From Succinivibrio sp. (GTDB lineage Bacteria > Pseudomonadota > Gammaproteobacteria > Enterobacterales > Succinivibrionaceae): 64,000 nt of DNA. The DNA lies in NCBI GenBank assembly GCA_017635415.1, contig JAGBLM010000072.1, positions 13,089 through 77,088 of the forward strand. The letters run 5' to 3'. Shown in pieces: positions 1-64,000 of this stretch. The translations under genes were made by a program, and so were the position numbers. The notes below the pieces were generated by a model, which saw only the letters and a list, made by a program, of their open reading frames with translations, searched no databases and was not told the origin of the DNA. Numbering within the stretch: position 1 is the first letter of the stretch; the number at the start of each line of letters is the position of its first letter.

Positions 1-378
1 CTGGTTGATACCGCCGGTGTTGGCATGAATGACGAAAGATTCGGTACACAGCTCTCTCAGCTTAAAATGCAGTCCAAATTGAGGTTAAGACATTATCTTG
101 TTTTACCTGCAACAGCCCAGCGCAGGGTTCTGGATCAGGCCTACGGCCATTTTGCGGATATCGGTCTTGAAGGTGTGATACTGACTAAAGTCGATGAAAG
201 TCAGTCTTTAGGTGATTCCCTGTCACTATGTTTAAAGCATGATTTGAAACTGAGTTATATCACTGACGGACAGCGAGTTCCTGAGGATTTAAGAGTTCCC
301 GAACCTCGAGATATAGCCATGAAGGCCCTGGTCAGCGTGGAAAACGAAGCTGCTCAGACAGCTTTTGGAATGGAGTAA
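1..378 (+). CDS. flhF: FlhF SRP-type GTPase, C-terminal part (5' truncated by window)
   Basis: Frame 1 reads LVDTAG...LTKVDE...ITDGQRVPEDL (G3, G4 and closing motifs); directly upstream of flhG. Confidence 0.93.
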   Translation: MVDTAGVGMNDERFGTQLSQLKMQSKLRLRHYLVLPATAQRRVLDQAYGHFADIGLEGVILTKVDESQSLGDSLSLCLKHDLKLSYITDGQRVPEDLRVPEPRDIAMKALVSVENEAAQTAFGME

Positions 379-390
379 AAGGTGTTTCCT

Positions 391-1215
391 ATGGTAGATA
401 GTTCACAGTCAGCACACAAAGTTAAGGTAATTACTGTCACCGGTGGAAAGGGTGGTGTAGGCAAAACCAGTATTTCTCTGAATCTTGCCGTTGCCCTGAG
501 TCTTTTAGGCAAGAAGGTAATGCTCTTCGATGCCGACTTGGGCCTTGCCAACATCGATGTGATGCTTGGACTGAAAGTTGAGAGGAATCTGGGACATGTT
601 CTGCGTGGAGAATGTGATCTTCAGGATATTATTCAGACTGGTCCGCATGGTCTGATGATTATTCCTGCCTCGTCAGGCCTTAAGGAGATGGCAGAACTTT
701 CCGTAGAACAGCACGCCGGACTTATTCGTGCTTTTTCAAGTCTGAAGGTTGATGTTGATTATCTGATTGTTGATACGGCTGCAGGTATTTCTGACATGGT
801 TCTGTCATTTTGTCGCGCCGCTCAGGATGTACTGATGGTGGTGTGCAATGAACCGACCTCAATTGCGGATGCATATGCGCAGATGAAGGTGCTCTCAAGG
901 GATTACGGGGTCAAGAAGTTTAAAATCATCGGTAACCAGATGCATTCGATGGATGAAGGCAAGATAATGTTCCAGAAACTGGTGATGGTTGCAGAGAGAT
1001 TTTTGGATACAACTTTGGAACTGGTGGCCTGTATTCCTGTTGATGTGAACATGAGAAAGTCCATCAGACAGCGTTCCTGCGTGGTTGATCTTTATCCTAG
1101 CTCGCCTGCATCAAGAGCCTTTAAAACTCTGGCTTCAAGGGTTACAACCTGGCCGGTTCCGGATGTGGCCGGCGGGCATTTGCAGTTCTTTGTAGAGAAT
1201 TTGATCGGCGCCTGA
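391..1215 (+). CDS. flhG: FlhG/FleN MinD-like ATPase
   Basis: GGKGGVGKT Walker A, DADLGLANID, EPTSIADAYA; lies between flhF and fliA. Confidence 0.95.
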   Translation: MVDSSQSAHKVKVITVTGGKGGVGKTSISLNLAVALSLLGKKVMLFDADLGLANIDVMLGLKVERNLGHVLRGECDLQDIIQTGPHGLMIIPASSGLKEMAELSVEQHAGLIRAFSSLKVDVDYLIVDTAAGISDMVLSFCRAAQDVLMVVCNEPTSIADAYAQMKVLSRDYGVKKFKIIGNQMHSMDEGKIMFQKLVMVAERFLDTTLELVACIPVDVNMRKSIRQRSCVVDLYPSSPASRAFKTLASRVTTWPVPDVAGGHLQFFVENLIGA

Positions 1216-1342
1216 TTGATTGAAAATAAAAAAAGAGGCGTTCGGCAAAATGCTGATCATGCTGATATGTTAAAATAGCGACGAAAATGGTATATCTTTT
1301 TCATTAATTAGAAAATAACAGTCAATTAAAGCTACAAAATTT

Positions 1343-2083
1343 ATGGCAGGTTACATAAACGGAGCTCGGGCTTACAGAGTCCAGCAGAGAACAGATATGG
1401 TGACAAAGGTGGAAGAATACGCTCCTTTAGTGAAGCGTGTTGCCCTTCATCTTAAGGCCAGACTTCCTGCCAATGTTGAGCTTGATGATCTGATTCAGTC
1501 CGGAATGATTGGTCTGATGGATGCTGTCGCCCATTACGAGGATGGTCATGGGGCATCGTTTGAGACCTATGCCACAATCAGAATCAGAGGGGCGATGATC
1601 GACGAGATGAGACAGTCTGACTGGGCTCCCCGATCTGTTCATCAGAGCTCCAGACAGATTTCTGAAGCCATCGCAAAACTATCTCATAAACTGGGGCGTG
1701 AGCCTAAAGATACGGAAATTGCCGCCGAATTAAATGTTGATTTGGCAAAGTATCAGCAGATGCTGCTCGAGTCATCGACATCGCAGATTGTGGGCATTGA
1801 GGATTTGGGCGTCACGGATGATGTTATCAGCGACAGTCGAGATCATAAACAGGACAAACTGTTTGAGATGCTGGCGACTGCGGAATTTAAAAAATCCCTG
1901 GCTCTGGCAATTTCGAAACTGCCAGAAAGAGAACAGCAGGTTCTGGCTCTTTACTATGATGAAGAACTAAACCTCAGAGAGATAGGCGAAGTCTTGGAAC
2001 TCAGTGAATCTCGTATTTGTCAGATTATGTCTCAGGCAATGGCGAGACTCAGAGCTGCATTAAAAGCGTGGCGAGTTGGCTAG
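1343..2083 (+). CDS. fliA: Flagellar sigma factor sigma-28
   Basis: DDLIQSGMIGL, RIRGAMIDEMR..DWAPRS, ELNLREIGEVLELSESRICQ. Confidence 0.96.
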   Translation: MAGYINGARAYRVQQRTDMVTKVEEYAPLVKRVALHLKARLPANVELDDLIQSGMIGLMDAVAHYEDGHGASFETYATIRIRGAMIDEMRQSDWAPRSVHQSSRQISEAIAKLSHKLGREPKDTEIAAELNVDLAKYQQMLLESSTSQIVGIEDLGVTDDVISDSRDHKQDKLFEMLATAEFKKSLALAISKLPEREQQVLALYYDEELNLREIGEVLELSESRICQIMSQAMARLRAALKAWRVG

Positions 2084-2225
2084 TCAATTCTGAGTCTCAT
2101 CTCATAAAAATTGAACGGTATTCTAGTGACTAAGCGTTACTAGATGTAAAGTAGAATGAGGTTAAAGACCTGTTCTACCATATGTGAAATTGTGGGCATT
2201 GTGACCCCACGACTAGGAGTCTATC

Positions 2226-2609
2226 TTGGATAAGAATATCAAGATATTGATCGTCGACGACTTTTCTACCATGCGTCGAATCGTCAAAAACTTGCTTCGT
2301 GATCTCGGATATAACAATACACATGAGGCAGATGACGGTGCAACAGCACTACCAATGCTCGAAAACGGTGATTTTCAGTTTGTTGTTACTGATTGGAATA
2401 TGCCAATTATGCAGGGCATTGATCTGCTCAAGGCTATTCGCAAGAGTCCTAAACTCAAAGCTTTACCTGTTCTGATGATTACTGCCGAGGCGAAACGTGA
2501 GCAGATCGTAGAAGCCGCAATGGCAGGTGTGAATGGCTATATTGTCAAACCGTTCACCGCGGCAACACTGAAGGCGAAGTTAGATAAGATTTTTGAAAGA
2601 TTCGAGTAA
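2226..2609 (+). CDS. cheY: Chemotaxis response regulator CheY
   Basis: [30 protein letters not shown]; TTG start after AGGAG. Confidence 0.97.
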
Positions 2610-2636
2610 CTATTCCGAGAATTAAAGATACTGATT

Positions 2637-3374
2637 ATGGAAAAAGCCCCACTTACGCTTGGCGATATTCAGGAAGTAGAGGAAATGCTCGAGTGCGGCA
2701 TGCAGGATGAAGCCGAACAGAGGATTATCGCCTTGGCACAGAAACTTGAAAAGGATTCTGTATATTCTCAGGTTGGTGTTTTGACCAGAGATTTGCATGA
2801 TGCCATTACAAGGTTCGCTGATGATGAGAGGCTTAGAGTCATAACCAACGTTGAAATCCCTGATGCCTCTGAGCGTCTGCGTTATATCATCGATATGACG
2901 GATAAGGCCGCCAACAGCACTTTGGATGCGGTTGAATCCTGTGAGCCTATTGTGAATTCACTGCTGGCAACAATTGACAATCTTATGCCGGCCTGGGATC
3001 AGCTCATGCATGGTCAGATTGATAGATTCGAGTTTGTTAATCTCTGTCACAAAATTGATAACCTGATTCGAAAGACTCGTGATATTGCTGAGAAAGTATC
3101 AGATCAGCTGAACAAGATTATGATGGCTCAGGATTATCAGGATCTGACCGGACAGATGATTCAGAAGGTTATCAAGCTGGTTGCAGAGGTTGAAGACAAA
3201 TTGGTCAAGTTCCTGAAGTCATGCGGGGCTAATGCCGTGGATGTGTCGAAGAATGTCAAGAATGGTTCTGGCATTGAGGCAGAGGGACCGGCTCTAAGTA
3301 AACATATAGAAAGCAAGCAGGTTGCCCAGTCACAGGATGATGTCGATGATCTGTTGGCAAGTTTGGGCTTCTGA
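2637..3374 (+). CDS. cheZ: CheY-P phosphatase CheZ
   Basis: AQDYQDLTGQMI motif; C-terminal QDDVDDLLASLGF. Confidence 0.95.
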   Translation: MEKAPLTLGDIQEVEEMLECGMQDEAEQRIIALAQKLEKDSVYSQVGVLTRDLHDAITRFADDERLRVITNVEIPDASERLRYIIDMTDKAANSTLDAVESCEPIVNSLLATIDNLMPAWDQLMHGQIDRFEFVNLCHKIDNLIRKTRDIAEKVSDQLNKIMMAQDYQDLTGQMIQKVIKLVAEVEDKLVKFLKSCGANAVDVSKNVKNGSGIEAEGPALSKHIESKQVAQSQDDVDDLLASLGF

Positions 3375-3391
3375 GATACGGAGAAAGAGAG

Positions 3392-5434
3392 ATGGATGAG
3401 GAAATTCTACAGGACTTTATCGTTGAAGCTGGTGAAATTATTGAACGCTTGAACGAACAGTTAGTCCAGATTGAAAAAGCTCCGGATGATAAAGACTTAC
3501 TGAATGCTATTTTCAGAGGCTTCCATACTGTAAAGGGTGGTGCCGGATTCTTGCAGCTTACCAGTTTGGTGGAAGTATGTCATGCAGCCGAAAGTCTGTT
3601 TGATGAACTGCGTAATGCTCGTATCAGTATGAGTCCGGATCTGATGGATGCGGTACTTCAGGCTTATGACGAAATAACCACCATGTTTGACTCCGTTAAA
3701 AACGGTGAAGTTCCGGAAGATGCCCCTAAGGATTTGATCGATAAATTACATGCTCTGGCTCAGGGCGGTGGCGCACCTGCAGTAGCGCCAGCACCTGCGG
3801 CCGCTCCTGCTGCGCCGGCACCGGCTCCTACACCAGCTCCGGAGCCTGCTCCTGCACCTGCAGCCGCTCCTGCTGCTGAATCATCAGGCGGTGATGACAA
3901 ATCTATTGATGATATTACAGAAGACGAATTTGAGGCTCTTCTTGACCAGTTGCACGGTAAGGGGCATGCGCCTGGTGCTGATGGCGATTTGGCTGCTGAT
4001 GCAACAGATGCGGACTTTGAAGAAATGCTCAAGAATGCCCAGCCTGGCGGGTCCAAGAAGGAGGAGAGTTCAGGCAGTGGTGAGCTCAAGGTAGCCTCTG
4101 GTGAAGAGTATAACAAGGCTCAGAGTGAGGCCAAGGCTGCTCCAGCTCCTGCTCCCGCGGCTCCGGCAGCAGCTAAACCGGCAGAGTCAAAACCTGCTGC
4201 TAAACCTGCGGCAAAGAGCGCTGGAGGCAGCAAACCGGCAGCTCCTGAGGCGGAGACAACGGTTCGTGTTGATACTCAGGTTCTTGATGACATCATGAAT
4301 CTTGTCGGTGAGCTGGTACTTGTCCGTAATCGTCTGGTTAATATGGCCTCAAGACGTTCCGATCAGGAAATGACCAAGGCCATTTCGAACCTTGATGTTG
4401 TTACCGGTGATCTGCAGAATTCTGTAATGAAGACCCGAATGCAGCCTGTAAGAAAGGTGTTCGGCAGATTCCCTCGTGTTGTACGTGATCTGGCAAGAAA
4501 ACTTGGCAAGAAGATCGAGCTTCGAATGGAAGGTGAGGATACTGAACTCGATAAGAATCTGGTTGATGCTCTTGCTGATCCTATGGTACACATGGTTCGT
4601 AACTGCTGTGACCACGGTATTGAGGATCCTGAAACCCGTCTTTCCATGGGCAAGCAGGAGACCGGTATCGTTCTTCTGGCCGCCTCTCAGCACGGTGATC
4701 ATATTCTGCTTACCATCAGCGATGATGGTGCGGGTATGGACCCTGAAGTCTTACGTGCTGTAGCAGTAAGAAAGGGAGTTATGGATAAGGCTTCTGCTGA
4801 TCGTCTGTCAGATGCTGATGCTCTGAATCTTATTTTTGCTCCTGGTTTCTCTACTAATACCGAGATTACTGATATTTCAGGTCGTGGTGTCGGTATGGAC
4901 GTGGTTAAGACCAATATTTCAAAACTCAATGGTTCCGTTCGCGTTCTTTCGACATTAGGTGAAGGTACCACCATTGAGATCAAGGTCCCTCTGACACTGG
5001 CTATTCTGCCGACACTGATGATTTCAGTTTCAAAGAGGACTTTTGCTTTGCCTCTGACCTCAGTTTCAGAAATTTTCTACCTGAGTTTGGATTCAATGCG
5101 TAATGTTGATGGTCTTAATACCATTGTCATTCGTGATAAAGCTATTCCACTGTTTTTCCTTAAGCAATGGTTTGAGAATAAACCTATTGATGAATATCTT
5201 GAGAGAAAGGCTCATATTGTGCTTGTTCAGGTGTCAGCAGCGCAGTTGGTTGGATTTGTCGTAGATGAACTGTTAGGTCAGGAGGAAGTGGTTATCAAGC
5301 CTTTGGATGCTGCACTTCGTCATACTCCTGGCATGGCAGGTGCGACAGTAACATCAGACGGCGGTATAGCGATTATCCTTGATATTCCTGGTTTGATGAG
5401 AGCGTATGCTCACAAGACCATGGACAGATTCTAA
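3392..5434 (+). CDS. cheA: Chemotaxis histidine kinase CheA
   Basis: FRGFHTVKGGAG HPt domain, HMVRNCCDHGIE, SGRGVGMDVV, C-terminal CheW-like domain; Pro/Ala-rich linkers. Confidence 0.97.
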   Translation: MDEEILQDFIVEAGEIIERLNEQLVQIEKAPDDKDLLNAIFRGFHTVKGGAGFLQLTSLVEVCHAAESLFDELRNARISMSPDLMDAVLQAYDEITTMFDSVKNGEVPEDAPKDLIDKLHALAQGGGAPAVAPAPAAAPAAPAPAPTPAPEPAPAPAAAPAAESSGGDDKSIDDITEDEFEALLDQLHGKGHAPGADGDLAADATDADFEEMLKNAQPGGSKKEESSGSGELKVASGEEYNKAQSEAKAAPAPAPAAPAAAKPAESKPAAKPAAKSAGGSKPAAPEAETTVRVDTQVLDDIMNLVGELVLVRNRLVNMASRRSDQEMTKAISNLDVVTGDLQNSVMKTRMQPVRKVFGRFPRVVRDLARKLGKKIELRMEGEDTELDKNLVDALADPMVHMVRNCCDHGIEDPETRLSMGKQETGIVLLAASQHGDHILLTISDDGAGMDPEVLRAVAVRKGVMDKASADRLSDADALNLIFAPGFSTNTEITDISGRGVGMDVVKTNISKLNGSVRVLSTLGEGTTIEIKVPLTLAILPTLMISVSKRTFALPLTSVSEIFYLSLDSMRNVDGLNTIVIRDKAIPLFFLKQWFENKPIDEYLERKAHIVLVQVSAAQLVGFVVDELLGQEEVVIKPLDAALRHTPGMAGATVTSDGGIAIILDIPGLMRAYAHKTMDRF

Positions 5435-5455
5435 TTTGGTTTGGGAAAACTTTAT

Positions 5456-6682
5456 ATGGCGATTAAAGTATTAGTAGTAGATGATTCTTCATTTTTCCGT
5501 AAACGCCTAAGAGAAATTATTGATGCTGATCCGGCACTTGAGGTGGTAGGTGAGGCTAAAGACGGTAAAGAAGGTGTTGCCATGGCTGCACAGTTAAGAC
5601 CGAACGTCATTACTATGGACGTTGAGATGCCTGTAATGGACGGTATTACCGCAGTTAAGGAGATTATGGCAAAATCTCCTACGCCGATTTTAATGTTCTC
5701 CTCACTTACCCATGAAGGTGCTCAGGCAACGTTTAAGGCTCTTGAAGCTGGCGCCATTGATTTCATGCCAAAAAACTTCGACGATATTGCTCATCGTCGT
5801 GAAGATGGTCTGAATGCCCTCAGGTCTTCAATCAAGGCTGTTGCAAGAAGTCGTGTCGGACTGATCCGTTCTACTCCAAGACCTGCGACTACTGTTGCAG
5901 CGCGTCCTGCCGCTCCTGCTGTTACAACACCAAGAATTACTCCTGCAGCTTCTGCTGCCGCCGCGTCAAGCGCCGCTTCGCAGAGTTCTGCTATGGGGCA
6001 GTACCGCAAGATCAATGAGATGCTCGGACATGAACAGGGGGTTCCTGCGGCTGCTAAAAAATTTACTTTTGGTGACCACAAGTCAGAGACTACTCAGTAC
6101 AAAAAATCAGGGAAACAGCACAGTATTGTTGCCATCGGAAGTTCTACCGGTGGTCCTATTGCTCTGCAGAATCTTATTCCAAAGTTGCCTAAACTGTCTG
6201 TTCCTGTGGTTATTGTTCAGCATATGCCGGCGTCCTTCACGGAAACATTTGCTCAGCGTCTGGATGCTATTTCTCAGTTGCATGTGGTTGAGGCAAAGGA
6301 AGGCGATATTCTCGAGCCTGGCACCTGTTATATTGCACCAGGCGGAAAACAGATGATTTTCGAGCGCGTTGGTGTTAAAACCAAGGTTCGTATCTTGAAG
6401 GACGAAGGACGAGTTGCCTATAATCCTTGCGTCGATGTGTCGTTCGCTTCGTTAAACCAGATTTATGGCGGTAAGACTCTGGCTATGATTTTGACTGGAA
6501 TGGGATCTGACGGCTGTGAGGGGTGCAAACTTATGAAGCAGCGCGGTGCTGTTGTATGGGCACAGAACGAAGAAACCTGCGTTGTTTATGGCATGCCTCA
6601 GGCAATTGTTAATGCCGGCATCGCAGATCTTGTTCTGCCGCTTGAAGAGATTGCTCCAAGTATTGTCAAGGAATTTCAGTAA
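5456..6682 (+). CDS. cheB: Chemotaxis methylesterase CheB
   Basis: REC domain plus GSSTGGP, VQHMP, LTGMGSDG. Confidence 0.96.
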   Translation: MAIKVLVVDDSSFFRKRLREIIDADPALEVVGEAKDGKEGVAMAAQLRPNVITMDVEMPVMDGITAVKEIMAKSPTPILMFSSLTHEGAQATFKALEAGAIDFMPKNFDDIAHRREDGLNALRSSIKAVARSRVGLIRSTPRPATTVAARPAAPAVTTPRITPAASAAAASSAASQSSAMGQYRKINEMLGHEQGVPAAAKKFTFGDHKSETTQYKKSGKQHSIVAIGSSTGGPIALQNLIPKLPKLSVPVVIVQHMPASFTETFAQRLDAISQLHVVEAKEGDILEPGTCYIAPGGKQMIFERVGVKTKVRILKDEGRVAYNPCVDVSFASLNQIYGGKTLAMILTGMGSDGCEGCKLMKQRGAVVWAQNEETCVVYGMPQAIVNAGIADLVLPLEEIAPSIVKEFQ

Positions 6683-6767
6683 CGGTTCCTGCATGCTGAT
6701 AGGTGCTTTTCACGACCCGGGGTAAGTTCATAAAAGTCCTAGGGTCGTTTCTGCCGAAGGTGGTTTT

Positions 6768-7514
6768 ATGAACTTTTTGGGTATCTTTCTTGCCATTGGC
6801 TGTATTCTCACCTCCATGATCCTGGAGGGAACACATCCTGGTATTTTGATCAACCTGCCTGCCTTCCTCGTAGTGTGGGGAGCTGCATTCTTTGCCTGTT
6901 TTGTGCAGTTTACTATCGGCGAGATCTTGGCCGGAGTCAAATGTTTCTTGTGGCTGCTGGCTCCGCCAAGACAGAATCTTGCCGCTCAGGTTGAGTTACT
7001 GGTTGGTCTTTCTACCACTGCCAGACAGCAGGGGTTGCTCGCTCTTGAAAATCAGATCGGTTCTGCAAGCGATGATTTCACACGTGATGGCATTCAGATG
7101 CTGGTTGATGGTGTTGACAAGGATACCTTAAAAGCACTACTTGAAAATGCCATCGATATTGAACAGGCCAAATACACCCCGTGCTGCAAGTTCTGGGAAG
7201 GTTTGGGCGGTTATGCTCCTACCATGGGTATTATCGGCGCCGTACTTGGTCTTATTCACGCCATGTCCCTGCTGGATCGCCCTGACCTGCTTGGACCTTC
7301 CATCGCCGTAGCATTCGTTGCTACTATTTACGGACTGGTTTTGGCTAATATTATCGCCCTTCCGGCTTCGGCCCGAATCAAGAATATAGCTTCGGGAATG
7401 GCTATCTACAAATACATGACTTTGGAAGGTCTGTTATCCATTGCTGCAGGCGAAAACACCATGATGATCAAACGTCGTATGGCTGTTTATACCGGTGAGA
7501 AGGCTGAAGGCTAA
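6768..7514 (+). CDS. motA: Flagellar stator A subunit (MotA/MotC/PomA family)
   Basis: ARQQGLLALE, GGYAPTMGIIGAVLGLI, AFVATIYG. Confidence 0.92.
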   Translation: MNFLGIFLAIGCILTSMILEGTHPGILINLPAFLVVWGAAFFACFVQFTIGEILAGVKCFLWLLAPPRQNLAAQVELLVGLSTTARQQGLLALENQIGSASDDFTRDGIQMLVDGVDKDTLKALLENAIDIEQAKYTPCCKFWEGLGGYAPTMGIIGAVLGLIHAMSLLDRPDLLGPSIAVAFVATIYGLVLANIIALPASARIKNIASGMAIYKYMTLEGLLSIAAGENTMMIKRRMAVYTGEKAEG

Positions 7515-7532
7515 CGAGCATAAGGGCGAGTT

Positions 7533-8756
7533 ATGAAGAAGGAACCAGAGGAGCACGTTAATCTAGAACGCTGGATGGTGTCGTATGCTGACTTTATGAC
7601 ACTGTTGTTTGCTCTGTTCGTGGTATTGTATTCCTTTGCCATGGCCAAGGCCTCAGAGGCACAGTCCATGGCGCAGAGCATTGCCGAATCCTTCGAATCC
7701 GGACTTATAAGTCAGTCAGGTGGTGTTCTGGTTGTTCCTGACAGTGTGGCTCAGCAACTTGCAGAAGAAGCTGAAAAGAGTGCTGAAAGCGGCTCTGGTG
7801 AGGCGCAGAAGGAATCAGTGCTCAACGGCGGTATGATAATGAATTTCACGTCTGCCGCTTCCGCAGCAGATCCTGATAGTGAATCTGAGGCCACGGGAGG
7901 AAACGATCAGGATATTGATGGCAGCAATGTTTCTGACTCAACGTCATCTTCAGGAGAGTTGGTAGTTTCAGACAACGTCAAATCCAACAGTCAGGCACCT
8001 ACTTCGCGAAATCCTGAAGGCGGCAATATGACTGGTGATGGTGGTATGACTCCGGGCGGTGATGCTGACGAGATTGCTGATGGTGGCCGTACCAGCGTGG
8101 ATACGGAAACGGTTGGTGAAGGAAAGAACGGAGCTCCTTTTGAGGCGGTAAGAGAGTCCGTATCGAACGGTATACAGGAAATGGGAATTGAAGATCAGGT
8201 TGATATTGAACAGGATGAGCACTGGCTGACCATCAATATTAATTCCGGCATGCTGTTTGCGGAAGGCAGCGCTTCTATTCTGACCGCTTCAAGGCCTATC
8301 ATCGCCAGGATTGCGGTGGTTCTCTCGGGCATTAACAATTACATCCGTGTCAGAGGTTACACGGACAATACCTTTGTTCCAGACGGCATCTATCGTAACA
8401 GTTGGGATCTTTCTGCTCAGCGCGCGGTCAATGTTCTGCTGGAGCTGAGTAACAACAACATTGATCCTAGACGTCTTGCTGTGGAGGCCTATGGCGAATA
8501 CTCTCCGTTCTTCTCCAACGGTACTTCTGCCGGCCGAGCTCAGAATCGCCGTGTAGTTATTGCCATTTCTCGTTATGCTATAGCCTCAAAGGATTTAAAG
8601 GTGGTAGACAGAGTTGATAACTCCTCGTTCGACAGAGGAGAAGGTAGCGCTGGCTTTGGTGGTACATCAGGCGGTCGCGGTCAGACGGCAGGACAGGGTA
8701 ACGTGGAAGTAGTCCACGGAGATGATAATACGGTTCTGCTTGATTTTTCTAACTAA
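7533..8756 (+). CDS. motB: Flagellar stator B subunit (MotB/MotD family) with long low-complexity linker
   Basis: WMVSYADFMTLLFALFVVLYS transmembrane helix; OmpA-like domain GYTDN..NSWDLSAQRA..NRRV. Confidence 0.92.
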   Translation: MKKEPEEHVNLERWMVSYADFMTLLFALFVVLYSFAMAKASEAQSMAQSIAESFESGLISQSGGVLVVPDSVAQQLAEEAEKSAESGSGEAQKESVLNGGMIMNFTSAASAADPDSESEATGGNDQDIDGSNVSDSTSSSGELVVSDNVKSNSQAPTSRNPEGGNMTGDGGMTPGGDADEIADGGRTSVDTETVGEGKNGAPFEAVRESVSNGIQEMGIEDQVDIEQDEHWLTININSGMLFAEGSASILTASRPIIARIAVVLSGINNYIRVRGYTDNTFVPDGIYRNSWDLSAQRAVNVLLELSNNNIDPRRLAVEAYGEYSPFFSNGTSAGRAQNRRVVIAISRYAIASKDLKVVDRVDNSSFDRGEGSAGFGGTSGGRGQTAGQGNVEVVHGDDNTVLLDFSN

Positions 8757-8766
8757 GGAGTCAAAG

Positions 8767-9693
8767 GTGTTAGTTTGGGCAATTGCGAGTCAGAAAGGTG
8801 GTGTAGGGAAAACCACCACAGTTGCTTCGCTTGCTGGCTGGTTGCAGAAAGAGCGTCTGCGTGTGCTGGTAATCGACACCGATCCTCATTCATCATTGAC
8901 GAGTTATCTTGGTTATGAAGATGAAGGTCTTGATCATAATCTGTACGATTTGTACTCAACTAGAGAACTGAATCGGGAAACTGTTTTAAATTGTATTACC
9001 CACACCCGTTTCCCGGGAATTGATCTGATTGCTTCCTCAATGACTCTCGCCACGATTGACAGACAGTTGTCAGGAAGGGTCGGAGTGGGCAGAATACTGT
9101 CAAGGGCGCTTGATCTTATCAGTGATCACTATGATGTGGTGCTGATTGACTGTCCTCCTGTACTTGGAGCTCTGATGGTCAATGCTCTGGTGGCCAGCAC
9201 GGAGATCCTTGTTCCGACGCAGACGGAATTTTTAGCTTTAAAAGGTCTGGAGGGCATGGTTAAAACTTTCAGAATAATGCATAATGCTGACCCTGAAACA
9301 GAAATAAACTTTTATATTGTCCCAACCATGTTTGATAAACGAACCAAGGCATCAATCAGTTCCCTTGAATATCTGAAGTCTCATTATCACAGTAATCTGT
9401 GGGATGGCGTGGTACCTATCGATACTCTCTTCAGAGAAGCCAGTCAGAGGGGATTGCCTATACCTCTGATGGATGAGAAGTGCCGTGGTGCTGTGGCATA
9501 TAGGGAACTACTTTTAAGTCTGCTCAACCGCGAGCTGGAAATCTGTCCTGATCGCGTTTCTCCGGCAACAGCTGCAATCCTGACTGTTGATGATGAATCA
9601 GCGGATAATCAGACTGGTGAGCAGTCAGTCGATCCTGTGGCTGAGTCTATGGGCGCTATGCTTGGTGGCGCGGGACCTAAGGAGAATGTCTGA
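8767..9693 (+). CDS. ParA-family ATPase (ParC-like chemotaxis array positioning protein)
   Basis: QKGGVGKTTT, IDCPP, PTQTEFLA; GTG start after AAGGAG; same position as Vibrio chemotaxis parC. Confidence 0.88.
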   Translation: MLVWAIASQKGGVGKTTTVASLAGWLQKERLRVLVIDTDPHSSLTSYLGYEDEGLDHNLYDLYSTRELNRETVLNCITHTRFPGIDLIASSMTLATIDRQLSGRVGVGRILSRALDLISDHYDVVLIDCPPVLGALMVNALVASTEILVPTQTEFLALKGLEGMVKTFRIMHNADPETEINFYIVPTMFDKRTKASISSLEYLKSHYHSNLWDGVVPIDTLFREASQRGLPIPLMDEKCRGAVAYRELLLSLLNRELEICPDRVSPATAAILTVDDESADNQTGEQSVDPVAESMGAMLGGAGPKENV

Positions 9694-10979
9694 TGGGCTT
9701 AAGTCACTTTGAGCGAGAAGAGGAGACTCTGGTTAATTATTTTAAGCAGATGCTTAATGAGTCGTATGATCTCGATGACGATATTGCTCCACGTGAATTC
9801 TTAGCAAAGGAAGAAGACGCTACAAGGGCGGATGCTGCGGGGAAGGCATCTGAATCAGAGTACGTCGCTGAAGGGGTAGATGCCTCTGAGCCCATGGAGA
9901 GCAGTGCTCCTCCTGTTACTGAGTCTGAAGCTCAGAATGTGCCGGTAGCTGCCGAGTCTGAGCAGAGTAATGCAGGGGATAATGAATCCTCCCTGCACAC
10001 GCTGGATGCTTCTTCCGCAGAAGAACAGCATACCGGGAACAATGCTGATGAGACAGATTCTTCGCCATCAGCTGATATGGAGACCCAGTTCCCTGCAGAA
10101 ACGGGCGATAAGTCTGACCAGGTGGCAGAGTCAGTAGGTAACGGGAACTTTGCCGAGGACGGTCTTGCTCAGGCTGATGAGTCCGTTCCGGATTCTTTCT
10201 CAGAATCAGGTGAACTTGCAGCAAAAGATGATGTTTATCAGTCTGGTATCTCTGTAATGGAGCCTGTGCTACAAAAGCAGGAGGAATCAGAACACAGAAC
10301 AGAGAGTCTGCCTTTTGCTGAGCAGCAGAGTATTGCTTCTTTACTTGAGTCCGTTCCTTCTGAACAGACCGGCATTGAGACTGCCGTAGAGACGGAAAGA
10401 GAAGAGGTTACAGAAGTTGTTGCAGAGGTTGTTGAACCAACCACGCACCCTGTAGTCCAGATCAATACACAGGCACCGGTTGTAGTCGATGCCGAAACTA
10501 CGGTTCCCGGTGATGAACATCTTGAGTGGGAGAATATCAACATGCCTGATGAGTTTCAGGCGCTGTTCTTCCTGGCTCGAGGTGTACGTTTTGCCGTACC
10601 TCTAGTTGATTTGGGTGGCATTTTTGAGGTTAATCATCTAACACCGCTATTCGGTCGGCCCGCCTGGTACAAGGGCGTTGCTGATATACGCGGTAAGAAA
10701 CTTAATGTAGTGGATACGTTACGCTGGGTTAAACCGGAAGTTACTGAAGATTCAGATTTTAATTACATTATTGTCCTAGGAGAAAGTCTGTGGGCCATCA
10801 GTTGTGACAAACTTGAGGGTAACCGCTATCTTAAAAAGGAGAATGTAAAATGGCGTCAGCATGCGGGAAATCGTCCATGGCTTGCTGGCATTGTAAAAAA
10901 GGAAATGTGTGCGTTGCTGCACGTCAATGCACTTATTTCGATGTTCAATAAGGGTTTCGATCTTACTGATTTAAAGTAA
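9693..10979 (+). CDS. ParP-like protein: long acidic region plus C-terminal CheW-like domain
   Basis: FQALFF...FAVPLVDLGGI...RPWLAGIVKKEMCALL; lies between the ParA gene and cheW. Confidence 0.8.
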   Translation: MGLSHFEREEETLVNYFKQMLNESYDLDDDIAPREFLAKEEDATRADAAGKASESEYVAEGVDASEPMESSAPPVTESEAQNVPVAAESEQSNAGDNESSLHTLDASSAEEQHTGNNADETDSSPSADMETQFPAETGDKSDQVAESVGNGNFAEDGLAQADESVPDSFSESGELAAKDDVYQSGISVMEPVLQKQEESEHRTESLPFAEQQSIASLLESVPSEQTGIETAVETEREEVTEVVAEVVEPTTHPVVQINTQAPVVVDAETTVPGDEHLEWENINMPDEFQALFFLARGVRFAVPLVDLGGIFEVNHLTPLFGRPAWYKGVADIRGKKLNVVDTLRWVKPEVTEDSDFNYIIVLGESLWAISCDKLEGNRYLKKENVKWRQHAGNRPWLAGIVKKEMCALLHVNALISMFNKGFDLTDLK

Positions 10980-11089
10980 CAAACGAGATACAGGCTATAT
11001 TTTCAGCTACGTATTGTTTGATTTAAGAAACTTTTTTGTACAATTAGATCATGCCACAAATGGTATGGTCTACTACAGAGGAAAAACAG

Positions 11090-11608
11090 ATGGCAGATGA
11101 AGCTCAAGACAGCAAAAAGACTGGCATTTTGGGAATTGACAAGAATCAGGGCGAACTGCTCCGTTGGGTGACATTCAAACTTGGTCAGGAAATCTACAGT
11201 GTCAATGTAATGCAGGTTCGTGAAGTTTTGCGTTACACTGATATTGCACCTGTCCCTGGCGCTCCATCCTATGTATTGGGTATCATCAATTTGCGTGGTA
11301 ACGTGGTAACTGTTATTGACACCCGTATGCGCTTTGGTTTGCCGGCTGCAGAAGTTACTGATAATACCCGTATTATGATTATCGAAAGTGAGAAGCATGT
11401 TATTGGCATTTTGGTAGACTCTGTAGCAGAGGTTGCCGACCTTAACACTGCTGATATAGACGATACTCCTAATGTTGGTACAGAGGATAGTGCCAAGTTT
11501 ATCTGTGGCGTCTGCAACCGTAAGGACGATTTGCTTATTCTCATCGATCTCAATAAGTTGCTCAGTGAGGCAGAGTGGGAAGAAGTCTCAGAGATCAATA
11601 ATCAGTAG
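11090..11608 (+). CDS. cheW: Chemotaxis coupling protein CheW
   Basis: VPGAPSYVLGIINLRGNVVTVID. Confidence 0.96.
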   Translation: MADEAQDSKKTGILGIDKNQGELLRWVTFKLGQEIYSVNVMQVREVLRYTDIAPVPGAPSYVLGIINLRGNVVTVIDTRMRFGLPAAEVTDNTRIMIIESEKHVIGILVDSVAEVADLNTADIDDTPNVGTEDSAKFICGVCNRKDDLLILIDLNKLLSEAEWEEVSEINNQ

Positions 11609-11643
11609 AAATACAAGTTCCCCTTGAACAAAGGGGGACAGTT

Positions 11644-12348
11644 TTGATAAATGGCGTTCAACTAAGCGAGCCTGTTTTGCAGTCATATCTTGACCTGTCA
11701 TTACTCTCCGTAATCGGCGGCGCTGTGGTGTTGCTGATCCTGATACTCGTGTCTTTTATTCTAACTTCCAGAAGATGCGGGACAATGGAAAACACTCTGC
11801 TGGAACTGAAAAAAGCCTTTGCTGACCTTAAGGCCCAGCAGAGCAGGATTGAAGAGGCGGTGATTGCCATTGAACGCAAAGGGCAGGCTCAGGACAGGAC
11901 CGTTTCTTACCTTACCGACACCAGACAGTCCCTTGATGACAAGATAGCTGAAGTTGAGAAGGTCCTTGATAATCTGAGCAGTAAACTTGAACAGCAGAAT
12001 AAGGTTATTGCTGAAAATAACACTCAGACTCAGCCGATTAATGAAGCGGCAAGAATGTTGCGTCGTGGTGCGTCAATGGAAGAGGTTATTGCCAAGACAG
12101 GATTACCGCGCAATGAGATTGAAATGTTAAGTTCGGTTCATGGCTTCAATAAACCTGAGAATTCTGAAAATCCTTCTGAATCAGTTCATATAGTAAAACC
12201 TGATCAGGTATCCCCTGAAGTTCAGGTGAATGCTAGATCCGATCTGCCAAGACCTGCCGGTATTCAGTCCGGGCATGTTGCCGGTTTAAAGGCGCGAAAT
12301 GCCTACGGTATACCTGCAGGCCATCATTCACTGCGCAGAACGAGGTAA
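11644..12348 (+). CDS. DUF2802 membrane-anchored protein (FipA-like polar flagellum factor)
   Basis: N-terminal TM, coiled coil, AARMLRRGASMEEVIAKTGLPRNEIEML; position after cheW. Confidence 0.7.
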   Translation: MINGVQLSEPVLQSYLDLSLLSVIGGAVVLLILILVSFILTSRRCGTMENTLLELKKAFADLKAQQSRIEEAVIAIERKGQAQDRTVSYLTDTRQSLDDKIAEVEKVLDNLSSKLEQQNKVIAENNTQTQPINEAARMLRRGASMEEVIAKTGLPRNEIEMLSSVHGFNKPENSENPSESVHIVKPDQVSPEVQVNARSDLPRPAGIQSGHVAGLKARNAYGIPAGHHSLRRTR

Positions 12349-12352
12349 GGCA

Positions 12353-12871
12353 GTGTCTTCAGTATTAGAAGAATGTCATCTTCTGGCAGTAAGACTGTCA
12401 GACCTTTATTCCCGTTATCATAAGGTATATGCCACTGCTGAATCGCTTACTGCAGGTCTTATCGGTGCCACCATAGTTGAGATCCCCGGCAGTTCTGCAT
12501 GGTTTGACAGAGGTTTTATCACCTATTCAAATGAGGCTAAACAGCAGTTGCTTGGGGTTAGTGCCGAAATCTTGAAAGACTACGGTGCGGTGAGTATGCA
12601 GACTGTCCGGCAGATGGTTAGCGGAGCGCTTGACTCCTCAATAGCTGATATTGCCGTGGCAGTAACCGGCATAGCAGGCCCTGACGGTGGCAGCAGGGAA
12701 AAGCCGGTTGGTACAGTCTGGATTGGCGTACAGCAAAGAGGGAATCCTTCTTACGCCCGCTGTTTTCTGTTTGCCGGCTCTCGGCAGGAGGTTCGGAACC
12801 AGACTGTTCTTGAGTCTCTCAAAGCTTTGGTTTCTGTGACAGAAGGCTTAATCCCTCAGCAGTACAGCTAG
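12353..12871 (+). CDS. pncC: CinA/PncC NMN amidohydrolase
   Basis: ATAESLTAG, GFITYSNEAK, TGIAGPDGG..KPVGTVW. Confidence 0.9.
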   Translation: MSSVLEECHLLAVRLSDLYSRYHKVYATAESLTAGLIGATIVEIPGSSAWFDRGFITYSNEAKQQLLGVSAEILKDYGAVSMQTVRQMVSGALDSSIADIAVAVTGIAGPDGGSREKPVGTVWIGVQQRGNPSYARCFLFAGSRQEVRNQTVLESLKALVSVTEGLIPQQYS

Positions 12872-14037
12872 TTTAAGCAGGAGTGTCTTGCCGTTTTGGC
12901 AAAGTAACCATCTGTTGCAGGGCACAGACAGCCCAAAATTGCCGGCGATTTCTGTCCTGTAGAGGTGCAAAGATCTGAACAGATCCCTTCTACGAATCTA
13001 TAGGCAAAAAAGGCAAAGGCCTGAGCCTCAAGCAGGGTTTCACTGACACCGAAATCGGATGACTTTAAAACTTTAATGCCCAATGGTGTCAGTATTTGCT
13101 CAAATCTCATCCTGACAAGAGGATTAAAGGCTCCACCTCCGCAGAGAATGAGGTCGGCATTCTGACCTGCGGTCAGATTAAAGTCCCTTATGCTGTCAGT
13201 TACCGCTCTTACGGTGAATTCACACAGTGTTCTTAAAAGATCTGCCGTTTTTTCCCGGAAAAAGGTACATTCTTCGAGCATACTGTGTATCAGTTCTTCA
13301 TTAAAGTCCTCTCTGCCGGTTGATTTAGGCGGTCTCTTTTTAAGATACTCATGACTGAGCAGTTTATTGAGCCAGACTTCATTAACTTTGCCCTGTGAGG
13401 CGGTCTGCGCATCTTTATCGTAAGGCTGGTGCAGAAACTTTCTGCACACAAGATCCATAAGTGTATTGGCCGGACCACAGTCAAAACCGGCCAGAACATC
13501 TCTATCCTTTGAGATCACAGTGATGTTGGAAATGCCGCCGAGATTTAAAATCATGCGGCAGCGCTCAGGACAGCCAAAAACCTCTTTATGAAAAGCAGGA
13601 GTCAGTGGTGCTCCTTCTCCTCCGTGGGCAATGTCGGCCATACGGAAATTGACAATGGTGTCTATGCCAGTAAGCGCCGCAAGCAATGGTCCGTTATCAA
13701 GCTGCACAGAAAAACCTTTTGCCGGTCTATGTCTTATGGTCTGTCCGTGAGAACCGATGGCCAGAATATTTTCCTTTTTAAGATTAAGTCTGTCGAGCAG
13801 TATCTGCACCAGTTTTGCTGATGTTCTGGCCACTTCGTTGGCCATACAGCCGGCAGTCTCAATTTCATGAAGATTATCGTTACACAGAGAGTGCAGCGTC
13901 TTTTTTACCTCATCTGGCCAGGCAATTGAGACCTGACCGAGAATATTCATCTTCCCCTTGCTGAACTCAACTGCGACTCCGTCAAGTGCATCGATACTGG
14001 TGCCTGACATAAGACCGATACAAATATTAGGCTGCAT
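12868..14037 (-). CDS. anmK: Anhydro-N-acetylmuramic acid kinase
   Basis: GLMSGTSIDALD, GSHGQTIRH, GGEGAPL, FDCGPAN, PPKSTGRE. Confidence 0.94.
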   Translation of the reverse strand: MQPNICIGLMSGTSIDALDGVAVEFSKGKMNILGQVSIAWPDEVKKTLHSLCNDNLHEIETAGCMANEVARTSAKLVQILLDRLNLKKENILAIGSHGQTIRHRPAKGFSVQLDNGPLLAALTGIDTIVNFRMADIAHGGEGAPLTPAFHKEVFGCPERCRMILNLGGISNITVISKDRDVLAGFDCGPANTLMDLVCRKFLHQPYDKDAQTASQGKVNEVWLNKLLSHEYLKKRPPKSTGREDFNEELIHSMLEECTFFREKTADLLRTLCEFTVRAVTDSIRDFNLTAGQNADLILCGGGAFNPLVRMRFEQILTPLGIKVLKSSDFGVSETLLEAQAFAFFAYRFVEGICSDLCTSTGQKSPAILGCLCPATDGYFAKTARHSCLN

Positions 14038-14288
14038 AACTTTTCCATCCTTGACCGCAAAAGACCTCCGCCGCCTGTTTTTTGCCCTGTATTTCCTGCC
14101 CACAGGACAGGAGTTAGAGTGGCTTTTGATAGAAGAAAAATGGTCATCAACTTCACGGACCTTGGCGGTCTTATATTCTAAAATGTTATACTATGCGCCG
14201 TTAAAAAGATCCATACTGCAAAAGCAGTTCGTAATTATGTATTTTTGCCGCGTCCGTCCGGCAGGAGCGGTGTTCAAGAGGAAAAACC

Positions 14289-15476
14289 ATGTCTGATATA
14301 GAAATGGCATTAAAGGAAATCGCCCGCGGCGCAGAAGAAATTATTCCTATTGATGAATTAAAAAAGAAGTTGGAGAGTGGTCGTCAGCTGACGATCAAAC
14401 TGGGCATGGATCCGACTGCCCCTGATATTCATTTAGGTCATACCGTTATTCTAAATAAACTGCGTACGTTCCAGAAACTTGGTCACAAGGTAGTATTGAT
14501 AATTGGTGATTTTACAGCTGCAATCGGTGATCCTTCAGGAAAAAATGCTACCCGTCCTGAATTGCCGCGTGAGCAGATCCTGATCAATGCCAAAACCTAT
14601 TCAGAACAGGCTTTCAAGATCCTGGATCCTAAACTGACCGAGATCCGCTATAACTCCGAGTGGTGTGACAAATTAGGTCCTGCCGGTACCATCAAGTTAG
14701 CCTCCAAGCTGACTGTAGCCAGGATGCTTGAGCGTGACGATTTCTCCAAACGTTATGCCGCAAAGCAACCGATCGCCATTCATGAATTCCTTTATCCTCT
14801 ATTTCAGGGATATGACAGCGTGGCTATCAAGTCTGATGTTGAACTTGGTGGCACAGATCAGAAGTTTAATCTCCTGATGGGACGTGAACTGCAAAAAGAT
14901 GCCGGCATGGAACCACAATGTGTTCTGATGATGCCGTTGCTGGTAGGTCTTGACGGTGTGGTCAAAATGTCCAAGTCCAAGCATAACTACATCGGTGTTA
15001 CAGAGCCGGCAAAGGAAATGTTCGGCAAGATTATGTCTGTTTCTGATGAGCTGATGTGGAACTATTACACTCTGCTGTCAGAAAAGAGTCTTAAGACGAT
15101 TGAAGAACTGAAGAAAAAGTGCGATAACGGAGAGATGAATCCTCGCGATGCCAAGGTTGAACTGGGACGCGAGATCGTTGCACGCTATCATGGTGAGGCT
15201 GAGGCTCAGGCAGCAGTAGATGGTTTTAAGAACCAGTTTGCCAATGGAGCAATGCCTGAGGATATGCCTGAAGTTACTGTTACTTCTGAACGTATCCCGA
15301 ATCTGCTCAAGGATGCAGGGTTAGTTGCCTCCACCACTGAAGCAATGAGAATGATTAAACAAAACGCGGTCAAATGCGATGGAAAACCTGTAACTGACAA
15401 GGATGCCTCTGTAGAAAAGGGCACTGCTGTCTGGCAGGTTGGAAAGCGCCGTTTTGCACGTGTAACTGTCAGCTAG
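14289..15476 (+). CDS. tyrS: Tyrosyl-tRNA synthetase
   Basis: [17 protein letters not shown]-terminal S4 domain. Confidence 0.97.
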
Positions 15477-15501
15477 TTCATTTCAAAACAGGGGAGTTGC
15501 T

Positions 15502-16167
15502 ATGATGACACAGGATGAATTGAAGATCATGGTTGCCAAAGAGGCACTGAAATATATTCCGCAGCATGGTGTGCTCGGGGTTGGCAGTGGTTCTACTGTG
15601 GTGAAGTTCATTGAGCAGATTGCCGAGAATAAAATTAAGATTGAAGCGGCAGTAAGCAGTTCTATCAAAACCACGAAAATGCTTGAGGATATCGGTATCA
15701 AAGTACTGGATCCCAATGAAGTTGAACCTTATGAGGTTTATATCGATGGTGCTGATGAGGTAAATGATGAATTTGACATGATCAAGGGCGGCGGTGCTGC
15801 TCTGACCAGAGAAAAGATTCTCGCGTCCATGGCTAAGAAGTTTATCTGCATCGTGGATAAATCAAAACTCGTCCCTGTTCTTGGCAAATTCCCTCTGCCT
15901 GTCGAAGTGATCCCGATGGCTCGCGAACAGGTAAAAAGAACTATCCGCTCTTTATGGGGTGATCCGGTCCTTCGTAAAGACTGCATTACTGACAACGGTT
16001 GCGAAATACTTGATGTTCATGGTCTTAGTATTGTTGATGCAAAGCAATACGAGTCTGCAATCAATCAGATCCCCGGGGTTGTGACCGTTGGTCTGTTCGC
16101 TCATCGTGGTGCAGATGTAGTCCTTTACGCTGATGAGGAGGGCGTTCACAAAAGGGAACGGGCCTAA
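15502..16167 (+). CDS. rpiA: Ribose-5-phosphate isomerase A
   Basis: GVGSGST, DGADE, IKGGGAALTREK. Confidence 0.97.
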   Translation: MMTQDELKIMVAKEALKYIPQHGVLGVGSGSTVVKFIEQIAENKIKIEAAVSSSIKTTKMLEDIGIKVLDPNEVEPYEVYIDGADEVNDEFDMIKGGGAALTREKILASMAKKFICIVDKSKLVPVLGKFPLPVEVIPMAREQVKRTIRSLWGDPVLRKDCITDNGCEILDVHGLSIVDAKQYESAINQIPGVVTVGLFAHRGADVVLYADEEGVHKRERA

Positions 16168-16280
16168 TACGGATCCTGTCTTGAATAAGGGCGGGATTGG
16201 TAAGTCAGAAAAAAATTTCGTCAGGAATCAGTCCCGACAATAATTTTCTGATGCCCTAAATTTCAAATAGATAAAACGAT

Positions 16281-16296
16281 TGGCATAGTTTTTGAA
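16281..16296 (+). promoter_or_regulatory. Probable sigma-54 promoter of the fliE operon
   Basis: TGGCATAGTTTTTGAA versus consensus TGGCAC-N5-TTGCW (GA instead of GC at -12), 54 nt upstream of fliE. Confidence 0.6.
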
Positions 16297-16349
16297 ATAG
16301 ATCCCTCTGACAAAAGGAAACGTCGTTTTTTTGACGTCGGAGGTTTGAC

Positions 16350-16778
16350 ATGGCTTTTACAATCGATTCATCTATTGGCGTTGGCGGAATGTTGCAGCAG
16401 ATGCAGAGAATGCAGGATCATATGAAGACGCTCAGTGCTGCAGCACAGGAAAGACCGCAGAGCTATGTTCTCTCCCCTGAGCATATGCAGTCTGAGGGGG
16501 TAAAGGCAAACTCCCAGACAGAGTCGGTCAGAGCTCCAAGCGCCGCTGACAGTGTAGGAGAGTTTGCTGATTTACTGCATAATGCCTTAGAATCTGTGAA
16601 CACTCTTCAGAATAATGCAGATAGTATGCAGACACGTTTCGATATTGGTGATAGATCTGTTACCCTTGCAGATGTGATGCTTGCGTCGCAGAAATCTCGT
16701 ATTGCCTTTGAAGCTACAGTGCAGGTCCGTAATAAAATGGTAGAAGCATACAGAACTATTTCTCAGATGCAGCTGTAG
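16350..16778 (+). CDS. fliE: Hook-basal body protein FliE
   Basis: DVMLASQKSRIAFEATVQVRNKMVEAYR. Confidence 0.94.
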   Translation: MAFTIDSSIGVGGMLQQMQRMQDHMKTLSAAAQERPQSYVLSPEHMQSEGVKANSQTESVRAPSAADSVGEFADLLHNALESVNTLQNNADSMQTRFDIGDRSVTLADVMLASQKSRIAFEATVQVRNKMVEAYRTISQMQL

Positions 16779-16811
16779 CAGCTTGTTCTGTCTTAAAGAG
16801 GATATTTATAT

Positions 16812-18698
16812 ATGGCAGACACCAATTTACCGGTATCAGCAAATCAGGAAGGAACTCCGGAGGAGTCCCTGCCTAATGCGCCTGTTGTTGCGGAAGATGC
16901 GACCGGTACCAGCGTTGCAGAAATACCCGACGAAGGCGAAACTGACAACAAGGCTGATAATGGTGGTGAGGAGCTGTACACTCACAGGCACGGTGTTTTT
17001 GCTACCATAAAGGATTTTGTAAAGAACGGTGAGACCATGCGTCGCATCGTTATTTTAGGTTTTCTTGTAATCTTTATCGGCGCCATTATTTTTACTATTG
17101 TCAGTCTGCAGTCTCCATCCTCAGAAGAAAGGACTGAGCGCATGCTGGGACATTATTCTCCTGCCGAAATCGGTCAGGTGCTTGATTACCTTGATGCCAA
17201 CAAATTTGAATATCGTCTTACGGGATCTGACACCATTGTCGTTAACGTCAAAGATTACAGCAAGATCACCGAAGGTATGCTGCGTAATGGCATCGCTCTA
17301 CCTGCTGAGCAGACTGATGAAGGTGATGCTATTTTGATGACTGACTCAGGCTTTGGTGTCTCGCAGCGTCTTGAAAATGAGCGTATCAAACACGGTAGAG
17401 AGATTCAGCTGGCCCGCGCCATTGAGCGTATTGACGGCATTGAGCATGCGACCGTACTCCTGGCAATTCCAAGAGATAATGTTTTTGCCCGTGAAAAGAA
17501 TCATCCGAGTGCCTCTGTTGTTCTTACCCTTAAGGGCAATGCCTATATCAGCCCTGAAAATGTAAATTCTGTGCGTTATATGGTGGCTTCCTCGGTCCAT
17601 AATCTGATGGCAAAGGATGTCACGGTAACCGATCAGTCCGGTCGTTTGCTCAGTGCTGAACCTAGAGGAGACAGCACTGAAAACAAACTGCAGAGAGATT
17701 TTGAGATGAGAACCATGCGTGAGGCCCAGTACAGGGATAAGCTTGATTCTATCTTAGGTCCGATGCTCGGACTGGGCAATTATTCTGCAGAGGTTGATGT
17801 CACCCTGGATACAACCGTTCAGGAGGAGACCTCTCAGCTTTACAATCCTGACAATCAGGCTATTCGTTCTGAAACATTGAGTGAAAAGACCGGCAATGAT
17901 GATAAGGGCAATCCTTACGGAGTTCCTGGTTCTCTGTCCAATCAGCCGCCGGCAAATGCGGCTATTCCACAGGAACTTAAAGACGGAACGGCAACGGCGA
18001 CCCGTGAATCGGCAAATAATCGTCAGGAAAGCAGAGAGGCTGTACGCAACTACGAGGTTGATACCACGGTAAGGCATACGGTAAGACCGTCTAATGTCGT
18101 ACAGCGTCTGACGGTTTCTGTAGCCGTTGACTATATGCGTCTTGTTGACGCTGACGGGCTGGTGTCATACGAGCCTCGTCCTCAGGAGGATCTTGATAAG
18201 ATTGCTGATCTTGTTCGTGGCGGTCTTGGACTTAATGAGAATCGTGGTGACGTGGTTCACGTTGAAACCGTGTCGTTCCCACATAATGACGACCTGCCTC
18301 CACAGCCTTGGTATATGCAGGATTACTTCTATCGTCTGGCACGTATCGGCGGTGCGGTACTTGTTATTCTGATTCTGGTTATCTTTGTAATAAGACCGAT
18401 GCTTAACAAACTGCTGCGCAAAGATGTCGGTGACGAAGATGCTGAACTTGATGAGGATCTGGATGGTAAGTCCGCTCTTGAAGGAAATGATGATCTTAAT
18501 CTCATTGCTCAGGATAACGAACTTGCCGATCAGGTATACACTATCAATCATGAAGGCGGAATAGAGTTGCCTAATCTGCATAAAGAGGCAGATCTGCTCA
18601 AGGCTGTCAGAACACTGGCTTCTGATGAACCTCAGCTGACAGCTGAAGTCATCAAGGAATGGCTTGAAGCAGACATGAACAAGGATAAATCCTCTTAA
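16812..18698 (+). CDS. fliF: MS-ring protein FliF
   Basis: Two TM helices, GFGVSQ, PSASVVL, GVPGSLSNQPP, RLTVSVAVD. Confidence 0.95.
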   Translation: MADTNLPVSANQEGTPEESLPNAPVVAEDATGTSVAEIPDEGETDNKADNGGEELYTHRHGVFATIKDFVKNGETMRRIVILGFLVIFIGAIIFTIVSLQSPSSEERTERMLGHYSPAEIGQVLDYLDANKFEYRLTGSDTIVVNVKDYSKITEGMLRNGIALPAEQTDEGDAILMTDSGFGVSQRLENERIKHGREIQLARAIERIDGIEHATVLLAIPRDNVFAREKNHPSASVVLTLKGNAYISPENVNSVRYMVASSVHNLMAKDVTVTDQSGRLLSAEPRGDSTENKLQRDFEMRTMREAQYRDKLDSILGPMLGLGNYSAEVDVTLDTTVQEETSQLYNPDNQAIRSETLSEKTGNDDKGNPYGVPGSLSNQPPANAAIPQELKDGTATATRESANNRQESREAVRNYEVDTTVRHTVRPSNVVQRLTVSVAVDYMRLVDADGLVSYEPRPQEDLDKIADLVRGGLGLNENRGDVVHVETVSFPHNDDLPPQPWYMQDYFYRLARIGGAVLVILILVIFVIRPMLNKLLRKDVGDEDAELDEDLDGKSALEGNDDLNLIAQDNELADQVYTINHEGGIELPNLHKEADLLKAVRTLASDEPQLTAEVIKEWLEADMNKDKSS

Positions 18699-18718
18699 GA
18701 GGGATAGGAGAGATAAAC

Positions 18719-19825
18719 ATGTCAGATAAGAATCTGCCATCTCCGGCCGGAGGGGCGGTAACTGCTCCCGGCGGCGGTGTTGGTTCCAGTGTTATGGAAC
18801 TGTCTGATGATGAAAAATCCGCATTGCAGAGCATGTCCGGTCTTGATAAGGCTGCTCTTCTGATGCTGTCTCTGTCAGAAGAAGATGCCGCACAGATTTT
18901 CCGTAATCTGCAGCCAAAGCAGGTGCAGAAACTTGGTATGCGCATGAGTGAGATGGCTAATTTTTCTCAGGATCAGGTCAATGGTGTGCATAAAAATTTT
19001 CTGCTTGATGTAACCAAACACTCTAATCTCGGACTTGGCAGTTCCGACTTCGTACGCCATGCTCTTGTTGCCGCCTTAGGTGAAGATAAGGCCAACAACC
19101 TTGTTGAGCAGATTTCTCTTGGTACCGGATCGCGCGGTCTTGATTCCTTAAAGTGGATGGATGCAAGACAGGTTGCCACTATTATTCAGAACGAGCACCC
19201 TCAGATCCAGACTATTGTGCTGTCCTACCTTGAGCCTGAACAAAGCGCCGAGATTTTGGCACAGTTCTCAGAAACGGTGCGTCTTGATCTGATTATGCGC
19301 ATTGCCACACTGGAAGAAGTTCAGCCTGCAGCATTACAGGAATTGAATGAAATTATGGAAAAACAGTTCGCCGGCTCAGCAGGTGCTCAGACTGCCAAGA
19401 TTGGCGGTCTGAAGAGTGCCGCTGATATCATGAACTTCCTTGATACCAATACCGAGACCACTCTGATGAATGCTATTCAATCTCAGGATAAGGAAATCGG
19501 TAATCAGATCCAGGATCTCATGTTTGTATTCGAAAACCTTGCCGGAGTTGACGACCGCTCAATTCAGACCCTGCTGCGTGATGTTCCAAGTGATATGTTG
19601 CAGAAGGCCCTTAAGGGGGCAGACGATGCTCTGCGGGAGAAGTTCTTCAAGAACATGTCAAGCCGTGCCGCTCAGTCCATGAAAGAAGACCTTGCTTCCA
19701 TGGGTCCTACCAAGATCTCTGAAGTCGAAGGCGCACAGAAGGAGATTCTTACTATTGCGCATAAACTTGCCGACGCCGGCACGATTATGCTCAGCAGTGG
19801 TGGTGGTAAGAGCGACTTCGTATAA
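18719..19825 (+). CDS. fliG: C-ring rotor protein FliG (canonical)
   Basis: KAALLMLSL, EHPQ, PAA, GG, MFVF, NMSSRAA. Confidence 0.97.
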   Translation: MSDKNLPSPAGGAVTAPGGGVGSSVMELSDDEKSALQSMSGLDKAALLMLSLSEEDAAQIFRNLQPKQVQKLGMRMSEMANFSQDQVNGVHKNFLLDVTKHSNLGLGSSDFVRHALVAALGEDKANNLVEQISLGTGSRGLDSLKWMDARQVATIIQNEHPQIQTIVLSYLEPEQSAEILAQFSETVRLDLIMRIATLEEVQPAALQELNEIMEKQFAGSAGAQTAKIGGLKSAADIMNFLDTNTETTLMNAIQSQDKEIGNQIQDLMFVFENLAGVDDRSIQTLLRDVPSDMLQKALKGADDALREKFFKNMSSRAAQSMKEDLASMGPTKISEVEGAQKEILTIAHKLADAGTIMLSSGGGKSDFV

Positions 19826-19894
19826 TTCAGCATACTGTTTTTTACGTCTGAACTGTGGTTCAGACGATTATTCTCGGACTATAAAGGCCACCTG

Positions 19895-21316
19895 ATGACT
19901 GATAAGGCAGCGTTGAAAACATCTCAAATGAAGTCTTCGGGAGCGGACGCGGCTAAAGGTAAAGGCGCCACAGCGTCGGCATCTGTCAAACTGCCGCTGC
20001 TTGAAGAAATCAACCATAAATTTCAGGGCTTCCTGTCACAGCGCCTTAAGGCCTTTTTGCTTCACGATGTTGGTGTTGAACAGGTATCCTTGTCGGTCCT
20101 AAAAGCTGAAGATTATCTTGCGGAGGCAAGGAAAAAAGCTCTGATCACTTCAAATAGCCTAAAACCTCTCGATGGAATGGTACTGATTACCATTGACAAG
20201 GGATTGCTTGACAGTCTGGTTGACAATTATTTCGGTGGTCATGGTGCATATACACGTGATGATCTGGGGATGGGGGTTTCTTTTGTTGAATACAGGATGG
20301 CGGAAAGATTGCTGTCCTCAATCTATTTGTCCTACGAAATTGTTTTCTCTCCTCTTAAGAATATTATGTTTGGTTTTGCCGGCTTTCAGGGTAATCCTCC
20401 TGAGGATAAGACGGTAAACCCGGCTGAGTCTCTGATAGTCAGCAGATTTAAGGTTGATACCGGCAGCGGCTGTTCCTTTTTTGAGATCTGTTTTCAGAAC
20501 AGAACAGTACTTCCCATAAAAAAAGATCTGGCAGGTGAGATACCTTCAGGATTTTTCAACAAACTTAACGCTCCTGCTGATGAGGAGAAGGAGGAGGAGA
20601 GTGAAGAGCAGGACGGCACGAAAAAATCCAGAGTTGCTATTCTTGCCAGATTAAAACCGGTTGCTTTAGCTTCTCTTATCAACAATGAACATCCACAGGT
20701 TAAGGCGGTGATCCTGTCCTCACTGAACCCGGAAATAGCTATAAAAGCCCTTACCCATGTTCCTTTTGCAGTTTTATCGTCACTGATCTCACGTATTTCA
20801 ACACTCAAGGAAATACCTTCCCTGGCAGGCTGCGATTTTAACTCCATCATCAAGGCAAATCTTATTAAGGTGAAAGAGGAAAAGACCACTTTAATAAACG
20901 GTATCAGATCTGCCGCCTCGCTTCTGAAACTGTTTCCTCAAAAAATCAGAGACCTTGTGCTCAAAAATATAAGTGCTCAGGAGCCTAAACTGGCCTTAAG
21001 CATCAGATACAGATTGGTGGAGTTTGAGGAACTGTTTAAACTTGATCCTCTGTCGCTGCAGGAACTTCTGCGTAACGTGAATTACAGTACGCTACAGTAT
21101 GCTATGAGTGTACTTGGGGCATCGCAAAGAGAGTTTCTTTATAAGAATATGTCGCGCAAAATATCAGATGAACTTAAAAAGGACCTTGCGGCGATGAAGC
21201 CGGTGGAAAAAAGTGTGGTTGCCAAGGCCAGGCAGGAAATACTGGACGTTGCCTGTTCTCTTGCTGATAAAGAGGCAATTGTTCTGATTGCTGAAAGTGG
21301 CGAAAAGGATAAATGA
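19895..21316 (+). CDS. FliM middle domain fused to FliG middle and C-terminal domains
   Basis: aa ~32-212 align with local FliM (YFGGHG vs FFGGEG; LKPLDGMVLITI vs FRPLKGTALITL); aa ~250-465 align with local FliG (NNEHPQVKAVILSSL vs QNEHPQIQTIVLSYL; KNMS). Confidence 0.85.
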   Translation: MTDKAALKTSQMKSSGADAAKGKGATASASVKLPLLEEINHKFQGFLSQRLKAFLLHDVGVEQVSLSVLKAEDYLAEARKKALITSNSLKPLDGMVLITIDKGLLDSLVDNYFGGHGAYTRDDLGMGVSFVEYRMAERLLSSIYLSYEIVFSPLKNIMFGFAGFQGNPPEDKTVNPAESLIVSRFKVDTGSGCSFFEICFQNRTVLPIKKDLAGEIPSGFFNKLNAPADEEKEEESEEQDGTKKSRVAILARLKPVALASLINNEHPQVKAVILSSLNPEIAIKALTHVPFAVLSSLISRISTLKEIPSLAGCDFNSIIKANLIKVKEEKTTLINGIRSAASLLKLFPQKIRDLVLKNISAQEPKLALSIRYRLVEFEELFKLDPLSLQELLRNVNYSTLQYAMSVLGASQREFLYKNMSRKISDELKKDLAAMKPVEKSVVAKARQEILDVACSLADKEAIVLIAESGEKDK

Positions 21317-21340
21317 CAGTAAAGATGGTGGAAATAGAGA

Positions 21341-22618
21341 ATGTCTGAGAAAAAGCCTGCTAAGAGCGGAGACTTAAGCCTTCAGGTGGTATCAGGAGAA
21401 GATATTGTCAACAATAATCCTGAAAGAGTTGATATCCGCTTTGATAAGCCTCTGGCAGAGGTACTTCGTGCCGAAGATGTCGGCAGTTATGAAGTTAAGA
21501 AATGGCCGATGCTGGAAGAGCAGGATTTATCTCCAACCAATGCTATAGGTTATCCTACGGGCGCGTGGTTCAAGAAAAAGAAAGAAGAGTTAAGACGTCA
21601 GAAAGAAGAAGAGGAAAAAGCGGCCAGGGAAGCCGAACTTGCTGCAGCAGCTCAGGCTGAAGAAGAGAGAAAAAAACAGGAAGAGCAGCTTACGGTTGAA
21701 AACCTTGAGAAGATTCAGCGTGAAGCCTACGAGGAAGGTCACCAGGAAGGTCTGCAGCAGGGAAATGCAGAAGGCTTTGCCCAGGGACTTGAAAAGGGGC
21801 ATCAGGAAGGCTTTGATAAAGGTGTCAATGAAGGATTGCAGAAAGGCTACGACGATGGCTATATCAAGGGACGTGAAGAAGGGTTCAGGAAAGGTCACGA
21901 GGAGGGGCTGCAGGGTGGAGAGAGCATTGTGCTAGAACAGGTTGAGCGGTTCAGGCATCTTGCTGACAAACTTGCCAATCCTCTTCGCGAGGTGGATCGG
22001 GATGTTACCGATGAAATTGTTTATCTTATTTCCCGTCTTGCCAAGGTGGTCATCGGACATGAGATCAAAGGTGATCTTGGTTATTTGAAAAACTCCTTGG
22101 ATAAGGCCATTGCCGTTCTGCCTAATGCTGACAAAGGTGCAAAACTGTATTTGAATCCTGATGATAAGGTTCTTATTGAAACATCCTTAGGCAAAGAATA
22201 TCTGCAAGAACAGAAATGGGATTTAAATGAAGATCCTGATCTGGACATCGGTGATGTGAAGGTAATCAATGAGGCCTCAACAGTAAACTGGCGTTTGAAT
22301 GACCGTATCGATTCTTTGCTTGAGGATTTCCTCGGCAATGCCTCGGTAGCAGTGGATAAGGCCCTTCGTGAAGATATTGAGGGTGCTCCTGGCTATGATG
22401 AGATCCCGCCGAAACCTTTAGCGCCACCTCCGGATCTGACCGCGGTGATGCAGAAACATATGCAGACTACAGTTGCCCCTGTCGTAGAGGATGTCAAGGC
22501 TGAAAATGTCAGTAGGGAAGCTGTTCAGCAGGAGAATGACGGAACTCTCAAGGAGGCTGAACGCGCCCTTTTGGAAGGAGCAGAAAAGAACGTGCTTTCC
22601 CAAGAGGAGGTTAAATGA
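21341..22618 (+). CDS. fliH: Flagellar export protein FliH
   Basis: Long AxxxG(xxxG)n repeat, YLNPDD; overlaps the fliI start. Confidence 0.9.
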
Positions 22619-24054
22619 ATCTTCTCGCTGAGCGTTTGCGTTCCATTGAAATTCCAGAACAGGAAGTATCTCCGGTCCTGACCGGTTACCTGACAAGAGT
22701 GGTGGGACTCACACTTGAGGCCAGAGGTATCAAGGTACCATTAGGTCAAAGATGCAGAATTGACACCGTTGAGGGACCTATGAGTGCTGAAGTAGTGGGC
22801 TTTTCCGGCGATACCACCTACCTGATGCCAACAACAGAGATCAGCGGCGTACAGAGTGGTGATACCGTTACCCCTGTGAAAGGTTTGGATACCTATCCCT
22901 ACGGTGATCATCTTTTGGGCAGAGTACTTGACGGCATCGGAAACCCTATTGACGGCAAGGGTCCGCTGGTGGCAAGTACTGCCACCAGATGGCGTCCGTC
23001 CAAGATCAATCCGATGGCCAAAAAGCCTATTAAGCAGCCTCTTGATGTCGGGGTAAGAGCGATTAACGCTCTGCTGACCATCGGTCAGGGACAGCGTATG
23101 GGACTGTTTGCCGGTTCCGGTGTAGGTAAATCTGTGCTCCTGGGCATGATGACCAGAGGATCTGCTGCTGATGTTGTCGTTGTCGGTCTGGTGGGCGAGC
23201 GTGGTAGAGAGGTTAAGGAGTTTATTGAGGATATTTTAGGTCCCGAAGGTAGAGCCAGAAGTGTGGTCATTGCCGCACCTGCCGATGCTTCTCCACTTAT
23301 GAGACTTAAGGGCTGTGAAACGACCCTCGCTATAGCTGAATATTTCAGAGATCAGGGGCGTAATGTGCTACTGCTGATAGATTCTCTGACCCGTTATGCC
23401 ATGGCCCAGCGAGAAATAGCTCTCGCGGTCGGAGAACCGCCGGCAACAAAAGGTTATCCTCCTTCTGTTTTTGCCAGACTGCCAGCTCTGGTGGAACGCG
23501 CCGGTAACGGAGCAGAAGGGCAGGGGTCCATTACCGCCTTTTTTACTGTTCTGGTCGAAGGTGATGATCTTCAGGATCCGATCGCCGATTCAGCACGAGC
23601 GATTCTGGACGGTCATATCGTTTTATCGCGTAAGCTTGCCGATGCCGGGCATTATCCTGCTATTGATATTGAAAAATCAATAAGCCGTGTTATGCCAGCG
23701 GTGGTCACGCAGGATCATCTTATTATGGCCAGAACCATAAGACAGTGTCTTGCCCAATATAATCAGAGCAGTGAACTTATCCAGATTGGTGCCTATCAGA
23801 AAGGATCGGATCCGAGAATTGACCAGGCTATAATGATTAAACCTTATATCGATGAATTCTCGCAGCAGGATTTTCGTGCGGTAATTCCCTATGCGCAGTC
23901 TCTTGAGGAATTAAAACAGTTATCGATGATTCTCGTACAGGATGCCCAGGAAAAGGTGAATGCTCTGCAGCAGAGTCAGGGACAGTTGCAGCCTCCTAAT
24001 GCTCAGACCGGGCATAAACCTGTTGCCTCTATGCAGTTTAACCGGACAAATTAG
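22615..24054 (+). CDS. fliI: Flagellar export ATPase FliI
   Basis: [40 protein letters not shown]. Confidence 0.97.
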
Positions 24055-24063
24055 GATCGCTAA

Positions 24064-24516
24064 ATGGCTGATGATCGTGCTCTGCGTCTGGTGCTTGACA
24101 TGCGCAAGAAAGAGGAGAAGGCTGCTCTTGAAGAGTATATCCAGTCTAATCAGGCAATCCTTTCCTTTGAGAATCAGTTAAAGCAGTTGCGTGAGTTCCG
24201 TAATATCTACAATCAGGAACTGGCCGACAGGACACAGAACGGTATGAGCATGACCGTTTTTCTGTCCTATGAAAATTTTCTTGGAAAACTTGAGCTGGTT
24301 GAACAGCGTCAGGAAAAGACTCTGCAGAAACTTCGCGAGCGCGCGGAAGTTTTAAGACAGCAGTACCTTAAGATGCAGCAGCGTCGCAAAATTATTGAAG
24401 CACTTCTTGAAAAGCATCGTCAGGATGCTATAGCGGCAGAACTTAAAGCAGAACAGAAACTTACGGACGATATAGTCAGTTCCAAACAGGCTCGACTGCT
24501 TATGGAAAAAAAATGA
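24064..24516 (+). CDS. fliJ: Flagellar export protein FliJ
   Basis: 150-aa coiled coil after fliI ending AEQKLTDD. Confidence 0.85.
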   Translation: MADDRALRLVLDMRKKEEKAALEEYIQSNQAILSFENQLKQLREFRNIYNQELADRTQNGMSMTVFLSYENFLGKLELVEQRQEKTLQKLRERAEVLRQQYLKMQQRRKIIEALLEKHRQDAIAAELKAEQKLTDDIVSSKQARLLMEKK

Positions 24517-24527
24517 CCGCTGAAAAC

Positions 24528-24543
24528 TGGCAGAATACTTGCA
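24528..24543 (+). promoter_or_regulatory. Sigma-54 promoter upstream of fliK
   Basis: TGGCAGAATACTTGCA, with correctly spaced GG-N10-GC. Confidence 0.8.
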
Positions 24544-24637
24544 TTAAATTCTTTATAAAAAATCTTAGTAATGAATACCAAAAAATTACTTTGGAATATA
24601 AAGAAGTTATAAGCCTCCCGAATTTTAGGAGCAATTG

Positions 24638-26464
24638 ATGATGCAGAGTATAAACAATCAACTAAATATAAAAAAGGAAAGTATTGCCGCTGATGGCAGA
24701 AACAGTTCCTTAAAACAGGATGGAGCTGATTTTCTGTCGACTCTTTCTGCTTTGTATTCTGTCAATCAGAACGGAGATAACAGTTCCCTGCGTGCCGTAT
24801 ACAACAGTATTCAGCACATTCGTGACAGAAATGACGGCTATGCCGGAGGTGTTGATGCCTCAAGGTACAGTTCGGTCTTAAGAGTCTTTGATAGGGATGA
24901 AAAACGTCAGCACAAGGATGAGTTCGGACTCAGAGTCTCAGAGTCTGACCGCAGTCGTAGCGCAACAGTACAGTCAACTGAGGGCGACGCGAAAAAAGCA
25001 GCGGTGAAAGTGCAGAAAAATCCAGAGGAGACAAAAACTCATGACCGACCGTCCCTTCCTATGACTGACGAAAAGGTTTCGTCAGATGACGAGCTGTCTT
25101 GCAGTACGGACAAAGGTGCAGTGCAGAACAAAGGTACTGAGACGATTGCTGATTTTTTAAACGTCAATGAGCAGTTCTCATCTCAGAGCAGTGAGTCGGC
25201 GCAGAACGATGTCACGGCAACGCTTGATGAAAATGAAAAACTGCTTCTTACAACTGCATTTTTTGCCGAAGAGTCTGTGGGACCTGATGAAACAGCAGGG
25301 GTGTCAGACTCTGCAGATATGCTTAAATTTTCCTGTCCGAACGGTGAAAATCTTCCTGAGGAAAGTGCAGGTCTTTTATCGTTGCTGTATAAAAATGTTA
25401 TTTCCACAGATGGACAGAAAACGGAACAGGCCTCACGTCAGATGGCGATGATGTCAGATGATTCTCTGGAAGTTGATTTGAACAGAATCATTGCAGATCT
25501 TCAGCACAGTGCGCAGACGACTGCTGTTGAGGAATCTTCTGATGCTGCCGAGGATATGGCAAAACTGGTGGAATCATCAGGAGTAACCTCCATATCCTTG
25601 CAGAGTTCAGAATCTGAGGTGGACCTTGATGCCCAGCTTGCCTCCATGGAAGAATTACAGAATATTGATGACAGTCTTAAGCTTGCCAGGGTTATCAGAA
25701 CGCAAAACGATCAGCTCCCTGGAGATGATTCCGACCACGGTCAGCATGGTGCTGAAACGTTGAACTACGGTCAGGCTTTGAAGACTCTACGTGAGGCTAC
25801 AGGACAGGAAATTGAGAACTTAGGTGTTGATGAATCTGCCGAAAGTATTCTGAATACCGCTGTGACTGAACAGATACCGACCGCTGAACATGGTAATGTA
25901 AATGCCTCCAGACAGGTTGATGTGAACAGCTTAAGTTTTGGGCAGAACGTTACTAATGAACTGAATTCTGCGGTGACGGGTGGAAAAGAGACAGCCTTAA
26001 ATGATTTATTGTCGCTGTCATCTGATCTGCGTAAAAATGCTGAGGAACTGACCAGAAAGGTTATGGAGATGGCGGCAAGAAACCTCAGGCAGATGGAACT
26101 GAACCTGAATCCTGAAAGTCTTGGTAAAATGAAGATCTGTATTGATTTGAGCGGTACTAACGAGATTACCAGGATCACCGTAGCAGCCTCTGAAGCAGGA
26201 ACTAGGGATCTGATTGCTCAGACTCTTGGCAGACTGCGTGAACAGCTTGAATTAGTCGGCAGTGAGGTTGAGACCGCTCTTGCTGATTATCAGGAGCAGT
26301 CCGGAGAGAACGGTTTTGCGCAGAACGATGAACGATCTGCACCGAATGAGGATCATGCGGAAACGGTCTTTGCGGACAATGCTGAAAAGGTGAGTGAAGA
26401 TGATAAGGTTGATGAAACACAGATAAACTCACAAAATGGTGAACGTGTAAGCTACTTTGCTTAA
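24638..26464 (+). CDS. fliK: Hook-length control protein FliK
   Basis: Low-complexity N-terminal region; C-terminal MELNLNPESLGKMKI; lies between fliJ and fliL. Confidence 0.85.
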   Translation: MMQSINNQLNIKKESIAADGRNSSLKQDGADFLSTLSALYSVNQNGDNSSLRAVYNSIQHIRDRNDGYAGGVDASRYSSVLRVFDRDEKRQHKDEFGLRVSESDRSRSATVQSTEGDAKKAAVKVQKNPEETKTHDRPSLPMTDEKVSSDDELSCSTDKGAVQNKGTETIADFLNVNEQFSSQSSESAQNDVTATLDENEKLLLTTAFFAEESVGPDETAGVSDSADMLKFSCPNGENLPEESAGLLSLLYKNVISTDGQKTEQASRQMAMMSDDSLEVDLNRIIADLQHSAQTTAVEESSDAAEDMAKLVESSGVTSISLQSSESEVDLDAQLASMEELQNIDDSLKLARVIRTQNDQLPGDDSDHGQHGAETLNYGQALKTLREATGQEIENLGVDESAESILNTAVTEQIPTAEHGNVNASRQVDVNSLSFGQNVTNELNSAVTGGKETALNDLLSLSSDLRKNAEELTRKVMEMAARNLRQMELNLNPESLGKMKICIDLSGTNEITRITVAASEAGTRDLIAQTLGRLREQLELVGSEVETALADYQEQSGENGFAQNDERSAPNEDHAETVFADNAEKVSEDDKVDETQINSQNGERVSYFA

Positions 26465-26515
26465 CAAATCAAAGTATTACAGCCATAATATGAACATTAT
26501 ACGAAGGAGAGAGTT

Positions 26516-27055
26516 ATGGCCAAAAAAGAGAGTGATGCTGAAGAACTTGAGACTCCGAAAAAGGGAAAAAAGTTTCTTCTGCTTTTGATAGTTCTTGTTC
26601 TCCTGCTTTTAGGTGGTGGTTATACAGGAGTGGCGTATTTTCTTGAGTTGCCTCCTTTTGAGCCGCAGGGACCGACCCCTGAGGAGATTGCCGCCCAGCT
26701 TGCAAAAGAGGAAGCGGAGCAGGCTGCAAAGACCAAGGATATATACGTCAAATTCGAAAAGCCTTTTGTCTTCAATCTTAAAGGAACCAGTAAACGTCCG
26801 CATACCGGACAGGTTGAAGTTGTTCTGGTTGTTTCCGGTCCTGATAATGAAGCGCTGGCAAAACAGCACCTTACCCTGTTAAACAGTACGTTTTTTGATG
26901 CTCTGGCAGGGCAGAACTATGAGGAACTGTTAAAGCCTAGCGGACGAGAGAGACTTAAGAGTGTTCTGCTTGATCTGGCACGTGCAAAAATGTCAGAGAT
27001 GGTGAAAGCTCCTGTCGTCGAGCATGTTCTGATTACCAGTTTTGTTGTGCAGTAG
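26516..27055 (+). CDS. fliL: FliL
   Basis: N-terminal TM, PFVFNL, VLITSFVVQ. Confidence 0.92.
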   Translation: MAKKESDAEELETPKKGKKFLLLLIVLVLLLLGGGYTGVAYFLELPPFEPQGPTPEEIAAQLAKEEAEQAAKTKDIYVKFEKPFVFNLKGTSKRPHTGQVEVVLVVSGPDNEALAKQHLTLLNSTFFDALAGQNYEELLKPSGRERLKSVLLDLARAKMSEMVKAPVVEHVLITSFVVQ

Positions 27056-27067
27056 CAGGGGTATTCC

Positions 27068-28117
27068 GTGACAGAGATTTTAAGTCAGGAAGAGATTGAT
27101 GCTCTGCTGCACGGCGGAGCAGATGAGGTTGAACCTGACGAGCCGAAGGACGACAGTGGTGTCAAATCGTTTGATTTTGGCTCCCAGGAGCGTATTGTCC
27201 GCGGTCGTATGCCGACTCTGGAACTGGTCGACGAACGTTTTGCCAGACACATGCGTATCAGTCTGTTCAACATGATGAGGCATACTGCTGAAGTCACCTG
27301 GAACGGTGTGGAAATGAAAAAGTTCGGTGAATATACGCAGGAACTGTATGTTCCGACCTCACTGAATATGGTTCGTTTCAGACCGTTAAAGGGTACTGCA
27401 CTTATCACTCTTGAGGCGAAGCTGGTTTTCATTCTGGTGGAAAACTTCTTTGGCGGTGAAGGCAGATTCAGAACAAAAATTGAAGGCCGTGAGTTTACAC
27501 CGACCGAACGCCGAATCATCCAGAAACTCCTGAAAATGGTGTTTGGAGACTATAAGGAAGCATGGTCTCCGGTGATGGATGTTGAATTTGAGTATCTTGA
27601 TTCTGAAGTTAACCCGGCTATGGCCAATATCGTCAGTCCAAGCGAGGTGTTGGTCGTAAACAAGTTCCATATTGATCTGGACGGTGGCGGCGGAGACATG
27701 CATATCTGTTTCCCTTATTCCATGATTGAACCGATTCGGGAACTGCTCGATGCCGGTGTGCAGAGTGATAAGGGTGACACTGATGTGCGCTGGAATAAGG
27801 CCCTGCGTGAAGAGGTTATGGACGTCAATGTTGACATGAGGGTTAAGCTTCTCGATACCGAAGTCTCTCTTCAGGATGTTATGAACTTCAAGCCTGGCGA
27901 CATTCTGCAGGTAGATATTCCGGATGATCTTCTGGTTTATATAGAAGAGTTGCCGAGTTACCATGCAAAACTTGGCAGGACACAGGATAAACTTGCCATC
28001 AAGATAAGCAAGGTTCTGGAACGTCCTCAGTCAATGAAGAGTGATATGACCTTCCTCAAGGGTAACGGTGTTGCCATTAACGATGAAGATGATATTGAAG
28101 ATTTCGATGACGATTAA
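27068..28117 (+). CDS. fliM: C-ring switch protein FliM (canonical)
   Basis: LSQEEIDALL CheY-binding peptide, FFGGEG, C-terminal SPOA domain. Confidence 0.97.
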   Translation: MTEILSQEEIDALLHGGADEVEPDEPKDDSGVKSFDFGSQERIVRGRMPTLELVDERFARHMRISLFNMMRHTAEVTWNGVEMKKFGEYTQELYVPTSLNMVRFRPLKGTALITLEAKLVFILVENFFGGEGRFRTKIEGREFTPTERRIIQKLLKMVFGDYKEAWSPVMDVEFEYLDSEVNPAMANIVSPSEVLVVNKFHIDLDGGGGDMHICFPYSMIEPIRELLDAGVQSDKGDTDVRWNKALREEVMDVNVDMRVKLLDTEVSLQDVMNFKPGDILQVDIPDDLLVYIEELPSYHAKLGRTQDKLAIKISKVLERPQSMKSDMTFLKGNGVAINDEDDIEDFDDD

Positions 28118-28129
28118 TTTGGAGTGATT

Positions 28130-28549
28130 ATGTCTGATGAAGATCAGAAATTAGCCGATGAGTGGGCTGCTGCCTTATCTGCACAGGAAAACGCTACAGA
28201 CGGAGAAGGTGCGGGCGATCCTGCTGGGGCTGAATTACAGCAGTTTGAGGAAACCTCTGATTCCAAGGCTCCGCTGTCACGTGAAGAGCGCAAGAAACTT
28301 GATGCTATTTTGGATATTCCTGTAACCATTACCATGGAGGTGGGGCATGCCAAGATCAGTATTCGTAATCTGCTCCAGTTGAATCAGGGATCGGTAATCG
28401 AACTTGAGAGACTTGCCGGAGAACCTTTGGATGTTCTGGTTAACGGTACACTGATTGCTCACGGTGAGGTAGTTGTGGTTAACGATAAGTTTGGTATCAG
28501 ACTTACCGATGTCATCAGTCAGATAGAACGTATCAAGAAGCTCAAATAG
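28130..28549 (+). CDS. fliN: FliN
   Basis: LDIPVTITMEVG...GEVVVVNDKFGIR. Confidence 0.97.
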   Translation: MSDEDQKLADEWAAALSAQENATDGEGAGDPAGAELQQFEETSDSKAPLSREERKKLDAILDIPVTITMEVGHAKISIRNLLQLNQGSVIELERLAGEPLDVLVNGTLIAHGEVVVVNDKFGIRLTDVISQIERIKKLK

Positions 28550-28550
28550 T

Positions 28551-28991
28551 ATGTATCTCAAAACCGCCGTTTCAGTCTTTGCTGCGCTGTTCTGTCCGTG
28601 GCTGACGGTTGACGCAGAAGAAGCAAATGCTACTTTGAACAGTTCATCCGTCGGCATGTTATCAGGTCTGTTAACCTGGTTGGTTTCAACCGTTGCCATA
28701 CTGGCCTTCATTTTTCTGTTAGCCTATCTTTTAAAACGAAGTAAGTTTGCCATGCGGCGGAATGGGGCCTTGTCTGTTGTCGCACAGCTTCCGTTAGGCC
28801 CGAAGGAGAGGGTGGTTGAACTTGAGGTGCACGGGCGAAGAATGCTTCTGGGTGTAACTGCCAACAACATCAGTTTCCTTACTCATATCCCTGATGATCT
28901 GAATGAGAAGGATTTTGCCAAGGAGTTGAGTGTTGAACTTAAGAAAGAAGAAAGGGATAAGTCACTCGATGAGAAGAAGCAGTCAGAGTGA
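28551..28991 (+). CDS. fliO: FliO
   Basis: TM plus LPLGPKERVV..LLGVT. Confidence 0.88.
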   Translation: MYLKTAVSVFAALFCPWLTVDAEEANATLNSSSVGMLSGLLTWLVSTVAILAFIFLLAYLLKRSKFAMRRNGALSVVAQLPLGPKERVVELEVHGRRMLLGVTANNISFLTHIPDDLNEKDFAKELSVELKKEERDKSLDEKKQSE

Positions 28992-29778
28992 TAAGTTAAG
29001 GGGACTGAAGAAGACTTTTGCCATCAGTTCCTTAATCGCGCTTATAAGCGGACTGATGCTTATTATCATGCCGACTGCCTACGGTGCAGATCTCGACCTT
29101 AGCGCCTTCAGTGTTAAGACACTGCCTGACGGTACGCAGGATTACAGCATGTCTATTCAGGTGCTGTTCCTGATAACTCTGATGTCTTTCCTGCCGTCAA
29201 TACTGATCATGACGACCTCTTTCGTGCGTATTTCCATCGTGATGGTAATTTTGAGGCAGGCAGTAGGTTTACAGAGTTCGCCATCAAATCAGATCATAGT
29301 CGGCATCTCGCTGTTTCTGACCATTTTCATCATGACTCCGGTTTTCGATGATATCTACAATCAGGCCATAGTGCCTTATATGAACGATGAGATCTTGGCC
29401 AGAGAGGCTTTGGATAAAGGTCAGGTCCCTCTCAAGAAATTTATGGTTGAACAGACCAGAGTAACGGATCTCAATTCCTTTGCGCAGTACGCCAATGTGA
29501 CGGCGGACAGACCGGTGGATTTGCCTATCAGAGTAATTATTCCGGCCTTCATGTTAAGTGAACTTAAGACCGCCTTTCAGATTGGTTTTATGATTTTTCT
29601 GCCGTTTCTGATCATTGACCTGGTTGTGGCCTCAATTCTCATGGCCATGGGTATGATGATGCTCTCGCCGATGGTGGTGTCCTTGCCGTTTAAACTGATG
29701 CTCTTTGTCATGGTTGATGGCTGGTCTTTAATTCTGGGTACTCTGGTGCAGAGTTATGGCATAGGCGTGCCTTCATAA
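28969..29778 (+). CDS. fliP: FliP
   Basis: TSFVRI, PAFMLSELKTAFQIGF, SLPFKLMLFVMVDGW. Confidence 0.96.
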   Translation: MRRSSQSDKLRGLKKTFAISSLIALISGLMLIIMPTAYGADLDLSAFSVKTLPDGTQDYSMSIQVLFLITLMSFLPSILIMTTSFVRISIVMVILRQAVGLQSSPSNQIIVGISLFLTIFIMTPVFDDIYNQAIVPYMNDEILAREALDKGQVPLKKFMVEQTRVTDLNSFAQYANVTADRPVDLPIRVIIPAFMLSELKTAFQIGFMIFLPFLIIDLVVASILMAMGMMMLSPMVVSLPFKLMLFVMVDGWSLILGTLVQSYGIGVPS

Positions 29779-29789
29779 GGGGAGAGTTT

Positions 29790-30059
29790 ATGGAGCCGGA
29801 AGTTTTTGTTGATATTGTCAGACAGGCTCTTGGTCTGGTGGCCATTTTGGTCTCCGCATCGATTCTGCCTTCCCTATGCGTAGGTTTATGTGTTTCGATT
29901 TTTCAGGCGGCGACTTCGATTAACGAACAGACTCTGTCTTTTCTGCCGCGTCTTATAGTGACAGTGCTGGCCCTGATGGTAGGTGCCCATTGGGGACTTG
30001 AAAAACTGATGACCTTCTTTTTCAATATGGTCGAGATGATTCCGCAGGTAATTGGGTAA
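29790..30059 (+). CDS. fliQ: FliQ
   Basis: FQAATSINEQTLSFLPR. Confidence 0.96.
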   Translation: MEPEVFVDIVRQALGLVAILVSASILPSLCVGLCVSIFQAATSINEQTLSFLPRLIVTVLALMVGAHWGLEKLMTFFFNMVEMIPQVIG

Positions 30060-30856
30060 TGGAAGGGTTAGAAGGCCTTACTATGGCCTCTTTAGCTTCA
30101 ATAATCTGGCCGTTCTGCCGAATCGGCGGCTTCTGCATGAATATGTTTGTCTTCAGCGGCGCTGCCGTGCCTCCAGTGGTCAGAGTATGGTTCTCCCTGA
30201 TGTTTGCCATCTGCATTCTGCCTGATATCCCTCCTGTTGAAAATCCGATGGCACTGTTCTCCCTTTACGGAGCACTGGTAACGGTAAAAGAAATTCTGAT
30301 TGGTATGGCCTTGGGTTATCTGACACAGTTTCTGGCACAGGTGTTCATCATTGCCGGTCAGGCTGTTGCCATGCAGACCGGTTTGGGCTTTGCCTCACTG
30401 GTAGATCCGGTTTCAGGCACCAACACTCCGGTAGTCGGTCAGTTTTTCTCGGTCTTGACCACGCTGGTTTTTTTGGCCATGAACGGTCATCTGCTGTTTT
30501 TCAGAATGCTGGAAATGTCCTTTAGCACACTGCCGATCGGCGTCAGTTTTTTGCCTCCTGACGGTATACATGACCTGACATATTTTGGCAGTACCATGTT
30601 CTTATGCGGTCTGGTGATGGCAATAAGTTCCATATGTACCATGCTCGTTGTCAATTTTACTCTGGGTGTCATGACCAGAGCTGCGCCGCAGCTGAACATC
30701 TTCTCTTTAGGTTTTGCCGTGACCATGGTGACAGGCATGTTTGTGCTTGCAGCTTCGCTTAATGCCTATATGAACAACTATACTCATGCAATCAATGAGG
30801 TCATCTCGACGGGATGTACACTTATAGGCACAAGTTGTGAGGGGATTTTCGATTAA
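30059..30856 (+). CDS. fliR: FliR
   Basis: QTGLGFASLVDP, RAAPQLNIFSLGF. Confidence 0.96.
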   Translation: MEGLEGLTMASLASIIWPFCRIGGFCMNMFVFSGAAVPPVVRVWFSLMFAICILPDIPPVENPMALFSLYGALVTVKEILIGMALGYLTQFLAQVFIIAGQAVAMQTGLGFASLVDPVSGTNTPVVGQFFSVLTTLVFLAMNGHLLFFRMLEMSFSTLPIGVSFLPPDGIHDLTYFGSTMFLCGLVMAISSICTMLVVNFTLGVMTRAAPQLNIFSLGFAVTMVTGMFVLAASLNAYMNNYTHAINEVISTGCTLIGTSCEGIFD

Positions 30857-30917
30857 AATTAACGCAAGTACTGATGGTAGACGGACGAATAGTTGTTAAT
30901 CGTACTTCAGTCTTACG

Positions 30918-30962
30918 GACTGCACCTCAACCTCTGCTACAGAGAAGAATGCAGGTGCAGTC
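30918..30962. terminator. Hairpin between convergent fliR and ppnN
   Basis: GACTGCACCT...AGGTGCAGTC, 10-bp inverted repeat. Confidence 0.5.
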
Positions 30963-30991
30963 ATTTGCAAAGAAATGCAGGTTATGTTCTG

Positions 30992-32368
30992 TTAATCATC
31001 CTCAAGAACATAGCAAGGTTTGTACTCTCTTTTCGACAGTAGAATACGACCCTGATCAATAAAGTCCTTAAGCAGCTGATCCATACTCTGGATAATCTCC
31101 TTATCCCCGTGCAGTTTAAATGGACCTTTTTCCGCAACAAGCCTGACTCCTTTCTCCTTTACATTGCCTGATACAATACCTGAGAAAGCTGCTCTTAAGG
31201 CTGCCGAAAGTTCGTAAGGCTCCTGATCTTTATGGAGATTCAGTTTTGACATATTCTCATGAGTTACCTCAAACGGGATCTGCAGACTTTCAGGAATATG
31301 GAGAGCCCAGTTATAACAGAACGAATCATGGGTGAGTGATCTGTGCTCATAGGTATTTTGCAGTTCAGTCTTAACTTCTCTTGCCACCGCATCAGGATCG
31401 TCGATGATAAGTTTGTAGTAGCGGGTTACCTCAGGACCGAAACATTTCTTCAAGAATGCCTCGAGTGTATTGAAGTAAGGTGCACTATCCTTATTGCCTG
31501 TAAGAATGAGAGGTGTTGGTATATGACGGTTTTCTTTACACATTTTGATAGTAAGGATGTAAAGCAATTCCTCAGCCGTACCAGGACCTCCGGGGAAGAC
31601 GACCAGCACATGTCCCAGCCTTACGAAAGCTTCAAGACGTTTTTCGATATCCGGCATGATAACGAGCTCAGATACCATGGAATTTGGAGGCTCAGCGGCA
31701 ATAATCGAAGGTTCGGTAAGACCAATCAGTCTGCACTGTTCGGTTGCTGACTGCATGGTATGACCCATAATGGAACCCTTCATTGGCGCTTCCATAATGC
31801 CTGGTCCACAGCCGGTGCAGATATCAATTTTGCGCAGTCCCATGGCAAAACCAACCTGATAGGCGTATTCATATTCCTCCTCTGAGATGGAGTGACCACC
31901 CCAGCAGACGGCAATGTTTGGTGCTACACCAACCTGCAAAGTTCCGGCATTGCGCAGAATAGTGAATATACCGTTGGTAATCAGTTCACTGCGACTTGCT
32001 TTATCTTTCTGGATTATTTTTCTGAACTGATCCGCGTAAGGATTGATTTGCACAATATCACGCAGAACAGAGTAGAGGTGATTACGCAGACTGAAGACAA
32101 TTTTTCCGTCAACAAACGCCGATTTAGGAGGATTGATAAGTTCTATCTTCAGTCCTCTTTCGGTTCTGATAACATTGATTTCAAAGTTCTCATAATTCTC
32201 GAGCAGTTCTTTGGAATTATCTGTTTTGTTGCCGCTGTTCAAGACGGCAAGAGAACAGTTACGATAAAGATTATAAAGTTCACCCTGCGACGTATGAGAA
32301 ATAAGATCCGCTTCAAGCTGAGTCAGCAGGGACATTGAACCTGCCGGCCAAACAAATTCTACACTCAT
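30992..32368 (-). CDS. ppnN: Nucleotide 5'-monophosphate nucleosidase PpnN (YgdH, LOG family)
   Basis: RNCSLAVLNSG, CWGGHSI, CTGCGPG, PGGPGTAEE. Confidence 0.92.
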   Translation of the reverse strand: MSVEFVWPAGSMSLLTQLEADLISHTSQGELYNLYRNCSLAVLNSGNKTDNSKELLENYENFEINVIRTERGLKIELINPPKSAFVDGKIVFSLRNHLYSVLRDIVQINPYADQFRKIIQKDKASRSELITNGIFTILRNAGTLQVGVAPNIAVCWGGHSISEEEYEYAYQVGFAMGLRKIDICTGCGPGIMEAPMKGSIMGHTMQSATEQCRLIGLTEPSIIAAEPPNSMVSELVIMPDIEKRLEAFVRLGHVLVVFPGGPGTAEELLYILTIKMCKENRHIPTPLILTGNKDSAPYFNTLEAFLKKCFGPEVTRYYKLIIDDPDAVAREVKTELQNTYEHRSLTHDSFCYNWALHIPESLQIPFEVTHENMSKLNLHKDQEPYELSAALRAAFSGIVSGNVKEKGVRLVAEKGPFKLHGDKEIIQSMDQLLKDFIDQGRILLSKREYKPCYVLEDD

Positions 32369-32504
32369 AAAACCTCAGTTAATTGATTTTTATATGGTAA
32401 TTTTCATTGTATCCCATCTGAATTAAGAACATAAAGCAAATCTGAGAGAAATATGGACAGATTTGCAATTATGTCTTTGGACCGGTAATTTCTTTACGGT
32501 GCTT

Positions 32505-33320
32505 TTACTGTCTTAGAGTACGCGGAGGCATCATGGTCAGCGCGTAATCAGATCTGACCGGGTTGATATCAATGCCTCCGCGTCTGGTAAAACAGGCGCA
32601 GACGCAGAGATTTTTCGGGGTTAGCAGAGTTTTTATATCACTGAAGATCAGTTCACAGCACTGCTCGTGAAATCCTCGGTGATTTCTTAATGAAACCAGA
32701 TAGGCAAACAGACCCTGATGGTCTATTCTTGTTCCTGAATAGCGGATAAAGACAGAGGCATGATCAGGCTGCCCGGTGACTGGACAGAGGGTTCTGAGGA
32801 CATTAGAACAGATTGCCTCTTCAACAAAATCAGTTCCGTTATGTTTTAGCAGTTCTGGCGCATACTCATATCTGCTGATCTCATTTTCTGCGGTAATCTC
32901 ATTATCAATCAGCAAATAGTTTGGAGTTTCGGGCTCAAAAACAGGCTGACTGCACTCGTAAATTTTCACCTCAATGGCACAGTCCAGTTTTTTCACCAGA
33001 TCGTGTTCGATAATCTGCTGCAGCTGAGAGATGCCCGTGATTTTAGTCATGGCAAAGGAGCCCAGGTACAGTTTTAAGGATTTTGATTCCACAATGCAGG
33101 GACTTGTTGCCGGGACCTTGATGCTGCCCATAGCCGTATGAGGGATCCCTTTTGTATCAAGCCAGGTAAGTTCGTAGAATCTCCACAGGTCATAACCCTC
33201 AAAAGACTGCATTCTCAGTGGCGCTCTGCCCATGGTCCTGTCAATGGGATTGAGAATTTTTGGGTTGTATTCGTCAAAATAAGAGGTGTTTTTGCCGAGC
33301 ACTGAAGCAGACTTAGACAT
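32505..33320 (-). CDS. queF: 7-cyano-7-deazaguanine reductase QueF (bimodular type)
   Basis: ESKSLKLYL, CPVTGQPD, FHEQCCE, RRGGIDINP. Confidence 0.94.
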   Translation of the reverse strand: MSKSASVLGKNTSYFDEYNPKILNPIDRTMGRAPLRMQSFEGYDLWRFYELTWLDTKGIPHTAMGSIKVPATSPCIVESKSLKLYLGSFAMTKITGISQLQQIIEHDLVKKLDCAIEVKIYECSQPVFEPETPNYLLIDNEITAENEISRYEYAPELLKHNGTDFVEEAICSNVLRTLCPVTGQPDHASVFIRYSGTRIDHQGLFAYLVSLRNHRGFHEQCCELIFSDIKTLLTPKNLCVCACFTRRGGIDINPVRSDYALTMMPPRTLRQ

Positions 33321-33334
33321 TATGAGGTCCTCTG

Positions 33335-34180
33335 TTATCTGTGAAGCGATTTCAAAAATGCTTTTAAAGTATCATACTGAGTCTTTGTGAGTTGTGTGTT
33401 TATACCTTTAAACTCGCACTCACGTGACACAAAATGATTTTCATTTCCCTGAACGGACGCAATTAGTTTATTGCGCAGACATTCATTTGGGGTAGGAGGA
33501 TACATTTTATTCCAGCTTAGAAAAAGTTTCTGCTGTTCTGCCGAGATTTTTATATGGTAACGCTCAGCCATATACAGGGTTGCTCTTGCCACAATACCTC
33601 TTGAACTGTGCGGCGGCTGAGCAAGTTTTAGCTGATTGTCCACCACCATCGGGCATTTCCCGTACATTCCCGGTTTTGCATTCCAGTCACCATAATGGTA
33701 GTTTTTTCTATCGGCATTAACTTCACCGATTGACGGGTAGAGGTTGTGGAGATCCCCTTCCATACGCTGAAACTGCGCATCATTCTCGCTGCAGTTTTGT
33801 CTTCGTCCTTTACTCTGCCAGCATTTCATCTGATGTCCAAAATCGTAAGCGGGCATAATATGTTCGGCCTCAATACGGTTTGCTCTTTTTTTATCCTGTC
33901 TGATTTTATAGCCGCAGTCATCGGGCCTGACCATGTACCCTTTTTTATTGCTGCTACTTTGGGTAAAGATGATGGGGCAACTACAGTAGAGGGTCATAGG
34001 TTTGTCAAGCATGTCGAAAATAACTGGCAGGGCACGTTTAGCGTCTTTGAAGTTTCTTACTGTCTCATAACCTGTTTCAGACTGAGGATTACTGTTTTCA
34101 TTCTGTACCGCAGATGTTTTCAGAGAAAAAGTTAAGATTGTCAAAAAGATAAATACTGTTGGTTTTATATTGATAATCAT
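33335..34180 (-). CDS. endA: Endonuclease I (EndA/Dns family, secreted)
   Basis: Signal peptide, YCSC, EAEHIMPA, DLHNLYPSIGEVN. Confidence 0.9.
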   Translation of the reverse strand: MIINIKPTVFIFLTILTFSLKTSAVQNENSNPQSETGYETVRNFKDAKRALPVIFDMLDKPMTLYCSCPIIFTQSSSNKKGYMVRPDDCGYKIRQDKKRANRIEAEHIMPAYDFGHQMKCWQSKGRRQNCSENDAQFQRMEGDLHNLYPSIGEVNADRKNYHYGDWNAKPGMYGKCPMVVDNQLKLAQPPHSSRGIVARATLYMAERYHIKISAEQQKLFLSWNKMYPPTPNECLRNKLIASVQGNENHFVSRECEFKGINTQLTKTQYDTLKAFLKSLHR

Positions 34181-34252
34181 GTATTCTGCAATAGGTAAAC
34201 AAAGACCCATTTACTATAATGAGGAAATCAGAAAAAATAAAGGAGATAAAGC

Positions 34253-35098
34253 ATGTTAATCAATTTACGTAACATGGCCACTTTCGGTGTCGCGGGAAAT
34301 TTCACAGGACATCTTGAGCAGGCTGGCGAAGCGCGCGATTTTACCAACGTTAAAACCGCAGAAGCCAAGGCTCCGAAGGCCCTGTTTCCTACCTATATTC
34401 CTAATGGAACTCATCCGACTCCTGACTTTTTGAAGATTTTTCCCTTTGATGAATACCGGATTATTTTCCCTAAGGGGGAACAGAAACTGCAGATTGAACC
34501 TGAGTGCGCAATAGTATTTGATGTGATATGGGATGGAGATCAGATTAAAGCTCTGTCACCGGTTGTGTTCGGGGCCTCTAACGACTGTTCGATCCGCAAA
34601 GAGGGGGCTCGCAAGATCAGTGAAAAGAAAAACTGGGGCGCATCAAGCAAGGGGTTTGCTTCTAATCTGATTAAGGTTGATAAATTTGAGAAAGGCGGGA
34701 TCCTTGATCGTTACCGCATTGCCAGTTTTATGATTCGTGACGGCATTGTCTATTCATATGGTGAAGACAGTGCCGTTCGTGATTACAGTTATATCTATGA
34801 AAAACTCAATGTCTGGCTTATTGATAAATTCAATAATCAGCAGGATGAGGGACCTGCCGAACGAATTCATGATTATCTGCTTTCTGCAAATAAGCCAAAG
34901 CAGGTGATGGTTTCAGTAGGGGCAACACGTTATACCGATTTTGGTACCAAGAATTTCCTGCAGGAAGGTGATCGCTCAGTGGTTGTTGTCTATCCTGAAG
35001 ATGTATATTCTGAAGAAGAAATTATTGAAAGAGTAAAAAAGGATAATCTTGAGGAAGAGGACATCTCCGTACTGTCACAAGAAGTTGTTTTAGGTTAA
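34253..35098 (+). CDS. Conserved hypothetical protein (DUF5718-like)
   Basis: GVAGNFTGHLEQAGE, QIEPE, NDCSIR, KKNWG; family recalled from motifs. Confidence 0.65.
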   Translation: MLINLRNMATFGVAGNFTGHLEQAGEARDFTNVKTAEAKAPKALFPTYIPNGTHPTPDFLKIFPFDEYRIIFPKGEQKLQIEPECAIVFDVIWDGDQIKALSPVVFGASNDCSIRKEGARKISEKKNWGASSKGFASNLIKVDKFEKGGILDRYRIASFMIRDGIVYSYGEDSAVRDYSYIYEKLNVWLIDKFNNQQDEGPAERIHDYLLSANKPKQVMVSVGATRYTDFGTKNFLQEGDRSVVVVYPEDVYSEEEIIERVKKDNLEEEDISVLSQEVVLG

Positions 35099-35239
35099 TT
35101 TTCCGTTCTGCTGTCAGATTTTGTAATGAAACTGTAGCGCAGGATAAAAAATTTGATGGCAGGTTGTGTTTGATTGCGAATGCAACCTGATAGAGGGAAT
35201 TTTTTTGCAGACCTTTGGGGTCTGATTTTACTGACCATT

Positions 35240-35285
35240 AAAATCACCACGCTCCCCGCAGACAACGGGAAGGCGTGGTGATTTT
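35240..35285. terminator. Bidirectional intrinsic terminator downstream of metK
   Basis: AAAATCACCACGC...GCGTGGTGATTTT. Confidence 0.75.
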
Positions 35286-35303
35286 GCAATATAGCTCAGA
35301 ATG

Positions 35304-36455
35304 TTATGAGAGCAGTTCGGCCTTCAGGGCTTCAGCCTTGTCGGTATTCTCCCAAGGGAATTCCTCACGACCAAAGTGTCCGTAGGCGGCGGTTGGCTTA
35401 TAGATTGGACGCAGTAAATCAAGCATCTTAATAAGTCCGTATGGACGCAGGTCAAAAACCTTGTGAACTGCCTGTGAGATCTTTTCGTCTGAGACAGTAC
35501 CGGTACCAAAGGTATTTATACTGATTGAAACCGGTTCTGCTACACCGATGGCATAAGAAACCTGCAGTTCACAGCGCTTGGCAAGACCTGCGGCAACTAC
35601 ATTTTTGGCAACATATCTGGCGGCATAGGCGGCGGAACGATCAACTTTTGACGGGTCTTTGCCTGAGAAGGCGCCACCACCGTGACGTGCTGCACCACCA
35701 TAGGTATCCACAATAATCTTGCGTCCGGTAAGACCGCAGTCTCCTACCGGACCACCGATGACAAAACGACCGGTTGGATTGATGAAATACTTGGTATTCT
35801 TATTCAGTAATTTCGCAGGAATAACCTTTTTAATGATTTCTTCCATTACTCCTTCATGGACGGTCTGCTGTGACACACTTTCGTCATGCTGTGTGGAAAG
35901 TACGATAGTGTCGATACCTGTAATATTGCCATTATCGTCATAGACAAAGGTGACCTGACTTTTTGCATCAGGACGCAGCCAAGGCAGAATGTTCTCACGA
36001 CGAACCTGCGCCTGACGTCTTACCAGAAGATGCGCATAGGTAACTGGTGCAGGCATTAGGACTGCGGTTTCATCACAGGCGTAGCCGAACATCAGTCCCT
36101 GATCTCCTGCGCCTTGCTCTTCAGGTTTTGAGCGCGAGACTCCCTGATTGATATCAGGTGACTGTTTGCCGATGGCATTCAGAAAAGCACAGTAACGGCC
36201 GTCGAAACCAACTTCTGTTGTATCGTAGCCGATATCACAAATTGTTTTTCTTACCACATTTTCAAGATCAACAGATGCTGTAGTGGTAATCTCGCCGGCA
36301 ATGATAACCATTCCGGTTTTCACCAGGGTTTCACAGGCTACGTGTGCATCAGGGTCTTCTGCCATGATTGCATCGAGCACTGAGTCCGATACTTGATCTG
36401 CAACCTTGTCTGGGTGTCCTTCTGAAACTGATTCTGAAGTAAATAATCTAGACAT
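35304..36455 (-). CDS. metK: S-adenosylmethionine synthetase
   Basis: [25 protein letters not shown]. Confidence 0.98.
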
Positions 36456-36801
36456 GGAAAAACTCTCTATAAATAGTGAAAATCGCTTTGATTATATACC
36501 CTTATTCTGTGCAGAAATATAAGAAGGAGAACAAAATAAAACAAGGACACTTGGCGACCACAGTTTTTGTTTAACTTTTGTGAACCAGTTGTTATTTGAA
36601 CAGTAAAAATTTAAAATCAAAATATTTGTGTGGTATGTTTCATCGGGACAGGTTCTCTAATTAAAATGTAGGATGTGTCACGTTTACCGAATAGCGTAAT
36701 CGTTTGTATTTTTAATTAGAAGTACAATGGGGTACGGGATACAGAAGATGTACGCAATAAATTTGCAAAGTTTTGTTAATCAAGTTTTCTAGGGAGTAAT
36801 A

Positions 36802-37452
36802 ATGCGTTTTTTCATTGATACAGCAAATGTTGAAGATATTCGCAAAGCTAATGATATGGGTGTAATCTGCGGTGTAACCACTAATCCATCTCTGATTGCA
36901 AAGGAAGGTCGTGATTTTAAGGAAGTAATCAAGGAAATTACTACTATTGTTGACGGTCCTATCAGTGGTGAGGTTAAGGCTACTACTCTCGATGCTGAAG
37001 GTATGATTAAGGAAGCTCGTGAAATTGCCGCCATTCATCCGAATATGGTTGTCAAGATCCCAATGACTGTTGAAGGTTTAAAGGCCTGCCATCAGTGCGC
37101 TCAGGAAGGTATCAAGACCAATCTTACTCTGATCTTCTCTGCCAATCAGGCATTACTTGCCGCTCGTGCCGGTGCAACCTATGTTTCTCCATTCATTGGT
37201 CGTCTTGATGACATCAATCAGGATGGTCTTGATCTGATTCGTCAGATTTCCGACATGTTCTCAATCGGCGGTATTGATGCCCAGATTATTTGCGCATCCG
37301 TACGCAATCCGGTTCACGTTACTCAGTGTGCTCTTGCTGGTGCTGATATTGCCACTGTTCCTTACAAGGTTATTGAACAGATGACCAAGCATCCACTGAC
37401 TGATCAGGGCATCGAGAAGTTCCAGGCTGACTATAAGAAAGTATTCGGCTAA
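36802..37452 (+). CDS. Small transaldolase / fructose-6-phosphate aldolase family protein
   Basis: [30 protein letters not shown]. Confidence 0.93.
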
Positions 37453-37477
37453 TTGGGACTTTGTCATGTTTTCCAAG

Positions 37478-37506
37478 AAAATGCCGATCGCTGATCGGCA
37501 TTTTTA
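37478..37506 (+). terminator. Intrinsic terminator
   Basis: ATGCCGATC-GCT-GATCGGCAT followed by TTTT. Confidence 0.85.
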
Positions 37507-37589
37507 TTTGATGAAGTGATGACTGTATTTGATAATTTTTATTTAAGATTCAATAAGAAATTATTTTTATAAACTGAGTTGTTTACTCG

Positions 37590-38801
37590 ATGAATAGAAC
37601 AATTAAGTATCTTGTTGGTGGAACTGTCTTCCTGACAGTACTTTACTGTGCAGGAGTAGGAGTTGGAGCATATTATTCTGATACTTTGATAAATGACGGT
37701 CTGGTTTCTCTGAACAAAGTATTGGAAGAAAAATATTCTGAACATGTGCTGCCAAAGTTAAGCACTAAATATGTTGCTGAAGAAAAAGGCTTCTTTTCAC
37801 AGAAGGGTAATTTTTTAATTACCAACGCAGATTCCGGGCAGGTTGTATCTTTACCATCCGAATTCTGTCACGGTTTTCTCTCGCTGAAAGGCAGAGTAGA
37901 TTTTTATCATTTCCTCAATAATCTTTTCCTTAAGAAAGGAGTACTTGATTTACACAGTGAAGCGTATGCTGATGTGAGTTTCAGACTTTTTCCTTATGAC
38001 TATTCGCTTGCTATAAAGGTTGATGGTCCTTATGCGGCTAATTATTTAAAACAAGATCCGAAGCGTCTGTCAGGATACAGCAAAAAACTTCATTCCCTGT
38101 TAAGACTGCACGGCGGTATGACAGGAAGACTTGATGCCTCATTTGAGGCCTGTAACGTAGTTACTACTGATTTTACGGCTGACAGAATTTTCTTCAACGG
38201 AGTTAATATCTTTAATGCAGAAACCACAAAAGGAAATATGCAGTTTGGTATTAAGGGAATGTATGCTCACAATACATTCTACGATGAGGTTGATGATGTT
38301 GGTGTGTCGCTGTTGTTGGATGACGACTCTGTCGGCAGTACATCAGTTGAGATGAAACTTGAGCTTGATACCTCAAGAGGAAAGTTGAGTGCCGAGGGGG
38401 TGCTCGGTAAATTTAATGGTGAACAGGTTAAAAAACATCATGGTCTGTTTTTAGATCTATTAGGTCAACCTTTAAGTTTTAACCGTTATTTTGATGAAAA
38501 GGGTGGTAGTTTTACCTTAAAACAGCTTGTATTTTACGCCGATTACACGGCGCCTGAGGGCAGAGTTCAGTATGTTGCCACCGCAAAGGGAAAAGTTGTT
38601 ATTCCTCAGGCGGATAATGTCGTCATCAGCGCCCAGAAGATAAACGGCAATGTCGAAGTCAGGTTCGATAAGGTTAATCAGGCTGCTGAAAAGACCATTG
38701 ATAGCATCGGCAGACATCTTTTTGAGAAGGATGCTGGCGGATATGTATCAAAGATCACTATAGAAAATGGTAAATTACTGTACAACGGTAAAGAGTATTA
38801 A
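37590..38801 (+). CDS. Hypothetical membrane-anchored protein, weakly YdgA/DUF945-like
   Basis: N-terminal anchor, EKGFFSQ, C-terminal [14 protein letters not shown]. Confidence 0.55.
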
Positions 38802-38827
38802 GAATTTTTACATCTAAGGAGAAAAAA

Positions 38828-40831
38828 ATGTCCGAATACAGAGAGCTTGCTAACGCCCTGCGTGCGTTAAGTATGGATGCCGTCCAGAAAGCTAACTCAG
38901 GTCACCCTGGTGCACCTATGGGTATGGCCGATATGGCAGAAGCCTTATGGCGTGGTTTCCTGCATCACAATCCAAAGAATCCGAAATGGCCTAACCGCGA
39001 CCGTTTTGTTTTGTCAAACGGTCACGCCTCAATGCTGATTTACTCTCTGCTGCATTTAACCGGATATGATCTTTCACTTGATGACCTCAAGAATTTCAGA
39101 CAGTTGGATTCAAAGACTCCTGGACATCCTGAGTATGGTGAAGTCCCGGGAGTTGAGACTACAACCGGTCCTCTAGGTCAGGGCATTGCAAATGCTGTAG
39201 GTATGGCTATTGCAGAACGTATGCTTGCTGATCAGTTCAATCGTGGCGGCTATAACATTGTTGATCACTACACTTATGCCTTTATGGGTGATGGCTGTCT
39301 TATGGAAGGCATTTCCCACGAGGTGTGTTCACTTGCCGGTACTTTGGGCCTTGGCAAACTGATCGCTCTTTATGATTCAAACGGTATTTCTATCGACGGT
39401 AAGGTTACCGACTGGTTTGCTGATGATACCGGTAAGAGATTTGAAGCATATGGCTGGCAGGTAATTGAGGTTAAAGACGGCAACGATGGTGAGCAGGTAA
39501 GAGAAGCAATCAAGAAGGCACAGGCCGACAAGAATCATCCTTCTTTGATTGTATGTCATACCACCATTGGTTTCGGTTCTCCTAATAAACAGGGAACATC
39601 ATCTTCACACGGAGCTCCTCTGGGCGATGATGAAATCAAACTTACCAAGGAGAAACTCGGCTGGAAGTATGGCGCATTTGAAATTCCTCAGGATGTATAC
39701 AGCAAGTGGGATGCCACAGACTGCGGTGCCAAACTTGAAAAGGAATGGCAGGACATGTTTGATGCTTATAAGAAGGCATATCCTGACCTTGCCGCAGAAT
39801 TTGAACGTCGCGTCATAAAGGGTGAACTGCCAGCAGACTTTGAACAGAAGACCAATGCCTGGATCCACGACCTGCAGAAGCAGGATGATCCAAAACTTGC
39901 AACCCGCAAAGCAGGTCAGAAGGCTCTTGATTTCTTTGGTGCTCTGCTGCCGGAACTGGTTGGCGGTTCTGCTGATCTGGCTCCTTCAAACCTCACAATG
40001 AACAAGTCATCCAAGGATGTTCTGCCTGGCAAACTTAACGGTAACTATATCCACTGGGGTGTACGTGAATTCGGTATGGCAGCAGCCATGAACGGAATTC
40101 TGCTTCACGGCGGTTTCCGTCCATATGGTGGTACCTTCCTCATTTTCTCAGACTATGCCCGTAATGCATTACGTATGTCTGCTCTGATGAAGATTCCTAC
40201 TCTGTATGTGTTTACACATGATTCAATCGGTGTCGGTGAAGATGGTCCGACTCACGAGCCAATCGAGCAGACTGCATCCTTACGTATTCTGCCAAACTTT
40301 GATGAGTGGCGTCCTTGCGACATGGTGGAAACCGCCGCTGCCTGGACCTATATGCTTGAGCGCAAGGATGGTCCAAGTGCTATTATCCTGACTCGTCAGG
40401 GCCTTGAGCAGATGAACCGTACCGATGCTCAGGTGGACAATATTCGTAAGGGTGGTTATGTACTGCATGACTGTGATGGTGCTCCGGAACTCATTTTGAT
40501 TGCAACTGGTTCTGAGGTGGCAATCAGTGTTCATGCAGCAGAAGTTCTTGAGAAGGAAGGCCGTAAGGTCCGTGTTGTGTCCATGCCTTCAACTGATGTG
40601 TTTGATCGTCAGAGCGATGCTTACAGGGAATCTGTACTGCCATCTGCATGCCGTGCCCGTGTTGCTGTTGAAGCCGGTATGAGTACCACTTGGTACAAGT
40701 ACATTGGTCTTGACGGTGCAACTGTATGTCTCGATCATTATGGTGCCTCAGGTCCTGCCGGCAAACTCTTCGAGAAATACGGATTTACTGTGGATAATGT
40801 TGTCAAGACTGCAAAGTCGTTGTTGAAGTAG
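38828..40831 (+). CDS. tkt: Transketolase
   Basis: [27 protein letters not shown]. Confidence 0.98.
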
Positions 40832-40879
40832 TAAGTTCTTTGTAATCAGCGTGTAGTGCTGATTATAAAAATAGAAAAT

Positions 40880-40920
40880 GAAGACCCTGCCACTGTGTGC
40901 GATAGGGTCTTCTTTATTTT
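40880..40920 (+). terminator. Intrinsic terminator after tkt
   Basis: GAAGACCCT...AGGGTCTTC followed by TTTATTTT. Confidence 0.7.
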
Positions 40921-41164
40921 TCAGCCAGAGAAAAAGGCCTACCCATATTCTTGGGACGTTCTTTTCAATACGTCGATATTCAATTTGAAAAATAGGCAGC
41001 AGAGAGATGCTCTGCACCATTTTATCGAACTCATTTAAAAATATTTTTTAAAGTGCTTTTTGAAAATTGAAATGTGAATCACGTGTGATAAAATCAGTAA
41101 TGTTAACGCCTTAATGGTATGTATAGTCTTTAAAAGACACAATTTTTAGAGGAATTGAAGAACT

Positions 41165-42334
41165 ATGGCAAAAATCAAGAAGATGGCCGAGATAGATCTT
41201 AAAGGCAAACGTGTTTTAATCCGTGCTGATTTGAACGTACCAATCAAGGATGGCAAAGTTGCCTCTGTAAAACGTATTATGGCTACTCTTCCAACCATTA
41301 AGTTAGCTCTTGAAAAGGGGGCCCGCGTAATGGTTATTTCACACCTCGGACGTCCAGAAGAGGGTGTTTACGCTGAGGAGTTTTCTTTAAAGCCTGTTGC
41401 AGACTATCTTCAGACCCAGCTTCCTGATGTCAAAGTTCGTCTCGAAAAAGATTACCTCGATGGTGTTGAGGTTAGCGAGGGAGAATTAGTTGTTCTTGAA
41501 AACTGCCGCTTTAACAAGGGCGAGAAAAAGAATAACGAGGATCTTTCCAAGAAATATGCCGCACTGTGCGATGTTTTCGTAATGGATGCATTTGGTACTG
41601 CTCACCGTGCTCAGGCTACTACCTACGGTGTAGCTCAGTTCGCTCCGGTTGCCTGTGCCGGTCCTCTGCTTGCCGCTGAACTTGAGGCTCTGGGTAAGGC
41701 TATGGATAAACCTGCCCGTCCAATGGTTGCAATTGTTGGCGGTTCAAAGGTTTCTACCAAACTCCCAGTTTTAAACAGTCTGCTTAAGGTTGCTGACCAG
41801 CTGATCGTTGGTGGTGGCATTGCAAATACCTTTATGGCTGCCGCAGGTCATAAGGTGGGTAAGTCTCTGTGCGAAGAAGACCTGATTGAGACTGCCAAAG
41901 AACTGGCTCAGAAGACTGAAATTCCTGAATTCGTTGACGTTGTTGTCGGTAAGGAATTTGATGAGAAGACTCCGGCCGTGACCAAGGATCTTAAGGATGT
42001 TGCTGATGATGATATGATTTTCGACCTCGGTCCTAAGTCTATGGCCAATATCCAGAAGGTAATCAAGGAGGCCAAGACCATCCTGTGGAATGGTCCTGTA
42101 GGTGTATTTGAGTTTGATCAGTTCGCTGGTGGAACCAAGGCTCTGTCGGAGGCTATTGCCAATTCTGAAGCTTTCTCTGTCGCAGGTGGTGGAGATACAA
42201 TTTCATCAATTGAGAAATTTGGTGTAACCAATAAGATTTCCTATATTTCAACCGGTGGTGGTGCTTTCCTTGAGTTTGTGGAAGGAAAGAAACTCCCGGC
42301 TGTTGAGATTCTCGAAAAGAGAGCTGAGGACTAA
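41165..42334 (+). CDS. pgk: Phosphoglycerate kinase
   Basis: [33 protein letters not shown]. Confidence 0.98.
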
Positions 42335-42422
42335 TCTTAAGAACTAATACCAATGCCTGCATAGATTTGCGGGCATTGTTAAATTTTCAGCAGAATTATT
42401 ATTTTTGATTGGGACAAATAAC

Positions 42423-43508
42423 ATGACTAAAATTTTAGATGTTGTTAAGCCAGGTGTTGTTACTGGTGAGTCAGTTCAGAAGCTCTTTGATTTCGCAAAG
42501 AAAGGGGGCTATGCTTTCCCTGCTGTTAACTGTGTTGGTACCAATTCTATTAATGCGGTTCTGGAGGCTGCTGCAAAGGCTCGTTCCCCTGTTTTTGTTC
42601 AGTTCTCTAACGGCGGTGCCGCTTTCCTTGGCGGTAAAGGTCTGAAATTTGAGGAAGCCCAGAAGACCTCAATTCTTGGTGCTGTTTCTGGTGCTCTGCA
42701 TGTTCGTAATGTTGCTGAGTACTATGGTGTACCAGTTATTCTTCATACCGATCACTGTGCGAAGAAACTTCTTCCTTGGGTCGACGGCTTGCTTGAGATT
42801 GGTGAAAAGTATTTCAAGGAACACGGTGAGCCTCTGTTTTCATCTCACATGATTGATCTCTCTGAGGAATCCTTAAAGGACAATATTGACTTATGCTGCA
42901 AGTATCTTGAGCGTATGTCAAAGATCGGAATGTTCTTAGAGCTTGAACTCGGATGCACTGGTGGAGAAGAAGACGGCGTAGATAATTCAGGAAAGGACGA
43001 GTCTGCTCTGTATACTCAGCCTGAAGATGTTGCCTATGCCTATGAGCGTCTGATGAAGATTTCTCCAAACTTCACTATTGCCGCTTCATTCGGCAATGTT
43101 CACGGTGTTTACAAGCCGGGTAACGTAAAACTTACTCCGAAGATTCTTCGTGATTCACAGAAGTATGTTCAGGAGAAATTCGGTACAGCTGAGAAACCTG
43201 TAAATCTCGTTTTCCATGGCGGTTCAGGTTCATCAAAGGAAGAGATCTCAGAGTCGGTATCATATGGTGTAGTTAAGATGAACATCGATACTGATACCCA
43301 ATGGGCTACCTGGAAGGGCATCATGGACTACTACAAGGAAAATGAAGCCTACCTGCAAGGACAGCTTGGCAACCCAACCGGTGCTGATGCTCCAAACAAG
43401 AAGTACTATGATCCACGCGTATGGCTCCGTAAGGGTGAAGTAGCCATGACTGATCGTGTTATTGAAGCCTTCAAGGAATTAGGATCATTTGGTTCTCTTG
43501 ATAAGTAA
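42423..43508 (+). CDS. fbaA: Class II fructose-bisphosphate aldolase
   Basis: HTDHC, GNVHGVY, FHGGSG, KKYYDPRVW. Confidence 0.98.
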   Translation: MTKILDVVKPGVVTGESVQKLFDFAKKGGYAFPAVNCVGTNSINAVLEAAAKARSPVFVQFSNGGAAFLGGKGLKFEEAQKTSILGAVSGALHVRNVAEYYGVPVILHTDHCAKKLLPWVDGLLEIGEKYFKEHGEPLFSSHMIDLSEESLKDNIDLCCKYLERMSKIGMFLELELGCTGGEEDGVDNSGKDESALYTQPEDVAYAYERLMKISPNFTIAASFGNVHGVYKPGNVKLTPKILRDSQKYVQEKFGTAEKPVNLVFHGGSGSSKEEISESVSYGVVKMNIDTDTQWATWKGIMDYYKENEAYLQGQLGNPTGADAPNKKYYDPRVWLRKGEVAMTDRVIEAFKELGSFGSLDK

Positions 43509-43559
43509 TATTTTGGGGGGTGCGCAGTAAACAGCGATTAAACCCTCTGCTATCAATAT

Positions 43560-43598
43560 AGACCTGTGTTCAATCATGGATGGAACACAGGTCTTTTT
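43560..43598 (+). terminator. Intrinsic terminator after fbaA
   Basis: AGACCTGTGTTC...GAACACAGGTCT followed by TTTT. Confidence 0.8.
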
Positions 43599-43634
43599 CG
43601 TAGAGACCAGTCGTTCTGTTGTTTCTGACCTAAC

Positions 43635-43672
43635 AAAAAACCCGTTATCCGATTGGGGAAAACGGGTTTTTT
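43635..43672. terminator. Bidirectional terminator downstream of fliD
   Basis: AAAAAACCCGTT...AACGGGTTTTTT. Confidence 0.8.
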
Positions 43673-43687
43673 ATTGATGGTAAAGGT

Positions 43688-45208
43688 CTATGAACTCTTG
43701 GTGGTTTTTGTAGTACCAAGCACAGAGTTAAGATAACTTAACTTGGTATTATAGTTTGTCATTAAGCTATCAACGGCAGCATACTTGTTTCTGAGCATGG
43801 ATTCATAATTAGTCAGGTTTTCAGTATACTTGGACTGCTTCTCTTCAAGATAACTTACGCTGGAGTTAATACTATCCTTGCGTTTGTCGAGAACTCCTGC
43901 TGATTTTGTAAAATCGTTAAGATACGAATCAATCTTGGTGAGAAGACTATTTTCTCCGGAAAACAGTTCAACTACACTGTTATAGTTTTCCGACAAGGCC
44001 TTGTTGAACTTCGTTGAATCTAAGGAAATTGTGCCGTCCTTCTTGAAATTAAGTCCAGCACTGAAGATGGTCAGACCTTCTGAGACATTTGAATCAGATG
44101 AAATCATTCTCTGCAGTGTCTGTTTGATACCGATTGCCTGAGCATCACCTGCCAAATCCCCTCCATCATCGTTTGACACTCCGTCAGTGTAGGTGTTACG
44201 GGCAGTCAGTGTGTCAATCTGACTTACAAGCAGATTATATTTGGTGACAAAGGCCTGCATTTTCTCGGTAACGGCTTCTGAGTCAGTGCCGACAGAAACA
44301 CTGTAAACCTTGCTTTCGGTATTTGCTTTAGTAGTACCGTCTTCAAGGGTGGTATAGGTCGTCTCTGATGGAGAGACTTTATTAACCGTAATACTTAAAC
44401 CGGATATCTGACCCTGATCAAAGGTATTAGAATGAGAAGTGATTTTTTCACCGTCTACCTCAATAACGGCGTCTTTGCCTCGACTGTGGGTCCATCCTGA
44501 GTCAGATGTATAAGAAGACTCATCATCGCTTGCATAAGTGTGGGTTTCGTAGTCAAAAACCGATAGAGCGGTTTTCTCCGCATCTGTTCCTGTAGTTGTA
44601 GTACTGATAGAAAGCTGAGTAGCGTCTTTACCTGTTGTGGCGCTGGTGAAACTGAACTTATAGCCCTCATCTGTACTGACGATATTGGCAGTAATACCAA
44701 GATCGTTTTTGTTTATTTTTTTTCTGATCTTTTCAAGAGTATCTCCATCCTCGATTTTTACATCGAAACTGCCCAAATCATTACCTTCATCATCTTTGCC
44801 AAGAGAGATGGTCATGGTTCCGGCAGAGAAACTGTTATTGAAGGACTCTTTATTAAATGTTTTTGATAATTTTTCAGATGACGCCAACTGCTTTACGCTA
44901 AGCGAGAAATCCATATTTGCAGCATCATCTTCTGCCGTTACAGTGAAAACGTTGTCCTCCCCCTGATCTGTGGTGACTTTTCGCGCATTAAAGGCATTGT
45001 CTTTAAGCAATTCACCAACAGAATCCTTAAATGTGGACAAAAAACTCTTCAGCGAAGATACTGCCGAAATTTCGGTATTTTTTTCAGTAATCTGCGTGGC
45101 AACTTTGTTGACAGTCTTTATTTTCCTATCTGAAACAAGGGCACTAATGACGCTTTCGAAGTCTACGCCCGAGCCTATGCCTGCAGAAGTGATTGTTGTT
45201 GAGGCCAT
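43688..45208 (-). CDS. fliD: Flagellar filament cap FliD
   Basis: ITSAGIGSGVDFESVISALV, VKQLA, DAVIEVDG, FVTKYN, LAGD. Confidence 0.92.
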   Translation of the reverse strand: MASTTITSAGIGSGVDFESVISALVSDRKIKTVNKVATQITEKNTEISAVSSLKSFLSTFKDSVGELLKDNAFNARKVTTDQGEDNVFTVTAEDDAANMDFSLSVKQLASSEKLSKTFNKESFNNSFSAGTMTISLGKDDEGNDLGSFDVKIEDGDTLEKIRKKINKNDLGITANIVSTDEGYKFSFTSATTGKDATQLSISTTTTGTDAEKTALSVFDYETHTYASDDESSYTSDSGWTHSRGKDAVIEVDGEKITSHSNTFDQGQISGLSITVNKVSPSETTYTTLEDGTTKANTESKVYSVSVGTDSEAVTEKMQAFVTKYNLLVSQIDTLTARNTYTDGVSNDDGGDLAGDAQAIGIKQTLQRMISSDSNVSEGLTIFSAGLNFKKDGTISLDSTKFNKALSENYNSVVELFSGENSLLTKIDSYLNDFTKSAGVLDKRKDSINSSVSYLEEKQSKYTENLTNYESMLRNKYAAVDSLMTNYNTKLSYLNSVLGTTKTTKSS

Positions 45209-45374
45209 TTCTATTTCTCCTCAGATAGAAATCCGTATATAAATCTGGGTAAATAAAAGCAAAAAACATACCCATTCATTTCTGTCTTTAATAACGGTAA
45301 AAATGAAGCAGATCTTTAGGAGGGATGAATAATTTTTTTAGCAGTTGTTTAAAAAACAACTGCTAATATTTACT

Positions 45375-46730
45375 CTATTTTTCAAGAAGATGCTTGTGAA
45401 TTTCAACTAATGCCTGCACGGCTTTGTCTTCATTCATCAGGAAGCATAGATTGTGATTTGATGCTCCATAGCAGATCATCTTCACAGGGTATTTTTCAAT
45501 TGAATCAAATGCTCTTGTGGTTAGACCAGGTATATTCGACATATCATTGCCGATAATGGCAACAAGTGACAATCCGGTTTCAACCTTGACATGGCAGAAC
45601 TGACGCAGTTCATCAAGCATACCCTCAGAGAGATGTGACTTGCCTGAGGTGGCAGTTCCTGTATCAAGAGTAATAGCTATAGACACTTCCGATGTTGAGA
45701 CCAAATCTACAGAACGACCAAATTTGGCAAACACCGAGAATACCTTGGCCAGGAATCCTGAGGCACCAACCATCTTAGGAGAGTAAAGAACAATCAGAGT
45801 CTGATTTTTTCTCAGAGCAACAGCTCTGAAAGCCGGATGTGATTCGGTATAAGGTCTTACCCAGGTTCCGCCTTTTTCCGGTTCTCTGCTTGATCCAACA
45901 TAGACAGGAATTCCCTGTCTGACAGCAGGAACCAAAGTTGACGGATGAAGAATCTTTGCGCCGAATGTTGCCATTTCTGCCGCTTCCAGGTAGGTAAGCT
46001 CAGCAATTGGCTTGGCATGAGGAACCAGACGTGGATCTGTAGTGTATACGCCAGGAACATCGGTCCAGATGGAAATAGTCTTGGCATTACAGGCCTCACC
46101 TAGTAAAGCTGCAGAATAATCAGAACCGCCTCTACCCAAAGTAGTTGTTTGTCCTTCTGCATTGGAGGCTATAAATCCCTGCGTTATGATAATGCTTTCT
46201 CCGTCAAGCAGCGGAAGCAGTTTCTCTTTACATAGTGAAGCGACAACTTCAACGAGTGGGGTGGCGCAACCGAAGGTCGAGTCGGTTCTCATTACGCTGC
46301 GCACATCAAACCACTCTGCTTTGGTGCCGTTCTGGTTGAACAGATGCACAAACAGGTATGAGGACATCAGTTCGCCGTGGGAAACAATGCGGTCAGTCAG
46401 TTCATCTGATTTTTCCATGTTAGCCTGAATAGCCAACTTTTTAATTTCTTTTAGATGATCTTCGATGTGTGCAGATAACTCTTCTTTGTTGTCGAGCTTT
46501 GAAATGATTTCATTGTGAATTGTTCTCAGTTTTTCCAGCAACTCATCAATGTGCGCTCCGCTGCAGGAACCGGAGGCAAGTTCAACCAGAATATTGGTAA
46601 CGCCTGAACAGGCGCTTATTGCAACAAGTTTGGTGTTTTTATTGGCTATTACAACTCTGTAACTTGAGGTCATTGCCTCAAAATTGCCAACTGATGTGCC
46701 ACCAAATTTTGCTATGTCTAGATTTTCCAT
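45375..46730 (-). CDS. lysC: Aspartate kinase III (lysine-sensitive type)
   Basis: KFGGTSV, TLGRGGSDYSA, two ACT domains, GASNHNLCF. Confidence 0.94.
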   Translation of the reverse strand: MENLDIAKFGGTSVGNFEAMTSSYRVVIANKNTKLVAISACSGVTNILVELASGSCSGAHIDELLEKLRTIHNEIISKLDNKEELSAHIEDHLKEIKKLAIQANMEKSDELTDRIVSHGELMSSYLFVHLFNQNGTKAEWFDVRSVMRTDSTFGCATPLVEVVASLCKEKLLPLLDGESIIITQGFIASNAEGQTTTLGRGGSDYSAALLGEACNAKTISIWTDVPGVYTTDPRLVPHAKPIAELTYLEAAEMATFGAKILHPSTLVPAVRQGIPVYVGSSREPEKGGTWVRPYTESHPAFRAVALRKNQTLIVLYSPKMVGASGFLAKVFSVFAKFGRSVDLVSTSEVSIAITLDTGTATSGKSHLSEGMLDELRQFCHVKVETGLSLVAIIGNDMSNIPGLTTRAFDSIEKYPVKMICYGASNHNLCFLMNEDKAVQALVEIHKHLLEK

Positions 46731-46881
46731 ATTTTAAAGTTAGCCACTTAAAGTAAGTCTGTTTGAGTAAATGATATTAGCAGAGCGGTAAAACGGCGCA
46801 AGTTAAAGTGTACAAAGTGACCAAAGTGGTGCATAATTCACACTTTTATAGTCAGAAAATAAATAAGACGTCCTTCGAATC

Positions 46882-47598
46882 ATGAACACTAAAGAATTAC
46901 TTTTCCTCGGGGTCAGACACGCTGTGCCTATCGTTTTTGGCTATATTCCGGTGGGAATTGCGTACGCTGTTTATGCACAGCAGACTGGTTTCTCCGCTTT
47001 TGAAACTATTCTTTTATCCATAACAGGGTATTCTGGTTCAGGACAGTTTCTGACTGTCAGTATGACATCTCAGAATGCCGGACTGCTGGCCATAGGTATA
47101 GGTATCTTTCTTCTCAATTTTCGTTACTTCATAATGAGCACCTGTGTGTTTAACAGGTTTAAGAGATTAAACACTTTTAAAAAGATCTTCATGAGTCATC
47201 TGGTAACCGATGAGACTTTTGCCATCTTTACTACAGCGGAGGAGCGTCTGGTAAGTGAAGCCTATTTTATCGGCTTGTTTGTTACCTCGTATCTTTCCTG
47301 GATTCTCGGTGCAGTTTTGGGAATACTGGCTAATTCCTTTTTGCCGGAAAGTCTGACTCTTGCCATGGGGATTGCCTTATATGCTCTGTTTATCGCCATT
47401 ATCATGCCAGGCTGCAAGCGCGATATTAAGATCTTTATTCTGGTGTTGTGTACTGCGGTAATGAACTGTATTCTCAGTAATTTTCTGGATATGAGCTGGT
47501 CAATAGTCATCTCGTCACTTGTCTGTGCCTTTATTGGTGCTTTCTTCATCAAAAAGAACTCAGAAAACAAAAGAAAAGGAGAACTGACAGATGAATAG
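46882..47598 (+). CDS. azlC: AzlC-family branched-chain amino acid exporter
   Basis: GYIPVG, SGSGQF, LNFRY, VTDETFA. Confidence 0.9.
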   Translation: MNTKELLFLGVRHAVPIVFGYIPVGIAYAVYAQQTGFSAFETILLSITGYSGSGQFLTVSMTSQNAGLLAIGIGIFLLNFRYFIMSTCVFNRFKRLNTFKKIFMSHLVTDETFAIFTTAEERLVSEAYFIGLFVTSYLSWILGAVLGILANSFLPESLTLAMGIALYALFIAIIMPGCKRDIKIFILVLCTAVMNCILSNFLDMSWSIVISSLVCAFIGAFFIKKNSENKRKGELTDE

Positions 47599-47899
47599 TG
47601 TTTCCTTTTTACTGATTATTATTACGGTAGCATTGGTTACTTATCCTTTACGACTGGTTCCTGCGGTATTCATTTCAAAGCTGAAACTTTCCACTTTTTT
47701 TGAAAGACTGCTGGATCTGATTCCGTATACCTCCTTAACGGCCCTTGTTTTTCCGGGCATCTTCTACTGTATCGGCGATCATACCTACATTGCTTATGCA
47801 GGTACGGTTGCAGCAGTTATAAGTTCATTTTTAAGAGCTCCACTTTCTTTGACTGTGGTTATTGCTGTAGTGACAGTCTTTGTTCTGCTCGTTTTATAA
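47591..47899 (+). CDS. azlD: AzlD-family subunit
   Basis: VTYPLRLVP; hydrophobic 102 aa overlapping azlC. Confidence 0.85.
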   Translation: MNSVSFLLIIITVALVTYPLRLVPAVFISKLKLSTFFERLLDLIPYTSLTALVFPGIFYCIGDHTYIAYAGTVAAVISSFLRAPLSLTVVIAVVTVFVLLVL

Positions 47900-48577
47900 T
47901 GAAAAGCACTTTCCGTAACAGGACGGGGTCGCTTATTTTTGCTTTTTTGCACTTTGCCTTACCAAGATTTTTTTTCAGGCATACGCATGAACTGCCGGAT
48001 GATTCCTTGTCCCGGTTTGCTTATCAGTGTTCATATCTTGTGACTCCATCCCGTTTTTTGAAGTATTCAATAAGACCGCGGATTGCCAACTCAGGGTTTA
48101 TCCCTTAGTTTTTTTGGTAATCTTGAAACTGAAATGGTTTCACATTATCTTTGATAACTGAGGTTGTACCGTGCGCTGAACATTTTGCGCTCTTTTATCC
48201 AGGAAGATTCTGTTTTTAGCATATTCTCTGCCCTTCACCTGCATCAAGTTATGACCAGAATCCATATCAGGACACCAGCGCAGTAAGTTCTCGATATGCC
48301 GGTGCTCTCTGCTGCAGTACTTTCGGTACGTTTTGATCCTTTGCGCACATTTTTATTGCTTATGCACTCGCGCGTACGCCCTGGATTTTTTCAGAACTGT
48401 TTAAAATTTTTGACAATAAAAAAATATAGGTGAGATTTTATGGTCATAAAGCGGTTAAACTTTTATACATCTAAAGGATCTGAAGGGGCTGTATCTGCAA
48501 TACCTCCAAGGTCATGGAGCTGATAGGAAAGAGCTCTGACAGTGTGATTACTTAAGTTTGAATAGGGACCGTCATTT

Positions 48578-49321
48578 ATGAAAAAGTTAAAATTTGCCGT
48601 TTTGACTGCTGTTTTTCTCTCAACTTCAGTCTTTTCCGCGCATAACGATGTGAATACAGATCCTGACCGCTATTATTTGAGTGCCTCAGATGTCGCAGAC
48701 AGTTTTGCCTTGTTACCTCCTCCTCCTGCTCTTGACAGCATCACCTTCTTAAATGATCAGGCTCAGTATAACAAGGGGGTGATGTTAAGAAATACAGAAA
48801 GAGGCAAGCAGGCTTCAAGAGACGCAAGAATTGATGCGCATGGCGTAGCCGAAGCCTTCTCTGAAGCTTTTGGCACCACAATTTCAAAGGAGAATACTCC
48901 TCAGGTTTATAAGCTTGTGAGTAAGATGGTTGAAGATGCTGGTGATTTGGCAACACGCAGCGCTAAAGAACATTATATGAGAGTTCGTCCGTTTGCTTTC
49001 TTCCATACTGACACCTGCAATACAACTGACCAGAAAAAACTCTCGACTAATGGATCCTATCCGTCAGGTCACACCGCAATCGGTTGGGCAACTGCACTGA
49101 TTCTGGCAGAGATCAATCCTGACAGACAGAACGAGATTCTAAAACGTGGGTTTGAACTCGGACAAAGTCGTGTAATCTGCGGTTATCATTGGCAGAGTGA
49201 CGTTGATGCGGCACGTGTTGTAGCTGCAGCGGTTGTTGCCCGTTTACATGCTCATGACGCATTTAATGTGCAGTTGAGATTTGCTAAAGAAGAAATGAAG
49301 CAGAAATTAGGCAAGAAATAA
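48578..49321 (+). CDS. phoN: Class A non-specific acid phosphatase (PhoN/PhoC)
   Basis: Signal peptide; Kxxxxxx[19 protein letters not shown]. Confidence 0.92.
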
Positions 49322-49346
49322 GTTTGATTTTCTTTTAAAGGACAAG

Positions 49347-49372
49347 AAAAAGGGCTGTTTTAAACAGCCCTT
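49347..49372 (-). terminator. Terminator between convergent phoN and maoP
   Basis: AAGGGCTGTT...AACAGCCCTT with an A-run on the left. Confidence 0.7.
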
Positions 49373-49390
49373 AAGTTTAACAAACAAAAA

Positions 49391-49744
49391 CTAACCTAAA
49401 TCTGAACCGTCAGATGAAGATGATGACCCCATAAAGTTGTTACCAATTTCGTCGTCATTTCCAACAGAACATAAACGATGTAAGTGACGAGGCTGAATAA
49501 CCTGCAGATACTTTTTAAATACCTTTGCATTGTGGTCAGTAATAACTTCTGTACCGGTTAACTGCTTCAAGAAGGTCTTTTCTTCCTTGTCTTTTGGTTT
49601 GCGGGTGCCTTTGTAGATTTCCATCATGGCAGTACCACATTTTTCCAGCATCTCAGATTCTTTAATGGTAAATTCTCCGCTACGACGAATACCACGTGCG
49701 AAGTGCTGGAAATCATTAAATGGCTTTTCAGATTCGAAACTCAT
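49391..49744 (-). CDS. maoP: Macrodomain Ori protein MaoP (YifE, DUF413)
   Basis: HFARGIRRSGEFTIKESEMLEKCG, EEKTF, KVFKKY. Confidence 0.85.
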   Translation of the reverse strand: MSFESEKPFNDFQHFARGIRRSGEFTIKESEMLEKCGTAMMEIYKGTRKPKDKEEKTFLKQLTGTEVITDHNAKVFKKYLQVIQPRHLHRLCSVGNDDEIGNNFMGSSSSSDGSDLG

Positions 49745-50200
49745 CAAAAACACGGCGTAAGCTTGTTAGAATCGCCGCCTCCAATAGCAGATAGAAGCAA
49801 TCGTGGCTGGATAGTCAAAAAATACTATAACCACTTATTTAAAGTGAGTGGATAAACCAAAAATCCAACGTTTTAACCAATTAAAACGTATTTATAGAAT
49901 ATGGATTAAGTTGGTCTAGCCCACAGTTCGGCATATTATATAACAGCTTGTCCAAAATTCCTATGTCAAATCCTAGCAACTAGTCACTGCTTTTATGGAC
50001 AGTTTGAAATTTCATTAAAAGTTTTTTGCGACACTCCGAAAATGAAGGATTCCGAACAGCAGTAAAAAAAATATTTAAGAATATTTACGTATTTCAGTTT
50101 GTTAGATCGAAAAAGATATCTAAAATTTGAGGGTTTTTATCTTGTTTGCTACAATTCTGATAATTGTAAGTTTTTGCCATTGAGATGGAGCTTCTAACAA

Positions 50201-51892
50201 ATGAGTGACTCCTTAAAAAAGGAAGAAAGAATACCTCGTAATTTTATTACCGATATTATTGATGAGGATCTGAAAAGCGGTAAGGAAGATCATGTCGCAA
50301 CCAGATTTCCTCCGGAACCAAACGGGTATCTGCACATCGGTCACGCCAAATCAATCTGTTTAAATTTTGGACTTGCCCGGGACTATCAGGGTACCTGCAA
50401 TTTAAGATTTGACGATACCAATCCTGTAAAAGAGGATATGGAATATGTCAGATCAATTGAAAACGATGTTGAATGGTTAGGTTTCAAGTGGAATGAAATA
50501 CGTCATTCGTCGGATTATTTTGAAAGACTTTACGGGTATGCTCTGGAACTTATAGATAAAGGTTTGGCCTATGTTGATGAGTTGAGTCCTGATGAAATCA
50601 GGGAATATCGGGGTACGTTGACTAAACCTGGAAAAAATAGTCCTTATCGGGATCGTTCAGTAGAGGAAAATCGCGCTCTGTTTGAGAAGATGAAGCAAGG
50701 GGAATTTGAAGAAGGAAAAGCTTGCCTCAGAGCTAAGATTGATATGGCATCCCCTTTTATCTGCATGCGAGATCCTGTTATTTACCGCATAAGATATGCT
50801 ACCCATGAACTGACTGGTGATAAGTGGTGTATCTATCCGATGTATGACTTCACCCACTGCATCAGTGATGCGATAGAGGGAATAACTCATTCTATCTGTA
50901 CTCTTGAATTCCAGGATAACCGCCGTCTGTATGACTGGGTGATTGACCATATTTCTATTGATCATCATCCTCATCAATACGAGATGAGTCGCCTGAATCT
51001 TGAATATGCTTTAACCTCAAAGCGTAAACTTAATCTTCTGGTAACAAGCGGTGTAGTTGACGGCTGGGATGACCCTCGTCTTGCTACAATCTCAGGACTC
51101 CGCCGTCGCGGTTATACTCCTGCTTCCATCAGAGAATTCTGTCGCAGGATCGGTGTAACCAAACAGGAAAATACGGTTGAACTCAGTGCACTTGAGTCAT
51201 GTATTCGCGAAGATCTTAATGCTAATGCCCCTCGTGCCATGGCTGTGCTTCATCCTATTAAACTTATTATTGACAATTATGGTGAAGCCGGGGTTGATGC
51301 CACTTCGTTCAGTATTCCAAATCATCCTGATCGTCCGGAAATGGGGGAAAGGCTGGTTTCTTTCGGTAAGGAACTGTATATAGATGAATCTGATTTTCGT
51401 GAAGAGGCAAACAAGCAGTATAAGCGCCTGAAACTCAATCATGAGGTTCGTTTGCGCAATGCCTACATTGTGAAGGCTGTTTCTTGTGAAAAAGATTCCA
51501 GCGGCAAGGTTGTTGCCGTGCACTGCGAGGCTGTTCCAAACTCTGCTGGCGCTAATGTGGAAGGTCATAAACCAAAGGGTGTCATACAGTGGGTTGATGT
51601 CAGCAACTGCTATCGGGGCAAGGTAATTTTGTACAGTACCTTGTTTACTGATCCGAACCCAGGTTCTGCTGACGATATTCTTTCTATTGTAGACAGGAAT
51701 TCTAAGATAGAAATCAACGATGCGGTTATGGAAGCAGGACTTAAAAATGCAAAATGCGGAGATAGTTTCCAGTTTGAACGCGAAGGCTATTTCTGTGTTG
51801 ACTCCAAAAACTCCAAAGACGGCGCTCCGGTCTTTAATTTGACAGTTGCTCTGCGAGAGAGCAAAAAGAGTACCGAAGTCGCAACTAATTAA
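50201..51892 (+). CDS. glnS: Glutaminyl-tRNA synthetase
   Basis: [29 protein letters not shown]. Confidence 0.97.
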
Positions 51893-51991
51893 ATAAAGTC
51901 TTAGGAAAATTAAACTTTTGTTATATTATTTTTAATTGAACAGAGGGATAAAAACAGTTTAACAAGTGAGATAACATTAACAATTAGTATT

Positions 51992-52198
51992 AGGGCGATT
52001 GACTGTACGTCCGTGCCGCAGGGCAGAAATTTACCGCTAATGTGGTCGCTGGACTGCCTGGTAATAAAAGTCCTGATTTAATAGATTTACGCCTGTAACT
52101 CTAAAGTCTGAAAATGATGTACGATTACAGGTTACGCTTGGTAATCAGAACCCCTCGGAATTGCCCGGGGCGCAGTCAGAAAAACGAAAAGTCGCTCT
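51992..52198 (+). ncRNA. Candidate structured RNA or leader, family unknown
   Basis: Ends pair (AGGGCGATT/AGTCGCTCT; TGACTG/CAGTCA) and enclose several hairpins; GC-rich island in AT-rich spacer. Confidence 0.45.
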
Positions 52199-52236
52199 TA
52201 AAACAACGAACAAAATTTAGCCATCAGGAGCCGAAT

Positions 52237-52695
52237 ATGTCAGATATTGAAAACGACGATATCGCAAAGAATGAAGATAATCTTGCCCCTCCTCCGGGAA
52301 GCGATTATGAAGTTGCTTTTACATATCACTCAGATACACAACTCGAAAGAGCTTATGATAAGGCTGATCATTGGGTTAAAGCTGGCGTGCGTCCGAACAA
52401 GATCTTTTTGGAAGATCGTTCGATGGGTGTTATCAATTTCCGTAAGGTAATGAAAGATCCTCTTCTGATTGAAGCAGGTGTTGAGCGTATGGTTGATTTC
52501 CGTTGTTCGCTGACATTATCTGATACTGATGTTGATGCTGTTTTCTCAAGCGTCTGCTATTATGAGAGCGGTACTGAACCGACTTATATCAATGCGTATG
52601 ACCCTGAATTAAACAGTATTAAAGAGGTTTTGAACATGGTAAGTAACAATTTGTTTACTTATCTGCAGAAGCCTCTTATGCATGCTGATGCTTAA
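52237..52695 (+). CDS. Hypothetical protein (possibly DUF4468-like)
   Basis: ATG after AGGAG; AYDKADHWV...IFLEDRSMGVI pattern; family match is weak. Confidence 0.7.
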   Translation: MSDIENDDIAKNEDNLAPPPGSDYEVAFTYHSDTQLERAYDKADHWVKAGVRPNKIFLEDRSMGVINFRKVMKDPLLIEAGVERMVDFRCSLTLSDTDVDAVFSSVCYYESGTEPTYINAYDPELNSIKEVLNMVSNNLFTYLQKPLMHADA

Positions 52696-52907
52696 GGAAA
52701 TGTGGTAACGTAGGATATTATCCTTGTCACCTTTCGGGAGACTTTTGTTTATGGTTTCCCGATTTGGGACTGCCTGTGAGATGAAAAGTTTATCTTCAGG
52801 TGACTGTGACCTGTTATAAATGCAGTGCTAAGCATGAGTCTTTGGCGCCGCATTCGTGTAAACTAGATTAGATATTTTTTAGTTCTCCTTATGTACGGAG
52901 TAATACT

Positions 52908-54083
52908 GTGCCTAAATTAAAAAAGTCTTCCGCTGCTATTCTGACCTGTTTTTCCGCAGCGCTGATGGCTCTCGGTGGATGTTCTACCGTTAAAGAATAC
53001 TGGCAGATTTATACAAAAGATCTTATAACAACTCAGCGCGAACCGACCGGTTACTATGAGCATACAGAGACCAAGGACGTCAGAAATGACCTCAAGATCC
53101 CGGCAGGTTTGCAGGATCCGATAAAGGATAGGACCCTTGAGATTCCTGAATTACCAGCTAACGCTGTTGATGGTCCTGTTGGTGAGAAGATGGATGTCAG
53201 ATCGCCTATTGCTCCTCTGCGTTCTGAGCTGGGGATCCGCTCTCAGTGGAGTAACGGTGAGGCCATAGTATGGTTTGAATCAGGCGGTGCTCACGGTGTT
53301 TATGATGAAAGCGGGGCCTGGGAACTGTTAGGGAGAACTCTCAAGCGCATGAAAATCGAGCCGGGCAAGATCACGGACGGTGCTTATGAACTGACGACTC
53401 TTGCCGCTGATTTTGACGAGTTTGGCGCTCCGTACAGTGCTGCGGATCTTGGTGCAAAAGCCTTAAGGTACAGTCAGATCTACAGAATTCGTATCGGCAG
53501 AGGCGCCGATGGCTCTCTGGGCATTGCCACGCAATTGATTGGTTCGATGACTATGTTGTCCAGCGGTCATATGATGGCCAATGTTCTGGACCCGATCGAG
53601 TTGCAGCGTTTTGCCATGGGCTTCTCAAACCACTTTATTCATGAACTTGAGAACGAAAGCAGGGCAAAGAGTCAGCTGCCTGATCAGGTTTCTATTACCA
53701 TAGGTCGTGACAGCAACAATGAAGAATGCTATGTGGTTGATGCTCCTTACGAAGCAACGTGGAACTCGCTACGCAGCATGTTGCCGAAATATCACTGGAC
53801 TATCAAGGAATACTCAGTTACCAAAGGTCAGATTCAGCTTGATGTTGAAGAAGAGGATGCTGCGTTCTACCACAAGTTAGGCGTGGATTCATTTGCTATT
53901 GAGGATGGCAAGTACATTATCAGAGTTGGAACTGAGCAAGGCAAGAGTTTGATTACTTTCTATGACAAGAATGACAAACCTCTGGCTTCTCATCTGGTTA
54001 ACCGCATTTACAGTGGCTTCTCTCAGGCTCTGATTAAAGAGCTTGCACTATATAGGGAATCATTACTAAAAAATTCTCGATAG
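52908..54083 (+). CDS. bamC: Outer membrane assembly lipoprotein BamC-like
   Basis: Lipobox LGGC, DLKIPAGL, GPVGEKMDVRSP; directly upstream of purC. Confidence 0.75.
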   Translation: MPKLKKSSAAILTCFSAALMALGGCSTVKEYWQIYTKDLITTQREPTGYYEHTETKDVRNDLKIPAGLQDPIKDRTLEIPELPANAVDGPVGEKMDVRSPIAPLRSELGIRSQWSNGEAIVWFESGGAHGVYDESGAWELLGRTLKRMKIEPGKITDGAYELTTLAADFDEFGAPYSAADLGAKALRYSQIYRIRIGRGADGSLGIATQLIGSMTMLSSGHMMANVLDPIELQRFAMGFSNHFIHELENESRAKSQLPDQVSITIGRDSNNEECYVVDAPYEATWNSLRSMLPKYHWTIKEYSVTKGQIQLDVEEEDAAFYHKLGVDSFAIEDGKYIIRVGTEQGKSLITFYDKNDKPLASHLVNRIYSGFSQALIKELALYRESLLKNSR

Positions 54084-54098
54084 TGTTTGTAAAATGAT

Positions 54099-54146
54099 AA
54101 AATGTCGGCCGTAGAATTCGGAAGTATTCTACGACCGACATTTTTT
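54099..54146 (+). terminator. Terminator hairpin between bamC and purC
   Basis: AAAATGTCGGCCGTAGAAT...ATTCTACGACCGACATTTTTT. Confidence 0.75.
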
Positions 54147-54182
54147 ATGCGCTGTTAATTATTTTTCAGGACTTTATTCAAA

Positions 54183-54896
54183 ATGGAAAAGAAGCAGGAA
54201 CTTTATCGTGGCAAAGCCAAGTCAGTTTTCGCCACTGACGATCCAGATCATTACATCATGTTGTATCGTGATGATACATCAGCATTTGATGGCAAGGTCA
54301 TCAAACAGTTGGATCGTAAAGGAAAGACTAATAACCACTTCAACTATTTCATTATGAAAAAGCTTGAAGAAGCAGGCATCCCTGTACATGTCGAAGAACT
54401 TTTAAGTGATACGGAGTGTCTGGTCAAAAAACTGGATATGGTTCCGGTCGAGTGTGTTGTTCGCAATGTCAGTGCCGGTTCTGTCTGCCGTCGTCTCGGT
54501 GTTGAAGAAGGAAAGGATTTAAATCCTCCGACCTTTGAGTTTTTCCTCAAAAACGATGAACTTCACGACCCGATGGTAAATGACTCTCATATAATTGCCT
54601 TTGGCTGGGGTACTCAGGAACAGATTGATGAAATGAGAAAGCTCTCTTTTAAGATCAATACCATCTTAAAGGAACTTTTCGATAAGGCCGGTCTGATCTT
54701 GGTTGACTATAAACTCGAGTTTGGTCTGTATCACGGTCAGATTATGCTTGGCGACGAGTTTTCTCCTGACGGCTGCCGCCTGTGGGACAAGGAAACCCGT
54801 AAGAAATTGGACAAAGACCGTTTCCGTCAGGGCTTAGGTGGTGTTATTGAGGCATATGAGGAAGTTGCTCGTCGTATCGGCTGCCCTCTGGACTGA
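54183..54896 (+). CDS. purC: SAICAR synthetase
   Basis: [27 protein letters not shown]. Confidence 0.97.
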
Positions 54897-54914
54897 TAAA
54901 TAACGTCTTGTTTA

Positions 54915-54949
54915 AAAACCCGTGATTAGATTGATTTGTCACGGGTTTT
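54915..54949 (+). terminator. Terminator after purC
   Basis: AAAACCCGTGA...TCACGGGTTTT. Confidence 0.75.
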
Positions 54950-54954
54950 ACTAT

Positions 54955-54981
54955 TTAATAAATGAGATTCTCTGCCGATAA
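54955..54981 (+). promoter_or_regulatory. Sigma-28 promoter of the flagellin gene
   Basis: TTAA-N15-GCCGATAA, with an exact -10 consensus. Confidence 0.85.
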
Positions 54982-55030
54982 TCAAAGATAAGAGATAGTA
55001 ATATTAATACAATTACTCAGGCAGAGAGAA

Positions 55031-55936
55031 ATGGCGTTGTATATATCAAACATAGCGTCGTTGCGTGCGCAGAACTCCTTCAATAAGACCACCAGGGCTC
55101 TTGATACCACTTATCAGAGACTGTCAACCGGTCTTAGGATTAATTCTGCCAAAGACGATGCGGCAGGATTACAAATCGCCAACCGTATGACTTCTCAAAT
55201 CAATGGGTTAAAGCAGGCCAACCGTAATGCAAGTGACGGTGTAGCGCTTGCTCAGACCATTGAAGGTGCCCTCGATGAAATAACCAATATGCTGCAAAAG
55301 ATTCGAACTTTGTCGATACAGGCGGCGAACGGGGTAAATACAACGGCCGACAGACTGTCAATAAATGAGGAGGTAAGGCAGTACTGCGAAGAAATTACGA
55401 GGATCTCATGCAGTACGACTTACGGTGGTGCAAAGATTTTATGCGGACTTGCCAATTCCGCAGGACACAGTACTCTGTTAGATTCCCGTGGTGCTATAAG
55501 TCTTCAGGTTGGTCCTAACGCCAATAATACAATTTCCATAACAGGGCTTGATCAGGGATTTTCTCTGTCAGCTATAGCAAATATGGCGGGGATTGCTTCG
55601 GCAACCGGTTACAATACTGATGATGGGTATGCTCGTTTTTCCATGACCTCTGCTGAGGGGGCGCAGAGTACCTTAGGAATAATAGACAGATTTATCAGCG
55701 TGGTAGACAGCAAACGCGGCAGTCTTGGAGCTGTGCAGAACAGACTTGAATCTGCCATCAGACTTAACGAAACCATGCACATAAATATGTCAGATGCCCG
55801 CTCTCGGATCATGGAAACTGATTATGCAGAAGAAGCTTCCAATCTGGCTTCTCTGTCTATTCTGCAGCAGGTTGCTGTTGCCATGATGCAAAGAATCAAC
55901 AGCAGCAAAGATATGATTTTAAAACTGCTCTCATAA
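55031..55936 (+). CDS. Flagellin (short, divergent C-terminus)
   Basis: RLSTGLRINSAKDDAAGLQIA, RGSLGAVQNRLE, SRIMETDYAEE. Confidence 0.95.
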   Translation: MALYISNIASLRAQNSFNKTTRALDTTYQRLSTGLRINSAKDDAAGLQIANRMTSQINGLKQANRNASDGVALAQTIEGALDEITNMLQKIRTLSIQAANGVNTTADRLSINEEVRQYCEEITRISCSTTYGGAKILCGLANSAGHSTLLDSRGAISLQVGPNANNTISITGLDQGFSLSAIANMAGIASATGYNTDDGYARFSMTSAEGAQSTLGIIDRFISVVDSKRGSLGAVQNRLESAIRLNETMHINMSDARSRIMETDYAEEASNLASLSILQQVAVAMMQRINSSKDMILKLLS

Positions 55937-55979
55937 CAAATCCTTCAGCTTGTTTTTTATTTTGTTTTACAAATTTTAT

Positions 55980-56397
55980 CAGTTCCGCCGAAATACCCCC
56001 CAGTATAAACTATGGGGATGTAAGGCGGATAAAAAGTAAACAATAATAAGTATATACATATGATTGGTACAGATTTAGCAAGACTTGCTTTCAAATCTAA
56101 ACTGAAACCTAATGGTGAGCAGCGGCGTTTTTTCAGCATAGCCTGCCATGTATGCGGCTATGTAGATAAAGAAAACCGACAGACTCAGTCCTTGTTTAAA
56201 TGTGCAAAGCGCGGTCATACTGAATGATGTGAACGCAAGTAAAAATATAAAAGGGCAGGACTTGCCCGGCTTACTCGCCTGGTGAACTGCAACAGCAGTC
56301 TACAGCGAAAAACCCCAGAGACCTGGTTGACACTTGAAAAAAATTTGTCAGCGGTCGGTATTGAATCCCCTGGCGTCAGCCATGGGGAGTAAGTCAA
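55980..56397 (+). mobile_element. Non-autonomous IS200/IS605-family element with internally deleted tnpB
   Basis: Left-end hairpin CCCCCAGTATAAACTATGGGG after TTTAT; right end GAATCCCCTGGCGTCAGCCATGGGGAGTAAGTCAA; tnpB fragments between them. Confidence 0.85.
56060..56272 (+). pseudogene. tnpB: tnpB remnant
   Basis: AFKSKLKPNGEQRRFF joined in frame to CHVCGYVDKENRQTQSLFKCAKRGHTE*, then frameshifted DVNASKNIK and AGLARL. Confidence 0.85.
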
Positions 56398-56526
56398 ATA
56401 ATTGCTTTATGCCACCGTACAAGTGTGGCACAATGCATTTAATTTTTATCACGAATTTTTCATAAGGTCATTTGCCTAATCTGACAGAAAACTCTACGAA
56501 AGCGGAGGTCTGTAACGGAGGATATC

Positions 56527-57213
56527 ATGCGTGCTGTTTTTGTTACCGGTACCGGCACCGATATAGGTAAGACATACGTAAGTGCGGTTATTGCCAGGAC
56601 TCTTCATGAAAGACATTTGAAAATCGGATACTATAAGGCCGCTGTCAGCGGTGCCGATTCTATTGAGCAGTCCGATGCGGGATTTGTAAATACATATGCC
56701 TCATTGGGACAGGATAACAATACGTTATTGTCCTATCTGTATAAGAGGCCTTTGTCTCCCCATTTGGCCGCCAGATATGAGCAGCGTTTTGCAGATCTTG
56801 ATTCTATCAAAAAAAGTTTCCTGTCCCTGAGCAGATCCTATGATTACGTGCTTTCTGAAGGGGCCGGCGGGATTGTTTGTCCGGTGGTCTATGAACCTGA
56901 TTTAAAACTGATGTATTCGGACATCTTAAAGTCGTTTGGTATTCCTACACTGGTAGTTGCTGATGCGGGACTTGGCACAATCAATCATACGGTGCTAACC
57001 ATTTCATATCTGAAAAAATTAGGCATTACGGTCAATGGAGTGATCTTAAACCGTTATGATGAAGAGAACATGATGCATTGTGACAACCTCACCATGATAG
57101 AGCAGTTAAGTGAGGTGAACGTGATAGGCGTGCTGCCGTTTGGTTCTGCATCCATAAAAGAACTGAAAAAGCCTCTGGAGGAATATTTTGAAGAACCTAA
57201 ACAATCTCGTTGA
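56527..57213 (+). CDS. bioD: Dethiobiotin synthetase
   Basis: VTGTGTDIGKT, SPHLAA, EGAGG, LGTINH. Confidence 0.95.
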   Translation: MRAVFVTGTGTDIGKTYVSAVIARTLHERHLKIGYYKAAVSGADSIEQSDAGFVNTYASLGQDNNTLLSYLYKRPLSPHLAARYEQRFADLDSIKKSFLSLSRSYDYVLSEGAGGIVCPVVYEPDLKLMYSDILKSFGIPTLVVADAGLGTINHTVLTISYLKKLGITVNGVILNRYDEENMMHCDNLTMIEQLSEVNVIGVLPFGSASIKELKKPLEEYFEEPKQSR

Positions 57214-58555
57214 AGATGACCTGAGGATGATATGGCATCCTGCGGCGCAGATGAAGGAATACAACGAGGATTTTCCGCCTGTCCCGGTTGTCTCGGGTCA
57301 CGGCTGTTATCTTCAGACGGCGGATGGCAGAGAAATAATCGATATTGTCAGTTCCTGGTGGTGTAACCTTTTAGGTCACTGCAATGCCGATATAACTGAG
57401 GCCCTGTGTGCCCAGGCTCATACCCTAGAACATGTAATTTTTGCAAATATGACTCATCCCTGGGCTGTTGAACTTGCAAGAGAACTTTTGAAGATTCTGC
57501 CCCGTGGACTGACCCATTTTAATTTTGGCGATAATGGCTCGTCCTCAGTGGAAATGGCTCTGAAAATGGCTTTTCAGTATCAGTACCAGACTGGAAACCG
57601 CAGAAAAATAAAATTTGCCTGTCTTTCTGAAGGCTATCACGGTGAAACTATAGGCGCGCTGTCAGTTGGCAGCATGGATCTCTATGCCAGAATGTTCAGG
57701 CCTATGATGATGAACAATCTACATATTGAGGCTCCTGACTGTTTCAGATGTCCGTACGGCTGTGACAGATGTACTTGCTCTGTTCCGTGTATTGAAAAAG
57801 CAAGAAAGGCTTTTGCGGAACACGGTGAGGAACTGTGTGCTCTGATTGTCGAGCCGCTCCTGCAGGGGGCTGCCGGGATGAGAATGTATCCTGCTTCCTA
57901 TCTTAAAGCCTTGCGTCAGCTGTGTGATGAATACGGGGTTTTGCTTATTGCCGACGAGATAGCAACAGGTTTTGGGCGTACAGGAACCATGTTTGCCTGT
58001 CAGCAGGCCGGTATAACTCCAGATCTGATGACTTTGTCAAAGGCTATAACCGGAGGTTATATGCCGATGTCGGTAGTCTGTGCTACAGAAAATGTTTACA
58101 GGGCATTTTATGCTGACTACAAAGAAGGCAAGGCCTTTGTCCATTCGCATACCTATGCGGGAAATCCTTTGGCCTGTTCGTGTGCTCTTGCCGTTCTTAA
58201 AGTTTTAAGACGTGATCATATTTTAGAGAAAGCGAGTGAAAATGCGACCTGGCTTAATGATCGTTTTGTAGATGAATTCGGGAACTTTGCTGAAGTCGGT
58301 GAAATACGTCATCTGGGACTGATCAACGCCGTTGAACTTGTTGCCGATAAAAACACGAAAAAACCGTTTGAGAGTGGGTTACGCATTGGTTATAAACTTT
58401 ACAAGGAGGCTCTTCATAACGGTCTGCTGCTCCGTAATATCGGAGATATCTTTTATTTTAATCCCCCTCTTAATATTGAGCGGGAAGATCTTGATAAAGC
58501 CCTTGGTATTGCGGTTAAATCTCTCAAGAAGATATTATGGTCACAAAGAGTTTGA
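57188..58555 (+). CDS. bioA: DAPA aminotransferase
   Basis: WHP, SSWWCNLLGH, DEIATGFGRTG, HSHTYAGNP. Confidence 0.95.
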   Translation: MKNLNNLVEDDLRMIWHPAAQMKEYNEDFPPVPVVSGHGCYLQTADGREIIDIVSSWWCNLLGHCNADITEALCAQAHTLEHVIFANMTHPWAVELARELLKILPRGLTHFNFGDNGSSSVEMALKMAFQYQYQTGNRRKIKFACLSEGYHGETIGALSVGSMDLYARMFRPMMMNNLHIEAPDCFRCPYGCDRCTCSVPCIEKARKAFAEHGEELCALIVEPLLQGAAGMRMYPASYLKALRQLCDEYGVLLIADEIATGFGRTGTMFACQQAGITPDLMTLSKAITGGYMPMSVVCATENVYRAFYADYKEGKAFVHSHTYAGNPLACSCALAVLKVLRRDHILEKASENATWLNDRFVDEFGNFAEVGEIRHLGLINAVELVADKNTKKPFESGLRIGYKLYKEALHNGLLLRNIGDIFYFNPPLNIEREDLDKALGIAVKSLKKILWSQRV

Positions 58556-58576
58556 ATATCGTGAGACGGTTTTGAG

Positions 58577-58981
58577 TTGAATTTTCTTCGTAAATGCAAA
58601 GTCGCCGTAAACAGCATGATCTTTACCGTGGTGCTTTCCGGTACTGCAGCTTCATTGTGCGGACTTGATTTCTATGTCGCAGATCTCTTTGAGGTACTGG
58701 TAAAAAGAACAATGTCCTTGGATGGAAACGCGCAACTGCCTATTGATGATTTTTTTATCAATATGGGAATTCACAGTGTGGCTCTGACTGTTTTCTTTGC
58801 TCTGTGTCTGCTGTACTGGGGTTATTATGTGTTTGTTATCCTCCTGTTAATAAAGAATAAACTGGGAAGAATCTTTTTTCATTCCCGGTTGAAAACGCGG
58901 AATGAGGAACTACCGACGATGCGGTATTCGCAGGAGAGATTGTTTGAAGAGCCGCAAGAACAGCGTAAATTTGATGAATAG
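58577..58981 (+). CDS. Hypothetical membrane protein
   Basis: Two hydrophobic segments; tightly packed between bioA and the Sel1 gene. Confidence 0.55.
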   Translation: MNFLRKCKVAVNSMIFTVVLSGTAASLCGLDFYVADLFEVLVKRTMSLDGNAQLPIDDFFINMGIHSVALTVFFALCLLYWGYYVFVILLLIKNKLGRIFFHSRLKTRNEELPTMRYSQERLFEEPQEQRKFDE

Positions 58982-59008
58982 CATCTGCGTGATTTCGGAG
59001 TAGTTTTT

Positions 59009-61561
59009 ATGTCAAACAGCAAAGGGTCTAAAGGACTGTTGTTCAAACTTTCCAAACTTGAGCATGGTATTTTGGGAGTCACTGAAAACAAAAAGAAGGA
59101 ACAGCCGCAGGATTACCTTTTAAAGTCTATAGAACTGTTGAACAGCAATGGCGTAGATCTGAACAGGAATGATGCGGATCCGCAGCAAAGTATAGATTAT
59201 CTTTTTGACGCCATGTATTGGACCACTCTTGAAACCTTGTGCGGCAGCAATAAAAAAGATGCTAAAGAAACGTTGAAAGCCATGGTCAGGGGGCATGCCG
59301 AACTTGCGATGGGGGCAATGCAGAGGGTCAATCCTGAGGCGCTCAATAGAATCTTTAAAAGCAGAAAAAGTGCAGTTGATATGCTGAACAAGGTTGAGGA
59401 TGAACTGCACCATTTTTACAACGAGAATTATAAGGACACTCTGAACATAACGTTGCCGGATTTCTTCCTCTTTTATGTGGATCTGGTGAACAGGAAATTC
59501 AGTGAGGATGGCATCTATGAATTTTCCTTTACCGATCCTGAGATTGAGTTTGGTATTACTGCTGATACTGCAGAATCGTATCTGATAGAAATTTCCAGGA
59601 ATCTGTGCTACGAACTGCTGTTAAATGAAAATAATCTGTGCAGAAATGAACTTATTATAGGTATACCATCAGGAGTCGCCTATCGTGTCGGAATGGCCTA
59701 CTATCGGGGAGATTGTCTCAAACTGGATCACGAAAAAGCTTATTACTGGATTGGTTATGCAGCAATAACCGGTGATTTCAGAGCTAAACTGGCTTTTTCT
59801 CTCTTTTTTGGTAGCTTTGATTTATATGAAAGCAACGCTTTTGAAGATTATTTCAAAGTAGTCTCGAATCTGGCTGCCTGCGCCAGTAGCGCAAGAGAGT
59901 ATGGGGCAATTCAGCCAAGTACCAGTCTTGATTACGTCTGCAATGGTGTGATTAGACATTTTGACAGAGATCTGCTGTGCAATCTCATTAATCTGCTTGA
60001 TTATTTTATGCAGAACGGTAAAAACTCTCTAGTTGAATATTACCTGTCTCCGGGTAACTGGCTGCTCTCGGAGCTTTGTCGTCTTTGTGAGCATAACAAG
60101 AAAGCAGATCTCGAACCGGAAATGTGCGCCGCTATAGCAGTTTATTACGAACTGGCTGATGACTATATCAAGAATCTGCTGAGAACCTCGATGATTGAGG
60201 GCAGATATCTGAAGAAGAACATTCACTCTGATGAAAAGGTTATAAAAGCGTTGCTTGATGACGGTATCAAAGCAGGAAATTACGCCTGCCAGAATACATA
60301 TATTCATAGCAAGGCCTTTAGTTTCTCGGATAGTTCCCTAATGCCGATTATGGAAGCGCTGGCGGCACAGGGTGATGGTCGCGCAGCCTTTGGTATAGGT
60401 GCCAGATACTGGAATGGTGAAGACATTGAAAGGAATAAGGAAGTGGCAGCCTCGTGGTGGCAGAAGTCTGCTGAGATGGGGTATGGCTTTGCTCTTTTTA
60501 ATTATGCTTTATCTCAACTGCTCTCAGGCAATAATGCCAAGGCTTCCTCGCTGGCACAGAAGGCTGCGGAAGACGGGGTGGTTTTTTCTTTTTATATTCT
60601 TTACCGGGCAGAAAGAAAACGCAATCCAAGACTGGCCTATACCTATTTGAGATACGCAGCAGAATATCTGTTTCCTGCTGCGGTGGCTGAACTGGAACTG
60701 ACTCGTCAGGAGGAGATTTATGAACCGCTTCCGTTCATGCAGACCATAGAGAAGATCGAGTCGCTGACCAAATATAGTCTCAGTGCCTGTGTATTTATGT
60801 CGTATCTTTATGATTCGTCAGGACTTTTACCTGAAGATCAGTTTATGAGCATGAAATGGGTAAGGCGTGGAGTGGAACTTGGTGATGATGTGTCCTTTCA
60901 CGAACTTAACCATTTTTATAACGAATGTTTTGCGGCCAAGCGGGAGGGGTATCACATTCGGAGTATGCAGAATGCACTCTTGGATATGCATAAGTATTTT
61001 ATGTCAACTGCCGGGGCTGTTGACAGCAATGCTTCAAAGGTTAAGGAACTCATCAGAAAATGTTATGAACAGCTGGCAAACGGAACAACCAGATTTGAGC
61101 GTGAACTCTTTGTAAACAGTGTTGAGCACGGGTTCTGGACCAGAAACGGCATTGATATCAGCCTAGAAAAGACTATGTCATCATACAGAGATGAATCATA
61201 TTTCTGCGCTCTGAAAATGTACAACGAACTGCTAAGTTCGCAGTGGGGGGATGACTCCGACCGGACTTTAGATGATGGCATTGAACGCAGAGCAGATAAC
61301 ATTGAGTTTTCCCAACTCAGAAAAGATGATAAACGACCTATAGCGATTACCTCCCTGGCGCTAACCTGTATCCGCGGAATGACAGTGGCTCCTGATTTTG
61401 TGCAGTTTAAAAAACTATCGATTCGTGGTAAAAATTGCGGGGAACCTTTCGGTCAGGTTATGACTGAACAGATTTTTGATGTATTCAAGCAGGACTCGCA
61501 ACTGCAGAAGTCTGATTTCAGGTCCTACGGTAACGTATTAGTTTCAGATCTTACACAGTAG
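59009..61561 (+). CDS. Sel1-like repeat protein
   Basis: AYRVGMAYYRG..DHEKAYYWIGYAA; AAFGIGARYWNG..AASWWQKSAEMG. Confidence 0.8.
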   Translation: MSNSKGSKGLLFKLSKLEHGILGVTENKKKEQPQDYLLKSIELLNSNGVDLNRNDADPQQSIDYLFDAMYWTTLETLCGSNKKDAKETLKAMVRGHAELAMGAMQRVNPEALNRIFKSRKSAVDMLNKVEDELHHFYNENYKDTLNITLPDFFLFYVDLVNRKFSEDGIYEFSFTDPEIEFGITADTAESYLIEISRNLCYELLLNENNLCRNELIIGIPSGVAYRVGMAYYRGDCLKLDHEKAYYWIGYAAITGDFRAKLAFSLFFGSFDLYESNAFEDYFKVVSNLAACASSAREYGAIQPSTSLDYVCNGVIRHFDRDLLCNLINLLDYFMQNGKNSLVEYYLSPGNWLLSELCRLCEHNKKADLEPEMCAAIAVYYELADDYIKNLLRTSMIEGRYLKKNIHSDEKVIKALLDDGIKAGNYACQNTYIHSKAFSFSDSSLMPIMEALAAQGDGRAAFGIGARYWNGEDIERNKEVAASWWQKSAEMGYGFALFNYALSQLLSGNNAKASSLAQKAAEDGVVFSFYILYRAERKRNPRLAYTYLRYAAEYLFPAAVAELELTRQEEIYEPLPFMQTIEKIESLTKYSLSACVFMSYLYDSSGLLPEDQFMSMKWVRRGVELGDDVSFHELNHFYNECFAAKREGYHIRSMQNALLDMHKYFMSTAGAVDSNASKVKELIRKCYEQLANGTTRFERELFVNSVEHGFWTRNGIDISLEKTMSSYRDESYFCALKMYNELLSSQWGDDSDRTLDDGIERRADNIEFSQLRKDDKRPIAITSLALTCIRGMTVAPDFVQFKKLSIRGKNCGEPFGQVMTEQIFDVFKQDSQLQKSDFRSYGNVLVSDLTQ

Positions 61562-61569
61562 AGATTGAT

Positions 61570-62100
61570 ATGCAGTATTTACTCAAAATAACAATAAAGA
61601 ACACTCCGGTTTGGCGCCTGATTGCAGTCGATGGCTCTGCTGATCTGTGCTTTGTGGCTGAACTTATTGCCAAATCATTTGATTATCGACCGGGGAAAAG
61701 ATGCTTTATCGTTCAGGACCACAGGATAACTGCTGGAAACGGCGGAGAGCCAACAGTTCCTGCTGAGCTGAAGGCATTTGATTCTCTGGGACTCAAACAG
61801 GGGGATTTTTTATCATTTGAGGTGTCTTTGCCAGAGAAACTTGATCATTCAATTGAGGTGATGAAGGTCGAAGACCATCTCTATTGTCTGATGCCTTCAT
61901 GTCTGGTCGGGGTAGGACTGCTGCCAAAAGGGGAGCTTAGTGCCGGGGCGATAGCTGATTATTATGACAGTGAGGATAATCCAGGGCTTGATCTTAAAGA
62001 AGTTACAAACCGTCTGCGCGCATATGGATCAAAGCGGAGTGATGTCAGCAAATCCATGGTCGCAGCAGGAGCAGAGCCTCTGAAATTTTCATTACAATAA
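61570..62100 (+). CDS. pRiA4b ORF3-like protein
   Basis: YLLKITIKNTPVWRLIAV...IAKSFD N-terminal motif. Confidence 0.6.
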   Translation: MQYLLKITIKNTPVWRLIAVDGSADLCFVAELIAKSFDYRPGKRCFIVQDHRITAGNGGEPTVPAELKAFDSLGLKQGDFLSFEVSLPEKLDHSIEVMKVEDHLYCLMPSCLVGVGLLPKGELSAGAIADYYDSEDNPGLDLKEVTNRLRAYGSKRSDVSKSMVAAGAEPLKFSLQ

Positions 62101-62106
62101 TTGCTA

Positions 62107-62135
62107 TTGACTCTTAACTGATATGTTTAGATAAT
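62107..62135 (+). promoter_or_regulatory. Sigma-70-like promoter upstream of the cstA leader
   Basis: TTGACT-N17-GATAAT. Confidence 0.6.
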
Positions 62136-62142
62136 GTTGCTC

Positions 62143-62180
62143 AAAACAAGTCCGCTAAAACCTATCGGGTTTGTTTTTTT
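62143..62180 (+). terminator. Intrinsic terminator-like hairpin
   Basis: AAAACAAGTCCG...CGGGTTTGTTTT followed by TTT. Confidence 0.65.
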
Positions 62181-62190
62181 GCAGAAGGGA

Positions 62191-62292
62191 ATGAAAAATT
62201 CCTTTTTAGGAATCGTGAATCATTTGTTGTCGATCCCGATCCCCCGCGAGTTCGTATTACCAGTTACGAATGTCGTTCGTCGCAATAGCTGA
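62191..62292 (+). CDS. Candidate 33-aa upstream ORF (leader peptide)
   Basis: AGAAGGGA-ATG; MKNSFLGIVNHLLSIPIPREFVLPVTNVVRRNS*. Confidence 0.3.
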   Translation: MKNSFLGIVNHLLSIPIPREFVLPVTNVVRRNS

Positions 62293-62421
62293 AAGCCGAA
62301 CAGCTGATTCAGCGTCTTATTGAGTGACGTTCCCCACTTTTTTTCTTGAATGTTTCGATAGATGTCGGGGCAACGTTGTTTTCTTTATCCGTAATGTATT
62401 TGAAGGTAGAGGCATTCTAAA

Positions 62422-64000
62422 GTGACTGGTAGTCTAATTCTCTGCATTTGTCTGGCATACTTTGTTGCTGCTTATTTCTTTTATGGTGGTTTTCTTAAAA
62501 GAGTTTTTTCCATAGATCCCAAAAGACCGACTCCGGCGCATACAAACTATGACGGTGTCGACTACGTTCCAACTCCTAAGATGGTGCTTTTCGGGCATCA
62601 TTTTGCATCTATTGCCGGACCAGGTCCGATAGTAGGACCTATTATGGCCGCTTATTTCGGTTGGCTTCCGGCTTTGATCTGGATCCTGATCGGTTGCGTT
62701 TTTGTCGGTGCCTTTCATGATTTTGCTGCTCTGGTGATCTCCGCCCGCAACAGAGGTCGTTCAATCTCCTTTGTGATGGAAAAACTGATGGGCTTTTCAG
62801 GAAGACAGTTATTTCTGCTCTTCTGCTTCTGCTGTCTGTTACTGGTAGTGGCGATATTTACCAATATGATTGCCGGAATGTTTGTCAAAATTCCGGAAGT
62901 GGCAACAGCTTCTCTGATTTTCATTTGTCTGGCTCCTCTGTTTTTCATCGTCACCTACAGATTCAAGGTCCGGCTAACCTATGCCTCGGTAGTATTCGTT
63001 CCACTCGTATACCTGACCGTATTTATCGGAGCAAATTATCCGTTTGATTTAATAACACTCTTTGGTCTTTCTGATGGAACTGCCAGGATAGTCTGGATGC
63101 TCATTCTGGCTCTGTATATCTTTCTTGCTTCCGTTATTCCGGTTCAGTGGCTCCTTCAGCCTCGCGATTATCTGAACTCCTGGCTGCTGTACGGTATGCT
63201 TCTGCTGGCCTTCGCCGCGATTTTTGCCTATGCCCCGTCGATAAACATGAATTCATTTAACGGCTGGTCTGCAGTAACAGCTGATGGCAATCTGACCTCC
63301 ATGTTTCCTGCACTCTTTATTTTTATTGCCTGCGGTGCCTGCTCGGGGTTCCATGCGCTGGTTGCTTCAGGAACAACTGTCAAGCAGATTGATTCTGAAA
63401 AGGATATGCTGCCGGTTGGCTACGGGGCAATGCTGCTAGAAGGCGTTTTAGGCGTGGTAGCGCTGATTGCGGTAATGTCTATGTCCAACAGTGACTTCGC
63501 CGAGTTTGGAAAAAATCCTACTGTAGCTTTTGCAACCGGGATCTCAAACTTCTCTTCAGCATTGGGCATCAGCGTTGCCTATGCAAAGATTTTTATCTCT
63601 CTTGCCATTGCTGCATTTATGATGACTTCTCTTGATACCGCAACGCGGCTTGGTCGTTTTCTCTGTCAGGAGATATTCATGCCTCGTTCAGTCAGAGATA
63701 ATTCAGAGTCATCTGAGGACTCGGTTGCAGAAGGTAATGAACCAGTTGGGTTCAGAAGAATTCTGACCGATAAATATTTCGCCTCTTTTATTATTGTTTC
63801 CATTTCGATGCTGATGGGCTTTAGCGGATCTGCTGCTGTTCTGTGGCCGATTTTCGGTGCCTCAAATCAGTTAATGGCAGCAATTACCTTCCTCATCATC
63901 ACTTTGTGGCTGCTGATGAAAGATTCAAAATGGTATCTGTCATTTATTCCTATGATTTTCATGACTGTGATGAGTCTGTGGGGAGTTGTTCAGGTTGTTG
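62422..64000 (+). CDS. cstA: Carbon starvation protein A family transporter (3' truncated; missing from the ORF track)
   Basis: GTG start; TPAH..DGVDYVP, FGHHFASIAGPGPIVGP, LLQPRDYLN, IACGACSGFHALV. Confidence 0.93.
   Translation, partial: MTGSLILCICLAYFVAAYFFYGGFLKRVFSIDPKRPTPAHTNYDGVDYVPTPKMVLFGHHFASIAGPGPIVGPIMAAYFGWLPALIWILIGCVFVGAFHDFAALVISARNRGRSISFVMEKLMGFSGRQLFLLFCFCCLLLVVAIFTNMIAGMFVKIPEVATASLIFICLAPLFFIVTYRFKVRLTYASVVFVPLVYLTVFIGANYPFDLITLFGLSDGTARIVWMLILALYIFLASVIPVQWLLQPRDYLNSWLLYGMLLLAFAAIFAYAPSINMNSFNGWSAVTADGNLTSMFPALFIFIACGACSGFHALVASGTTVKQIDSEKDMLPVGYGAMLLEGVLGVVALIAVMSMSNSDFAEFGKNPTVAFATGISNFSSALGISVAYAKIFISLAIAAFMMTSLDTATRLGRFLCQEIFMPRSVRDNSESSEDSVAEGNEPVGFRRILTDKYFASFIIVSISMLMGFSGSAAVLWPIFGASNQLMAAITFLIITLWLLMKDSKWYLSFIPMIFMTVMSLWGVVQVV

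Follow-up and report, generated by a model that had tools for sequence, protein, structure and literature searches.

Organization of the locus and domain content of the extra gene

The analysed stretch of Succinivibrio sp. DNA (64,000 nucleotides, hereafter the window) contains an additional open reading frame of 473 aa between the flagellar switch genes fliG and fliH, and it raises the question of what this frame encodes, where it came from, and what its product might do in a motor whose fliG and fliM are both intact. The gene (P0001; 19895..21316, + strand) is a single open frame flanked by canonical fliG (18719..19825, +) and by fliH (21341..22618, +), which in relatives is located directly 3' of fliG, while canonical fliM (27068..28117, +) is found 5.75 kb downstream. 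An earlier note on this DNA had described the frame as a fusion of the FliM middle domain with the middle and C-terminal domains of FliG. Both Pfam and BLASTP analyses agree with this description, and every motif pair quoted in the note is present. FliM (PF02154) matches aa 32–211 (67.6 bits, cut-off 27), and its E-value of 1.8e-18 settles the check on the N-terminal half that the note had proposed; FliG_M (aa 257–310; E-value, 8.8e-12) and FliG_C (aa 358–464; E-value, 3.1e-22) are likewise above their cut-offs. In BLASTP comparisons, the fusion shares 27% identity with residues 47–233 of the window FliM over 187 aa with no gaps, and 32% identity with residues 116–366 of the window FliG over 251 columns. 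The two canonical genes, probable parents of the C-terminal (fliG) and N-terminal (fliM) halves, are intact and score above the cut-offs of TIGR00207 (310 bits) and TIGR01397 (373 bits). The fusion itself remains below the cut-offs of both full-length equivalogs (116.7 bits against 226.7 for FliG, and 74.2 bits against 219.6 for FliM). Judged by the features that define these two families, the fusion is neither a FliG nor a FliM.

The first ATG is the likely start, since the MTDKAALK beginning is common to the fusion and its sister orthologue. The N-terminal 31 aa (19895..19987, +) are disordered (pLDDT <50 at aa 1–27) and are followed by the FliM middle (CheC-like) domain (aa 32–218; 19988..20548, +), which keeps the YFGGHG loop (aa 112–117) and has lost the next, EGREFT, loop. 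Downstream of an acidic linker (aa 219–247; 20549..20635, +) that is length-polymorphic within the species, the FliG middle domain with helix MC (aa 248–330; 20636..20884, +) retains EHPQ (aa 265–268) and R300, the equivalent of E. coli R160, and reads SLA in place of PAA. The Gly-Gly hinge, now NG, and the FliG-CN armadillo occupy aa 331–373 (20885..21013, +), and 9 out of 10 hydrophobic positions are kept there. In FliG-CC (21014..21292, +), MFxF is replaced by LVEF, and alignment to E. coli FliG and 64 native FliG sequences revealed an altered torque helix with S405, K422, K429, D430, K435 and E438 at the positions of E. coli K264, R281, D288, D289, G294 and R297.

The loss of the FliG N-domain, the CheY-binding peptide and the SPOA domain, as claimed earlier, was borne out by Pfam and a pattern scan. 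No FliF-binding FliG N-domain above the cut-off was detected in the fusion, where aa 32–211 are FliM instead; FliMN_C (SPOA) has no Pfam match in it, the only SPOA matches of the genome being fliM and fliN; and the CheY-binding LSQxEIDxLL pattern is absent from its N-terminus. A weak FliG_N match (E-value, 0.005, below the cut-off; aa 267–360) overlaps the M and C domains and was rejected as a cross-match. Both docking motifs, GGxG and EHPQ, are kept in the two known lineages, in the window protein as YFGGHG and E265 H266 P267 Q268, again as the note had it. CheY-P phosphatases of the CheC/FliY type have the active-site pattern D/S-x3-E-x2-N-x22-P. Assignment of the fusion to this type was rejected: E37-x2-N40 is present, as in many ordinary FliM, and the upstream D/S and downstream Pro are missing.

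The 69-nt gap between fliG and the fusion contains a terminator-like hairpin (19845..19866, +), which may tune expression of the fusion. With a z of −1.35, the 81-nt stretch has an unremarkable folding energy, and promoter-like motifs near the fusion show no excess (4 against a shuffle mean of 9.0).

An assembly chimera, the artefact that the note had asked to be checked, is ruled out by a contig of 43,715 bases from an independent study (run X5), which spans the gene and covers window positions 18600–22700; it differs by 16 substitutions and by the in-frame loss of 3 nt from the acidic linker. Four runs, each from a different study, were aligned to this interval; X5 alone spans it whole, the other three doing so in pieces. 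Run X5 also contains another organism, in which fliG is joined to fliH and the fusion is absent.

Distribution among relatives

A word-indexed search (7,996 scored candidates) revealed one orthologous cluster, P0004/P0018/P0019, that is 62% identical to the fusion, and the sole addition from an exhaustive profile search across 1.84 billion representatives was a fragment of 99 aa (P0140, 82% identical). The orthologue P0018 and a FliH (P0021, 82% identical to the window FliH) have a common longest contig of 94,639 bases, which suggests that they come from one sister lineage. No match to the DNA of this lineage was found in JGI metagenome scans or GTDB contig scans, and the fusion-region DNA with a recorded habitat originates from gut or sheep metagenomes. 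No RNA data set was among the records listed with this DNA, which speaks neither for nor against expression.

The fusion was not found in 97 other genomes of the family (E-value threshold, 1e-36) or in 300 genomes of the order (1e-38). In a FliM search at an E-value of 1e-5, a second match was obtained only in the genome of the window, the other 97 having either one match (82) or none (15). In all 55 family genomes where both fliG and fliH were seen (79 had a fliH match), the gap between the two genes was estimated at less than about 460 nt, which is too small to contain the fusion gene. The nearest relative (G091), with FliG, FliM and FliH 90%, 92% and 60% identical to those of the window, has such a small gap and lacks the fusion. 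The fusion is confined to a very small clade, and its absence from the nearest relative and from the 97 family genomes indicates that Succinivibrio motors can do without it.

Residues kept and changed

Residues were compared in E. coli numbering against 64 native FliG and 57 native FliM sequences. Both fusion lineages keep FliG EHPQ, R160, G195, F236, D289 and P295, and FliM N129, F131, G132, G133 and G135 (N111-x-F-G-G-x-G in the fusion). Changed in both are FliG P169, G194 (N or S), M233-F234 (LV), K264 (S), R281 (K), D288 (K), G294 (K) and R297 (E), as well as FliM R60, R63, H64 and the EGREFT loop that follows GGxG. Among these, P169, G194, M233, F234, K264, R281, D288 and R297 are invariant or nearly so in the 64 native FliG (the GG pair, M233, F234 and F236 each occur in 64/64) and are altered identically or in kind in the two lineages. 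The hinge reads NG in the fusion and SG in its sister, MFxF reads LVEF and LVGF, respectively, and the stator-facing K264, R281, D288, D289 and R297 are S, K, K, D and E in both lineages and in fragment P0140.

Identity between the lineages, 62% overall, rises to 15 of 18 positions around GGxG and to 21 of 26 in the torque region, and 69 of the 93 FliG-CC positions are conserved between them. Hydrophobic positions are kept at 24/31 in FliG-M, 9/10 in FliG-CN, 23/25 in FliG-CC and only 38/58 in FliM-M, and conserved charged positions at only 10/29 in the FliG part and 10/28 in the FliM part. As many as 83 positions conserved in the natives (44 + 39) carry a residue that is common to both lineages and absent from the natives. 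The net charge of the FliG part is +9 and +8 in the two lineages compared to −12 in native FliG; a value of +5 or higher was found in none of 113 canonical FliG and none of 107 fusions from distant bacteria.

Among the stator-facing charges, R281, D288 and D289 rank as primary and K264 and R297 as secondary, the secondary pair being selectively needed for counter-clockwise speed (PMC6079164). In chimeric Vibrio-type motors, K284A and R317D, which correspond to K264 and R297, lower counter-clockwise rotation from 4.3 to 1.1–1.3 Hz, and clockwise rotation stays at 3.2–5.5 Hz (PMC6079164, Table 1); D289 and residue 281 are the partners of MotA R90 and E98 (PMC6079164). Vibrio G214S, at the position of G194, is counter-clockwise-biased (PMC11853002). 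The sister protein has Ser at this position, and the solved Vibrio construct 8z4d likewise has SG at the hinge. A loop that contacts CheY in the clockwise ring, 'loop α3-α4', has been described (10.1101/2024.04.30.591856), and we take the EGREFT loop to be its equivalent. As the EGREFT loop is lost and the CheY peptide is absent, both CheY contacts appear to be lost. The altered stator-facing charges and hinges argue against a plain torque-producing spacer and for a damper or bias modulator. Out of the roles listed in the earlier note (spacer, switch-bias modulator, brake, clutch, chaperone), the spacer of this plain kind thus loses ground, and the damper or bias modulator appears to be favoured.

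Selection on the fusion

When neutral drift was simulated down to 62% identity, 9 stops accumulated on average, and none of 1000 pairs remained stop-free. Where the two lineages share a residue, the column is preferentially one of low entropy in 113 canonical FliG (p 0.0004). In the same test with 80 distant fusions as the reference, the p values were 0.026 (FliG-M), 0.15 (FliG-C) and 0.16 (FliM-M); with close natives they were 0.07 and 0.19. The positions conserved between the two FliM halves do not follow those of the family (p 0.16–0.19). Within the species, 14 substitutions, 7 synonymous and 7 non-synonymous, correspond to a pN/pS of 0.35 (p 0.047; some of the substitutions are from low-depth contigs). 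It is likely from these sequence comparisons that the fusion is under purifying selection, looser than that on fliG or fliM. The gene is missing from the nearest relative genome examined, but its frame is intact in two lineages and selection looks purifying. None of the grounds on which the earlier note would have given up its reading applies: the FliM match is significant, evolution does not look neutral, the gene is no chimera, and no published description was found.

Predicted structure

In the AlphaFold2 model of the fusion, both halves are folded (mean pLDDT 80), and the N-terminus and linker are disordered. The top structural matches of the model are FliM and FliG chains, with a target-normalised TM of 0.92 to Vibrio FliM-M (7dm9). 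A separate model of aa 28–329 has a pTM of 0.85, to which likeness to solved and training structures contributes, FliM-M/FliG-M being a textbook pair; since FliM-M makes up only about 60% of this chain, the relative placement of the two domains is confident. The linker is predicted to let FliG-M sit on FliM-M within the chain, that is, to allow intramolecular docking of GGxG on EHPQ.

Recurrence in distant bacteria

When 27 long or odd profile-search matches were scanned, 15 were found to contain FliM, FliG_M and FliG_C together. A profile was then built from 14 fusions, and its best 120 matches were listed. The two sets together yielded at least 107 spirochaete-type clusters of 586–731 aa in which all three domains are present; rows that were incomplete or of another build were left out of the count. 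The names among the 107 clusters are six Spirochaetota and, in one cluster, a member labelled Deltaproteobacteria, and the sampled spirochaete-type fusions group with canonical spirochaete FliM in the tree. The view that the architecture is uncharacterised, expressed in the earlier note, holds in so far as no published description was found, but the architecture is not unique.

The likeness between the window fusion and the uncharacterised Spirochaetota fusions (~600–640 aa; e.g., P0384, named Spirochaeta isovalerica 'FliM'), as well as the shorter P0141, P0157 and P0232, consists in the order FliM-M then FliG-M/C, the retained EHPQ and the lost torque triad. R281, D288 and D289 occur together in none of the 107 distant fusions, 71 of which keep none of them, compared to 109 out of 113 canonical FliG. 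The distant fusions keep EHPQ (Gln in 107/107), GG, R160 and MFxF, and, as in the window fusion, the CheY peptide is absent from most of them, being present in only 4 of the 107. The Spirochaetota-type proteins differ from the window fusion in their longer linker and in being acidic rather than basic; they retain K264, R297 and MFxF, which the window fusion has lost, and have lost R281 and D289, which it partly keeps. These differences in residue detail fit independent routes to a similar end, and the FliM–FliG fusion design probably arose separately in spirochaetes and in this gammaproteobacterium.

Other arrangements were also seen among the distant proteins. Natural FliF–FliG fusions of 630–870 aa are represented by P0152, P0161, P0171, P0208 and P0223; P0194 and P0217 have FliM joined to FliG including its N-domain; P0142 consists of FliM, DUF4116 repeats, FliG-M and two FliG-C, and P0276 of FliG-M and two FliG-C. 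The gene for P0141 (L135:7970–9517) lies beside helicase-like and ATPase-like frames, and no flagellar gene was recognised in the 9.6 kb seen, the neighbours being judged from sequence. For the gene context of P0384, no match was obtained in the GTDB scan, and 0 of 218 matching plasmid records cover 80% of P0384.

Origin of the fusion

Profile scores of the FliG half are highest for the FliG of the core Succinivibrio clade (median 129 bits, n = 42), followed by the deeper family (118), other families (105), canonical FliG of other groups (96) and the distant fusions (56). The FliM half gives the same order, with 87 for the core clade, then 75 and 73, and 23 for the distant fusions. Of 33 columns in which the core clade is distinct from its outgroups, the fusion has the core state in 12, the outgroup state in 3 and neither in 18 (p 0.035; some of the states may be ancestral). 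Its GC3 (0.44) is similar to that of its neighbours.

In maximum-likelihood trees, the fusion is found on a long stem (1.58 changes per site) outside the gammaproteobacterial FliG/FliM cluster, and more than one placement is compatible with the data. The AU test on concatenated halves does not reject grouping with core Succinivibrio (p-AU 0.16); descent or transfer from spirochaete-type or P0141-type fusions was rejected on the concatenated tree (p-AU 0.016 and 0.014) and by low profile scores. With the FliG half alone, a joint clade with spirochaete-type fusions has a p-AU of 0.32, and none of the four finished placements is rejected. All fusions lie on one side of a branch with support 88 in the concatenated tree, which was built without canonical non-gamma pairs and so speaks neither for nor against their grouping.

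The gene order offers a simple route. If a segment with one end within fliG and the other within fliM were duplicated in tandem, exactly a fliM'-'fliG junction would result, and it is this match that points to such an event; subsequent loss of the first fliH–fliL copy would leave the observed order fliF fliG [fusion] fliH I J K L fliM, with rapid divergence afterwards. The acidic linker is likely what is left, at the junction of the duplication, of the connector between the N and M domains of FliG, although taken alone its homology to FliG is not significant against shuffles (p 0.42–0.61), nor is that of the fusion N-terminus to the FliM N-terminus. At the junction, residue 233 of FliM is the last one matched, and the match to FliG can begin around its residues 109–116; both parents read Ser-Asp in frame there, which, as a trace of duplication in the sequence, is suggestive only. 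The dS between the window genome and G091 is 1.6–2.0, so birth of the fusion after that split needs an early burst of change; the alternative is an older birth with losses elsewhere.

Proposed role and competing explanations

The accessory rotor component postulated in the earlier note, unable to anchor to FliF or FliN or to catch CheY-P, is in keeping with the domain and motif content of the predicted protein. The reading preferred here, to which we give a probability of roughly 40%, is that the fusion is a single-chain, stripped-down C-ring unit that joins the switch ring in low numbers as a CheY-blind, weak-torque insert and slows or biases the motor. The protein would be expressed from the fli operon, would close the FliM–FliG contact within itself by the predicted docking, and would enter the ring via the armadillo stacking surfaces of its FliG part, since no other contacts between subunits are clearly kept. 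Once inserted, it would be deaf to CheY-P, would lean to the counter-clockwise pose due to the G194 change, and would yield poor counter-clockwise torque due to the K264 and R297 changes, while D289 and the Lys at 281 may still engage stators. Such an insert in the middle and upper sub-rings would damp both switching and counter-clockwise torque.

A 34-mer C-ring on a 33-mer MS-ring is reported (PMC11087270), which makes a ring slot without FliF conceivable. Counting against the ring insert, the bottom spiral is domain-swapped, and a unit lacking FliM-C/FliN would open a gap in it (10.1101/2024.04.30.591856). Furthermore, the surfaces of the fusion are heavily remodelled and their charge is reversed beyond any canonical FliG, so that a fit into the native ring is not assured, and the mutant phenotypes drawn upon are those of single changes, in whole rings, in other species.

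It is possible, if rather doubtful, that the fusion instead acts off the motor as a soluble decoy or assembly regulator, which titrates free FliG or FliM or caps growing FliG polymers and so limits C-ring assembly, flagellar number or timing. In favour of this, the protein has lost both ring anchors and retained the docking motifs and the armadillo hydrophobics, and a basic FliG part (+9) could favour binding to acidic native FliG (−12). However, EHPQ and GGxG would not be free to titrate partners if occupied within the chain, as the model predicts, and conservation of the whole FliG-CC between the lineages (69/93) goes beyond the need of a simple decoy.

An unlikely explanation is that the gene is a decaying relic of the tandem duplication, with no real job and under weak selection only, e.g., for read-through to fliH. 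Its very narrow distribution fits this, as does its divergence: it is ~30% identical to its parents while FliG and FliM are 90–92% identical to those of the nearest relative, and with a stem of 1.58 changes per site the average amino-acid rate would be near neutral if the gene was born after the G091 split. Nevertheless, two lineages that are 62% identical both have an unbroken frame, whereas about 9 stops would be expected from neutral drift; the pN/pS of 0.35 and the kept hydrophobic cores also speak against decay, as does the loss of the same residues in independent fusions.

To much the same degree, it is improbable that the protein was re-purposed for a new partner outside the switch ring, such as a polar landmark, a signalling protein, nucleic acid or a membrane surface bound at the new basic face. 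This would account for the wholesale charge reversal of the FliG part, unseen in canonical FliG or the distant fusions, and for the lineage-common, non-native residues at 83 natively conserved positions, but the gene is still inside the basal-body operon and the FliM–FliG contact motifs are among the most conserved parts of the fusion. Finally, it is very improbable that the protein is a functional additional rotor unit, which would widen the ring or provide further torque sites and be paired with an altered stator: D289 is kept and residue 281 is still basic, but D288 and R297 are charge-reversed and K264 is lost, the sole flagellar MotA found has the R...GLLxLE stretch that we take to be usual, and no charge-swapped stator was found in the 69%-complete genome, where the only other MotA/ExbB-family match is TolQ-like by sequence and neighbours.

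Comparison with known systems

YcgR and EpsE are motor brake and clutch proteins that bind the rotor from outside. The outcome proposed for the fusion, slower or biased rotation, is alike, but the proteins are unrelated, the fusion being made of rotor parts without a c-di-GMP domain. The FliG–FliM–FliN C-ring and the FliG-MC:FliM-M complex (PDB 4fhr, 4qrm, 3soh, 4fq0; Salmonella rings 8umd, 8umx, 8wiw) have the same folds and the same FliM-M/FliG-M contact motifs as the fusion. In contrast to the canonical arrangement, the fusion is one chain, FliM then FliG, without FliG-N, the FliM N-peptide and SPOA, with changed hinge and torque residues, and it is additional to the intact genes. Borrelia FliG1 (PMC7225975) is likewise an extra switch component, and the Campylobacter FliN/FliY duplication (PMC6946799) a duplicated one, beside the canonical set, but neither is a FliM–FliG fusion. 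No description of a natural FliM–FliG fusion was found in the accessible parts of the literature searched (including PMC11087270 and PMC4642947), which covers few subscription journals. Thus, the parts are well known, and what is new is probably an independent gammaproteobacterial case of an undescribed recurring design.

Few motor proteins are as conserved or as well studied as FliG and FliM. The design apparently has more than one origin, and in every case the torque helix is degraded, which points to an undescribed way of regulating the motor. As a tentative generalization, bacteria may have repeatedly and independently built an intrinsic motor governor from the rotor itself, a single-chain FliM–FliG unit in the C-ring that is blind to CheY-P and has a crippled torque helix; the Succinivibrio gene would be a young gammaproteobacterial instance, its birth by duplication readable in the gene order and its substitutions copying laboratory switch and torque mutants. 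This instance belongs to a narrow, uncultured clade, and we infer its function. The fusion could serve as a probe of whether the C-ring accepts a unit without a FliF or FliN anchor, which touches on the ring-symmetry mismatch, of the number of signal-blind subunits needed to alter cooperative switching, and of speed tuning by diluted torque sites.

The surrounding flagellar region

Besides the switch genes, the window contains flhG, fliA, cheY, cheZ, cheA, cheB, motA, motB and cheW, with flhA upstream on the contig, which identifies a polar-type flagellar region. A single flagellar stator pair was found, consisting of a short MotA of 248 aa and a MotB (window 6768–8756), and it is encoded in the chemotaxis operon between cheB and a parA-like gene. 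FliH (425 aa; 21341–22618) carries a long extension at its N-terminus, is rich in GxxxG repeats and ends in an acidic/proline tail. Long FliH proteins (about 360–490 aa) are common among the relatives listed, which bear the name Succinivibrio sp.

Full-length flhB was not found in the 69%-complete assembly (G000), the only FlhB C-domain match being on C73 (window 30059–30992 concerned). Matches to flhB are present in 41 of 43 other genomes of the genus, mostly on contigs separate from fliF–fliR, and the absence here is likely due to a missing contig. About a third of the genus has a second FlhB-family copy of roughly 350 aa; three members (G002, G005 and G098) have no FliH or FliM match and contain a lower-scoring FlhB-family gene of roughly the same length. 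These genes of roughly 350 aa possibly belong to a non-flagellar type III secretion system. Three frames of the window, 37590–38801 (403 aa), 52114–52695 (193 aa) and 61570–62100 (176 aa), have no Pfam match at an E-value of 1e-5. The genes for FliD and a 301-aa flagellin (43688–45208 and 55031–55936, respectively) are located away from the main flagellar operon, among metabolic genes.
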